From positions 18,352,001 through 18,416,000 of the forward strand of contig NC_059437.1 in the NCBI RefSeq assembly GCF_021028975.2: a stretch of DNA of 64,000 bases, written 5' to 3'. This DNA is from Sphaerodactylus townsendi. Taxonomy: Eukaryota. Position numbers and translations under genes: made by a program. The notes under the pieces are model-generated. The model made no database searches. It was not told the DNA's origin and worked only from the letters and a program-made list of their open reading frames with translations. This document shows, piece by piece, positions 1 to 64,000 of this stretch (position 1 is its first letter; each line of letters begins with the position of its first letter).

Positions 1-163
1 GTGAGGAAGATGGGGCTGAGAGATTTCTGAAGAATGTAGGAATGGAGTCACAAATGTGGTTCATCAGATAAGACTCCATTGCTCATATGGAGGAGCAGGA
101 AATCAAATCCTGTTCTCCAGATTAGAGTCCACCACCTGTTAACCACTACACCATGCTGGCTCT
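1..163 (-). mobile_element. Squam3-like tRNA-derived SINE, 5' part (cut by window edge)
   Basis: Reverse strand reads AGAGCCAGCATGGTGTAGTGGTTAA...CTCTAATCTGGAGAAC...TTTGATT, with A-box, B-box and a second diverged B-box unit; matches the other copies in the window. Confidence 0.85.
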
Positions 164-437
164 TCATATAGATGTTCCAAACCTACTTTTGGAAATATGC
201 ACAAACAATCAAAAGCATTTTAGAAGACTTTATCAAAGGCAATGTTTATACCTTGTATAAACAAGATGTAAAGTTGCTCTCAAAGAATAGTAGGGAGGGA
301 GCATAGCAGCTGCATCCTCTCTGGGTAGGGGCACAGTAGCTGCATCAACTCAAAAGTGGAGCACCCTTTTCATGCAAAGACCAAGCAAAGGCTTAGCACC
401 TGCTTCCCAGACTTAGCTCTGTTTTTAGGCAATTTTT

Positions 438-598
438 GACTAGCCCAAGATCATCCAGCAGGCTTCAGGAGTGGGAGCGGGGGAACAAATCCAGTTCACC
501 AGAAAAGAGTCCCGCCACTCCTATGGAGGAACGGGAGATCAAACTCTGTTTTCCACATTAGAGTCCACCTGCTTTTAACCACTACACTATGCTGGCTC
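438..598 (-). mobile_element. Squam3-like SINE, 5' part
   Basis: Plus-strand TTAACCACTACACTATGCTGGCTCC is the reverse complement of the head; TGACTAGCCCAAGATCATCCAGC is the body motif. Confidence 0.85.
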
Positions 599-639
599 CC
601 TTATTCAACATATTGCCCTGATTTAGATTGTTCAGGCTA

Positions 640-830
640 GTCCACCTAGCCAGATATTGAAATCTAAGCTGGGTGAGCTGGGCGAGTACTTGAATGGGAA
701 ACCACAAAGGAAGTCTGGGGCTGCTACACAGAGGCAGGCAATGGCAAACCACCTCTGTTTGTCTCTGGTCTTGAAAACAGGATCACCACGGATCAGCACA
801 AATTGGCTGCAACTTGATGACCCTTTTTAT
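640..830 (+). mobile_element. 5S rRNA-derived SINE (5S-Sauria-like), degraded
   Basis: CTAAGCTGGGT...AGTACTTGAATGGGAAACC resembles the 5S internal control region; followed by the GGCAATGGCAAACCACCTCT RTE/BovB-like tail shared with 25960-26165. Confidence 0.7.
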
Positions 831-924
831 CACCATGTAAGGTATCCAGCTATGCTTGCTTTTCATAAATCAGTCCTGTAACTTTAAGGAGAACTGGTTA
901 TACTGGCAATGAAGTGTAAGCCCT

Positions 925-1350
925 GGAGACACTGTGGTATAGTGGTTGCAGACCTGAGTTTAAATTCATTCTCCCATTCAACTATAAACCTTACAGTGGA
1001 ACCTTGGAACAATCATTCTCTGTCACCACACAGGGTTGTTTTGAGGATAAAAGCAGAGGTGGGATCCAACCAGTTCTCACCGCTTCTCCAGAAGTGGTTA
1101 CTAATTTTTTCTGAATGCCAAGAAGGGGTTACTAAAGCAACCTCCTGCCCAATAGGGACTGGAGGTGCGCGGTGTGTGTATGCAAGCGCCACTGCTCTGA
1201 ATCCCACCACCATCGGAACCTGTTATTAAAATTTTTGGAACCCACCACTGGATAAAAGGGAATAGGGTGTAATTTCAACATGTGATATCCCATGTGGATC
1301 ACCCTAAGCCAGTTGAGAAACGGGTGGTGGAGATGTAGATAGTTAAATGC
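925..1350 (+). mobile_element. Old MIR/Ther1-Squam3A-like SINE, interrupted by an hAT MITE
   Basis: TGTGGTATAGTGGTT head and CACAGGGTTGTTTTGAGGATAAAA core; resumes after 1258. Confidence 0.55.
1054..1250. mobile_element. Non-autonomous hAT DNA transposon (MITE)
   Basis: TIRs CAGAGGTGGGATCCA / TGGAACCCACCACTG; perfect 8-bp TSD GATAAAAG at 1046-1053 and 1251-1258. Confidence 0.9.
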
Positions 1351-1574
1351 ATGGTCATTTTTTATTGTCTCCAGCATACTTCAGAAACAGATCCTATTGT
1401 GGTGTTGAAGCCTAATTCAGTTCTCAAAGGCATATGAATTCTCCTCCAAACTCGGTGTATGGAGGAATTGCCCTCTGTAGGCTTTCTAGCATTTATTTCC
1501 TATGTCTAGAGATGATGGTATGATTTTGCAATAAATGTATTGGGGGAAAGCAGTCCAAATACCTACCTTTGTTC

Positions 1575-1748
1575 AGGGTTGTCAAAGCTTGGCCACAGGC
1601 TGTACTGAGATGGCAGACCACCAAGGGAGACTGGGGTTGCTATATGGAGGAAGGCAATGACAAACCACCTCTGCTAGCCTCTTGGCTTAAATGCCCTATA
1701 GATGGGGCTGCCAGGAGTTAGCTGCAACTCAACAACATGTTCTTTTTT
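1575..1748 (+). mobile_element. 5S-Sauria-like SINE, degraded
   Basis: GTACTGAGATGGCAGACCACC 5S-like segment plus GGCAATGACAAACCACCTCTG tail. Confidence 0.55.
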
Positions 1749-4700
1749 TATTGACGGGAACCAAGCTGTCATTTGTTTTCCATTGGATTATTCATGCCAT
1801 AGTTGTTTACTTATACATCTTTGGCCAGGGACACATGAGGATGATGAAACAGTGCTCCAAAGAAGCGTTGGTAACTGAAATGTTATTCATGCATGCTCTT
1901 AGATTTTGAGAGAGGAAAATTCTGAGAATCAGCAGGCAACAGGCGTCCCACTGAAATGCTTTGAGTATTTGCTGTTGAAACACTGAAAGTATCCAAATGC
2001 CTTTGTCACTGCTTTCTGCCCCTCATTATTCCTTGAGACCTTTAAAAAAATCACAACCACCAGCAATAAAGACATTATGCCAAGACTTGCCCCAAGGGTA
2101 AGTTGAATAAAAATTCTCTGGAGCCTATAAATCTATTTGAAGGAGTTAACCTAATCACTTGGATGCCTGTCAAACCACAAGGAAAAGTGATAAGTAAATC
2201 AGTAATTCCATGAAATATGGACTTTTGCTTATCTGACTTGACCTTTTTTTGCTGCTCTTTCACCTTTCTGTCCTTCAAATCTCCAAACAGTTGTGTACAA
2301 AAGCTAATGTGTGGCCAACAGCTACTTGGCAGTCTGGTGATGTTGCTGAGACAAAGAAGTTTGTGTGTTGTTTATACTGATTATTTCCTCATAAGAGTTC
2401 AAAGATGCATGCATATACATGCTTCCTTGCTCAGAGTTTACTGTGCTTGCCACATCATTCTAATTGATTCAGAGCATTAGTGTCAGGGGCCTGTCATTGA
2501 ATTGATGCTAGGGAATGTGTCAACACCCACATAGAGAAATGTCTTGCAGGAGGGAAACACTTGGATTCTTCCCTGCTGCTTAAATGGAGATGCCAGACTG
2601 GTGTGTGGGAAACTTGCTACTGGCATGATTCCCCATGTCCACTGATGTCATGTCTCTTCCCTCCTAACATCTCCACCTGCAGGGCTCTTTTGCTGCGCTG
2701 CCCTACATCTTTTACAAGCCTACCAGAAACAAACAGTTTCACAGGCTGCCAAGAGTATGTTGTTCAGGCATAGAACAATCTTGCGGCTGAACTAGGAGTA
2801 TTTGAAGAAATGAATTTCTGGCCAGTGTTCAGCAAAGTCTGTGTCCTGGGACCTGTTTACCAAGCCAAGCTTCAGTCTTTGAGGCTCATGAAATAATAAA
2901 TAATGGACAATAGCCCTTGGGTATGCTGAATGTGTACTTCCTTCCCATAACCTTTCAAACTGGCCCAACTCCTTTTAGTTCAATTGGGGAGTATTTTCAG
3001 GTCAGTTAAGAAGGTGGAATGGCTGGAAAGTTTCTGTGGTCACTGCTGTTGATTGCTGCTGGTAGCTATGGATTGAGTGAAGTGCTTGAAATACCTCAGG
3101 GTTACTCAGAATTAAATAGGCTAGTAGCAGCAACGAAGGATGTAGGTTCCATTGTTCCTACTCTATAACCATTCAGGTCTGAACTGAGCAGCCCCTGTCG
3201 GTGTCACATGCCTTGATTTGTCCCCAAACTGTTTTAACAGTTCAATCTACTATGTGCCCTTGTTCTGTGGGAGAGGGTGTTCTCTGTATGCACAAATTAT
3301 CCAGTCCAGTCCTGGGAATATTCACTTAAATGTGATCAGGTAGTGGGTGTTGGGAAATATCTTTTTCGATTTGAGATCCTTTCTCTATTTGAGAACTGCT
3401 GTCAATTACAGAAGGCAAAATGGGTCCATAGTCCAACGTACAGACAGATAAATTCAAATATGAGTTTCTCGGTGAGCATTTGGAAAGCATCACATCTTTT
3501 CCAATAGTTTGCTACCAGATAGCCAGGTGGGTGCAAGGCACATCAAGATCCTTTCCACACAAATCACCCAAAACGTTTGGAAAACAGTTTCAAACCCTAC
3601 CTCCACCCCTTTATCATAATGTATTTTTGCACTCAACTCCTCAAAATGATTCCTGGCTGCTATTATGAGATTTTTCCTTTTTTAAAAAAGTTCTGTGTTG
3701 AATTGATGCTTCAGTGCCTCAAAGCTTCTTGTGGCAATTCTCTATTCTTCATATACTCACAGCATCAAACATTACCCTCCCCCCCAAATTAAAACAACAG
3801 AAATGGTTGAAATAAAATAGATGAGGGGAAACAGAGTGAGCTCAGAAAATGGCTCCAAAAAGGAAGTTCAGGGAAGCAGAGAAGCATGGGAAACACAGTA
3901 ACTGAAAGTGTTTTTTCAAAACTTTTCACCTAAAGAATATTTTTAAAAGGAGATTACTTTTTTAAAAAATTGAGACTGGAAATAAACTGTTGGGCATAAA
4001 AACAATGTGGAAGTCCATGGAGAAAACATTTTTATTTCCTGCCTCAAATGGTTTGAAAAGGTTTGTGCAGAAAGGGCCAAATTTCAACTTATATGTTTTA
4101 ATTTGCTAGCTGCCTTGAATGAAAGTTAAAAGGCAGGTAAAAATCTTCTAAAAAACCCCAACCTTTCCCTGATCTTGTCAGTAATATTTTCCTTTCCTAT
4201 CTTATTTTACAAATAGTTATCTACTTAGATTAGTCCTTCCTGTGATTATCTTTTTTTACAAAACCTCTACTCTGTTTTTTTCCTCTCTCTAGCCTTTCCA
4301 GGACATATACCCTCTCAGTCACATCCTCTTGTCCAATCAGAATATTTCCCTCCCATCTCTCTCTTTCTCAATCCATCATTCAAAGTCACTCCTTTTCTCA
4401 CACAAACATTTCCCTCTTTCCAGTCAACCTCTTTAGCTTTTAAACCACTAATCCAGAACTACATATGCAATTCTAAACATTTTAGGGTATTGTTTAAAGA
4501 TCTTCTGCACATTACATCACAATAATCCTATTAAAATATATATTAGAACAACGGTTTTGTAAACTACCCGCTTATTCAAACTAGTAAATTCTGTGCAGGT
4601 TACAACTTATCAGATCCTTTCACTGAAACAGTTGGTTTCAACAAATCTAGTTCCCCCCCCCCCTTCTATTCAGAGACCAGCACAGCAGCAGCCATGTATA

Positions 4701-5651
4701 CAATATTTTCAAACTGCCAGTCCGCACCTGCGATGCTACAAATTGCAAGCAATAAATGGCCAAGCAAATTTTAGTTACCATAAATACAAATGCCTTTGGC
4801 ATCTTGTAGAACGACGAGGCATTTCTCCATCCAAAGTGCCCGCAGAGCCAGTTGGTCTCCAAACTCATCAGGCATTTTTAATCTAGGCTCCCATTAAAGG
4901 AAACCTCTTCCTAAATGTATATTTGAAATGATTTAGCTCAATAAACCTATTTTCTAAGGTGACTCTGATCGAATGAAAGGAGAGAGCAGTTGTCGCATGG
5001 TTAATCTGCAGTTTGAATTGATGGTGATGGAGGGCATTTGTCAACATTTTAAGGCTATCTGAGCCACCCACCCAGATGGATGCAGATTTTTTGCTGCCAA
5101 AAGCACAGTCTAGGAATACATCTCTTGTTGAGCAAGCCGTGACATAGTAAATGAGTTGGGGGGGGGGGGGTTGTATTGTTAGGTCCATTCATATCCATAA
5201 TAGTGTAGTAGCTAAACTGCTGAATGTAAAATGGGAACTGACCCACTTTAGAAGATCTGGGTTCAAGTACAAATTCCACATTGACCTAGACTAACCAGTC
5301 GCTATATCTCAGGAGTAGTACACCCATTAAATTTGTGATACAGAGGGTTCCAGGAATTGCTCTGGGTTAACTTTATCATAGGTGAAACTTGGTGATGCAC
5401 AGTGCTCATCTGAGAAACGTTTGTGGTTTTATAGAAACAATTTCAGTTGCTATTATAATTCCTTGGATGTTTCACTTCATTATGAGAACCTTCACCCACC
5501 CACCCAAAGTTATCTCACATGTTGCTTGATAAAAATTTCAATCGTAAGATGACCTTTTGGGGTGCTGGATATCATTTGGTCGAAATAATGTGTACTACCA
5601 AAGAAAGAGGTCTTTGATAGGGCACAAATTGCCAGGTTAGTTGATGACTAT

Positions 5652-5669
5652 ACACACACACACATACAC

Positions 5670-5709
<40 letters not shown>
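5652..5709. repeat. Compound (CA)n(GA)n microsatellite
   Basis: Directly visible. Confidence 0.95.
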
Positions 5710-5717
<8 letters not shown>

Positions 5718-5949
5718 AGACAAGACTCTGGGAACTACAATGTAGATAATGCATTAATGTCCTCTATTTGCTTAAACTCCAAGCCATCATACTGGTGGGA
5801 AGATGGATCAGAAAAGTGGCACTGAATTATTTCCTCTGTTTCACTTTGTTCTAAGGTACTTCCCCAAAAGGCTTTGCAAATCGATACCAAGTATGGATCT
5901 CGCATGTCATGTTTAGTTAAGTCATTACTGAAACTCTGGCCATTTCTTA

Positions 5950-6350
5950 ACGCCCATTTCTACTTAATGTTTGGCGCCAAAAAAACAACAACCCTTTAAA
6001 ATGTTGTTGGGAAGGAAGCTTTCGCGAAGAGTTTCAAACCGTACCTGCAAAGTCACTTTGATCTTCAATTTTAACAATGACATACTTGTATCTCTGCGCT
6101 GACACCGTCCTCCGACTAGGAGGAGGGCAATATCAAATATCAGTAGGCGAATTTAGGAGGACACTGGCAGAGGCTCTCGGGGAGAGCGGCGAAAAAGCGA
6201 TTTCACATCATCTCCTGGCCACCTGCCGTCGGGGTTAACTCGCCTGCTCGCCGCATTGAAGCTAGGATGCTTCAGTATGCAAAACCCAGAACTCTAGCAT
6301 GCCGGGCGTAATTCGCCAGTGACCACAGACCTTCCAATTTTTTCTCACGT
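5950..6350. promoter_or_regulatory. CpG-rich unique block, candidate enhancer/promoter
   Basis: About 22 CpG in ~400 bp against a CpG-depleted background; no recognised repeat; TCF/LEF-type CTTTGAT (6056-6062) and SOX-type AACAAT (6073-6078). Confidence 0.4.
6086..6115 (-). other. Candidate 30-nt microexon (SEDGVSAEIQ in phase 0); alternative donor gives a 71-nt exon 6045-6115
   Basis: Minus strand: ctactgat...ttgccctcctcctag|TCGGAGGAC...ATACAA|gtatgt, or ...TTTGCAG|gtacgg. No parent gene recognised. Confidence 0.2.
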
Positions 6351-6460
6351 TAATTCCAGAAAATTGCTATTTGGTTCTTTGTATCTATCCTATCTTATAC
6401 CAGTTAAGCTATTTCCATCGTCCAGCATACATCCGTCTTGCCTTACTTTACCACCTTATG

Positions 6461-6689
6461 GAAGCAGCATGGTGTAGTGGTTAGAATGCTGGACAGGATT
6501 TGAGAGACCTGAATTCCCCCACCAACACCTTGCCATGGAAGCTTGCTGGGTGACCTTGGGCCAGTCACAATATTTCAGCCTAACCTACTCCACAGGGTTG
6601 TTGTGAAAAAATGCCAAAAGGGTAAACACTTTGAGCCACTTTGGGTCTCCTTAAGGGAGAAAAGTGGGGCATAAATGAAGTAAATAAAT
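6461..6689 (+). mobile_element. Squam3A-like SINE, full length, single tRNA head
   Basis: GCAGCATGGTGTAGTGGTTAGA head; GGGTGACCTTGGGCCAGTCAC core; GGGCATAAATGAAGTAAATAAAT tail. Confidence 0.85.
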
Positions 6690-7207
6690 TACCTGTCATT
6701 GAGTGACTTTTCAGGAACAAGATTATAGTGAACTGTGGCTTAGCACACTGAAAAGTGAAATTTCTGAATGATGATATTACTTCAGCAGGCTGACTAGATT
6801 GTTTCCTGTGGGTTATGTGTGTCTCTGCAATTCCATTGTACAATAATCAGATTTTTTTTCTTTCATAAAGATATTCTACTTATTCCTTAAAGCCTGAATG
6901 AAAGCCAGAATGTCCAGATGGGAGTAAAATGGAATAACATGTTTTAATAAGCTGTAAAAAAGAAGTTGAGAAGAGCCACACAACTTTTAAAGTCTGGATT
7001 ATCCCTTAATCTCGGTAGCTGCGAGAAACTCTGTAAAAGCTTCCTTTAATGAAACCGTGGAAATTTTGAACTGAAATTATATAGGCTTATTTGCCTGGTT
7101 GGCTTAATCTTTAAACTTACCCTCCTTTTTTTATTCCTTGGGGAATTGCTGAATTAATAAAAAAGAATCTGGTATAATATTTTCACAAAGTAGGTAAAGT
7201 GAAGAAG

Positions 7208-7278
7208 GAGAGCTGTGGCATCTTGAACTGAGTGGTGGTGACAAACTTTTCTGGTCCAAAGTCCACTTCTCCAGATTA
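7208..7278 (-). mobile_element. Degenerate Penelope-like terminal fragment with hammerhead remnant
   Basis: Minus strand TCTGGAGAAGTGGACTTTGGACCAGAAAAG resembles the CTGAAGAAGTGGAC...GTCCACGAAAG hammerhead of reptile Penelope ends. Confidence 0.3.
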
Positions 7279-7370
7279 TGAAATAGGCCCTCATTTGCCT
7301 TTGACACATGCAGAAACTGACAAATTCAAAATTTGCTCTTTTTCTGTTTTTACAAGGGAGAGGGGATAAA

Positions 7371-7667
7371 AAGAATAAGAATAAGAGGAGTTTGGATTTA
7401 TGCCTGACCTTTCTCTCCTGTAAGGAGACTCAAGGTGGTTTACAAGCTATTTTCCCTTCCTCTCCCCACAACAGACACCTTGTGAGGTAGGTGGGGCTGA
7501 CAGAATTCTGAAGAACTGTGAGTTCACCTAGCAGGAATGTAGGAGTGTGGGAACACATCTGGTTCACCAGATAAGCCTCTGCCACTCAGGTGCAGGAGTA
7601 CGGAATTAAACCCGGTTCTCCAGATTAGAATCTACCTACTCTTAACCACTACACCACACTGGCTCTC
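7371..7667 (-). mobile_element. Squam3-like SINE, full length, duplicated B-box region
   Basis: GAGTTTGGATTTAT tail through TTAACCACTACACCACACTGGCTCT head. Confidence 0.9.
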
Positions 7668-9394
7668 ACTTGTTCATGAATAAAATGCAGATCCTTCCCT
7701 TTGTTTTTTTTTTTTAAAAAAAACCTCTCCTCTGGAAGAATGTGCTGTTGAGTTGCAAGTAAATCATAGTAACTCCAGTCATGGGCTATTCATAGCAAGA
7801 GATGAGCTGAGGGGTTTTGCCCTTGCCTTCCTTTACAGTCTTCCTTGGCGGTCCACCCTCAGCAAAATTAATGACTTTAAAAAATCAAAATCTGAAATCA
7901 ACACAAAGCAGCAGCTAAGGAAACCCAAACAAAGTCTTGGATTCTGTGTGACCTGTTCACTGGTGTAGAAGCTGCTTCTCTTCTTGCAGAGGAGGTGAGG
8001 GTGACTGATTGCCCTCCCCTGCTGAAGACTCCCAATTTGCCCCTCCCCTGCCACACAACATTCCTTTAAGTCAACAACCTGAAGAAAAATGATTTGAGGA
8101 GGCACAGATGGCTGCACTGAGAAGAGCATTACATTTAAAGCCTTCGACAATACATTACATTTAAATATTTTTGGAAAGCAATGATAAACTCAAATACCAA
8201 GAACCAAGCAGAATTAAAAAGCCAAAGTCAGAACAAAACAAAAATTAAAATGCAGCATAAAACAACCTAGCTTGGGGGTGGGAGTTAATCCCCTTGAAGA
8301 CCCTCCAGAAAATAAAATTGATCTGCAGATGGCTAGTAGTGAAGAGGAGAATCCAGGAGGAATAGAGCCCCAGATTCAGGGGGGTGGGGGCGTAAAGAGG
8401 GTTCTTTGGTGCTATGCTGTTATGTGATTCCACTTCTGGCACAAAACGGAATTACATCAGCACAATGCTCTAGAATTCACTCAAAACTGAACAACTTATG
8501 TGCAGCCTTAAGAATTCTCCTGTGGATCCTAGCTATCTCCAGGGCTTAGGGACCCAATGAAAGAGGTTTTTGCTCAAGTGCTGTTAGTGAAGGCCAAAAC
8601 TAGTGGGAAAAGACTTATGCTCATGGGAGGATTCAGAAAGCAAATGACTCTTTCTGCAACAGAAAGGGCATGTGGGTAACCCACCATGATGTGGTATTTG
8701 CATTTCTAATTTTTTTTTCCAAAAATGGTTGGTTGCTTTAGGTTAGCTTTAGTGTTTAATGTGCTCATTGCTATAGGGGTGTTGGGGGGGATCCATTGCT
8801 TTTCATTAGCATTAGTATGCTAGTGATTGAGAACAAGCCAGTTGCATGCATTGCAGTGGTGCTTCTGGAATTTATAGCCCCCTTCAGTGCGGAAAAAGAC
8901 TTGCCTGAGGAATGTTAAGCAGTAAGTTAAGTTTCATGGTCTTTAGCACGTCTTCCGGTATACACTGGTTTGAGCTGCTGTAAAATGAAATTGATTTCCA
9001 GCTTACTTTTTATCTCTTTCAGCTACATATCTAAGGACATAAGGCTCATTTTAAGTGATGGTTTCCAAAGAGCAAAAAGGGGCACTTTTATGACATAGGC
9101 ATGGGATGATAAAGTGTGTATACAGGCAAACATGCACGCATTCATACATACACAGCCTAACACTATGATGCATAATACACTGTTATGTGGGTGGGAAGGG
9201 TTGCACAGCAGTGTAAATTTCTGAATTACTATAGAATGTTGTTTAAGAAACCATGAATAATGATGCAAGTAAATTCCACTTTAAACTTTCAGTTTTTGAA
9301 TGGAATCATGGTGGTTGGGAAGGGTTTTTTTCCCCCATCCTTTCCCCTGTGCTGTTCTCTAATATAAATCAATCCCTGGAGATTCTGTTTGACC

Positions 9395-10050
9395 TGATGT
9401 GGGAATAAGTATGTTTTACTGTCTCAAGGGTTTTATTTACATTGGGCAAATGGCATAGTAGAGAATAGTCGATGACACCGCTGCCTCTAGAAGAATGAAA
9501 TGTAAAGGCTCCAGAGTAATCATCAGAATGTTTTCCATTTAAGATGATTTTACTGGTTGAAGAATTCCCCCAAGAAAGAACCCGCCTTGTTCTTAGTTGT
9601 ATCACGTGAGATTCCCAGCAATAATGGCCAGTCTGAGTGGAATACCAAAGGAATTAAGTTACATGGATCTAGATTTTCATCTTCATCATCACGTCCAAGA
9701 CTGGCATTAAAGTCGCTTGCAATATAAAATTTTGCAGATGGATGGGAGCTTTCCAGAGAGTCAAGGTAATTGGAAAACAATGTCCATTGAGATGTAAGTG
9801 AAAGAGTATCCGAGCAAGGTAACAAATATGTATTGACAAAAACACATTGAAATCAGGCAGTGTGGCACAAAAATGCCTGGGAGAAAGGAGGGCTATCGTA
9901 GAGTGGACTGAACTGGATGTAAGCTTGTTGGAAACGAAACAGCATACACCAGCTCTAAAACGACCCTTCTTGTTCTCTCTCATGGCTGGGAGAAAATACA
10001 CAGACAAACCCCTTCAAAGCAATGGGATTAGGACTGCAGGTTTCTTGTAG
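9395..10050 (-). mobile_element. LINE ORF2 AP endonuclease relic (RTE-X/L2-like), frameshifted
   Basis: Three overlapping minus ORFs give GRFRAGVCCFV, FYIASDFNA (GDFNA motif), SRD..KNKAG, ILNG..DDYSGAFTF..SRGSGVIDY. Confidence 0.8.
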
Positions 10051-10079
10051 AAGAATTAGGTCAAATTTGGATAAATAGT

Positions 10080-10588
10080 TGGTAAAATCAGTACCCCTGA
10101 GATGTCTATCCCGCCACATTCCGCAAGAGACATTTCAGTAAGGGAGTGCTGGAAAATTAAACCATATGTACTCTGCAATCCCTTTACTCTGTACCCATGT
10201 ACATACTTTATGCTTTGATTGATCCATGTATTGCTTTTACCTCTGAAATCTATTGCTTGCATTGTGTGAAATCTCAATCCTATTTACCTCATTTTCAAGT
10301 TAGAATTGCTTTAAGTATTTGTTTTTTGTTAATGGTTGCCAGTGCAGCTTCAGTTATACCTGCAGAATTTTTAATATTGCATTCACCATTTGAAAATCTT
10401 GAACTTATGTACTTATCTTTCAAACTCGTCATGAATGATCACATTGTTTGTTCAGTGTGGCTCGCTTATAGCTATAGATTTTATTTAATTGTTGGTGTTA
10501 AATTAATCTTGTAGTTAAATTAATCTGAGCCCTTCAGGGATAGGGCGGTATACCAAATTCAATAAATAAATAAATAAATAAATAAAAT
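10080..10588 (+). mobile_element. L2-like LINE 3' end
   Basis: T-rich 3' UTR ending GAGCCCTTCAGGGATAGGGCGGTATA (stem-loop) followed by (AATA)n. Confidence 0.6.
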
Positions 10589-10597
10589 AGTTTAGAA

Positions 10598-11214
10598 TGT
10601 GTCCCTGAAAGTCTAAGGAAGCAAGGTCTAAGGAGCACCACCCCTTCAATTCAAAACCAATCTTTATTGTTAATCTGGCCTGTTTTAGTTTTATCCCTGA
10701 ATGTCACTAGTCTCAGGTTGATGGTGTCTCTAAGCTTCCTTCTTGTCATTTCTCACTAGTGGTTCACTGTGGCTTTCTAAAGGGAAAAACCCTTATAAAA
10801 ACCAGTAGAGATCCTGAAACCTGGCCACTTGCATTTCAAGGTCTGTCCCCACTAATTCCCTAATCTACAACAGAACAGACCCCACTTAAACAGGTAACAA
10901 ATGACAGTGTCTCCCATGTTATCAGGATGAAGCCCAGACAGTATCTTGACAATTCATGGATTCCATGCCAAGATAGTGTACTTCATGTTGTGGGGAAGGG
11001 AATGGAAGAAGATAGATATCACCTCTACATCCTCCTCCCTCCCCTGATTAGCTACCAACACTGTTGTGAGAGAATGGGGTATTAACTAGTTCAACTGCTA
11101 ACTGCTTGTTGCGGATCCTTTGTAACTTTAATAAATTTAAATCCTTTAAGTCCTTTCACTTAGATCATTTATTCCTTCCTGTGTGATCTCTTAATCCTGA
11201 GTCCCTGTGCAACA
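10598..11214 (+). mobile_element. Possible LTR remnant
   Basis: TATAAAA near 10794, AATAAA near 11130, ends TGCAACA; 5' boundary and TSD not found. Confidence 0.25.
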
Positions 11215-11544
11215 TTGCACATTCCACTTTCAGTTTTGCAAAATCAGTGATAAAATGAATGACTTTTGCTTTGGGATATGATCATTAAATGCTCATTTTA
11301 ATAACTATTTACACTAAATATGTGGCTACCATCAAAGATATAAACAACCCTGCACCCTTAGTTTCCCTATCTCTTCATTTGTTAGATCAGTGATATCCAG
11401 TGTGGCTCCTTTGGATATTGTGGTGTCAGTAAATGTGTTTTCCTGTGTCCAGTTGCTTTTTTCCCCAAAACATCTCCCCTTCTCCAAAGTAAAGGGCTTC
11501 CTCTACCTAATTGGAGTAAGGTACTTCAGAGCACAGAATCTGGG

Positions 11545-12052
11545 GAAATGTTTTGGGTGATTGTCAAGGGTGCATTTTTAAATCTACTGGAACCAAAATG
11601 CTGTGGTCTCATCCGGAGACTGTCCTTATGAAACCCCCCAGGTTTGATGAAGTTTGATTTAGGGAGGCAAAAGTTATGGACCCTCCAAGGGGTGGCCCCC
11701 GTCTCCTGTTAGCTCCCATTGGAAACAATAGGGGATGAGGCACACACTTTGGTGGTCCCTAACTTTGCCTTCCCTCAACCAAACTTTACCAAACTTGGGA
11801 GGCAGCATCAGGACAGTCCCTATATCATACTCTGCCACTAACTTTAAAAATGTGCTACTCCTGCATGCCAAAATGTGAAAAACACCCCCCAATACAAAAA
11901 AATTCAAACGGACCTGAATTTTTCGGATATACCCGAGTATTCGGCTACATCTGAATACGCTATTTGTCTTATTCAGGCATACAGATAATTTTATGCCTGA
12001 ATAAATCCGAATCCGAATTTTACCAAATTTTTAGGGTATTTCCCAAGTTTAT
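11545..12052. mobile_element. Non-autonomous DNA transposon (hAT-like)
   Basis: Repeated CCGAAT/ATTCGG subterminal motifs (11910-12020), terminal GGTATTTCCCAAG, and internal inverted segments. Confidence 0.55.
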
Positions 12053-12274
12053 TCAAAACTGAAACTGCATTGGCAGAAGCTCTAGCTTGTTCCACAGCTA
12101 CTTTTGAGATGGTAGAATGAGTAACAAAACGTTGGGGTGTGGGCAAAAAATCTTGATTTTAATGAGTTTTTTTTAAAGGAAAAAATTAAAAGCGACAAAA
12201 AATTTAAAAAATTAAACTTTGTGCATTAAGGTATAATGTTCTAGCCTAGCTTTTTGAATGCAGTGTAATTTACA

Positions 12275-12520
12275 GGGGCCAATTACTCACTGGTAGCACA
12301 TGGTAGCTCCAGAAGCATGTCAGGGCAAGAAATCTTGTCCCACATGCTACCTTTTTGCAACATGCTGAGAGAGGAGGTGCAAGATTTCTTATCCCAACAT
12401 GCTTCCTCTTGCCATGCATCTGCTTTTGGTTTTCCTCGGGAAAAGCAAGAGCATTTCAAGTGTGACTTTTCATGCCAGAGCGAGGTGAGGGGGGGCAGCC
12501 AGAAGTGGGGAATAATTCAC
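12275..12520. mobile_element. Older palindromic PIF/Harbinger-like MITE
   Basis: Degenerate TIR GGGCCAATTACTCACT / AGTGGGGAATAATT; internal 26-bp inverted repeat 12312-12337 vs 12380-12405 (22/26 match). Confidence 0.5.
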
Positions 12521-12647
12521 ATCTGGGAACTTTGGAAGTTAATCCCTCACTATCAGTCTAAAGCATTCTATTTCTTCAGCACATTACTACTTCATCACGA
12601 CCACATCCTTCTTGAGGTATAGACCAGGTCTTGTTGTTTACATCAAA

Positions 12648-13270
12648 GGGACAAAAGCTCAGTGGTAAAATCCATGTGGAAGATTCTAGATTGGGTCCCT
12701 GGAATCTCTAGTTAAAGGACTTCATACTACATCTACATAATAAAATTCACCATGTTTCTGATTGTGAGGTAATGTATATGCCTCAGGGAGGGCAAATCCA
12801 CCATTGCAGCTGTCACCAATCTCTGAGGTAGATTCCCCTTCTCCCGGATGGGGCTCAAAACATTGCATGACATAATTACAGAATTCTTTAGGTGGATTTC
12901 TGAAACAGAAAACTTCCAACTTATGCCAAATGCAGACAACACTTCTTCTAAACAAACAGTTATGCCTTGTGAAAATGGAAATCTCCCCATGGTAATTGTA
13001 GGATTGAGCCTAGTCCTTAGGAAGCACAGATAAATGGCAAAGACCTCCCTGTCTCTGAGATCCTAGAGCCGTGGTGGCGAACCTATGTCACTCCAGATGT
13101 TCATGGACTACAATTCCCATTAGTCCCTGCCATCATGGGCAATTGGCCATGCTGGCAGGGGCTGATGGGAATTGTAGTCTATGAACATCTGCCAGTCATT
13201 GCCAGTCATAATAGGCAGTGCTAAACTAGTTGGGCCAATGGTCAGTCCAGGTATAAGATAGCTTCATGTA
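12648..13270 (+). mobile_element. Squam2-like tRNA SINE split by two insertions
   Basis: Head GCTCAGTGGTAAA...CCCTGGAATCTCTAGTTAAAGGA (to ~12720); body AAAGACCT...CTGAGATCC (13039-13068); tail TGCCAGTCA...CCAATGGTC...GTATAAGATAGCTTCATG. Confidence 0.6.
13069..13191. mobile_element. Palindromic hAT-type MITE, one end truncated
   Basis: CAGATGTTCATGGACTACAATTCCCAT...CAATTG...ATGGGAATTGTAGTCTATGAACATCTG; same family as 30494-30590. Confidence 0.8.
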
Positions 13271-15285
13271 TACCCCTAACAGCTGGGCATCAGTTTCTTC
13301 TTGGATGATGATGAATTGATTGGTTTTGTCAAGTTGTGTGCAAAATTTTATTTCACTGCTCTGGATGACACAGCAAAAATAAATCCCCGATGCCAAAGAA
13401 TGCAAAGATTATGGGTTTCTGAATGTTTATCTCATGTTTTGCTTGCTGTCATTTTTATGCTGAGTTGAGGAACTCATTAATTAGTCCTCCTTCACACAAG
13501 TTTAAAGGCCTCTCTGATAAATGGTTGGTTTTATATCTTTTATTTCACCTCACATTGCTAATCAAGTAGGTAGGTATTTCCTAGATGCCACGAGGCTCCA
13601 GGAATTGATTGTTAATAACTTTAAATAATTTCCCATTTCCTACTTCTCTGAAGTTTATGATCATTTATTTGTGTTCCTGATGTTGTGTGATCTCATGATG
13701 CAATTTGTAATACATGTCTAATAAAGGTTAAAAAGTGGCTTTTCTGTTTCCTTTTCAAAAAGCCTTTTTACAGGTTTTCCCAAGACTGCTGGATATTTCC
13801 TCTCCTTTTCTTAGCCCAATATATATTTAAATTGTAATGTTTAACAGGGACCATAAAACTGACAAAGCAGAAAGCACAAGTACTTTAAAGTGCTCCTTGG
13901 CAGCATGCAAAAAGTCATGACAGTGAAAACATTACATTTACAGAGTTGGGAAGCTTATGCAAAATATGTACTTAGCATGCCTGAGAGCTTTTGGTGAACA
14001 TCATTCTATGAAGTACTATCCTATTGGCAAAGCATATGAAGAACATGCCCTGGACTTCATTTTGTTGCAGAACTCATATTCTATAAGGAAGAAATATTTT
14101 ACGATGTCCTGTACTAGAAATAGTGATACATGCTTTTCAAAGTTAAATATAATGCTTTGGTTCCATTCAGCACTCTATGTATAAACCAAGGTAAACCTGA
14201 AACTCCAGTGTGTGCTCTGTTTACTCCAGGAAAGTGCCCTATTTTGTACATTGTACCATGAGTCCTTGTTCCTCAAGTAAATGAGATGATGCTTGAAGTT
14301 ATTATGAGAAAGATTAGGGGAGAGAACTTTTCAGTGTCAGAACAACTGTTGCAGGCCGGCTGAATTTTTAAACTGTGAAAACTTTGGGGTTTTTTCCATG
14401 GGATTTTGTGTGAGGCTACAAAGGTGATTTTATGTGTTCTGTTGTTGCTGTAATGGATGCTGTTATACACGCACATTTAGTTCTTTTATGGATTTAATGA
14501 TGGTCTTTATTTGATGCATATAAATGTGTGCATACCATTACTCTCAATTAAGCAGAATGTAGAAACCTTCAGTGCGGGGAGGTTTTTTTATGAATGTTTC
14601 TAAAATAAACCTTGTTGTGACCGAGGACTCTGAAACCATGGCAACTGTTTGTTCCCCCAAGAGAGAGAAAGTCAGGGAAAAGGGAAACTGGGGTCCAGCA
14701 GGGAAAAAGTCCATTTGGCCAACCTGCCAAAGCACAAGATGAATGGTCATCACAAAAAATCTGAGTTAGGGAGAAAGATGTGGGCTATAAAGCCAAGGAC
14801 CTCCCATGAGGAGCAAGATTCTTAACTATAGTTTGGGAAGGAGAGAATTTAGGGAGCAGGTAGAAATTTTAAAATGTGAAATCATCCTTGTTACCGGGTT
14901 CAACCTTTTCACCCAAAAGTTGTGACCTGTGGGACCCATCCTCCTCTGTCATGGGCCAGTAAACAGGCTTTTTTGGGGGGGAGGGGTTCCATCTAAGGTA
15001 ACTTTCTTGTATTGTAACTTCGCTAGACTCTGGTCCACTTTGCAGGCCAGGGAAGCGGCTGCACACCGGGGTAAATGACCCCGCAGCTGCTGCAGCTTGC
15101 AGAGGTGCATTCGCACAGAGACACATCCTTTTTGTCTTTAAATGTACCTTCTCTTCCCTGCACAGCTCTGCAGGAGGTGTGTCCCGTCATCCCTGTGGAG
15201 CTGTACAGGAAGAGAAGAGGGCAAAAAAGAACACACTCAAAAGCAGCGCCTCCCACCCAGTTCCATTCACTTTGCACTGAGTGCA

Positions 15286-15338
15286 AAACAGTGTTTTTGA
15301 AAAACTTGCTCATTTAGTGATTTTCAAAAACACTGTTT
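15286..15338. repeat. Perfect 18-bp inverted repeat with 17-nt spacer
   Basis: AAACAGTGTTTTTGAAAA (15286-15303) / TTTTCAAAAACACTGTTT (15321-15338). Confidence 0.9.
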
Positions 15339-15743
15339 CCCCACCGATTGTGTGTGTGTGGGGGGGGGAGCACAGTTCTGCCTCATTTTGGAGGTGGCAG
15401 CCATGCGAAGTTCTTACTAAATGGTAAGAATGTTGAGGTTGCAGGATCCACTGGGACCAATCCCACAATTTTTGGCACTTTGTTACATACGACCTTGCTG
15501 CACTCATACCAGGGAAGCCCACCCCTTTTCACAGATAGTGCAGCAACGAAGCTGATTTGAGCACCCCGGCACCTCTGCTGCTCTAGTCAATCCCTTATGT
15601 GGGCCTAATGGAGGGTCTGGCTTTAATTGAGGACCACAGTGGATGCCAGGATATCAAATGAGTCTTTTGAAATGAAGCTGAGAGAAAGAGCAGAAGCACA
15701 GGAAAATCAGCATTGGTTGAGAGACCAGCCAAAATCAGCAAGT

Positions 15744-15808
15744 CAAATCCTGAATTGACAAATCAGCAATTGACAAATCCTGAATTGACAAATCCTGAAT
15801 TGACAAAT
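15744..15808. repeat. 15-bp minisatellite, ~4.3 units
   Basis: CAAATCCTGAATTGA x3 plus one CAAATCAGCAATTGA variant. Confidence 0.9.
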
Positions 15809-16728
15809 TAAAAGAAACCATGTTGGCATGCTATGTCTGAACTGAACCAATGTTTCGCTCCCTGGTTTTTTTTTAAAGACCATATATGCGATTCTGAAAT
15901 AAGTCTTAATTCACTAGCAAGTAGCTTATGAGTAAGTATGCTTACAATTGCCTTGCACATCAAACAGAGCTTCCTCGCCTTACTACATGGCATGGCTGTT
16001 CTTTGTAACGGTCACTGGAACTCTCAATCGAAACAGAAGAGCCGCTTCTGTCTCCTTGCTGCTGTGCTCTAAAAACAGGGGCTATTTTTTTTGTCATTTC
16101 TCCTTCATCTCAGTTTAAAGAAATTGATTTTGAAAAATAAAGATCTAAAGAGCATAAAAAGCTAGTGGCAAAGCCAGCTGGGGCCATTCAAGGACATGAA
16201 TTAGAAGTTAGGAGCAGATGGGCTGTATTGCTAAGAGCCTGAAATCTTTACCTTGGTATTCATGAAAGAGCCTGAAGGTCACCTCCTTAGGAACAGGACA
16301 AGAGAGCGAACAGGAAAACTCTTTGTTTGCTTGTCCTGGAAATGGAATGCTGCAGCTTTCTGATTACATGGAAGCCCACATGGTGGTTTTACAATATAAC
16401 CTATTAGAAGCTGCTCATTGTCAGAGATCTGGATGAGCTGAGTCTTTGCTATTATTTTGAGGACAAGCAAAGAGAGAGTCCTTTATTGTGGTGCTTTGAA
16501 GAGCTTGCCATGTGCGTGATGAATTGATCAGAGGGCTGGCCGGACATTTCGTGCAGGGCATGTGCAGCAACAGATTTCAGTTGTAAAAGGATAACATGAA
16601 ATAGGGAAATAAACAAAATTACCAGCAAATAGCAATTTCTAATGGTGACTTGAGGAGTTACTAACTAGGGAGAGGATGAAAAAGTCTATTTCATATATAC
16701 ATAGTCAAAAAAGGAGTCCGAAGGAGGA

Positions 16729-16920
16729 AGGGTGGAGACCCAGTGACAGAGGATCTGCTTTGCAGAAGGTCATGAGTTCCTGGTGTCGAAAGGATCTAGC
16801 AGTAGGAGGTTCTGTGAGATACCTGTGCCTGAGACACTGGAGAGCCACTGGCAGTCAGACAAGGCTATTCTCATCTTGATAGTTCTATAGTCTGGCTCAA
16901 TTATTTCAGGCTTGTGTGTT
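16729..16920 (+). mobile_element. Squam2-like SINE, degraded
   Basis: CAGTGACAGAGGATCTGCTTTGCAGAAGGTC head; GCCTGAGACACTGGAGAGCCACTGGCAGTCAGA body. Confidence 0.65.
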
Positions 16921-16938
16921 TGTGAATGGAATATCCAG

Positions 16939-17167
16939 GGGCCTTTCCCCACTTACCTTAAGCCCCGCGCTACTTGAAGAGAGTAGCGCGGGGTCCCCTG
17001 ACACTACCCACGACAGGGGCAGTGACAGCGCAGCCGCCCTGACGCTGCCGCTGTCGCACCCCCTCAACGGGCGGCATTCCAGGCGCTCTTCTTAATGGCG
17101 CCTTTTGATGACCCCGCGCAGTTCAGCATGCGGCATAGGGGGGATCAGGGTGAGTGGGGAAACGCCC
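16939..17167. mobile_element. PIF/Harbinger-type MITE, copy 1
   Basis: 15-bp TIR GGGCCTTTCCCCACT / AGTGGGGAAACGCCC; 3-bp TSD CAG (16936-16938, 17168-17170); GC-rich internal hairpins. Confidence 0.85.
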
Positions 17168-18102
17168 CAGCTCTCAACTGAGGATCAAACGCATTCATGA
17201 ATGACAGCTCCACCAATGGCTATAAGCCATGATGGCTGTCATTTCCATATTCTCATGCAATGTTCCTCAGAATCTGAGTTGACAAAAGCTGCATAAGGGT
17301 GATCTGAATAGTCCAGGGTGAAATGGGCAGCTAGACTTGCTGGATCATTGCCCTGATGTGGTAGGTCTGCACTTGAGTTTTCCTGTCTGTTTTGATAATC
17401 TTCATGCGATACCCTGAACTCCATGGGGAATACAAATGGGAGAACGATCACAGTCTTCCAAGCTTACACAGTCATGAGCCATAGGAAATGGAATCCAAGC
17501 TTTCTTTGTACCCCCATTTGACTTACCAGAGCCTGCAAATGCTGCTGCTGTACAGTGGTGGCTTAGTTGATTAACTTTCTTGTTGAGATTTCATCTTTCC
17601 GTAATGCCTTAGAGAACTTCACCTTCAGCTAACAGCCTGAAATTTTGATGGGTGAGATTAAATTTTTAAGTTAAGATACTGAGCATTCACATGTGGTGCT
17701 AGGTGTGACCAATTGCAATGACAAGGTTGTGTAGCTGCTAGCTTATGATGTGAAATGAAATCATGGCTGCCCTGCTTTATAACAATGTATGTTTTATAGG
17801 TGCCCTGGAAGATTTCAGTGCTTGGAATACAGTCACTTTGGATCGTTGCCTTCATCTTTGCAAAGAAAAGTTAAGGTGCTTTGATAGAGCCCTGTATCTC
17901 CCTGCAGGAGCAAGATTACTGGTGGTCAGGTGACAGGGCAGCTAATACTGTCTTGCAGTGATCTACCCAAGTAAAAAAGCCTCTAGGCCAAAGGGAAATA
18001 AATTATTGGCAAGCCAAGCCAGGCTCATTTACAGGGAAGCAGTATAAGTAGTCAGGACAGGGTGGAAATGGATTGGAGGCACAGTAGAGCTCAGGAGCAA
18101 GG

Positions 18103-18171
18103 CAGAATGCCATGAGGGTAGGTACTGAAGTAGGTACAGAATGCCATGAGGGTAGGTACTGAAGTAGGTAC
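18103..18171. repeat. Perfect 34-bp tandem duplication
   Basis: CAGAATGCCATGAGGGTAGGTACTGAAGTAGGTA x2. Confidence 0.95.
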
Positions 18172-18776
18172 TGATAAAGAGCTGACCGTGAGCTTCATGT
18201 AGGAGGTGTTTCCTTGTATGGATGCAAGTCACCCATATCTACAGATGGAAAGCATGTACAGGCAAGAGAGGACAGTGGCACAAAAGGAGCAGGGTGGTTT
18301 TGGAGGGGATGCTGGAGGTATCACATTTTTTGCTCCAGTCCAGATCCTTTGATGGTCCTTCTCCCTTGTTTGTAACTCCTGTGGCTGGTGTTTCTATGGC
18401 AAAATGTTCTCCCCGCCACCACTTCAGTTGCTTTTTTCCCTAACAAGTGCTTTTGTATACAGAAACTTTCCATAGCTGCACATTCTGGTTCACCTGAGTA
18501 CAAAAGCAAATGTTGTTTCTGAACAGATTCCGGTTTTTTATCAGGTTTCAAGTGACATTTAGGACCACTCAAGCAAGCACTGGTTGGTTTTGTTTTACTC
18601 ATCTTATTTTCTCCAATTAACTCCAGCAAAAGCAGATTAAAGCAGGTAACAGAAGGTGTCTTGTAAATGAAAACTCTAAGCAAAGCGAGTAATTACCATG
18701 TAGAACTTCATTGTTCCCGAGGTAAAAATATATCTATCTATACTCTACAGGCAATTTGATGCACAGTGCTCAGCAC

Positions 18777-18795
18777 TGGCCAGTAGGTGCCAGTG
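18777..18795 (+). promoter_or_regulatory. Candidate CTCF site
   Basis: TGGCCAGTAGGTGCCAGTG matches CCASYAGRKGGCRS at 13/14 positions. Confidence 0.3.
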
Positions 18796-19360
18796 TAACC
18801 TAATTGAGCTTTGCAGCATCGGCACTGCTGCAGAGCACAGACAGGGGATGGGGGGGTTGAATCGCCTCATAAATAAGAAAGGTGTAGATGGCATTTAACA
18901 GAAGTGTTAGTAGCACCTGCTTTTCCAGATTTCTTTGCATGAGGAGCATCGACATGTGAAAAGCCTGAAACTAGCAGACGAAAGAAGTTGGAAGTAACTT
19001 AACTTTGTCAAAGCAATAATAATAAGAATACAAAAATACAAAAATCTTAAAGGCATATTTAGAGGTTTTTGCCTCCAGTTGGGGATAAATGCCATATAAC
19101 ATGTGAAAGGCATAAAAAAATTGGAAGCTAATGGGTGATAGGTAATGCCAGGAGAGAAGGTGGGTGAAACAAAAAAAGCTCTTAATGACATGTGGGATTC
19201 CCAGCATTATTGCTAGGGAACAGTGTGTCCAGGCTTGATGGATTCGAAGGTTGCCCAAAGCCTCATTGGGCTAGTTGTTGGGGATTGTCTGCAATGTGTG
19301 GAGGGCTGCAGTATTTGTCTTCAAGCTCCAGAAGCCATAGTGGCAGCAGATGCAAGGCTA

Positions 19361-19646
19361 TGCTGCCACAGGAGGTGGTGATGGCCACTAACCTGGATAG
19401 CTTTGAAAAGGGCTTGGACAGACTTATGGAGGAGAAGTCGATGTACGGCTACCAATCTTGATCTCTTTGATCTGAGATTTCAAAAGCCTTACCATACCAG
19501 GTGCTCGGGAGAAGCAGCAGAAGGCCATTGCTTTCACAGTCTGCATGTGAGCTCCCAAAGGCATCTGGTGGGCCACTGCAAGTAGCAGAGTGCTTGACTA
19601 GATGGACTCTAGTCTGATCCAGCAGACTCTTTCTTATGTTCTTATG
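19361..19646 (+). mobile_element. CR1 LINE 3' end
   Basis: Encodes LPQEVVMATNLDSFEKGLDRLMEEKS (CR1 ORF2 C-terminus); ends GACTAGATGGAC...GTCTGATCCAGCA...TTCTTATGTTCTTATG. Confidence 0.9.
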
Positions 19647-20479
19647 ATCACCATGGGGAGTTTGGAAGCTGCAACATCTCTGTACCACCTTCTGTCTCTG
19701 AACCCCATGAGGAACTTGGAGGCAGCAGGCAGCCTGTGCAGAGCTGCCAACTGCCATCTCCAAGTCCCACAGGGAGCCAGGTATTTTTCAGGGGTCTAGG
19801 GGCAGGGGGTTAGCTTTACCAAATGCATGGCTTTAATAGACATAAGGTGGTGATGCCAGAGGAAGCAGCAAAATTGGATCTGGGGATGGCTTGGCTAAAG
19901 ATGACCAATCGAATACAGCTTGAAGCTTTAAGGCATTGTGTAGGGTGCTGCCCAACAAGGTAATTGTTAACTTCTTGTTGGGGGGGTATCAAGTGCTTTT
20001 ACCTGTGTGCAGTTTTGTAAGGTTCAGAACATGCTGTCACACTTGACTGAGCACACAGGAGTTTCAGGTTAAACAGAACAGACAGTGAGTGGCCAGCCCA
20101 GGAGCCAGCCTGCCACTGCAGCACCAATCCAAGCTGCCCCCTGAGCCCTGCCCTCTCCTGGCCTCCCTGCTTGCTCCCATTATTGGGGCACAGGGAGCCA
20201 GACAGGGGGGAGGGTGTGGAAATCCAGTCATGCCCCCAGGCACCTTTTAGGCCCAGTATGCCACTGGTGCCTGACTGGCCTGCTGTCTGAGCTGCCTCAT
20301 GAAACCAGATGAGCTGGGGGTTGTTTGCCCTGTTTTCTTGCTCTTGGCATGGGCCAGCACTGACCTCTACCTGTGTGACTGCTGGCTGCTCACAGGTGTT
20401 ACCTAGCTTAACAGTATGAGAACCTTTTAAGGTAGCAATGGGGAATATAACTCGGCTTGGCAGTGCAAGAGGTAGGTTA

Positions 20480-21008
20480 GGTGGGATCTTTTAGCCAGCT
20501 ATACCAGAAATGGCTTTTGAAACATTCTACAGAGAATACGAAGAGACCAAATTGAATTTAAATATTTTTAGTAAGTTTTTGGTACAAACATTCATACAGG
20601 GAGACATAGAGAAGCATATGCTCATACTATGATGAGATACGTTGGATGCTTCTGTCCTTTGACCAGACAAACATTCCTTTGGCTAAGAAAGAAAAGGTTA
20701 AAATAGGGTTATCAGATACTAATAAAAAAAAATCTAACGTATTCTGTTGCCAAGTTTGCCTGGATATCAAGTAAAATCAGGAAGGCCCGACAGAGCACTA
20801 CTGGCTCTGCCAGCTAATCCCTTATTACTAATTATTATTAGACTGACCTTCCACTCATTATCTTGAGCTGATGTTCTGAGTTCCTGAGGTCTATTATCTG
20901 TATTTTGTTAACTGTTTTAATCTGTATATTTGTAATATCTGTAAATTTTATGATTTTAATTCTTTGGATCTTGCTGGTCAATGACCGTAAATAAATTATG
21001 TATGTATG
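20480..21008 (+). mobile_element. RTE-X-like LINE 3' end
   Basis: Degenerate ORF end LSDTNK..LTYSVAKFAWISSKIRK; T-rich UTR; terminal GGTCAATGACC hairpin plus AAATAAA and (TATG)n. Confidence 0.55.
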
Positions 21009-22121
21009 AGAAGCATACACACAGTCCCTAAGTGATATAAGCAGGGAGGAAAAATAGGTTTGGATGATAGATTGGGAGGGGGGACAATGGGGACTATACG
21101 TTACATACGTTCAGCTGAAGAAATCTTGAAGAAGGCAAGGATTCCTATGCCAGGATGGAGAGCGGGGGCCAGCAGCAGCTGGAGCCAGCTTGGAGACCCA
21201 GCCTAAAGAGCCAGCATTGAGAGTCTGGAGAGCTTGGAGAGCCAGCTTGTAGAGCTAGCACTGAGAACATGGAACTTGGGGTGCACTGTATTTTTATATC
21301 CCTCAGCATAGTTTGGGGCAGGAGCTAGTAAGTTTGTAATCCTATAGCAAGTAAGTTTGTATTCCTGGATTTCCTGCGTTTCCATGCTGGGATCGCTGGG
21401 CTGAGCTAATTAGTAGCTCATCTATTGTCTTCTAAATGTAGGGACAGTAGAGCCAATTGTTTCTTGATTGGATTAGAGTTAGTCTTGAATTACTTTTACA
21501 GAGTTACTCTTTGGAGTCTCTGCCCATATATTCAAATTTGGCTGAGGCTTTGAGTGGATCAGGAAGGGAATGATTGTTAAGGAATGATTCTAAAAGGCAG
21601 AGGAAATGTTAAGTCTGGTATCCGGGAGTTCTCTAAGTACTTTTGTATTGGCGAACTTCTTTGGCGGGGTGTGGTAATCAAGATGCATGTCCATGGTTCA
21701 TGAGGCTTCCAGATTCTATTGATTGGAATAACTCACTCAGTGATTTAATCTTGCAAACAGACCTTTTTTCCCAACTTGGCCTGCTCTTGGTTTTTGGGAC
21801 ATTCTGCTACACACACACAAAAATATATATGACCGTTTGGCATTTTCCAGTACATATTGTATAAAAATCATATGACGTTCATATTTTCATGAGTCAGGAT
21901 ATGAAGGGTAGGGCAACACAGGACTCAACCGACTGTGGCTCTGGCGATTCAGCCAGCTGAGACTCAGATGGAGCCAGGTCATCATGCCAGTATTCTGCAT
22001 CTGAGAAATCTTGACTGGCTGCTGGGGAGCCCACAATACATGTAATTAGGAAAAAATTGGAAAATGGAAAACAGAAGGGAGGATAATGGGACCTTTTGTG
22101 GACATCCTTATGGAGAATCAG

Positions 22122-22400
22122 GGGGCCTTTCCCCACTTACCGTAACCCAGCTACTTGAGGAAGTGGCCAGCGGGGTTCCTCCCCTCCCTCCCACGGCAGG
22201 GGTGGCCACAGTGCAGCCCGACACTCCCGCTGTCGCCTGCCCTTAGCGGCTCGGCATCCCAGGCACTCTTCGAGCAGTAGCCTTTTGGCGAGCCCGCTTT
22301 TAGGCGGCGAGGGGTGCGTGGGGCGCCAGGCACACCTGGGATGCCAGCAGCTGAGAGCAGCGCGCGGCATAGGGGGAAGGAAGGGAGTGGGGAAAGGCCC
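22122..22400. mobile_element. PIF/Harbinger-type MITE, copy 2 (inside the Ngaro relic)
   Basis: Perfect 15-bp TIR GGGCCTTTCCCCACT / AGTGGGGAAAGGCCC; flanked by CAG and CTG with one-base offsets. Confidence 0.85.
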
Positions 22401-22859
22401 TCTGTGTATCTCATTTGGGTGTGGTCTCAAAGAGATGCCTGGGGAGTAAAGGCTTATTCATCATTTATCATTCCCAAGAGGTGAATCAGTCAGTGATATG
22501 GGATACACATTTAGATTTCCTCTCTGCTGACCCTTCAGGCTCTCAGCAATGTGCTTGGTTATTAGCTGTTGTTTTTTCCTGAGTTGGCTCCAGAGCTAAG
22601 TGTGCCACTGGCAGCTTAAAAAACAGAAGTCCCAGCATTTTCACTTACCTTCTTGGGGATTACTACAAATCTGGAATTATACTTCCTATTGGCATACACG
22701 TTACAAATATGTAGGGTGCTTTCAGAAGAGCTATGTGTTTGTAGGAAAGTGATCCTTAAACAGATGCAGATGGTCTTGGGCCATTTGAACTTCACTGGTA
22801 GGGTGGCTGCTCCATGTAAGGCTTTTCTACAGTGTGTGTCAATTCAAGTAGGAATGTTA

Positions 22860-23243
22860 CAGCTCAATCCAGAAGGTAGGACAAGCGGCTCATGGAATTG
22901 GCGGACTGTTTGCCCACCCTGATGGCATAAGTAGCACCTACTCTCTCTGGCACTCAACCTGGAAGAGCCTAGGGGCGAGCGAGCAAGGGGCATTCCCAGG
23001 AACAGAACTGACCTTTGTTGGCTTCCACTGGAATTTCAAGCCAGGAAGACTCCCAGTGCAGGCCTTTGACTCATGCCACCTGGAAGGATGGCATAAGTCT
23101 GTTTTTGGCAATGGGGGCTTTTTAATCAGCCAGGGATTCTCTAGTTTTTCCTGCCTTTCCACCCTCATGGAAGCCCTCTGGAGGTGGCATGGCAGCATGG
23201 AAGTGGTGCCACCCCCAGCTGCTATAGCCTCTGGATTGGGCTA
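22860..23243. mobile_element. MITE with CAGCYCAATCCAGA-type TIR (inside the Ngaro relic)
   Basis: AGCTCAATCCAGA / TCTGGATTGGGCT termini; separates the Ngaro RT from the RNaseH-proximal motif; internal similarity to 47310-47640 in opposite orientation. Confidence 0.65.
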
Positions 23244-23489
23244 TCCAAAAGACTCATCATAAGATTAGAGTGTGAGGGCAGCTAAAAACAGATGCACACA
23301 TTTGGTTGGAATTCTTGCAATGATCTGCATCAGTGCCTCTGGGATGTTATAATCAGCTGGTGGGGCAAGGGGTGTTCTGCTGGGCTAACCCACTTGTTTA
23401 GCAGTGGTTGGACAGGCTGATCCTAAGAGTCAGGGATCATTGGCAAGCACCCTGAGATATCCATGCAGTGGAGGGACTGTCTGGAACAG

Positions 23490-23522
23490 CATAAGAACAT
23501 AAGAACTAGCCTGCTGGATCAG
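23490..23522 (-). mobile_element. Very short CR1 3' tail
   Basis: CATAAGAACATAAGAACTAGCCTGCTGGATCAG is the reverse complement of the 19361-19646-type tail. Confidence 0.7.
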
Positions 23523-24486
23523 CACATCACTCGCTGTAGGGTGGGGGGTTTCTTGGAAGGAGTGCCCCTTTGTGCTCAACAACACCTTTCTGAACCTTGT
23601 AGAGGCTATGTGCAGATCAGTTTAGTTCATTAAATAAACTAGTTTCAACCCAAGCTGTTGTTTCTTGTCTTTCCTGAATGGGTGCTTGTGGCCAATAAAA
23701 GCAAAAAGCAAAAAAAAAAGATACGTTCAATAACATTCTTATGTACCTAATTCTTCAACTTTCTGTAAAAGAAAGCCTGTAAACTCTCTCAAAGTGCACG
23801 CCTAATATTATATGGAAGCAGATTTCTTTTATGATTCCATAAAATGAACATTGACAGTTCTATCTGTTATGCTGTGATTAAAGCTGGAGCAATCTGGTAA
23901 AGACCGGTCCAGAGTGGGAAAGGTGTTTTGAGCACTCCATTGTTAATAGTACATCTAAATATTGGTCTCTACTTCTGCCATGTGTAATAAATCACCGATA
24001 TGGAACACACTGAGACTTGAGCCTGTTGGTGGCAGCAATAACTTGCATTTAATTTTACATCAGAGACGCTGGGAAACAAAAACAGTTGTCACGCCATCCA
24101 CCAATGACTTGCTTTGATGTAGAGCCCTTTCTTGAGCTGTGGGTTTCAGTACAGTGCACTGATTCCATCTCCAATATATCTTAAAATTCATTTTTTAAAA
24201 AAAACATATCATCTTTGCTCTGAACAAAGCAGTGCGTTCACGCTTTGTGTCGAGCTGAACAATAATTGCTTATTGATAGCTGTGAAAAAAATAGATATGA
24301 AGCCTATTCAGCTGCTGTTCTGGTTCTTCAGAGAGGTTTCCCTCTAGCTACCTGTGGGCAAGGCTGCCTCACTCCTTGTGCAAAAGGAACATTTGGACAG
24401 ACGCTCATTTTGAGGCTAGTTGTTTGTGTATTTCTGATGAGACCACTATTGATATTTCTAATTATATTCAATTAGGGACTCTGAAG

Positions 24487-24635
24487 CAGGAACATAGGTA
24501 AGAGGAGGGGGGGTTCTCGGGTTCAACCCCCCCCCATTACACGTCTGGCTTGCTTAAATAATGCATGGAATGGAACAGCCGGAAAGCCCTCAGTCACCGA
24601 ACCCACCCCATAAAAAATCTATACCTATGCCACTG
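24487..24635. mobile_element. Non-autonomous hAT (Tip100-like) MITE
   Basis: TIR CAGGAACATAGG / CCTATGCCACTG; perfect 8-bp TSD CTCTGAAG (24479-24486, 24636-24643). Confidence 0.85.
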
Positions 24636-24844
24636 CTCTGAAGTATCAATCATGCAAAAGCCAGTTCTAAAGAAACTGGCATTTGCAGACCCATGTATTC
24701 CCCAATAGATTCCCCCTCCCAAATTCCCAGAGGCAGCCTCTGGAACTGAGACTGCCCCAAGATCAGCAACACGTAGCGCTGGAACCACCCACAACAAGAT
24801 AACAGTTATAATTCTTTTCTCACAGGACTGAGGATGCAGAGGAT

Positions 24845-25118
24845 GAAGAAGAGTTTGGATTTATATCCCCCCTTTCTCTCCTGTAGGAGAGAAAGTGGCT
24901 TACAATCTCCTTGTCCTCCCCCCTCACAACAAACACCCTGTGAGGTGGGTGGGGCTGAGAGAGCTCCAAGAAGCTGTGACTAGCCCAAGGTCACCCAGCT
25001 GGCATGTGTGGGAGTGTACAGGCTAATCTGAATTCCCCAGATAAGCCTCCACAGCTCCAAACCCGGTTCCTCCAGATTAGATACACGAGCTCTTAACCTC
25101 CTACACCACTGCTGCTCC
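24845..25118 (-). mobile_element. Young Squam3-like SINE with a small internal deletion
   Basis: Highly similar to 38803-39122 and 46973-47240; lacks the AGGCGGCAGAGCTGGGAAT segment. Confidence 0.9.
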
Positions 25119-25673
25119 TGTTCTGCTGGGCTAACCCACAAGAGTTCTGCATGTGCGGAAGGGGCCTAGGGTTCAAATCCCCACACTTCAATCTGCTTAT
25201 TCAGTGCTTTCAGACTAGGCATGTCTATGGGTGCCAATAGCCTCAAAAAAATGCCCTGTACCCCTAATACAGACTTCATGGGATGTTATGTATCAGGTGT
25301 TGTTTTTAACCGCTGCGCAATGAAAAGCTTTAGCAGCCTATTTTCAAACAATTCATTTCTCTCAAAGGGAGCGAACATTTTTCCCCAGGTTGTTGGCAAC
25401 ATATTTTATCAGCCAAAGTGCTTTGCAGAGTTGACTTTTAGGATTCAATGGATAACAGAGAGCTGCTTATATAGGATGAGGTGCTTGGAGGAAGAGTGTG
25501 TAATGGATGGGCAAGGACCCTGTCCCTTCTATGCAAAACATTTATGCTTGGTTAGAGTGAAGAGCAAATAACAACCAATCAGGACCTTTGTAACTTGGAA
25601 GGATCTTAATGGGAGAGGGAAGATGAAAGTAAAAAAAATAAACTTCTGTTTTTCTTTTCTTTTTAGTAACATG

Positions 25674-25750
25674 TGATCTGATGAAGAGTTCTGAGCAACC
25701 CCAAATTCTTCACATTGTTACACATCACTGAGTTGGTCCTAGCAAAGGTA
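25674..25750 (+). mobile_element. Penelope-like terminal fragment with degenerate hammerhead
   Basis: GATCTGATGAAGAGTT...AAC..., later GTTGGTCCTAGCAAAGGT; the GAAA core is lost. Confidence 0.45.
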
Positions 25751-25959
25751 CGACATGGGTGGTGTATTTTGACTTTTGTGTTTTGTTTAGGCAAATTTTC
25801 TTTAGCAATTTTTTTATAATCTACTCCATTGGAGTACACCATTACAGTCCTCCAATCTTGCTATAACGGAGTAGCTTGTAAAAGACATGGATTTGTTTTC
25901 TAGTCTCTAGTTAGCTGGGAGGTTTGCTTGGAATTTGTGTAAGCCAGCAATTATCTCTC

Positions 25960-26165
25960 AGCCTAAGACGAATCATGCTAGTCAATCTCATCAGATCTCA
26001 GTAGCTAAACATGTTCAGCCTTGGCTAGTGTTTGGATGAGCAACCTCCAAGGGATACAAGAATCATGACATTGAGTCAGGCAATGGCAAACCACCTCTGA
26101 ATGTCACTTGCCATGAAAATCCCACCAGCAGTCACCATAAGTCAAATGTGGCTTGACAAGAAAAA
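25960..26165 (+). mobile_element. 5S rRNA-derived SINE (5S-Sauria-like)
   Basis: ATCTCATCAGATCTCAGTAGCTAAACATGTTCAGCCTTGGCTAGTGTTTGGATG aligns to 5S ATCTCGTCTGATCTCGGAAGCTAAGCAGGGTCGGGCCTGGTTAGTACTTGGATG; RTE-type tail GGCAATGGCAAACCACCTCTG. Confidence 0.8.
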
Positions 26166-26367
26166 AAAAGGAAAAAGGAAGAAAAATAAAAGTAAAGCTG
26201 AATTGTGCAGCTATCATGAGTGTAAAATGGGAAAACCTCATCTATGCAGTTGCGAATCTCCTTGGGAGAAGTCATCCATGTGATTAATGACATTTGTATC
26301 ACTTGAAATACTTGGTCTGATGCCTTGAATCTTTTCCTACAATAAAGGAATCTGATTCATATTGCAA

Positions 26368-26710
26368 CAGAGAGCTGGGCAGTTTGGCTAAAGCTGAACA
26401 GGAAAAAAATTCCCCCAAATACCTGATCAGTATTTTTCAGTTTTTTTTTTCTCACGCCAAAACAGGCAGCAATTAAAAGGGATCCAAAAATCAGATCCTG
26501 AATCATTTGGGGGAAAAACAACATGATTTGGGCCATTTCAGGCTTATCACCAACACTTCTAGCTCTCAGCTCCAGAGGCTGCAGGGATTTTTTGGGTTCG
26601 GGTTTAATAAACCTGAATTTTTTCGGGGGGAAAAACCCCATATTAGAAATTGGCTTTTTGCAGGGTGTGTGTGTGAAAATTTCCAGGTCTATTTAACCCA
26701 AACCCCAAAA
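26368..26710. mobile_element. DNA transposon remnant (hAT-like)
   Basis: AGAGCTGGGCA start; TTCGG/CTGAAT subterminal motifs like those at 11910-12020. Confidence 0.35.
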
Positions 26711-28130
26711 ATATTGATTCCCTCAGACTGAAAAAGTATTTCTATCTGTAGGGGAGGAACTACATCAAAGAAACGGAAGATGTTGTGCAAAGAAAGAATC
26801 ACAGGTTTCTCTCACAAAAGGGAGAAGTGGAATTAAAATAGTGAGTTTGAGGTAGAACAGCAGAAAAGATTCCAAATCATGATTAGCTATCTCTATTTCA
26901 GCAGAGAGCAAGAACTAAGAAGGTGGAGGTGTGGCTTGATAGCAGGTAGCTGCGAGCACTGGGCATTGAGCAAGTTAAGGATATGGTATGGAGGCCAATG
27001 ACATCATCAAGGGCAAGGTTGTTGAATGGAGATAAAGTCTTAGCTGGTCTCTATGAATTTGTGTTTGATAGCTGCCTGTCTAATGTGCAACTTTAAAGCT
27101 AACCTCAGGAGAACGTATTGCAAACATTCTCTTGAAGCTTCAATTGATATTCATTTCAATATGGAAGCTTCAAAGAAAGGGCTGATGTTTTAATTCTGTG
27201 TGACATTTGAGAAATAGTGCAGCTGAAAGTGATTTCCCCCCCTCCCCTCTCTGCAAATACAGGGAGTGTAATATTAAAGATTTTATTCTTTTGGTGGAAG
27301 TTAATAGTACTGTTACCATGGTGCACTTATTCCTTTAATTTCATGTAAATTTAAATTTTATGATGTTTGCTTCTCTGAGATTATATAATCCCTTTTTTAT
27401 TGAAAAGAATCACAATTATGCAAATGATGATATCCAAGGAGACAAGTTGCAATTAACTGTGAAAGACAGGCTGTTACCGTAAGACGTTTATTCACACCGA
27501 ACAAAACAGGGCTTGCTTTAAAATAAACCTTCTCCAAAAAGAAAGAAATCAATTTGGCACAGTCTTTTAAGGCAGACATTTCTCTCAGACAAAAGTTTGT
27601 AGTCTCAGTGTATTAATGTCATTAGTTTTTTTAATGCCCCTGTGCTCCAATACATTGGCCTCTTTCTTTGTTTGGGAAAATAACATAAAACAGAACTTCC
27701 TACGCCAGTAATTATCGCTTGGATCACTTGGTTTATATAGAACCAGGACAGGCTGAGTACAGTGTAAACTATAGATGTAGGTTCGAAGTAGTCAAGAGGT
27801 CCCTGAGAGATGTGTAGAACTTTCATGGGACTTAGTGAAACCCCTCCTCACCTTGAAGTATTTCAGAAACTGATTCCCATAGCAGGGACATCTACATGTC
27901 CATCACATTTTCACTTTGGTGCAGACAATTCAAAACCTGGGTCTTTCCCGTTTCCCCCCACTTGGTGAAATAATTATCCGCTTTCCTCAAACTTGTAAGA
28001 GGACATCCGCAGCTGATATTTTGACAAATTGTTTATAATACTGATTTTTAAAAAAAATGCTTGTAAAGTAGGTGTTCAAAATTCAAAGTACTGATGATTT
28101 GTCCATGATTTAAAATGAGCAGTGTTTCAA

Positions 28131-28169
28131 CTGCATTTGGGTCATTGGTTCTGCATTTGGGTCATTGGT
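28131..28169. repeat. 20-bp tandem duplication
   Basis: CTGCATTTGGGTCATTGGT(T) x2. Confidence 0.9.
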
Positions 28170-28694
28170 GACATTCCGTCTGGCAGCTGTGGCTGTAGTT
28201 GACCAGTGGTAGTTGCTGTTGACTCACAGTTGCAATCTACTGACTTGTTTGGATTTATATATGTTCCAGGGTTATTATAGTCAGATTGTCCATCATTTAT
28301 ATTCAGGCATATTCATGTGTGTTCTTTTTTTCTTTTTTCTTTTGCCTGCACTGTCAATAGCATTAATCGTTGATGACATCCATTATGTTGATACATGCTC
28401 AAAGTTTACTCCATCAAACTCCAGTTTCCAGGTAGCCATGCACAAAGTATTTGCAATCCTATTTAGAACACACTTTGGAAAGCAGGTCAAAGGAACAAGA
28501 ATAACTACTAGGTAGACAAACAATGTAGCTTTCTTCCTTTATCCCAGCTGGATATGGAGACAATGGAGAGAAACATTTGTTTTGTGAGTGTTTTTGATGA
28601 GTGGTTGAGGAAATAGTAGGTGGGATAGTGGATGAGAAGAAGCAGGACAAGGAAATAGTAGGAAACCATGTGTGTGAGTGTTATCTTATGTTTT

Positions 28695-28993
28695 CAGCAT
28701 GGTGTAGTGACTAAGAGCAGTAGACTCTAATTTGAGAACCAGGTTTGATTCCCCACTCTTCCACTTGAGCGGCGGACTCTTATCTGGTGGACCAAATTTG
28801 TTTCCCCACTCCTACATTCCTGCTGGGTGACCTTGTGCTAGTCACAGTTTGCTCAGAACATTCTCAGCCCCACCTGCCTCACAAGGTGTCTGTTGTGGGG
28901 AGAAAATGGGCAAGGAGTTCGTAAGCCACCTTGAGTCTCCTTACAGGAAAGGCAGATTATAAATTCAAACCTCTCCTCCTCTTATTCTTCTTC
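28695..28993 (+). mobile_element. Squam3-like SINE, full length
   Basis: CAGCATGGTGTAGTG head, duplicated B-box unit, TATAAATTCAAAC plus CT-rich tail. Confidence 0.9.
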
Positions 28994-29417
28994 AATGTCT
29001 TATATCAAAAGTGAGGTTTTTTGAGCATAAAGAAGTACTGCTCATGATCTGTGGTCAAGTCACAATTTGAGCAAGGCAAGTGTTCACTCACTGGAGCATT
29101 CAAAAAAACTTTGCAGCTATATAGTAGCCGCAGTGGTTTTGTTTATTTAGGGTGGTGGAGTTTCATTATCTTGCCTTGTGGGAACCATTGTAACTATGCA
29201 GTCAGTGAGATGATTCTTCGCAAAGTCATGGATGGTCAGGTAAGGTAATGAAATTATATGGGGGGTATTTGTCTCATAAGACCTTACAAAATTGCTTGTG
29301 TGAAATCATGTTGATAACACTGATTTAAATAAACACAAAGTGTAAGATTTTTTTTAAAAATAGTGTTTATTTATAATCACTGTTGGACTACTTTACTAAA
29401 TATGATTGGCTGCTAAG

Positions 29418-29590
29418 TAGGCTTGCCAGCTCCAGGTGGGGAAATGCCTGGAAATTTTGGGGGTGGAGCCTGGGGAAGGGAGGGTTTGGGGAGGGGAGAA
29501 ACCTCAATGGGGTATAATGCCACAAAATCCACCCACCAAAATAGCCATTTTCTCTTCTTCATCTGGAGATCAGTTACAACTCCAGGATCC
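29418..29590. mobile_element. TAGGGTTGCCA-type hAT-like MITE, truncated
   Basis: TAGGCTTGCCAGCTCCAGG...GGAAATGCCTGGAAATTTTGGGGGTGGAGCCTG; inverted relative to 29637-30155. Confidence 0.6.
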
Positions 29591-29636
29591 ACCCAGCGGC
29601 GTGCATCCCTACTACCAAATGGTGTTCAGTTACAAG

Positions 29637-30155
29637 AGGGTTGCCAACCTCCAAGTGGTAGCTGGAATCTCCCTCTGTGAGCCAGCGTGGTGCAGTGGCT
29701 AAGAGTAGGTGCACTGTCATCTGGGGAACCAAGTTTGATTCCCCACTCTGCCATTTGAGCTGTGGAGGCTTATCTGGTGAACTAGATTAGCTTGTGCACT
29801 CCCAACACAAGCCAGCTGGGTGACTTTGGACTAGTCACAGTTCTTCGGAACTCTCTCAGCCCTACCCACCTCACTGGATGTTTGTTGTTAGGGGAGAAGG
29901 GAGATTATAAGTCCCCTTGAGTCTCCTTACAGTAGAAAAAGTGGGGGGATATAAATCCAAACTCCTGCTGCTGCTGCTGCTGCTGCTGCTCCTCTCCTCC
30001 TCCTTCTACAACTGATCTCCCAGTAACAGAAATGAGTTCACCTGAAGAAATGTCCAGACAAACCATGCGTATGGTCTCTTCCCTCACAAAATCCTGCACT
30101 CAGGTTCCACCCTCAAAATCTTCAGCTATTTCCCAACCCAGAGCCAGCAACCCTA
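29637..30155. mobile_element. TAGGGTTGCCA-type hAT-like MITE interrupted by a SINE
   Basis: AGGGTTGCCAACC...GCAACCCTA termini; SINE inserted at 29679-30006. Confidence 0.65.
29679..30006 (+). mobile_element. Squam3-like SINE with (CTG)n/(CCT)n tail
   Basis: GAGCCAGCGTGGTGCAGTGG head through GATATAAATCCAAACTC tail. Confidence 0.9.
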
Positions 30156-30419
30156 AGTGACAACAGAACTGTGCAGATGGTGCAGGGATTTGCTTTTTGG
30201 CTCCTTTAAATTATTGCCATTTTTTCAAGTTTTTTTTTATGGCAGCAGTGCCAAAACAGAATTAATAATACAAAAAAATAGTTGACATTAATCAGAATCC
30301 ATTTTTCAGGTTCCATAAAATGCAACCATTTTTTTTTCCAGAAAAATACTGATAAGATATTTTAAGGGTTTTTTTCAGTTCAACTTTGCCCCTAATTCAA
30401 CAGCAACCACCTCACAAAA

Positions 30420-30770
30420 ACCATTGTGGTGTAGAGATAGACTTTCAGAGTAGGATCTGGGAGACCCATGTTTGAATCCTGTTTCTTCTATGGCAGGGGT
30501 AGGGAACCTGCGGCTCTCCAGATGTTCAGGAACTACAATTCCCATCAGCCCCTACCAGCATGGCCAATTGGCCATGCTGACGAAACTGATAAGTGCTGAA
30601 TTCTAGGCTATCTGGAAACATGGGAAACTCACTGGGTGATCTTAGGCTAGTCACACACTTTCAGCCTAACCTATCTCAAAGGGTTGTAAGGAGAATGGCG
30701 TAAGCTGTTTCAAATCCCCATTGTGAAAGAAAAGCAGGGTATAAACAAGGTAAATTAATAATAAATATAG
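30420..30770 (+). mobile_element. Squam3A-like SINE interrupted by a MITE
   Basis: TGTGGTGTAG...TTTGAATCC head; GGGTGATCTTAGGCTAGTCAC core; GGGTATAAA tail. Confidence 0.65.
30494..30590. mobile_element. Palindromic hAT-type MITE, truncated
   Basis: CAGGGGTAGGGAACCTGCGGCTCTCCAGATGTTCAGGAACTACAATTCCCATCAG...GGCCAATTGGCC. Confidence 0.8.
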
Positions 30771-31269
30771 ATGCAGATAGGAACAGATTAAAGGTAGGTT
30801 GCCTAGAGGGTGGGAAGAGAGAAATAAGCATGGGAAACTGGGGGGTTGTTAGGAAGAAGACAAGAGGAAAGTTTGTGTGTGGGGGGGTGTTACATGGAAA
30901 AGTGCTCCACAAATCCTTGCAGGTTCCCTACCATACAACTGGACCCAGCTCAACAACCAGCCCTGGACAATTTAGTCCAGCCCAGCTGGATAGCTGGAAT
31001 CACTCAGAGTCTTTCCAGGAATAGTCTGTGAGGAGAGAAGATAGGATAGCTGAAGATGGGATGAGGGAAAGGTAGAGAAAGGTTAGTTGGCTGATGAATG
31101 GGAAGGAGAGAAAAAGCAGAAAAGAAAATGCAGGAAAACTGAAGAGCCTACTGGAGCTTTCAGGGAAGTGCAAGAGTAAATCATAGAAGAAGAGAAAATG
31201 AGATGCCCTCCATAAGTCCTTTCAGGTTCTGCACTTGTCCATATTCTGTCCTGCAACTACATTTGCAAT

Positions 31270-31338
31270 TTTCGGGGCCCTTCGGGGAAGGGTGGTCTAT
31301 AAATTTAATAAAATAAATAAATAATAAATAAATAAATT
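31270..31338 (+). mobile_element. L2-like LINE 3' tail
   Basis: GCCCTTCGGGGAAGGGTGGTCTATAAAT plus (AATA)n, as at 10528-10588. Confidence 0.6.
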
Positions 31339-32440
31339 TCAGAGTACTTGAAATTGTGTGTGTTAATATATAGTATGGAAGCCTGGCCATTGTTTGAAGA
31401 AGAGGCAGATAGAAGGGTCACCATCACATTCGTAGGCCCTACCCATGAATTGTACATGTTTGAGCTCTGGACAGGGCTTATGAACTGGGGTTGTGACTGT
31501 TTGATTTGTGCCATGCAAACAGTAGAAATGTGCAGATGCGTAAAAGTGTATCTCCTTTAAATATATTCACAGGGTTTTCCTGAGGGCAGATTATGCAGTC
31601 ACTTTTGACAGTTTTGAGCCATGTGTGCTAAGATCAACATAACTTGGGCTGACTTTGCCCCATTTCACATGGTTTTTGTCCATGCAGGCCTTATGACCAC
31701 CAGCACCGTCTTTTGGGTGGTCAAAGGGACCCCGATTCCTTTTTCACCAGTAGGAAAGATGGTTGGATCTAACTGAATATGTTCTTCAACATAATAGTTG
31801 ATAACCTTCTGTAACACAGGTTGTAAAAATGACACCCCCCCCAAAAAAAGAACAATAATCCCTCCCCATCCCCTATTCTAACAGCTATTTTAATGTTCCA
31901 GCTAGCTTAGGAAAATGTGCAACTTCCTTGGCTCATTGAATAAATCTTTCTTCATGATTGAAGGTTTTTCAATCAGAAAGGAGCATTGTTAAGTATCAGG
32001 TTGGACAAGAGAGGCTTAGTCTGTCCAAAGGACTATGATGGGAAAAGTCATTACTTGAAATGAAGAACAGCTGAGCCTTGCTGGGGTTGAAATGGTTTAT
32101 TTTTTTAAAAAAAAACCCTTAGTTTGCAATATGAGTTTTTTTCTCTAATGAAGAATATTCTTTTTTACCCTTGTGAGCCATCTCCATTTAATTTTTATAT
32201 GTGGGCTACTTTTCAAAAGTGAGACTTTTAGTTTTCTCTGGACTATCTCAGGGGTTTCTTTATTTGAATCGCTTAAAATCTATGTGGCAAGGATGAGTGG
32301 ATTTTCCCTGTTTTATTCTATAATTGTGTGAAAGTTTACTCGACACCAACATTGTATTACCCAAATGAGACCTTGTTTCAAACCTAGCATGTTCCAAGGT
32401 TTTTTTTTTTTTAAAAAAAACTGTTTGAACCTGCTTATGA

Positions 32441-32728
32441 AAGCCAATATGGTATAATCATTAAGAGCAGATGGACTCTAATCTGGAGATCTGGGTTTGA
32501 TTCCCCACTCCTCCACATGTGCACTGTACTCCTATCTGGTAAACTGGATTTGTTTCCCTGCTCCTACACATAAAGCCTACTGAATGACTTTGGGCTAGTC
32601 ACAATTCTTCAGAACTCTCTCACCACAAGGTGTCTATTGTGAGGAGAGGAAGGGAAAAGGAATTTGTAAGCTGCCTTGAGATGCTGTACATGAGAGAAAG
32701 GCAAGGTATAAATCCAAACTCTCTTCTT
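32441..32728 (+). mobile_element. Squam3-like SINE
   Basis: GGACTCTAATCTGGAGATCTGGGTTTGATTCCCCACTCC; second unit; TATAAATCCAAACTC tail. Confidence 0.9.
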
Positions 32729-32929
32729 ATATACAGTTCCCAGTTTTAGCACAATAAATCTCTCTGGAAATATAGTTAACTAAAAAGTACTTTATTGACC
32801 TAACCAAGATACAGAATAAAAAGAGGCAGAGCAAAATAGTACAAGATAATGACACTAAACTATTTTAAAGCAACAGTACAGCAGCAGTCCAATAAAATAA
32901 TAACTTTGTACAATCTTTAAGCAAAATCA

Positions 32930-33216
32930 TTTATTTTACTTGCATGATATCTTGTCTTTCTGTCCTCATCAAGACCACTAAAGTGGCTATTTAAAAATAC
33001 ACAACAAAAACACATTTAAAAAACATTAAAATAAAGCAAAAGACATCACTAAAACAATTAAAAACTACAAAATACACATGGAAAGGTATAAAAGCAACAC
33101 TGGGCAGACAGGAGAGATCACTTAGGGAACCCCAGATGAAACAAAAATGTCTTCATCCACTGGCAGAAAATTGCAACAGGAAGGGACAGATGAGACCCCC
33201 TGGGGAAGAGTTCCAG
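32930..33216 (-). mobile_element. L2-like LINE 3' fragment
   Basis: A-rich UTR complement followed by AAAATGTCTTCATCCACTGGCAGAA...CCCTGGGGAAGAGTTCCA. Confidence 0.55.
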
Positions 33217-34059
33217 TTAATGCTAGTTTTAGTCCACTTTGGACTTATAGTCCAAATGGCATTCCTTCCACTTGGCTAGTCTAGGACAAAAAAATAAACA
33301 GCAAATCAAAGAGAAGAGTTGCCCAAACAGGAGAAAGATTTAGAGGTATTAAGGAAGGATGAGGGAAGGATGAGCTGGCAGCAAGATAGACCAACTGCAA
33401 GTGGAGATGGGAGAAGATAAGAGAGACATGGCAGGTCAATATAGGAAAAAAGTGTAATGGGAGAAATAAAAAAGGGCATGTTTCTTGATGAAGAATGTCT
33501 AGTGATTTCATATTGGGGTGCTGAATAATGATTCTGAAGCACAACCAACTACCAGATGTACGCGGGGCAGGGAGGTAGGGGAGAAATCCTGTGATTTCAG
33601 CACTGGAAGAAAGTATAAGAGCAGAACTAAGTAGAAAAATGGAAAGGTTGTCATGCCCTTCATATCCAACTGGCAGCAAATAGGGAATTGCTGCAACTGA
33701 CCAGATGTAGTGCAGAATGTAACTGCACTGGACCAAAGGTGAAGAATCCAGTTGTCCATTGGAGGAATTTGGTCTGATTCTGCAGAGCTCTCCTTATATG
33801 AGTAATGAAAGGTGGGGGTCTGTTTTATTTCTCAAACAATATAGGCCATATTTATGGTCGTAAGTGTACTATATATGTCTCACCAGAACCTTGGATTCCT
33901 ATAAAAAGTAAGAATCTACTCCTCTCCCATGATTGGAATCTGTCCATTGGGCTAACCTATACTCTTTCCTGAAGTGGTGGGAGTCCCTTCCTTTTAGAGT
34001 GTGGAATAAGCAAAAACAGACTCTTGGCTTAGCAAAAGGTTGGGCAAGCTTGGGGGTTT

Positions 34060-35071
34060 TGTTGCTAATGTATATAGAGACCAGCTTTTGCAAGAAATGC
34101 CACAGAAGAGCAAATAAAGTTCAAAAAGTTTATTTAGGGATAATGGGGTACCCAAGCACACCATAATCAAACAGCAGAACACACATACAGTCCTAGGATA
34201 TAAGATGTCAAGTGGATAGGTTTGGAATAGATAAAGGGAATTGGGGAGTAAGGTTTGGAATAGATAAAGGGAATTGGGGAGTATAGTCACCAGATCTTGG
34301 AGTGGAATGGCCCAAAGAACAGAGCTGAGCAGCTCACGCTTAGCTCTGGTGGAAGAACAACATATTGTAGAACAATATCAACAGAGGTGTCCAGAGATAT
34401 TAAACAATGGCTACTAGGAGAGGTGACTTCTTATAGGAGATTAGTCATAGGAAGAAGTTCTTGAATTAGTAGAACACTTGGCAGGAACACTCAGGGTGAT
34501 GTATGTAGGAGTTGCATGGCAGCCTCGAGCACTACCAGTTGGGGCGTTGCCTGGAGGAGAGGAGGTTATTTCCTAGAATGAAAACACCTGAGCGTAATTA
34601 ATGGCAATGGCTAATAACAAGCACCAGCTGTGGGCTAAGGAAGATCAGATAAGTGAGAAGGACAACGAGGCTTATACTCGGAGGTCTGGCTTCTTGAAAC
34701 TATGATCCAGTCTCTCTTGATTACTTGAGGAGACTTCCTTGGTTCCTGAATAAAAAGGCTATTGGACTTTCTTAACATCTTGTAGCCGGGAGCTTTCTTT
34801 TGTTTTATTTTGTCTGGAGGAGGAAACTCCTACAGAGGAGATTATTTCTTTGGAAGCCTGGGAGAAAGCTTGCTAGAGAAGTCAGCAAGCCATTTGTTAT
34901 CTGGCATACAAGGCTACCGAGAGGCCAGAACGACATCACAGGCTCATACAGGTGAACATATTAACAAGTCGCTTGTCTCTGTAGGGATGTATAGTCTAGA
35001 ACTGGAGAGGGGAATCCTCTCCATGGTCAGGATCATTGTGCTCTCTTAAACCATTCAGGAAGGGTATGACA
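34060..35071 (-). mobile_element. Possible solo LTR
   Basis: TG...CA ends; minus-strand AATAAA ~70 bp from the 3' end; internal tandem duplication; no TSD found. Confidence 0.3.
34218..34283. repeat. Perfect 33-bp tandem duplication
   Basis: AGGTTTGGAATAGATAAAGGGAATTGGGGAGTA x2. Confidence 0.95.
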
Positions 35072-35093
35072 TAGGTGTTTTGCATGGCAGATA

Positions 35094-35185
35094 TGAGGGG
35101 GGAAGGGCAAGGAGATTGTAAGCCCCTTTGAGTCTCCTGCAGGAGAGAAAGGGGGGATATTAATCCAAAACTCTTCTTCTTCTTC
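35094..35185 (+). mobile_element. 5'-truncated young Squam3-like SINE
   Basis: GAAGGGCAAGGAGATTGTAAGCCCCTTTGAGTCTCCTGCAGGAGAGAAAGGGGGGATAT...(TTC)n. Confidence 0.85.
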
Positions 35186-36540
35186 AGATATGGGCAAGGG
35201 CATGTCTAGATGGGTTTTTCTATGTCTTGTGGGTACACTAGTCAATGCAGAGAATGGGTTCCCCATCTTGGCACTGCACTGCTAGGCACATTGAGGGTTG
35301 GCAGGATGAGTAGAGACACTGCTGTCTTAAGAGCAGGGTTCCCCCAACCCACCATGGCTCAATCTGGTAACAATACTGATGCACCTTGAGAAATATCACC
35401 TTTCTTAACTCACAAATCCACAACCTTTCATTTTTTTACAGGACAGTATAGTCTCAAAGAGGATAAAGAAAAAGTTAACTGAAACATTGTCAACTGAAGT
35501 ATGAAAAGATAAAGTTTGTAATGGGCAGAGAGTGAAGAAGTAAGGGCACAAGAGGATAAGAAGGGCAGGGTTTGAAAAACTGAGCATTTTTTGAAGTCTA
35601 AAGGAACTTTGATTGAATTATTAGCCTGAGGGAAAATGGGGGATAAAAGGCCAGGCAAGTACAGAAGATGAGATAGAAGAAGTCTTACAGTTATTAGACT
35701 GAAGAATAATCAGACTTTAATGCAGGATGTACAAGGAGGTCATTGCAGTCCAGTGGATCTGGACACAGCTCCTTCCAAGTCCAGCTTGGAAGATTTTACA
35801 AGACCAAAGCTTACTGTACAACCTGCTTTGACCTAGCCTTGTTAAATAAGTTATTTTGGTGGACTGAATTTCTACATTTAGTGGTATTGCTGAAGTCTGT
35901 ATGCTGTGTGCTCTGCATAAAAGCTTCAATGACTCATATGTGTGCAATGCAAGGAAAATTAGTGTTGTATGTAAGTGACCATCAGAATGGTATCGTTACA
36001 GTCAACAGTGTAATAAAGCAGGATTACAGATTAGAATAGGGCACAAAACAGTATGCTTCCTGCAATAAAATTATACAACAAATACAACAAGCTGTGAAAC
36101 AAAACTGGATTATAATATTTGGGAAACAGCACCATGGTAGAAGCATCCAATGAGCCAAGCAGTGAAACCTGCCTAAAATTTTACACATATTGATTATGAC
36201 CTCATTCGCTATATAAAATGGTCCTCTGTGACAAGATCCCGTCTCCACATCTAGAAACTAGGGATTTAATTTCACTTCCTCCAAATGTCTTTTAAAAAAA
36301 CCCTTTTTACATGTAAAGGCATAAATTACAGAATCACAGCCTTAAATAAATAATTATATATAAAATCAATCAGACTCTCACTGATGTTTAATGGTCACTT
36401 ACCTGTATTTCACACCGAAGCTGTGAAGCATTAATTACATCAAAGCAAAATTTGGCTACCATTTCAAAAAACCTATTTTTATTTGTATGATTTTGGTACC
36501 ATTTAGTCTTCTAGTCTTGGGTGCTGGCATTCACTTGGCC

Positions 36541-36991
36541 TGTTGGGAAAGGATTATATGCATGAACAAACCATACAGCAGGCTTGAAGAAAACAAGGAA
36601 GGAACAGGTTTATTTCAGTGGTATGAGTGGCTTGGTTGTTTCTTTGTTTTCTTTTTTTCCCAGTCCTCTCAGTATTACAGTAACAGAGTTACTGGAGAGT
36701 TACAAAGCAGGTTTCTTGTCTGACTGATTCAGACTTCAACAAAAAACAGAAAAGCTTTTAACTTTTTTTGACAGTAACAGCAAAAAAAGTTTTATAACAC
36801 AGAACAGATAGGCTCTCCCTTTTTAAACTGCTTTTGACAAGAACAGCATCCAAACTCTATGTTCAAAGTACCTGAAGTCCCTAATGGGCTCCCTGCCTAA
36901 TCAGTAGACTCCCTAACTCATTTGCCACCAAAATTCAACAAAGCCCTACTCTGTTAGTTGGGCAGCTGTTAAACTTATCCTATTTCCAACA
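36541..36991 (-). mobile_element. Probable solo LTR (Gypsy-like)
   Basis: Terminal inverted TGTTGGGAAAGGAT / ATCCTATTTCCAACA; minus-strand TTTAAAAA box near 36825 and AATAAA near 36610; TSD not seen. Confidence 0.5.
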
Positions 36992-37460
36992 TTGTAGTCC
37001 ACTGTTTCAAAATGATTGACTGGGGCTCTTGGAGAGCAGAACGTGAAACTGTCCATCATTCTTACTTAACATTTCTGCTCTTACAATAAATCTATGGAAG
37101 CTTTTCTAGCCACACCAAGGCAGCCCATTCTTCCAGGAGGGAGCCTCACAACAAAGGATGGTTTGGTTCAGGTTGCTGCATCTTTGGCTAAAATATGTGT
37201 AGTTGTCACAGTTGTCACATGGTCCTGCAGATATATGGCACATTAAGGGTATTATAGGTGACAACCTGTATGTTGAATGGGATCTGGTAATTAACTGATA
37301 ACCAATGGAGTGACTATAGAATGGGTGTGATATGCATCGCTGCTCTTGCTTCTCATAGTAAGTAATCCAGCTTTGGTATTGCTGTAGCAGCTGGAATTTT
37401 CAAGGTGATACTAAGGGCAACTCACAAAGAGAAATACAAACCCAAACTATAAAACAAGCC

Positions 37461-38400
37461 GGGAACCAAAGTGTTGAGAAAACCTGAGGGGATATCAAAA
37501 CCTTAAGTATAGACAAAGTATTTTTTATTGCACTGTTCTCACAAGAATTATATTAAAATATTTACAACCTTTTAAAATTGTGGAAATTCAATGGAAGCAT
37601 AAATCCAGGAGTTGCATCTCCAATAATATATATATAAATAAAATAAGCTGTTGCCAGAATTGACCTGACATGTTTTGACCCAAAGGTCTTCTTCAGAGGT
37701 CAAAATTTATACACGCACGCACACACACACACATTACAAATCATACAATACAACAGTGCGGAGCCCATAAATAAATTTATTTTCATTCCTTATTTGACTC
37801 AGCATTGACATACACTCATACTGTGAAAGTTGATCCAGTATGGACAGGTTGGCATTTGAAAAGTAATGTACTATAAATACTGATTTTTTTTTAAAAAAAG
37901 TTACACTATGTTATATTATATACTTGGTAGTACTCTGACACTACCTAACATATGAACTCCTAAATGAGTGGTGACTGCTATTTGCAGTAATTATAAGACC
38001 TACGTTTGACTGGAATGAGTAATCATTATCTTCACAACAAAAGTTATAAAGGAAAAAAAATGAGGTTAAAATTATAGATTTCACAATTTTTTTAAAAAAA
38101 ATATTTTGTTCAGGTCCCTTGTTCAGCAGCCCTTTCTACCTGTTCAATGAATCTTGGCAAAAGCTTAAGCATTGTCAGATCAATCTTTGTAACAGTTTAT
38201 GTTCTAATATTGTGGAAGGGTTTTTGTTTTGGTATCTCTGGAGATGTAACTCCTGGATTTATATATCCATTGAATTTCCAGAATTGTAAATGGTTGTAAA
38301 TGTTTTTAATATAGTTCTTGTGAGTACAGTATAGTAACAATATTTTGTATATACCTCAGGTTTTCTTTTTACCTCATTTTTTCTCAACCCTTTGGTTCCT
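37461..38400. mobile_element. Penelope-like element remnant: two inverted ~215-230-bp arms with a hammerhead
   Basis: 37461-37675 is the reverse complement of ~38170-38399, e.g. GGAAATTCAATGGAAGCATAAATCCAGGAGTTGCATCTCCA vs TGGAGATGTAACTCCTGGATTTATATATCCATTGAATTTCC. Confidence 0.75.
37660..37703 (-). ncRNA. Minimal type I hammerhead ribozyme, G12A variant (probably inactive)
   Basis: UUGACCU-CUGAAGA-A-GACC UUUG GGUC-AAAA-CAUG-UC^AGGUCAA: 7-bp stem I, 4-bp stem II, palindromic ACAUGU stem III, GUC cleavage triplet. Confidence 0.8.
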
Positions 38401-38802
38401 AGATTTAAAGAGTAACCCATACTGAGCATGTTAGACTAGGCAAGTCTTAAGGTTACTGTGGCATGTTTCCATGATGACAGATTGGCCAGGTCAAGGTAGG
38501 GGTCCATCTTCTAGCATCAATGAAGATGGAAAAAAAATATTTGTCTTCAGTTTGTAGGCTGCACTAGGAAAAATACTAAAGTTTCTTGCATTAGGCAGGC
38601 ACAGAAGAGTTGAGAAGCAACTGTCTGGAAATCTGAGATAAGAGTCTGGCAAGGTGAATTGGTAGTGATAATCATCAAGTGTCCCAGATCATGAGGCAGA
38701 GCACGACCAGGGTTTCCTTAGCATCTTAAATTGTACACCCCTTGAAGAAGCTAGACTGTACCCCCACTCATGTGTGACATATGAAGAAGTATGCAGGAGG
38801 TA

Positions 38803-38833
<31 letters not shown>

Positions 38834-39122
38834 AGTTTGGATTTATATCCCCCCTTTCTCTCCTGCAGGAAACTCAAAGGGGCTGACAATCTCCTTGCCC
38901 TTCCCCCCTCACAACAAACACCCTGTGAGGTAGGTGGGGCTGAGAGAGCTCCGAGAAACTGTGACTAGCCCAAGGTCACCCAGCTGGCGTGTGTGGGAGT
39001 GTACAGGCTAATCTGAATTCCCCAGATAAGCTTCCACAGCTCAGGCGGCAGAGCTGGGAATCAAACCCAGTTCCTCCAGATTAGATACATGAGCTCTTAA
39101 CCTCCTACGCCACTGCTGCTCC
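38803..39122 (-). mobile_element. Young full-length Squam3-like SINE with (AAG)10 tail
   Basis: Near-identical to 46973-47240; CpGs retained. Confidence 0.95.
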
Positions 39123-39544
39123 ACTGCATGTAAGATGAGTAGAAGGTGGGCAACTAGTGATATCAATTACTTTGTAATCCAAACATGATATAGCAGAATG
39201 CAGAAATATAGAAATCCTGTGTGGTTTCAGGGCTTCTGCCTTTTGTAGTGGCCTATTTGACAACTGCCAAATAAAGCATTTAACCTCTCACCCTTGGTGT
39301 GGATAATTGGGAGTATCAGCACCAGGGCCAGATCCTGGCCCCAAAAGTTGTGGTATCAAGCTGAATTAAGCATCCTGGGAAATATATTTCCCAGCGTCCG
39401 TTGTTTGCTTCAGATTCTGGTGAATGAACTGAAGTGTGAAGGAGAAAGAAATAAGAAAGAATGATGTGAGTTGTAGTAGAATGAGATTGCACCTAGAGGA
39501 TGCAGTCTTCTCTGTGCACCTAAGTCACATTAACAATTTTAAAA

Positions 39545-39725
39545 TTTTGCTTCTCCCAAGGAGCTCCGGGAAGCTTACATAGTTCCCCCCTCTTCCATTT
39601 TCACCTTAGAAAACTGACTGTGAGGAAGTGACAGTCCCAAAGTTAGCTAGCACCAACAGTCAGAGCATGTGATTAGTGTTCACCTCAATGTTGTTTCAAA
39701 ATTCAGTACTCTACAATTCACTGTA
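39545..39725 (-). mobile_element. Old MIR/Squam3A-like SINE remnant
   Basis: CTCCCAAGGAGCTC...CTTACA, CCATTTT..CTGTGAGG..GTGACAGTCCCAAAGT motifs. Confidence 0.4.
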
Positions 39726-41394
39726 GGAAATTGTGAGTGTACATATTAGAAAGTAAAGGGTTTACTTGGGAGCTAAACTTGCTTCTAGCCTATTCAATGA
39801 AACCAGCTTCCATCTGCCTAGCTCTGCCTACCTTCAGCCTAAAATCTGTTGGTCACTCAAGTGTATGATGCTGGAGACTGGTATTGTATATATAAATATA
39901 TGCAGTTTTGGGTTTAGCTCAGGCTTTTCTTGAAATCCTCTGCATTCCTTCTGGTTTTTCCAGTACAAATACTGAACTTAAGTTGCTGTCAGCTTTCCAA
40001 GGAAACTGTCATCCTAGAGTTTAAAGTGAAAAGTATTGAGTACATGAGCATTTACCAGGGAGAATAAAATGGGCTTATTTATCAAAGTCCGTGTCCTTGG
40101 TGAAGGGCTTACGTTCTACATTTCTCATAAACACACTTGCTATATATGTAGGGTGATAAATATGCATTGAGTACTTCTCTTTCCCTCCTCTACTTAATTG
40201 CCTGCACATGGCTCAATATAATCTTTTTTTTCCAGAAGTGCGGAAAATGTTTATTGTAATAGCATATAATGGAAGACATGATATCTCTACATACAAAAAT
40301 GATACAGTGCTTGATCACTATAAGCTGACTTCCACACTAGGAGGGTGTAACTATATGTCTCTTGAATCATATTATATAGTAGGAGGAGGAAATATTCTCT
40401 AGATAGCAAAAGATGGTGAAAGGAAGAAAGAAAACTACAATTGTTCATAACAAGTTTTGCAAAATTAACACCTAAATAAACTGCTGTAATGAGAGAGATG
40501 GGGATATTTAACTTTGTAAAGGGTCACGAATCTGACCCATAAATATCACTATCATTTTTGAGCTGACTTTGGGCCATGTAAAATACTATGAGGGCTCAAT
40601 CCTGGTCACATCAGCAGATCAATGGGCATAGGAACTCTCCCCTGTATATTCAAATGTGGAAACAACCCAGCTGGCATTTTTAAATGACCCAAGTTCAGCC
40701 CTAAAATAGCAGTGTCTACGGGTCTGACTCATGGATTTAGGAGCATCAAATTTGGCCCATTATTTCTATGGATGATTTCTAATTTGTCATCATTGCTGTG
40801 CCTGCCCCACCCCCACAAAACGCCTCTATGATTTTGTGTCTCCCTTCTCTGAATTAGATCTGTGATTCTTATTTTTTTTCACATGGAACGTATCATTCAA
40901 AGGCATGCGTGGAAAAGAAATAAATGTTCTCAGTAATGAACATTACAGAAATGAGTACTGTGTCCTGAAGGACATTTTGCGGCAGTCTAGAGACGCTATA
41001 GCAGACTGTAGTCCAGGATGACTAAATGAGACATTGCCCCTTGAGGTTTGGGATTAAAGCCTTTCTCTCTTTGAAAGAGACTTGTGACAGCTGAAATGTC
41101 TACTACAAGCCTTGAAATTCTGATGAGGTCAGGAATTTATTCAGATGCTGTCTAGCTCTGTGGTTCTTTTTGACGTATGTATACTTTAGGATCTGTATGT
41201 TGATTCATGTTTGTATGACTGCACATGAAGGATTAATTGATGTACTGGTCTATAATCTCATGATACTGTATGGTAAATAATTTTGTAAATAATATAAGAC
41301 CAAAGAATCTATGTTATAACATTTACTTTGTGTTTTGAGTTACAGAGCTTTCGCACTATTGGCTGCTGCCACCTTTGTGTCTTCTGTTGGCCAT

Positions 41395-41758
41395 ATTCTT
41401 TAAGTCACCAACCTTTATGAGCCTCTAGGCACTTTTGAAATTCCAATATGGCATGGTAGGCTCAGCAACCAAATGGCTGCTACAAAATGGCTGCTGCAGG
41501 AGTCGAAGCCAGACACAAAATTATTGCCACAGTTTACCTTCAGTAACACAGCGTACATCCTTGTACTATGGTGGCAGCTGCTGCCAAAGCAGCATTCAAA
41601 AAATCGTGCAGCTTATCAAATCTCCAATCGTCAGTCCAAAGCCTTGTTGGACAAAAGCCTGACCTGACCCCACTCACTTCCTAAAAACATGTGGTGGGCA
41701 CCAGAAAAGGTGTTGTCTGGTGCCACAGTGCCCACAGGTACCATGCTAGGAACTCTGC
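41395..41758. mobile_element. hAT (Charlie-like) non-autonomous element remnant
   Basis: Repeated AAATGGCTGC motifs; terminal GTGCCCACAGGTACCATGCTAGGAACTCTG. Confidence 0.4.
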
Positions 41759-42572
41759 TTTAAGAAGACAAAATATTAAATAGACAAAATATTTTGTCTG
41801 CTTAAAGAATGTGGCCAACAGCAGACAGAGAGATGGCAGCGGCAGGAGAAAAAACCATAGATAAGCAGGATGGAAATGTGCATACACAACTAAACATATG
41901 TCTGAACACAGACAGACTTGAAGATGGGCTGCAAACAAGGTTTTTTTGGGCAGAACTGGAGGAATACTTTGAGGCTAAAAAAAATATGAAGCATCTCTCT
42001 TTGTCTGTCCTGACTGACTTGGTATTTGTTAGTGGCAGACGTAGGCAAACCAGCTAGACAGGAACAATTCACAATGTTTTATTGATATTGTAGGAGTCTT
42101 TGTTACATTACCGTGTTTAGTTGTTACTATTTTTATCATTACTATTTCTTAGGTTCAAAAAAATAAACAAAATAAACAAAAAAAGGTATTTGGGGTTGTG
42201 TTACCTCTGCATTCTTAGCCCATAGTGCCTATCTTACATGGTTAACTGGAAAGGCAGGTGATCCGTTTGGATCAGCAGTAATTTGTATATGCATGTTTTT
42301 TCTGGCTCTTGAGAGTTGTAACTTATTCACTAAGGCATGCCCTGCCCATGACCCCATGGCAGACCAAGCAACTCATGCAGAAAAACTCATAGCAGGAGCT
42401 ACTGTGCATGCACAAAGCTGTCCATTCAGCTTGAACTTCAAGCAAAGACCTTGAGGTGATCCAGGAAGTTTGATTTCAGGTGTTGATGATCACATTAGTT
42501 TTGAAGTTCCCAACAGCCTTAGGATTTCTGCACTGAAAAGATAGAAAAAAGAAGAGTGTTTTGCCCCCTTTT

Positions 42573-42606
42573 GGGGTGGGGGTGGGGGTGGGGGTGGGGG
42601 TGGGGG
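42573..42606 (+). repeat. (GGGGGT)n repeat, predicted G-quadruplex
   Basis: Six G4-5 runs separated by single T. Confidence 0.85.
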
Positions 42607-43599
42607 AAGGAGATAACTTAATTGAGAAGCAGGAACAGACTGTTTTAAGTCCACCTAATGCCCACTTGTCACCAACTGGCTTAAATGAGACTTCAGTGCC
42701 TAATTGGTGGATCTTGGTGTTTGCATCCTTCTCTTTTGGCTTTATACAGTGCCACCATTCCTTTATTTAAAAAAATATGAACCGTTGCATTATCAGTGTG
42801 CACACACATCAGGGATATGGGACTATGAATTGAAAGTGGGAGCAAGCTGCAGAAGTACAATAAATTGGATCCAGGCTAATGTTTTCTATGGATGTAAGGA
42901 CAGAAATTGGTGGGCATTTCAGGCTACTGTGGGAAGTGGGGTGTGTGTGTGTTGGGGGGGGGTGAGATGGGCAAATCATGCCTCCCTGGTAAAAAACCCT
43001 TGGATCCATGCCAATACTCTGGGCAAACCAGCCAAATAAGTGGTGCAGCAGTGGGACAAGCACACCCAAAGACTTTTTTCTAGTAAAAGCTCTCAGGATG
43101 GAAGGAAGAGAATGCTGAAGCCTTCACTGCCACTGAACCACACTTGAAAGCTCCTCCACAGACCCTGTTTTTAGGTACGAAAAGGTACAAGAAGGATAAG
43201 GTGAACACCAGATCACATTTGAGACACCATGATTTTATTTCAGCCAAACTTCCATTTTGTTTACGATCTAATCAGACTCCAGTTGCATAGGTGCTGAATT
43301 TAATCTTGGTCACTTTTGTGTGTGAATGCTGGCAGAGAAGACCACATAGGTGATGGGGTAGTGTGGGGCAGGGGTCTCCCAGACCCCCACTGTGACCCCT
43401 GGTCTCTATTTTGTCCATTTGTGTTCCAACTTGCCCTCAGGCAGAAAAGGTTTTTTCCCCTCCAGACAAAAAAAACATGCCTCTCATCTGCTTCTGTCTC
43501 TCTTTTGCCAGCTATGGTGGAGTAATTTGTGGTGTCAGAAAAGGAAGGTACGAGAAGGATAACTCTACAGCGACATCAGAAAACAAACAAGGGAGGGAA

Positions 43600-44900
43600 T
43601 ATGGTGTTCTTGTTTATTACCTGCCAACTTCTTTTCCTCTGTCATACTACATTTCTCCTCTAATAAAGCAAGCCATTTCGGTGTCACAACAGCTACTCTT
43701 TCATCGTGTTAGAAAACAAAGCTATTGCCATTGCTCATCCTTGCAAGAGGGGAGGAGGGGGAAATAACACGGAAGGAGGGATGCAATCACCCACTTTCTA
43801 TGAAAGGGCAATTTATTTTAAATGGGTTATTGTTGTAATGACAACGCACACATTTATCCTTCTTTTCTTGCCTGCTCTCAGGTGCCAGCCCTGCCTCTCT
43901 AAGACTTTTGACATCCTGTCCAATTACGTTGCATTTGTTCCTCCAGGGCCTTGCTTTCTCCCCCAACAGCATTTGAGAAGTTTGGATAAAGCTTTATCCT
44001 TCTGGCTGCCCTTAGGAATATCCAGACCGCCTGGATGGCTTTGTCTAAGACAGCCGCATTGCCTAGCAAAACCTCTCATGTTTGACAGGAATACATCCAC
44101 TGACCTTCAATTAGGCTGCAGGTTAAGACAATACGGAGAAAATCAATTGCTCATTTTCTCCCTTTTGCTCATGGTTTTGATGTTTGCCGAGATAAAGGAT
44201 GACAGTGTTAAAGGCAGGATTCTCCAAAGAACATACATATGATGTTACCCGAGGCTCAAGGGGTCGTGCTTCGGCCTAATCGCCACAAAGCTCCTTGACT
44301 CAGTTCTGTCAATAAAAATCAACCTCAGCTCTGGACAACAGTTGCTGTTTCTCTTATAGTCTTCCATATCTCTTTATTTGTCTCCACATTTCTTATCCCC
44401 TCCCTTCCAGAACACTTTTTTTTTCTGGGAGAAATCACAGCAGATGACACTGAAACACATTGTTTAATTTTATCATGGTTTGGCAGGTGTCTCAGCTGAC
44501 ACAGCATCCCCTGACAGAAATGAGAAGGACTTTCGACCTCTGTCATAAAATGGTGGAGGGGAGATGTCATTTACAGCAACAAAAGCTTTGGGGAAGAAAG
44601 ATAATTAACAAACGTCTATCAGTTTGGTAATCTTGAGGGGAGGGACGAATCGGTGCTAAACACACACTAGGCTTTGCGCTTATCACAGTTATTACTTTTT
44701 CTTTAGTTTGGTAAATGTAGGTTTATTCCTTCATTTAATGCTGAAAGCAGACCTCCATCCCCACTTGCGTTGTAGCTCCGTGACTCGAACCGACAAACCG
44801 AGCATAGCTGCAGAACATCTATCAGTAGCTTCGCTATTGCAGCAAAGACCCTGTTTATTTACACATTTTAACAAGCCTTAGGAGGAGTTAAAGCCAGGAG
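43600..44900. promoter_or_regulatory. Candidate conserved non-coding enhancer block
   Basis: No recognised repeat; CpG retention; multiple TGACA/TGTCA, TAAT/ATTA and GATAA motifs; AP-1 TGACTCA near 44296. Confidence 0.35.
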
Positions 44901-46839
44901 GAAACAGATATATGGACCCTTCTTCCAGTTCCTCCCCCGCCCCCCACCACCACTGGTGGTGCTTGGAACACAGGAGTGTATACAGCTCGTTTATTTCTGC
45001 AGGTACTTTCACTTTCCTGTGCATCCAGCAACATGTTTTCAAAATGCTTGTTTGCAAAAGCCATGCACAATGCAGATACAACTCATTCTTGCGTGTTGCA
45101 TACATATATAATCTGCAGCAGCCTTAATTGCAGACTAGGTTTTCTTTCCCATTTAAAACTGCAGGCATCTGTCTAAGCAGAATAGTTCAAGGTCTGAATC
45201 TTTTCAACTAGCATGCCCGGTTGACTTAATTGCACACCATCTCATGCAGCCACTGAATTTAGCTGATCTTTCCTTTCCCTTGATCCACTGGTGTTCTAAA
45301 TCCTGATACCTATTTTAGATATGACTGCAACATTTGAGTAGAGGTGTTTCCTGTTGAAAAAGCCATGGGAACTGCCTGCTTTTTTGGCTTTGCAGGTTTG
45401 TGGGTTTTGTGCAGTTCATACCATATCAGGGATGATTTAAACTAAATAACAGATACCGTAATAACAGCAAAAAATACCTGATGGAACACATGAAGCTGTG
45501 AAGACTGCGAAAATCAAGGTTAGAGGTGCAGGCTTTGACTCACAAGAACAGGCCTTGTGCCCGCCACCCCACCCCCCCAAAAAATCCCTGCTATGCTATA
45601 ACTTGTGAAATGGGTCCCACAGCGAGTTATGCTGCAACAACTCATGAGATATCAGGAGTAGCACCAGGAGAGACTGGTCCAAAGGCTTTGTCTTGACAAC
45701 ACTTGCCAAGAGAGTGATCTTCAGTGGTGGCCAGTTCAATGATATGGCATCCACTCCTGTCCTTTCCCTCCATCATCACCATTGGCCTCATATAATTTCC
45801 ATAAAAGATCTCATAGAGGGATCACACACTTCTAAGAACTTGTCAAGAGCACCACCTAGTGTGTCTCCATGGAGCTCTTTGCTGTGGAATCTGACAAGGG
45901 GTATGAGCATGTCTTTTTTTTAATCAATCCTTTGTTTAAAAAAAAGCAAACCTGAAGCCTAGTTCCTTTAAAGTGACACCTGCAAGGGCAGAGAGATGGG
46001 ATATAGATAAACTTTAATTACATCAGTGGTTAAATGGGTGTTTAATTTTAATGAACTAGGAGTCTGGGGGCTCACATCGATATTGGGAATGAGGGCTACC
46101 TTTGCTGAAGAGAGTATCTTGTTTCGTTTTAAGTGAGAGACAAATGGATCTGTTCTGCCCTAATGGAGATGAAACACTTCTTTGAGTTTTGTTCACCTAA
46201 GGAGGAAAATGCAGCCGTCAATAGACTTTTAACGGTTCAGGCCTTGATTGGAAATGTCTTTGTTAGTCCCCAAGAGGCACGGATGTGCCGCAATATGAGT
46301 TAATATCCGTTAGTAGTTGGGGTTGACCAAAGAAGCCACTGTTTCAACAAAAGAATGACACTGAATCCTTTGGCATGTTTTAGACTAGCATTATTAGGCT
46401 CTCCCAAGCTAAAGCTTGTATCCTCAAATATATCCAAGATTATCAGTGTGCAGTTATCTTTTTTCTACAAATGGAGACACATAAACAGAGGTTGATATGA
46501 TTATAAAAAGTTTTAACAGAAAAAAATATTATTCACAATCTCTAGATCTAAGAATAATCTAATTAAATTACCAGCATGTCTGGAACTGACAAAAGGAATC
46601 TTTACTTTTTTTGTCAGCCAACACAAAATCAACATCCTGAATTTACTGCCTGAAGGCATGATGATACAAGCAAAAATGTATTTTATTAAACTTTAGGAGG
46701 AAATGAGGGGGGTACACCAATTAAGGTGTAGTAACTAGAAAGGGTTATTTGCTAGTGTTAAGAGTATTTTACATTCCTGGTGATCTCTGGCCCAAAAGCT
46801 GTCTGGTTGTTCTTGACTATGGGCAGGGCCTTTTTAGCC

Positions 46840-46972
46840 NNNNNNNNNNNNNNNNNNNNNNNNNNNNNNNNNNNNNNNNNNNNNNNNNNNNNNNNNNNNN
46901 NNNNNNNNNNNNNNNNNNNNNNNNNNNNNNNNNNNNNNNNNNNNNNNNNNNNNNNNNNNNNNNNNNNNNNNN
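46840..46972. other. Assembly gap (133 N)
   Basis: N run abutting the tail side of a young SINE. Confidence 1.
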
Positions 46973-47240
46973 CGCCTTTCTCTCCAGCAGGAGACTCAAA
47001 GGGGCTTACAATCTCCTTGCCCTTCCCCCCTCACAACAAACACCCTGTGAGGTGGGTGAGGCTGAGAGAGCTCAGAAGAGCTGTGACTAGCCCAAGGTCA
47101 CCCAGCTGGCGTGTGTGGGAGTGTACAGGCTAATCTGAATTCCCCAGATAAGCCTCCACAGCTCAGGCGGCAGAGCTGGGAATCAAACCCAGTTCCTCCA
47201 GATTAGATACATGAGCTCTTAACCTCCTACGCCACTGCTG
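46973..47240 (-). mobile_element. Young Squam3-like SINE (tail falls in the gap)
   Basis: Near-identical to 38803-39122. Confidence 0.95.
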
Positions 47241-47309
47241 ATAGAATGCTTTGTCAGGTGAGATTAGGGTCCTGCAGGATATAGTGCAGTTCTGCAAGGC
47301 CTGACACAG

Positions 47310-47640
47310 CTGTTCAACCAGGCTTATTGGTGGCATAGGTCTGTGCTGCTGAAGAGGAGGGAGGCATTTCTGTACTGAAAGTCCTTTTGGATTTGACTAA
47401 AGTCAGCTCTGTTCCCAAATCGCCACCCCAACCATGCCAGCACTGTCTCCTGCAACGCAGGAACGACAGTGTGGAGGAAAACCTCTGGATTCGTGCACCC
47501 TGGCATTCTACCACCAAGTTAAGGCCTTACTGCACCAGGGTCCATGCCACTACGTGCAGTGTTAGTGGCACTGGTGCTGGTGCGACCCTCCCACCACTTC
47601 CAATGGAGCTTCAGCACTACCCTCCTCCTTTGGATTGAAA
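47310..47640. mobile_element. MITE related to 22860-23243
   Basis: GACTAAAGTCAGCTCTGTTCC matches the reverse complement of GGAACAGAACTGACC; ends TTTGGATTG. Confidence 0.4.
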
Positions 47641-47828
47641 CCTCAAACTACCTTTACAGGTAGTCAAGTCAAAGGTTTGCAGAACAGACTTTTCTTTTTA
47701 GCTGTTAGTTTGCAAAAGCCAGCAGGATGTCAATTCATATGTTGATGGAATTATTGAAAAGAACAATAGACCTGTTTCTGCAGTGTGGGGAAACAGCATA
47801 CATTCCACAAAGGTAGCAGAGACATCAG

Positions 47829-48042
47829 AATACAGTAGCGGTTAAGAGTAGTGGACTCTAATCTGGTGAACTGGGTTTGTTTTCCTCGCTCCTCCTCAAG
47901 AAGAATCACAGTTCACTTAGAACTCTCCCAGCCACACCTATTTCACAAGGTGTCTGTTGTGGGAAGGGGAAGGTGATTGCGAGCCATTCTGAGACTCCTT
48001 AAAGGTAGAGAGAAGCAGGATATAAAGCTTCTTCTTCTTCTT
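47829..48042 (+). mobile_element. Squam3-like SINE, single B-box unit, (TTC)n tail
   Basis: GTAGCGGTTAAGAGTAGTGGACTCTAATCTGGTGAAC...GGATATAAAGCTTCTTC. Confidence 0.85.
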
Positions 48043-48767
48043 ATGGAATCTGGCCAACACTATTCTATTTGGCAACTCCATAGGGATCTCATCAACTATA
48101 TAAAGAATCTCTATCCTTTTGTGAGCAGCAGTTCAGAACAAATGGTGAGATAAGATGAGAGAGCTTGGAATTCTTCTGAGGGGAGTCAGATGCAAAAGGA
48201 GCAGAAAAAAGGTTGGCCAAATAATTTAGGCATAAATATAGCCTGAACAAGAATTATGCAAAATGTTTTATTATTCTGCCTATCTCTCAATGTATCATCG
48301 TGGAGAATAAGTTTAGAATTATAGTGAAAGAATCCATAGAACATTTTAGATAATTCTTGCTTCTTGTAATCAATGACTATTTATCTACCTAAAGATTTTT
48401 TTTCCTTTTCTGAAATTGACGTTATAAAGTCAGACTAACTTGGGCCCATGCCTACCAGGATTCCAAAAGAAGGTGGAGAGATGTCTAAATTTTTGAAGAT
48501 TTCCTCCTACATCCATGGCGATTTGGTGGGTGTGGTGGGTGATACTTAACTGGGAGGGACAGAGACAAATATAAAGGGTCTGGGTCACTTCTGATCCCCA
48601 ATCCATTGGTACCAGTTAAAAGGAATCCTGTAGATATGGGTTGTGGGGTAAAATAAATCTAACTTCTCATTGAGGTTTAGCAGCTTGCAAGGTGGGCTGG
48701 CTGAGCACATTCTGTATCCCCTGTGGTAGAACAAGATTCCTGTTGGGCATGTTTGACCACACCCTCA

Positions 48768-49040
48768 TTTATTTGTTTGTTTGTTTGTTTTATATCCCAT
48801 CCTCCCTGCTTGAGACAGCTTACAACAATTAATCAAAAACAATAAATCATAGTGTGTTACAATTTCCAGCATCTTGGTGCTCCAGACCAGTAGGAAGTAA
48901 GATCAATGAAAGGAGGGAGCAGTTAGAAAAGGATAAAAGAAAGGGTATGGATAAAATACAAAACAGAAAAATAAGCGAATAATGGGGGAAAGAGGGAGGG
49001 AGGCCAGCAAAGATGGATGCTATTCCTGCCCTTAACCATT
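48768..49040 (-). mobile_element. L2-like LINE 3' end
   Basis: (TTTG)n then TATATCCCATCCTCCC...CAGCTTACAACA. Confidence 0.5.
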
Positions 49041-49428
49041 TTAAAATACAGCTGTGTCACACATAACAATACCTTTATAATTAATGCACCAGTCTATGAT
49101 GATCACTGCAGTGTTGCTGGCATAGAAGTAGACTCTCTCATACAAAAGTGGATTAACAGTGCTATCTTATGGAGAGTTACTGCCGTCTCAACCAATTCAT
49201 TTCAATGCTCTGGAATAATTCTGCTTAGGAGTGCACTGTGAGTTACTCTGATCTGAACTAAATCAGTTTTTCTCCCACAGAACGTAGGATCTGCAGGTAC
49301 TATAGTCAGTACAGAAATTCACCAGTGTTAATGGGACTGCACTAAGTAGAAATATTGCCAGAGGGACAGTACAAAGTAATGTACAACTTAGTGAAAAAGT
49401 GCTTTAAAGTGTAGAATTTGCCTAAGGG

Positions 49429-50415
49429 ATAGAATCATAAAATCATAGAGTTAGAAGAGACCCCAAGGGCCATCAAGTTCAACCCCCTGCCATGCAGGAA
49501 CAAACAATCAAAGCAATCCTGACATATGATCATCCAGCCTCTGTTTAAAAACCTCCAAAGAAGGAGACTCCACCACTCTCTGAGGCAGTGAATTCCACTG
49601 TTAAACAGCCCTGACAGTCAGAAAGTTCTTCCTAATGTTTAGGTGGAATCTCTTTTCCTGTATTTTGAATCCATTACTCTGTGTCCTAGTCTCTGAGGCA
49701 GCAGAAAACAAGCTTGCTCCCTCTTCGACGTGACATCTCTTCAAATATTTAAACATGGTTATCATGTCCCCCCTTAATCCTTGCTTCTCCAGACTAAACA
49801 CCTCCATCTCCCTAAGTCTCTCTTCATAGGGCATGGATTCCAGAACTTTTACCATTGTTACCCTCCTCTGGACATGTTCCAGCTTCTCAATATCCTTCTT
49901 AAATTGTGATGTCCAGAACTGAACACGGAACTCCAGGTGAGGTGTGATCCATGCAGAGTAGAGTGGTACAATTACTTCCCTCGATCCAGACACTTTACTT
50001 TTATTGATGCATCCCAGAATTGCATTGCCTTTCTTGGCTGCCATATCACACTGCTGGCTCATGTTCAGTTTGTGGTCTACTAAGACTCGCAGATCCCTTT
50101 CACATGTAGTGTTGTCAAGTCATGTGACATCCATCCTATATTTGTGCATTTCATTTTTTTCTGCTTGAGTATAGAATCTTACATTTATCTCTGTTGAAAT
50201 TCATTTTGTTAGTTTTGGCACACTTCTCTAATCTTTCCAGATCATTTTGAATCCTGCCCCTGTCCTCCAGGGTTCTAGCTACTCCTCCTAATTTGATATC
50301 GTCTGCAGATTTGATTAACATGTCCTCTATTTCATTATCTAAGTCACTGATAGAAAATATTGAATAGCACTGGACCCAGGACAGAGTCCTGTGGCACTCC
50401 ACTACTCATTTCTCT
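49429..50415 (-). mobile_element. CR1 LINE ORF2 (RT C-terminal half) and 3' UTR
   Basis: LIKSADDIKLGG...IQNDLERLE...MNFNRDKCK; SQQCDMAAKKGNAILGCI...PLYSA..PHLE...YEERLRE; (ATTCTATG)-type tail. Confidence 0.97.
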
Positions 50416-50739
50416 AGTATAGATTGTACCTATCAATTATTATATTCCAATCATGAGATTCATCCCACCAGGTTTCAGTGATTCCCATTATATCGTATTT
50501 ATTATGCCATGTTAAGAGTTCCAGTTCATCCTCTTTATTACCCATGCTTTGTGCACTAGTGTAGAGACATTTAAGACTTTGGTTCATGCCTTTTGGGTGC
50601 TTATTTAAGGTTTAATCCCCCCACTGCTGCGTTTTTGAACTATTTGCTCAATTCTCTCTATAACCTTCAGCCTATTCTCTCTAGTGCTAGGTGAACTCCT
50701 TCACACTTGAATATTGTTTCCCTCCCCCACTTCTCTCAG

Positions 50740-51070
50740 TTTAAAGCTCTCCTGATAAGGTTTGTCAGTCTCCTAGCAAAAATGCTCTTCCTACAGCTGT
50801 AAGGTGTAACCCATCCCTTGCTGGTAGTCCCTCTTCATGAAACCACAGACCATGGTCCGAGAAGCCAAAGCGGTTCTGGCAGCACCACCTGTGAAGTCAA
50901 TTATTCACCTCCACTATTCTTCTTTCCCACCTGGGCCATGTCCTTCAACTGGAAGCAGAGACGAAATGACAAGCTGTGCATCCAGTTCCTTCAGCTTCTT
51001 TCTGAGAGCCTCAAAATCCTTTCTGATGTCCCAAAAGCTACGTCTAGCAGTGTCATTTGTTCCAGTGTTT
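50740..51070 (-). mobile_element. CR1 ORF1 SGNH-esterase domain relic
   Basis: GTNDTARR..IRKDFEALRKKLKELDAQLVISSLLPV...HRWCC..FGFSDHG..F...RDGLHLT...LIRRALN (GxND and DxxH motifs). Confidence 0.9.
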
Positions 51071-51829
51071 ATATTGTGTGGGTATGTCAGTTGGCTATCT
51101 TACTTGCAGTGAGCTAATGTTGTAATTTATTGTCGAATGTTGTAATGTTACAAGACTTGAATCCAAGTTGCTCGAAATGCATTGGCACATTGGTCTTAAA
51201 CATGTGGTTTTGTTGAGTGTACATGTGATTAATGTCATGTAGGAGACATTAGGTACTAGTGTATAATTCATAGGACAGTATAATTCATAGGGCATGTGGT
51301 TAAATATGTCTCCTCTCTGAAGGTACATGAATGTGAAAGATCACTTTTATGAACTGCATCGATAGAGCCATCCACTGCTAAGTGTTGATTCTCATAGTCA
51401 CATTAGCCAAAATAAATCCTAAATCCACAGAAGAGGTTGATGAATATGTCCTTTTCCTCTCCATTTTGTTTCTGTATGTTCTCACTTTGAGCAGTTTTGG
51501 ACTGCCAGTTTTTGCTGTTGCTTTTAATTGTTTATGCATTTTTAGATAATGTATACACAATTATATACAGTATTGATATGTTTAGTGTACATAATTTATA
51601 CATACGATTTTTGATTGACACACAACACAGAAAATGGTACATTTTATGGGGAAATGGTCTGTGGAAATAGAAGGTGATGGAAAAACAAACAAACAAAAAA
51701 CATCACAGTTTTGATTTGTGCAAGGGAGAAGCCAAATTGAAAGGGAGATATTCAAATCAAACCAGTGAGATTATGGATCAAAAGAGTATCCCTATTTGGT
51801 GGGACCCATTTCAATGTGAATTTGTCCGA

Positions 51830-52101
51830 TGAAGAGTTTAGATTTAACCCCACTTTTCTCAACTGTAAAGAGCCTCAAAGCACTTTCCCTTCCTCTCCCC
51901 ACCACAGACACTTTGTGAGGTAGGTGGGACTGAGAGAGTTCAGAAAGAACTGTGACCAGCCCAAGGTCACCCAGCAGGCTTCATGTGGAGGAGTGAGGAA
52001 ACAACCCTGGTTCATCAGATTAGAGTTCACTGCTCATGTGGAAGAGTGGGAATCAAACCTAGTTCTCCAGATTAGAGTATGCCACTCTTAACCACACCAT
52101 G
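51830..52101 (-). mobile_element. Squam3-like SINE
   Basis: GAAGAGTTTAGATTTA tail; two CAGATTAGAGT units; TTAACCACACCAT head. Confidence 0.9.
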
Positions 52102-53159
52102 TAGAACTGCATGCATTGCTCGAATGTTGACTTCTCTTTTTTAAAAAATGTGGGAACAGGTCACATAAATAGACCGGCACAAATGCACTGTTGCTCACTT
52201 ATTCTCCATTAGCAAGGTGAAGGATGTCAGTATTAAATTTCACATGCAGAATATGCTGTAGTAGCCATTCTCCTCCCTTTAGTTCCCTAGGTCCCATCAT
52301 AGTATGCCTCCTACCAAACATAATTCTTTCTTGATATGTTCATTAGGAAAAATGTCATAATTTTTATGATGGATAAATCTGTGTCAGCAGAATGAAAAGG
52401 ATTCTGAATGTTAATATTTACCCTGCACCTGGCCCCAGTCTGTACCTAATGTTCAGTTTTCTGTCCCACTTGTCCAATCAAGGACCAAGGTTATGTTTTT
52501 AATGACATGCTGGAATATAATTTGGCAATTAGCCTGTCGTATCCCTCCAGAGTTTTTGCTAAATGAAGCTCTTTGAACACTTCAAAATTACAACTTAGCA
52601 TGGCCACAGAATACATAAGGATAGCAAGAAATGAGACCTTGATACAAGGAAGATACAAGAATAAGCCATTTACTGCTCTTGGTGCAGAAAATGATTTTTC
52701 CCTTGTGCATTTTAAACAACGTTGTCCAATTCTTGTTCATATTTGATCACTTTTTTTCACAAGTGGCATCCACTTCATTGGCACAAGGAGAAACAGAGCA
52801 TAGTAAACTGCTGATATTACAGAAAAAGAGTAAAGCAACTCAGTTTTTTTTTTTAAAAAATGGAAATATCTTCACAATGCACATTTAAAGACTATTTCCT
52901 GGAAATAAAATCCATTGAGTAGACCTCAGTAGTATTCTGAGTGCATCTGTTTGGATTTACTTTCTTGATTGGGTATAGCCAATGAGCATTGTGCTGTACA
53001 GAGCACTTTGAGGAGTTTATAATCCCAAATGTTGTCAAGGGATAGAAAATATATGAAAGGAGATAGAAGAGCATAGCAAGTATAGCAGGGGGAAATGCAG
53101 TTTGTTTTTAAAGAGAGGCATAACGTATACTACCGCTTAAGTTCATTCTTATCTTAGAA

Positions 53160-54176
53160 CTAGCGGGACCCGGCCACGCGTTGCTGTGGCAATTGTCCTT
53201 CTCATCACAGTCCGCAACCCACACAGATATCCATGCAGGTCCAATGATCCGCAGCATAGCCTTTTGGGGTGGTCAAATAGAATCCCTCTTTCCCTTTTCA
53301 ATTCACATTGTTATATGGTGCTGTCTTGTTCTTTTAGTATAAGGTAACCCTTTCCATTCTACAATGGAACTGTCCAGAGTGCGAATCCCGCTGTCCATGA
53401 GGCTGGTTGACATGCACAGTCCTGGCTTGGGTAAGGCAGAACTGGGGCAAGCAGGCTATCCCAGTCAGGCAGCAGAGGCAGGGTGATGAGGCACTCAGAT
53501 CGAGGCCACCTCCCTGGGTTCGTAAAGGGCCACATGCAAAAGAAGCAGAGCCAGTAGTGTTGGTTCGCCCCCACCCCATGGATTTTCTTAGAAGAAAAAG
53601 GCAAACTCCAGCTCTTTTAGTAAAAGAGAGCTGTGGCGAATGTGGGTGAGGAAGTGGGTAAGTGGTGGTTGGATGTGAGAGAGGGCAGAGTGAGGTGTGT
53701 GAGGATGAGCTGGATATGTATGAGAGTATGTGTGTTGTGTGGTAGTAGTGGGTGAGGCACAGAGAGTGAAAATTACCTGCGTGTGAGGGGGGGGGACCCC
53801 AGCTGACATCTCACACGGCAAAGTGTGTATGTGTTTCACTTCCACTCATATTACCTAACACTATTACCTATTTACTGTTTTCAATGCTCATCTGTGACCA
53901 TCTGCACGAACATTGTAAGGGCATACCAACCCCTCAAGCCAAAGACATGCTGCATGAACATTTTAAGGGTGACAGTTAAGCACAGCCAGTTTTATGGCCT
54001 GGTGCGCCAGGAAATAGACATTTTACCTGGCTCAGGTATTGAATTTCAGCAATGTGAATATCCAAAAACCTGCCCGCATTGGAAAGGCACATTGAGTGAA
54101 AATTTGAAAACAATCCGTCCAGTGGTTTCAGAGTTAGAGCATGACTCATAAACGGACGGTTTGCTTTTTATATAGA
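53160..54176 (-). mobile_element. Non-autonomous Helitron, ~1017 bp
   Basis: Minus strand starts A|TCTATAT (54176) and ends with the GCCAC..GTGGC hairpin (53173-53190), 9 nt, then CTAG|T; no TSD. Confidence 0.85.
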
Positions 54177-54183
54177 TAGAAGA

Positions 54184-54742
54184 TGTTATGAGCCTAAAGG
54201 GTTAATGGAGACTGCAGCCTGATTGGCTGGACAGAATTGCTGGACATTCTTAGCCTGAAGGCAGTTGGTGCTGAGGGAGAACTGTTGGGAATGCCAGAGT
54301 GGGTTATTCTATCATTGATCTTGCTCTGAGGGCCAGATCTGTGAGAGCTGGGCAACTGGAGCAAGGGCCAATACGTGCAGATTTCTGTGAAGTAATCTGT
54401 GCCAAGGTCTTGTAGGTAGCTATTACACAGAACCTCTAATTAATCACACTGGTGACTTGGTTTTGAACTCAGTCAGATATGGAACAGTTAAGCTCTTGAG
54501 GGTTGAGGAGGTACAACTAGAGAAAGGATAAAGTTTTCTAGACGAAAACCACAAGTACTTATCTGGTAAGCACTGTGTGAAGTAGACAGGGAGATAGTCT
54601 AGGAGTCACTGTTTTAGGGCCTATGTTTGTTAACACTTAACTAAAGTGAGCAATTAAGTCTTGTCATCACTATAATTGGAGGTCACCAAACTATAGAAGA
54701 AATACCTCCTGAGGATTAGGATAGTTTTTTCCCCTCATAACA
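54184..54742. mobile_element. Probable solo LTR (Gypsy-like)
   Basis: 9-bp terminal inverted repeat TGTTATGAG / CTCATAACA; CTGATTGG (CCAAT) near the start; TSD not seen. Confidence 0.5.
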
Positions 54743-56137
54743 AACTTGAAAGCACTTTAAAGATACTGAAACATTTTGTAAACAAGTATCTTCTCTGAAT
54801 TAGCTTCTTGTATATAATTAATGTGATTCTTGGCTTAAAACCCTTCCTGAGTTACTTCAGTTTCCTTGTGAATAGGTTTCTTTGTTTTAATTTCATCAGC
54901 ACAGTCCAAAATTCATCAAGATGTGGACTCTCCCATCTCATAAAATAATTCCCAACAACATTCTCCATGCCTGGAAATGGAACTTTACATTGTTCCAAGA
55001 AATCACCCCTCTTATTGCCAGAGGATGGATTTTTCCTATAATTAGAGCACCAGAATCCATCGTTCTTGGCACTTGAACTTCCTCCTTGCAACCAACTGCT
55101 CTCAATGAGAAATGCTGGCCATTTCTCTTGCTCTTTCTTTTGTACCTCTTCTTTTCTGGAATGGTAATTATCACCCTCTCAATACCCTGACATATTCCTG
55201 TTATTGCTCATTCCTTTATTTCTTAGGCCTGTTAATTCTGTGGGCAGGTGTAATTTTATTATTTTGATTCCTTAATCAAATTGTAATTTATTTTCCTTCA
55301 ATCCTAGTTTTGAGTGGTTTTCTTGGGGAAACTATCTTTGTACACACAGGTGAAGATCTTTTACCAACCTCTCACATATTCAGTCCACCTCTAGTTAATT
55401 CCCCCACTATTCCAAGAGGCAGACCTGACCAATTCAGGTAGAGGACTGAGTCCAAAATTAAAATGAGCAAGACGTAGCAGGCTGTGGGGGGTAAAGATAG
55501 GGAGACTGTGCTGAATCTCAAACATGTTAAGAAGTTAGAATTGTGATTCTTGGTTTATAATTTCTGTTTTCAAATCCATCCGGCAGCAGTCAATTGAATG
55601 ATGGGAAGATATGAGCACTAAGAGAGGCTGCTGGAAATTTGACTTCATTACATATGAAAACCCAGTCAATAAACTATATGACTGAGCAATCATTTGAACT
55701 TATATCTTCCACATCCAATGCAAACACTTTCAACTGGTGTGCTCCTTGAGAATTGCACTTCTATATTTGTAAACTTTAATTAAATTCCAAGATGTTTAAA
55801 GCTTGTGGTGAATTTATGTTCTTCTCAAACATAGAACTGAACTTTGAAATGTATGAACAGGAATAAGAACTTATGAAAGAACTTATGAAATACGAATGAC
55901 GTGCCTGTGCTACTTATGAGCAGTTGGCGTATAGTGGTCATGGGAAATACATTTTAAGTCTGCATGTGAGTGCCGTTGGGGTCTTTTAAGACTAAATGGG
56001 ACATCTCATATACAGCCAGGGATTAGTTTGTGTTATATGTGGGAACATACCAGAAAATTACGGGTGATCAATATTCCCTATTTCATTGTGGTTTATATTT
56101 GCTTGCATTTTGTCATTTTTATTTCTTTGCTGTTGCT

Positions 56138-56730
56138 TTTAGTTTAGTTTAGTTTATTAGTTTCATAAACCACCCTCCCCCTAGGGGCTCAGAGTGGTGA
56201 ACAGCAATTTTAAAACATACATTAAAACACAGTATAAAATTTCAGTATACTTGATAAAACCAGAACCATAAAAATGCAGATGGCGTCATGCTTCTCTCCC
56301 CTCCCCACCCTCATGCCCGTGGGAGGCCAGATGGAATGGTAGATGTGCCTAACCAGGCTGACAAAATGCCTGGCAGAACAGGTCTGTCTTGCAGGGCCCT
56401 GATGTCCTTGGGGAGCCTGTCCCACCATTAACCCACAATATACCACCTGTTGTAATGGAAAGAAGTAAAAGAACGAGATGTTTGGACAAAGGACTATGTT
56501 TGGAGTTAAAAAAAATTAAAAGGGGGAAATGTGGTATAGTGCATATGACCCCTTAAGAGATTAGTATTTAAGGACATGTAAGGAAGGGGAATGCATGCAG
56601 CTAGAGTGTTTTATAGAGTGCTTGACCGAACTTGAATAAAGTTGGATTACAAGGTTTGGAGGATTTGCTGTAAAGACATAACAGTAGGGGCCAGGGCTGA
56701 GAAGGCCCTTGTAGAGGCCAGCCTGACCAG
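56138..56730 (-). mobile_element. L2-like LINE 3' fragment interrupted at ~56427-56683
   Basis: (TTTAG)n tail, CCACCCTCCCC..GGCTCAGAGTGGTGAACA; GCCTGGCAGAACAG...TCCCACCA resumes as GTAGGGGCCAGGGCTGAGAAGGCCC. Confidence 0.55.
56448..56683 (+). mobile_element. Possible short LTR inserted in the L2
   Basis: TGTTG...TAACA termini, TATTTAA box, AATAAA ~45 bp before the end. Confidence 0.3.
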
Positions 56731-56964
56731 TTTTAGAAAATTAATTATGTTATACATGCAATTCCAATGTTCATGAATATAATTAATACCACTGTTTTTT
56801 ATTTTATGTATTTATTAGAACATTTCTGTGTCACTTAGGGAACCACAAGCAGCTGGCAGAACAATCTAAATCTCACATGATTTGAGCAAGTAAGATAAAA
56901 AAAAATAAACAGGTCTTGGTAGGCCTACCCCCAGCTCTAGTCTAAGGGCCAACAGTCTTGCACC

Positions 56965-57143
56965 TAGAATCATTGAGTTGAAAGGGGCCATACAGACTAT
57001 CTAGTTCAACCCACTGCTCAATGCAGGATCAGTCTAAAGCATCCCTGACAAGTGTTTGTCCAGCCACTGCTTGAAGGCTGCTGATGAAGGAGAGCCTATG
57101 TCCTCCCTAAGCAGCTGATTCCACTGCTGAACAATTTTTACTG
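56965..57143 (-). mobile_element. CR1 LINE 3' end
   Basis: TAGAATCATTGAGTTGAAAGGGGCCA...CTAGTTCAACCC...TTCCACTGCTGAACA. Confidence 0.85.
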
Positions 57144-57959
57144 ATTTTCCTCTCTAATGCCTCTGGCTCCTCTCAGACTAAGCATCTGGAAAGATATAAG
57201 AATACTCAGTGCAGATGTAACTTAGCTGCCAGCAAGCTGGCACAATCTTTGTCAGTTTCTTTTCTTCCACCACGGATGGACGGATAACATTGGGGAAAAA
57301 TGGAGGAGAGTGGGTGGGTAAAGAAGAAAATAATTCATAGGTTTGATTTGCACAAAGCAGAGGCAAAGTCAGACTTGAATTTTGAAGCTGCAGAGTTGTG
57401 ATGGGCAAAATACATGGAAAAGATTAGGATCTTATACGTGAGGACAGATGTCCATGAGCAACTCCACCCAAGTCTGGAACCTAGTATGTGTAGGCTTTCC
57501 TTCCAGCTTTTGCAGCCTCTTAAAACCCTCCAGACTAATACTAGCTGTACTGTGGCCACTAAAAAGCTGGATCAGATACATTGATCTCACAAAGCTGACA
57601 GCTGAGGCCAGTTCTAACTTTACTATTGTCATTAAAAACCAGCTCTGGTACATGAGCCTCACAAAGCAAATGGCTCTAGAGATTTCCTCTATACGCAAAC
57701 CCATGATTGGTTCCTAGGGCAGTCTTTGTCCACCCTGGAAATTATGATGGAGCCATCTAAGTTGCAAAGATGCAACTTAAAATTACAGATAACTTCATCT
57801 TTCTCTCCTACAACCAATCTTCTCTAGATTTTGACTAAGGTGGGCAAAAGTTCTGTAGAAATATATTTGGATCATCAAGTCAGTTTTTATTGTCTACCCT
57901 ACATGTGGCACAACTATTCCCTTACCTTGATGGTAACAAGGTGACCCATTCTTTCTCGC

Positions 57960-58620
57960 TATAAAACTTTTAGCACTTCATTTTATTGAGTCCTAACGAA
58001 CACACAAAGCAGTATCTGTGCTTTGAGCCCTGTGGAGCTGTTAAGTAGCTATCGCTCCCACTAGTCCAGAAAGAAAGCGAATGAAAGCTGAGGTTCATTA
58101 AGAAACTTTGAATTTGAAGGATGCTCAATTGGAAAAGAAACATTAGGACACCCCATAATGAGTTAAAGGCAAATGAGATTATTGGAATTATGTTACCTAT
58201 AAAGAGCTGCACAGAGGCTGCAGACTTCACAGAAATGTAACATTTCAACGCACGGTTATATTTCATAGCTAGTTACCAAAATCCCTGCTGAAAAATATGC
58301 ATTAATAAAGCGGAATAAATGCCACTCTATACATCTCATCATGATACCTCATATGTCCTTAACGTTCTCTTTTTTCCTTCAGGCAATTTTTATTTGGAAG
58401 TGAAATGACAATCAGAAGGCATTGATGAGATAGCTTGTCTTCCCCCTCAAGCTTAATCTAATATTGAGTGTTCTCTCCACCTCCCCCAATTTCTATTATC
58501 AAAGTCATAATGTTGCCTTAATCCAAATGACAAAGTGCTGCTCCAAACGACCCAATCTATTTCAGGACATTATTGGTAAGAATTAACAAAATCGTGGCAC
58601 ATTTGTTGAGGGTGTGAATG
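57960..58620. promoter_or_regulatory. Candidate conserved non-coding block
   Basis: Repeat-free; homeodomain/POU-like ATGCATTAAT and CATAATGAG motifs; scattered CpGs retained. Confidence 0.25.
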
Positions 58621-60200
58621 CCGAGGTAGATTTGTGTTTTGTTGAGTGGGTTGTAAAATGAATGTAAGGAAAATTTGCAAAAGAATTAATGACCTGGATC
58701 AGAAAAAAAAATACAGATTTTGATGCATAGTTGAGGAAGCTTTGAATCTCAGCCTGTGAGCCCCAAGGGACTTAACTCCCCTTGGAATCAATGGAGCATG
58801 AGTAATTTGACCAACTCAGCTAGACAGAGAGATAAGGGATTTAAGGAAATTAAGAGCCTAACTTTATATTACCTTATCCTCACACACTGCCTGAGTGTAC
58901 CACAAGGACTTTCAAATAGATGTGCCTTAAAAGTTCCATGTAGGAAGTAGTGTCCAGGCATGAGTGAGCCCAGTTCAAACTGGGGCCATGACATGCAGAA
59001 AGAATGATATCTTTTCCAAACCTGATATGGCTCCAGGAAGCTACTATTTGCCCTCCTGGAAAAATCTGTACATGTAAATTTCCCCAAAGGGGCAAATAGT
59101 TGCTCCTTATCACTTGAAGACTTGAGACCGCATGTGGCGTGGGATCAGAAATGGGCCCCCACATATGGAAACTGAGTTTCCAGGAAAGAACTCAAAAGAG
59201 AGCATATTTGTACATCCCTATCCTGACAGAGGGCAATATGCAGCATCTTTTGATCTTCTTCAGCACCTAGAGGTGTGAAGATAAGATGAACTGGGGAACA
59301 GAACAAAAAGCTATTTTTAAAACACCTTTCTGCAGCTTGTATCTCCCCCATTTCCAATCTTGTCAGTTCCCAAGTAGCATTATCTTTCCAAGCAATATTC
59401 AGCAGAAAACAGAATGGGGAGGGAGTCTTGAATCTTTGTTAACCACCTCATGGAAACAACATGAAGCTTTTCATAATGAGAACCAGTGAATGCAATAGTG
59501 TAGTTACCACTATAAAGCTATAACATGAAATTTTAGTTGCTCATTCAATATTTCATAGCCCAAGGCTACTTGGCAAGCTGAGAATTGCACCCATGCCTAC
59601 TGAAGAAATGTGATTGAATATGGAATTTGGGAAACATTTCTTTGCCTGAAATCAATTCACTTCCTTTTTCAGAACATGTTCAAATCTTCAATGTTTGTAG
59701 ATTTTTGTTTAATAAGCTAGAATGAGTGCTGGTGCTCATCTTCTCAAACAAAGCTGACGAAGGCCTTGCAACATATATTCCACACCATCATTACAGCCAG
59801 GTTCTTGCAAAACAGTGTTGCATGTTTTTTTTTTATTAAGAGACAACTTGTAGCAGTTAGTTGCATATATGAGAAACAGACAGACCGACAGATGGAGACA
59901 GGGAAGCCTGCAGGGCCTTTGCTTCAGCTAATAGAAATTTCATAGTAATGTTGAGCAGTCCAGGCTCTGGATCAGCTCTTTCCCAAGAAGCTTCAAGCAA
60001 TGTATTAAATATTTATTAGAAGAGAAGCAAATCAGAAAACTGCCTTCCCTGTCCAGAGGACTAATAGAGTTTCTAAATACATAATCATGAATACTTCTCT
60101 TTAAGCCAAAGCTTGATGCAACTCATCTCAGAAGTGTAAGTCAGTAGCATAAGACAGATCAGTTTTACTCCTGCAGATACCACATGGGTAAAATAACAAT

Positions 60201-60512
60201 GGCCCTTTCCCCACTTACCTTAAGCCCCACGCTACTCTCCGCAAGTAGCGCGGGGTCCCACTGCACTCCCCACGTCCCATGAGGCGGCAACAAGCGCCCA
60301 GCTGCCAGCGCTGCTTTCACTCTTGTGCCCTGCTAAACTCGCTGGCATCCCACTGAAGCTGAGTGAAAGCCGAGCGCCTTTGGATGACCCAGCGCAGAAG
60401 CTGATAGGGGCCTTACCGGACTATAACGCGCAGCCAGGATGGCGCTGCAATGGCTCAGGAGCCAGCGCTTGGCCACAGCGACAGCGGCAGCAGGAGAAGT
60501 GGGGAAAGGCCC
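60201..60512. mobile_element. PIF/Harbinger-type MITE, copy 3
   Basis: TIR GGCCCTTTCCCCACT / AGTGGGGAAAGGCCC; first ~60 bp homologous to copy 1. Confidence 0.85.
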
Positions 60513-60536
60513 CTTAACAACAATAATAACAATAAC

Positions 60537-60943
60537 AATCATACACCAGACATCACCGTGATCGAGGACAAAAAAGTGACCATCATCGACATGGCAATAC
60601 CCAGTGACAACAGGGTCACTGAAAAAAAACCCTGAGAAGGTCACTGAATACCACGATTTGAAAATCAAGCTTCAGCATCTATGGCATAAACCAGTTGAGG
60701 TCGTCCCAGTGGTAATCAGCACCCTGGGCGCCATCCTGAAAACACTAGGACAGCACTTGAAACATCTTCAAATCGACAAAATTAGTATCTGTCAGATTCA
60801 GAAGGCTGCCCTACTGGAATCCACACGAATACTACGTTGATACATTACAACTTCCTACCTAGGCCATTGGATGAGGCTCGAATTGTAATGAGAGGTCAGC
60901 AATCAGCTAAAAAAACTGACAGCTATGATATCAAAGATAATAA
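60537..60943 (+). mobile_element. Dong/R4-clade non-LTR retrotransposon 3' end (restriction-like endonuclease)
   Basis: NHTPDITVIEDKKVTIIDMAIPSDNRVTEK, frameshift in an A run, EKVTEYHDL...LW..VEVVPVVISTLGAI...IQKAALLESTRILR; flanked by AAT/AAC repeats. Confidence 0.9.
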
Positions 60944-61183
60944 CTCCATTAATTTTTTTAGAGAAGAAGTGAATGGTGTCAACTAGACTATAAGGAAGTG
61001 TTATTTGCTCTCAAGACATGTGGTATCTGATTTCAAAATGTGGGAATCTTGGAGGGGATCACATCACAGTCCTTCACAAGTTCTAACCGATAGGCCATTT
61101 CTCAAATGCAGATCTCATTTCTTCCTCACTGATGTGCATTAAAGAGGTTGCCAAATTTTATTTAACTAGGTAAGTACATAAAT

Positions 61184-61440
61184 TAAAGATAATCCCCTGT
61201 GCAAGGACTGGGTTGTTAATGACCCCCAGGGTAATGTCATATCACAATGTATACTAGGCAGATGATGTTTATGAGGTGGTTTGCCATTGCCTTCCCCAGT
61301 CATGTACACTAACTGATCTCAGAAGAATGGAAAGGTGAGTCAACCTTGATCTAGCTACCTGAAACTGATTTCTGGTCTGATCAAAATCAAATTATGAGAA
61401 GATATCTGACTGCAGCACTGCAGCTTACCATTCCATTTTG
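61184..61440 (-). mobile_element. Sauria SINE (Squam1)
   Basis: TCCCCTGTGCAAG...GGTGGTTTGCCATTGCCTTCCCCAGTCA...GAATGGAAAGGTGAGTCAACCTTGA...GACTGCAGCACTGCAGCTTA. Confidence 0.85.
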
Positions 61441-61790
61441 CACATTAATTTCAAGTTTATTTTATGGGTTCTCCACTTTGGTTATAAATTTGGACATTCT
61501 TTTCCCCAGCCACATCAACAATGTCTGGCAGAAATATTTTCATCAAATATATCCTGTTCTTGCACAACCAGTGCCTATGAATGACATTAAAATGGTAGTT
61601 CAAGGCATATCAGTGTTGTAAATTAGCATCTAAAAGACCATCAGAGAAACAATGGGAAATCGGAAAGCAAAAAAGATAAAAACTAAGAATTAAAAAAGGA
61701 ATAAAAACATGTACATTCATATTAACCTAAGATATTTAAAATGTATAGCTTATTCCAGCCTTGTAATTATTATGACATTTGGTCCATTAT

Positions 61791-62301
61791 CAACCATGTG
61801 GCTACCACAGGAGAGCAGCGTCATGCCCTGGATGCCCACTTTTGGGGTCATGTAGGGGGCAGAAAATCTCCCCAACACCCCTCCCCTTCCCCTTCCCCCC
61901 ACCTGGTGAGGCCACTGCTGGACACCCCTGCCTGACCCTGCCCCAACAGCTGTGCCCCAGGACCCCAAGCAGACTGGCAGGGCCTAGCTGTGGTGCTCAG
62001 CAGCCACCCAGCCAGGCTGCTTTTTCAGCCAGCTGAACTAAGGTAAGTGGAGGGGCCCTGTGGGGGGGCACAAGAGGTGGGCCCCACCCCCCATACTCCC
62101 CTCCCCATTTACCTTAGTTCAGCTGGCGGCCCAGCCAGGCTACTGTTTAAGCCAGCTGCTCTTTGCAGCCAGCTGAACTAAAGTAAGTGGGGGTGAAAGG
62201 ATGAAGGGGGGCTTGGGGGCACAATGAGAGTGGGTCCTCACTGGGGGAGAGGCCCAGGCACCATTTTGCCCTGGTCACCATTTACCCCTTTTACGCCACT
62301 G
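61791..62301. mobile_element. hAT (Tip100-like) non-autonomous element
   Basis: Right end TACGCCACTG; imperfect 8-bp TSD TCCATTAT / CTCATTAT; internal CAGCTGAACTAAGGTAAGTGG unit three times (direct, inverted, direct). Confidence 0.6.
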
Positions 62302-63291
62302 CTCATTATGCATGTCTTGCCTCCTTCAGGTTTAGTTTTCCCTAATGCACTCTTCAGCACTCACCCAGTGGCAAATCTGAGAAGCCCCGTGGTTTCTGAG
62401 AGCCCTTTAAGTGCAACTTTTCCTTTCAGTTCACTTTCCAAGCACAGGCACTCACAATTAGTTAAGCTTTATTCGGGTTTTCTAGCTCCGCCCCATCTTC
62501 CCCTGCCCAAGTTTCTCCTGATTAACCAGCCACAAGCTCCATGGGAATGGGAGATGCTTCCATCTCCCCCCCCCACAATTTTCTAGTGGAGGTCTATCAC
62601 AGGGGGATTTGAATACTAGACCAAAAAAAAATCCCAACACCCCCCTTGTTTTCCCTTCTCCCCCCTTCCTATACAAGCCTCATTGTTGCTTTTTAAAACT
62701 GGTTTGTGCAAGGCAAAAAAAAAGGGGGATGGCGGATCAGCACAGACACTTTCTAAATGTGCACCAAAAGATTCAGGGGATCCCACTTCAACTGAAAGAG
62801 GTAAGGTACCTAAGTCAAATTAGCCCATTGATTGTTGGTCCTGTGGAACCGATGCTTAAATAAATGCCCCAAAATGTATACCATCAGTATCTGCCAGGAT
62901 GACCCTAGAAATGTATAAAAGTGTTCTTTTCCTATCAAATTTATCTTGCATTCAAGTTCCATTACTGAAAAACCTCTCCAGTTAATCACTGATTCCTTGA
63001 CTTGACTTGCATATCTGTCAATATCTTAATTTGATTAAAGGTTTCCTTCAGCAGAATGCTTCTTAAATGAGATCCAGTAAGGACTAATTTAGGAGGGATG
63101 CTAGGCAGCTCTAATGGCTATAATTACCTTTATTATGATTAAGATTCACTCCAGGCAACGCTGAATTACAGGAATGGCTATTCCAAGTATTTATCAGAAT
63201 ACATATGACACTAATAAAGAGTTCATAATAAGGTGTCATAGTCGCAGTACATATGAACTTGAGCTCCTGCATGGTGGAAAGGTGGCTAGTA

Positions 63292-63610
63292 AAGAGCCAA
63301 CATGGTGTAAGTGGTAAAGAGCAGCCAACTCTAATCTGGAGAACCAGGCTTGATTCCCCGAATCCCACTTCTCCACATAAGAGACAGCCTCTAATCTGGA
63401 GAACCAGGTTTGATTCCCCACTCCTCCACATAAAACCGGCTGGGTGACCTTGATCCAGTCACAGTTCTCTCAGAACTCTCTCAGTCCCACCTACCTCACA
63501 AGGTGTCTGTTGTGAGGAGAGGAAGGGAAGGAAGTTTGTAAGCCATTTTGAGACTCCTTAAAGGTGGAGAAAAGAGAGGTATAAAAACCAACTCTTCTTC
63601 TTCCTCTTCT
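63292..63610 (+). mobile_element. Squam3-like SINE with near-identical tandem B-box duplication
   Basis: CTCTAATCTGGAGAACCAGGYTTGATTCCCC occurs twice; GGTATAAAAACCAACTCTTCTTC tail. Confidence 0.92.
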
Positions 63611-64000
63611 AATGTTTTAAATAAATAAAAATAAATGAATAATAAGGATGAACTATCATAGAATGGATTCTGAATAAGGAACATGCTATGGGAATGCTCA
63701 TTCAGAATGACCCATCAGGATCTAGACCAAGCCATATCCATTCTTTAATATAATATAACTGATACAACTGCAATATTTCTGGCATCTGATAATGATAGCA
63801 TTAGCATATGCTAAGATATGAGTATTATTCTAGCATCTTTCATGGGAAATAAAAATGGCTGTGCCCGACGGAAGAACTTTAGCAGATATGGCCTGTTATT
63901 AATGCTGTCAAACACAAACATTTAGCAGAACTTTCAGTTTAACAGTATCTTTTCAGTTGGCATTTCACTGATCAAAATGCACATTCATTACACCATCTCT

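Follow-up and report, generated by a model that had tools for sequence, protein, structure and literature searches.

At this locus, a hammerhead-like motif on the minus strand raises the questions of whether it descends from a real self-cleaving RNA, whether this copy could still cleave, and what kind of element carried it there. We refer to the whole stretch of DNA analysed, 64,000 nucleotides long, as the window. The stems, core, loop, palindrome and triplet listed in the original prediction were all found on the minus strand of 37660-37703, together with an unpaired A that it did not list, and are placed as follows.

37660..37703, minus strand: type I minimal hammerhead motif, decayed
37703-37697 paired with 37666-37660, minus strand: stem I, 7 bp
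37696-37690, minus strand: CUGAAGA box, an instance of CUGANGA
37689, minus strand: extra unpaired A between A9 and G10.1
37688-37685 paired with 37680-37677, minus strand: stem II, 4 bp, with a 4-nt loop
37676-37673, minus strand: AAAA in the position of the GAAA box, with A at position 12 (37676)
37673-37668, minus strand: palindrome, with CpG-type changes at 37671 and 37670
37667, minus strand: C17, with the predicted cleavage site after it

The triplet is GUC, an NUH triplet, and G12 of the GAAA box is absent, being A. With one core mismatch allowed, this motif is the sole descriptor match on either strand of the 64 kb, and the same scan found no match in 12 locally shuffled windows. MFE folding recovers stems I and II. 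The energy of the fold is ordinary (z -1.1; 25 of 200 shuffles are equally good), and no hammerhead was found with Rfam at the gathering threshold or at E values up to 10.

The motif belongs to a dispersed repeat family, as predicted. A 161-nt query, for which 40 of 55 candidates were scored, has at least 44 matches across the genome of 1.81 Gb, and copies are ∼11% diverged from the consensus in the element body. In the 29 aligned copies, stem pairing is kept in 89% of 317 cells. Double changes occur in two pairs and 267 of 500 shuffles reach as high a value, so that a proposed check on stem covariation failed to find any excess within the family. This absence does not refute a hammerhead origin, since it is expected for dead-on-arrival copies of one master. 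Together with the unremarkable fold energy and the lack of an Rfam match, it could be cited in favor of a sequence that looks like a hammerhead by coincidence and sits within an unrelated repeat. We find that explanation scarcely credible, because the shuffled windows gave no match, because the motif sits where the hammerheads of Penelope-like elements (PLEs) lie in their terminal repeats (pLTRs), and because, in two subfamilies whose consensus sequences are 72% alike, the ancestral motif can be reconstructed with a full set of core bases, the extra base typical of PLEs, G10.1-C11.1 and the palindrome.

The loss of G12 is probably explained by the fate of CpG dinucleotides. The C11.1-G12 dinucleotide is CA in 14 of the 29 copies, TG in 7, CG in 5 and TA in 3; G12 is thus present in 12 of the 29, and the mixture of CA, TG and CG identifies CG as the ancestral state, in agreement with the prediction of CpG decay in GAAA. 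The first palindrome dinucleotide is CA in 13 copies, TG in 12 and CG in 2, and the second is TG in 11, CA in 11 and CG in 2, with other dinucleotides in the rest. A split between CA and TG is the two-strand signature of methyl-CpG deamination, and from it we infer an ancestor with G12 and a CpG-rich palindrome. Divergence is 48% at the CpG sites versus 7% at the other sites of the hammerhead. The window copy therefore has a single core change, as had been proposed, but is not one CpG-type substitution away from the family ancestor: it has three, at G12 and at two positions within the palindrome, which by symmetry is still palindromic. A 33-nt pattern that permits only CpG decay has 3 matches in the genome, all of them decayed. 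All core letters are kept in 6 of the 29 copies, in most of which the stems or the palindrome are broken; L019 is apparently the least damaged of these.

Position G12 is the general base of the hammerhead, and the window copy, with A in its place, is thus likely dead. The G12A change slows cleavage more than 500-fold in minimal hammerheads and about a million-fold in full-length ones, as given in the relevant part of PMC2553840, which bears out the expectation that this copy is probably inactive. For a pair of window motifs, the predicted structure is a double hammerhead that includes a palindromic duplex (dimer MFE -29.6 versus 2 × -11.8 kcal/mol), as the idea of a palindromic stem III implied, although the palindrome itself has decayed from its CpG-rich ancestor. 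One hammerhead remains at the window locus, so that it has no partner in cis. The ancestral ribozyme would have cleaved after GUC only as a dimer through the palindrome, possibly aided by the protein of the element, as reported for Anolis Poseidon. We regard the window motif as a genuine, decayed self-cleaving RNA motif that is predicted to be inactive. Placed in its element, it is very probably a decayed minimal type I hammerhead in the pLTR of an old PLE family, likely inactivated here by G12→A, which probably arose by CpG deamination.

Intact relatives had been suggested, and a near-intact one does exist, although such copies are rare and this one belongs to a sister subfamily. The consensus of the sister subfamily is 72% alike and at least 44 matches to it were found. 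The strict pattern for an intact hammerhead has one match in the genome (L105:1709-1752, minus strand; G000 C17). The core and all three CpGs are intact in this match, a single mismatch is found in stem I, and a high-copy repeat interrupts the copy upstream. CpG o/e is 0.5-0.7 around this copy versus 0.13 around the window copy, and these CpG-richer surroundings can explain its survival without selection. A third hammerhead family was seen at L032:1497-1534 (minus strand), with the core intact, stem I eroded, one double change in stem II (n = 1), and its 3′ half partly tandem-duplicated.

Another possibility is that the host retains the window copy, or some copies, either for weak or conditional ribozyme activity or for a regulatory role. 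Core divergence is somewhat lower than that of neutral sites in loci found without the hammerhead (P value 0.11) and in the sister subfamily (P value 0.04); in loci seeded with the hammerhead the P value is 5e-5 and is subject to ascertainment. This is a weak hint against purely neutral decay. Retention is also favored by the intact core and CpGs of the sister copy, and by the fact that the insertion is common to related organisms: the left arm is present in contigs of a second organism, where the motif is identical and 1 of 504 nt differs elsewhere, and a third related organism has the insertion as well, which implies that the insertion predates the split of the three. We nevertheless consider host retention most unlikely. 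The window copy has G12A and a divergence typical of its family, the survival of the sister copy is accounted for by its CpG o/e, and the sequence runs that cover the sister copy are near-identical throughout, with no special conservation of the motif. On our preferred reading, the window copy would have decayed without selection after insertion and would have no present function.

The assignment to a PLE draws in part on the structure of the locus, in which two pLTR arms stand head to head.

37422..37759, minus strand: 5′-truncated pLTR arm with the hammerhead, 79% to family consensus positions 166-537
near 37529, minus strand: AATAAA-like signal in this arm
about 37460-37422, minus strand: optional 3′ tail of this arm; 3′ ends in the family are bimodal
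37778..38400, plus strand: head-to-head pLTR arm, tail-less, with both introns kept and the hammerhead deleted
37783..37789, plus strand: Initiator-like (Inr) motif where spliced copies stop at their 5′ end, and predicted transcription start
37848..37923, plus strand: retained intron 1, with a GT donor and an acceptor that is eroded here and intact elsewhere
38015..38113, plus strand: retained intron 2, with the donor mutated here and a polypyrimidine-CAG acceptor
38114..38149, plus strand: eroded start of exon 3, followed by the deletion that removes the hammerhead

The window arms show the 5′ truncation with an adjacent inverted copy that is characteristic of PLEs, and both orientations are present in 15 of 28 family loci. 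The 3′ ends of 47 pieces comprise 18 short (496-506), 1 intermediate and 28 long (530-537) ends, corresponding to an optional tail of 35-40 nt, like the 30-40 nt tail of PLEs; the sister subfamily has the same bimodality. Inverted arms and an optional tail are among the PLE signatures in the parts of PMC8557442 and PMC3846280 that treat them, and further hallmarks are described in sections of PMC4209133 and PMC11167929. Spliceosomal introns kept in dispersed copies are another PLE trait. The window insertion, which is an old copy, is not flanked by a target-site duplication of at least 6 nt. Two short motifs and lizard names had no match in the supplement of PMC8557442. Of the two hosts originally envisaged for the hammerhead, the PLE is thus upheld. 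A tandem retrozyme was rejected: there is no head-to-tail array at the locus, and the loci with two hammerheads (L005, L007 and L009) hold them on opposite strands.

A hammerhead in a PLE terminal repeat is an already known arrangement, and the window motif adds one to the thousands of such fossils recorded in vertebrate PLEs. Like the minimal hammerheads described for PLEs in PMC4209133, where the extra base between 9 and 10.1 is given as a conserved feature, it is of type I, with the extra base after A9, G10.1-C11.1 and a palindromic 15-16 region, that is, a palindromic helix III that permits a dimer. The same account has these hammerheads mostly single in truncated PLEs, or as opposite-strand pairs 100-700 bp apart, reptiles included, and this is likewise what we see. 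Compared to the strict min-HHR, the window motif differs in its stems I (7 bp) and II (4 bp) and in a palindromic insertion of 2 nt within helix III, and is nearer to the Drosophila-type variant; it also has A at position 12.

Three other known systems are also close. Poseidon of Anolis carolinensis (PAc), as portrayed in sections of PMC11167929, is likewise a lizard PLE with a pLTR hammerhead, two RT start sites and an optional tail, which is traced there to two internal RT start sites; its hammerhead needs protein and is dispensable for insertion in vitro. However, the PAc ORF starts in stem II, whereas we see no ORF after the hammerhead; the PAc tail runs 111-118 nt into the ORF, whereas here the tail ends ∼245-285 nt past the hammerhead; and the endonuclease (EN) remnant of our family is similar to proteins retrieved with a Neptune-type query. 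Penelope of Drosophila virilis, according to the portion of PMC2377424 on its transcripts, also has its start site and an intron inside the pLTR, the intron being located 46 nt downstream of the start, immediately ahead of the hammerhead. Its transcripts are for the most part spliced, and its genomic copies are described as mostly keeping the intron, while here there are two introns and most sampled copies lack them. Finally, non-LTR retrozymes, as presented in parts of PMC7229834 and of preprint 10.64898/2026.07.22.740005, are ORF-less type I hammerhead units related to pLTRs that form head-to-tail arrays, whereas our copies are dispersed and have inverted arms, tails and introns.

The putative link of the family to a PLE ORF depends on one copy, L192, the only one with the C-terminal end of a GIY-YIG endonuclease upstream; the pieces are short and interrupted both by a frameshift and by an inserted element. 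In L192 an inverted tail comes first, followed by the remnant of an EN C-terminus, which lies 420 nt upstream of the predicted start. With X at the one frameshift, the remnant scores E 3.4e-12 against a profile of 80 PLE C-termini (drawn from 150 external proteins), and its best protein match is 69% over 26 aa. Taken singly, each of the two frames still ranks first among 702, but weakly so (domain E 0.013 and 0.58). The remnant is the C-terminal end and stops short of the GIY-YIG motif itself, and its resemblance to proteins from the CxxC-linker (Neptune-type) query covers the last 30 residues only. We also noted that the element inserted into the remnant (L192:91-1015) is 925 nt long with terminal inverted repeats, and that the end of the ORF is partly duplicated within the 3′ UTR.

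Genome searches, in which part of the candidates were scored, yielded neither an RT nor a long or full ORF belonging to this family, and no family copy was found to extend as far as a telomerase-like reverse transcriptase. This pLTR was downstream of EN in 0 of 120 EN-bearing loci (30 + 60 of 150 listed, and 30 of 72), and tblastn of local PLE proteins over the family loci gave SINE-derived noise only. The autonomous parent looks extinct or missed. A GIY-YIG family search had 3 matches, one of them a PLE, another what we take to be a host SLX1-like exon, and the third of ambiguous nature. Separately, the genome holds many distinct PLE endonuclease families (150 of 3091 first-look candidates were scored), some in open frames of 700-790 residues, which may be recent. 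Downstream of EN ORFs at L072, L089, L091, L097 and L139-L184, the younger ORF-bearing PLE families of the genome have a variant hammerhead-like form with CUGANGA, GAAAA, a stem II of only 1-2 pairs and a long stem III, whose loop is often palindromic. The standard descriptor missed this form, some examples of which lack a clear NUH triplet; they are possibly monomer-active variants or eroded cores.

Of greater interest than the hammerhead itself is the pattern of splicing. Some copies contain the two GT-AG introns, whereas in others they are missing with exact boundaries: intron 1 is retained in 6 of 17 copies and removed at a precise junction in 11, and intron 2 is retained in 6 of 32 contexts, with ∼25 spliced and 1 rearranged. 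Both states of intron 2 occur in both subfamilies. Most copies are ORF-less units of ∼590 nt with a common 5′ limit, and splice state tracks the extent of the copy. Among 30 copies that span exon 1 (16 called spliced, 6 uncalled and spliced by eye, and 8 intron-retaining), none of the 22 spliced or uncalled copies passes the Initiator-like motif by more than 25 nt, while 4 of the 8 intron-retaining copies extend beyond it by about 90 to over 340 nt (4 of 8 versus 1 of 16 spliced copies at a 20-nt threshold; Fisher P value 0.028). One copy search was seeded with an intron-bearing copy, and the extents -508 and -363 are self-matches of two reference copies, for which independent extents were computed separately. 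The two splice-blind queries, made of upstream DNA alone, returned just 2 copies each, all intron-bearing.

The precisely spliced copies bear the PLE tail and inversions, which suggests that a sense spliced RNA was likely a germ-line template. The pattern fits internal priming on sense, spliced mRNA, from which most copies would have been made. In the mechanism we suggest, mRNA would start in the first pLTR and be spliced, and the RT/EN of the element would prime at one or the other of two sites separated by 35-40 nt. Priming at the first pLTR tail sites of the sense spliced mRNA would yield short spliced copies ending at the start, with solo pLTRs as the main product, and priming at the last pLTR, with introns unspliced, would yield intron-bearing copies able to reach the ORF. 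We offer this as plausible, if somewhat short of probable. If true, it would explain intron retention in PLEs without an antisense template and show one way in which PLEs could give rise to solo hammerhead repeats. The discussion of the template in PMC3846280 leaves open whether it is the antisense or the unspliced sense strand, and internal priming, in the experiments described in part of PMC11167929, was seen only in vitro and from end positions. The relation between splice state and 5′ extent was not found in the literature searched, whose scope excluded key papers (Arkhipova 2003, 2006; Luense 2017). The family may thus be a useful test bed for the PLE template question.

The common 5′ limit of ORF-less ∼590-nt units would also be expected if a spliced pLTR had become its own master, a non-autonomous SINE- or retrozyme-like element spread by PLE enzymes in trans, and a section of preprint 10.64898/2026.07.22.740005 makes the case that pLTRs gave rise to animal retrozymes, with solo monomers included in its counts. 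We consider such an element unlikely. In a tree restricted to subfamily A (22 of 24 rows, the other 2 lacking an assigned state), the topology is star-like and mixes spliced with intron-retaining copies, which requires 5 changes of state, and 0% of bootstrap trees have one origin, although no well-supported branch demands more than one. Both states of intron 2 in both subfamilies, and the absence of a head-to-tail array at the locus and among the fetched loci, likewise speak against a spliced master.

Other repeats accompany the family. A different abundant repeat with its own hammerhead, presumably Poseidon-like, lies near several family copies (L065 and other loci). In the window, copies of a young high-copy SINE-like repeat, which we take to be the Sauria SINE, lie at 24830-25120, 35094-35185, 38804-39120 and 46975-47240, two of the four standing inverted around the element, and a fragment of another high-copy repeat (37294-37340; a depth spike with loose ends) lies just left of it. 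Farther away are two presumed LINE fragments, a CR1-like C-terminus at 49601-50119 (minus strand) and, on the opposite strand, what is likely a REL-type endonuclease piece at 60333-60671.
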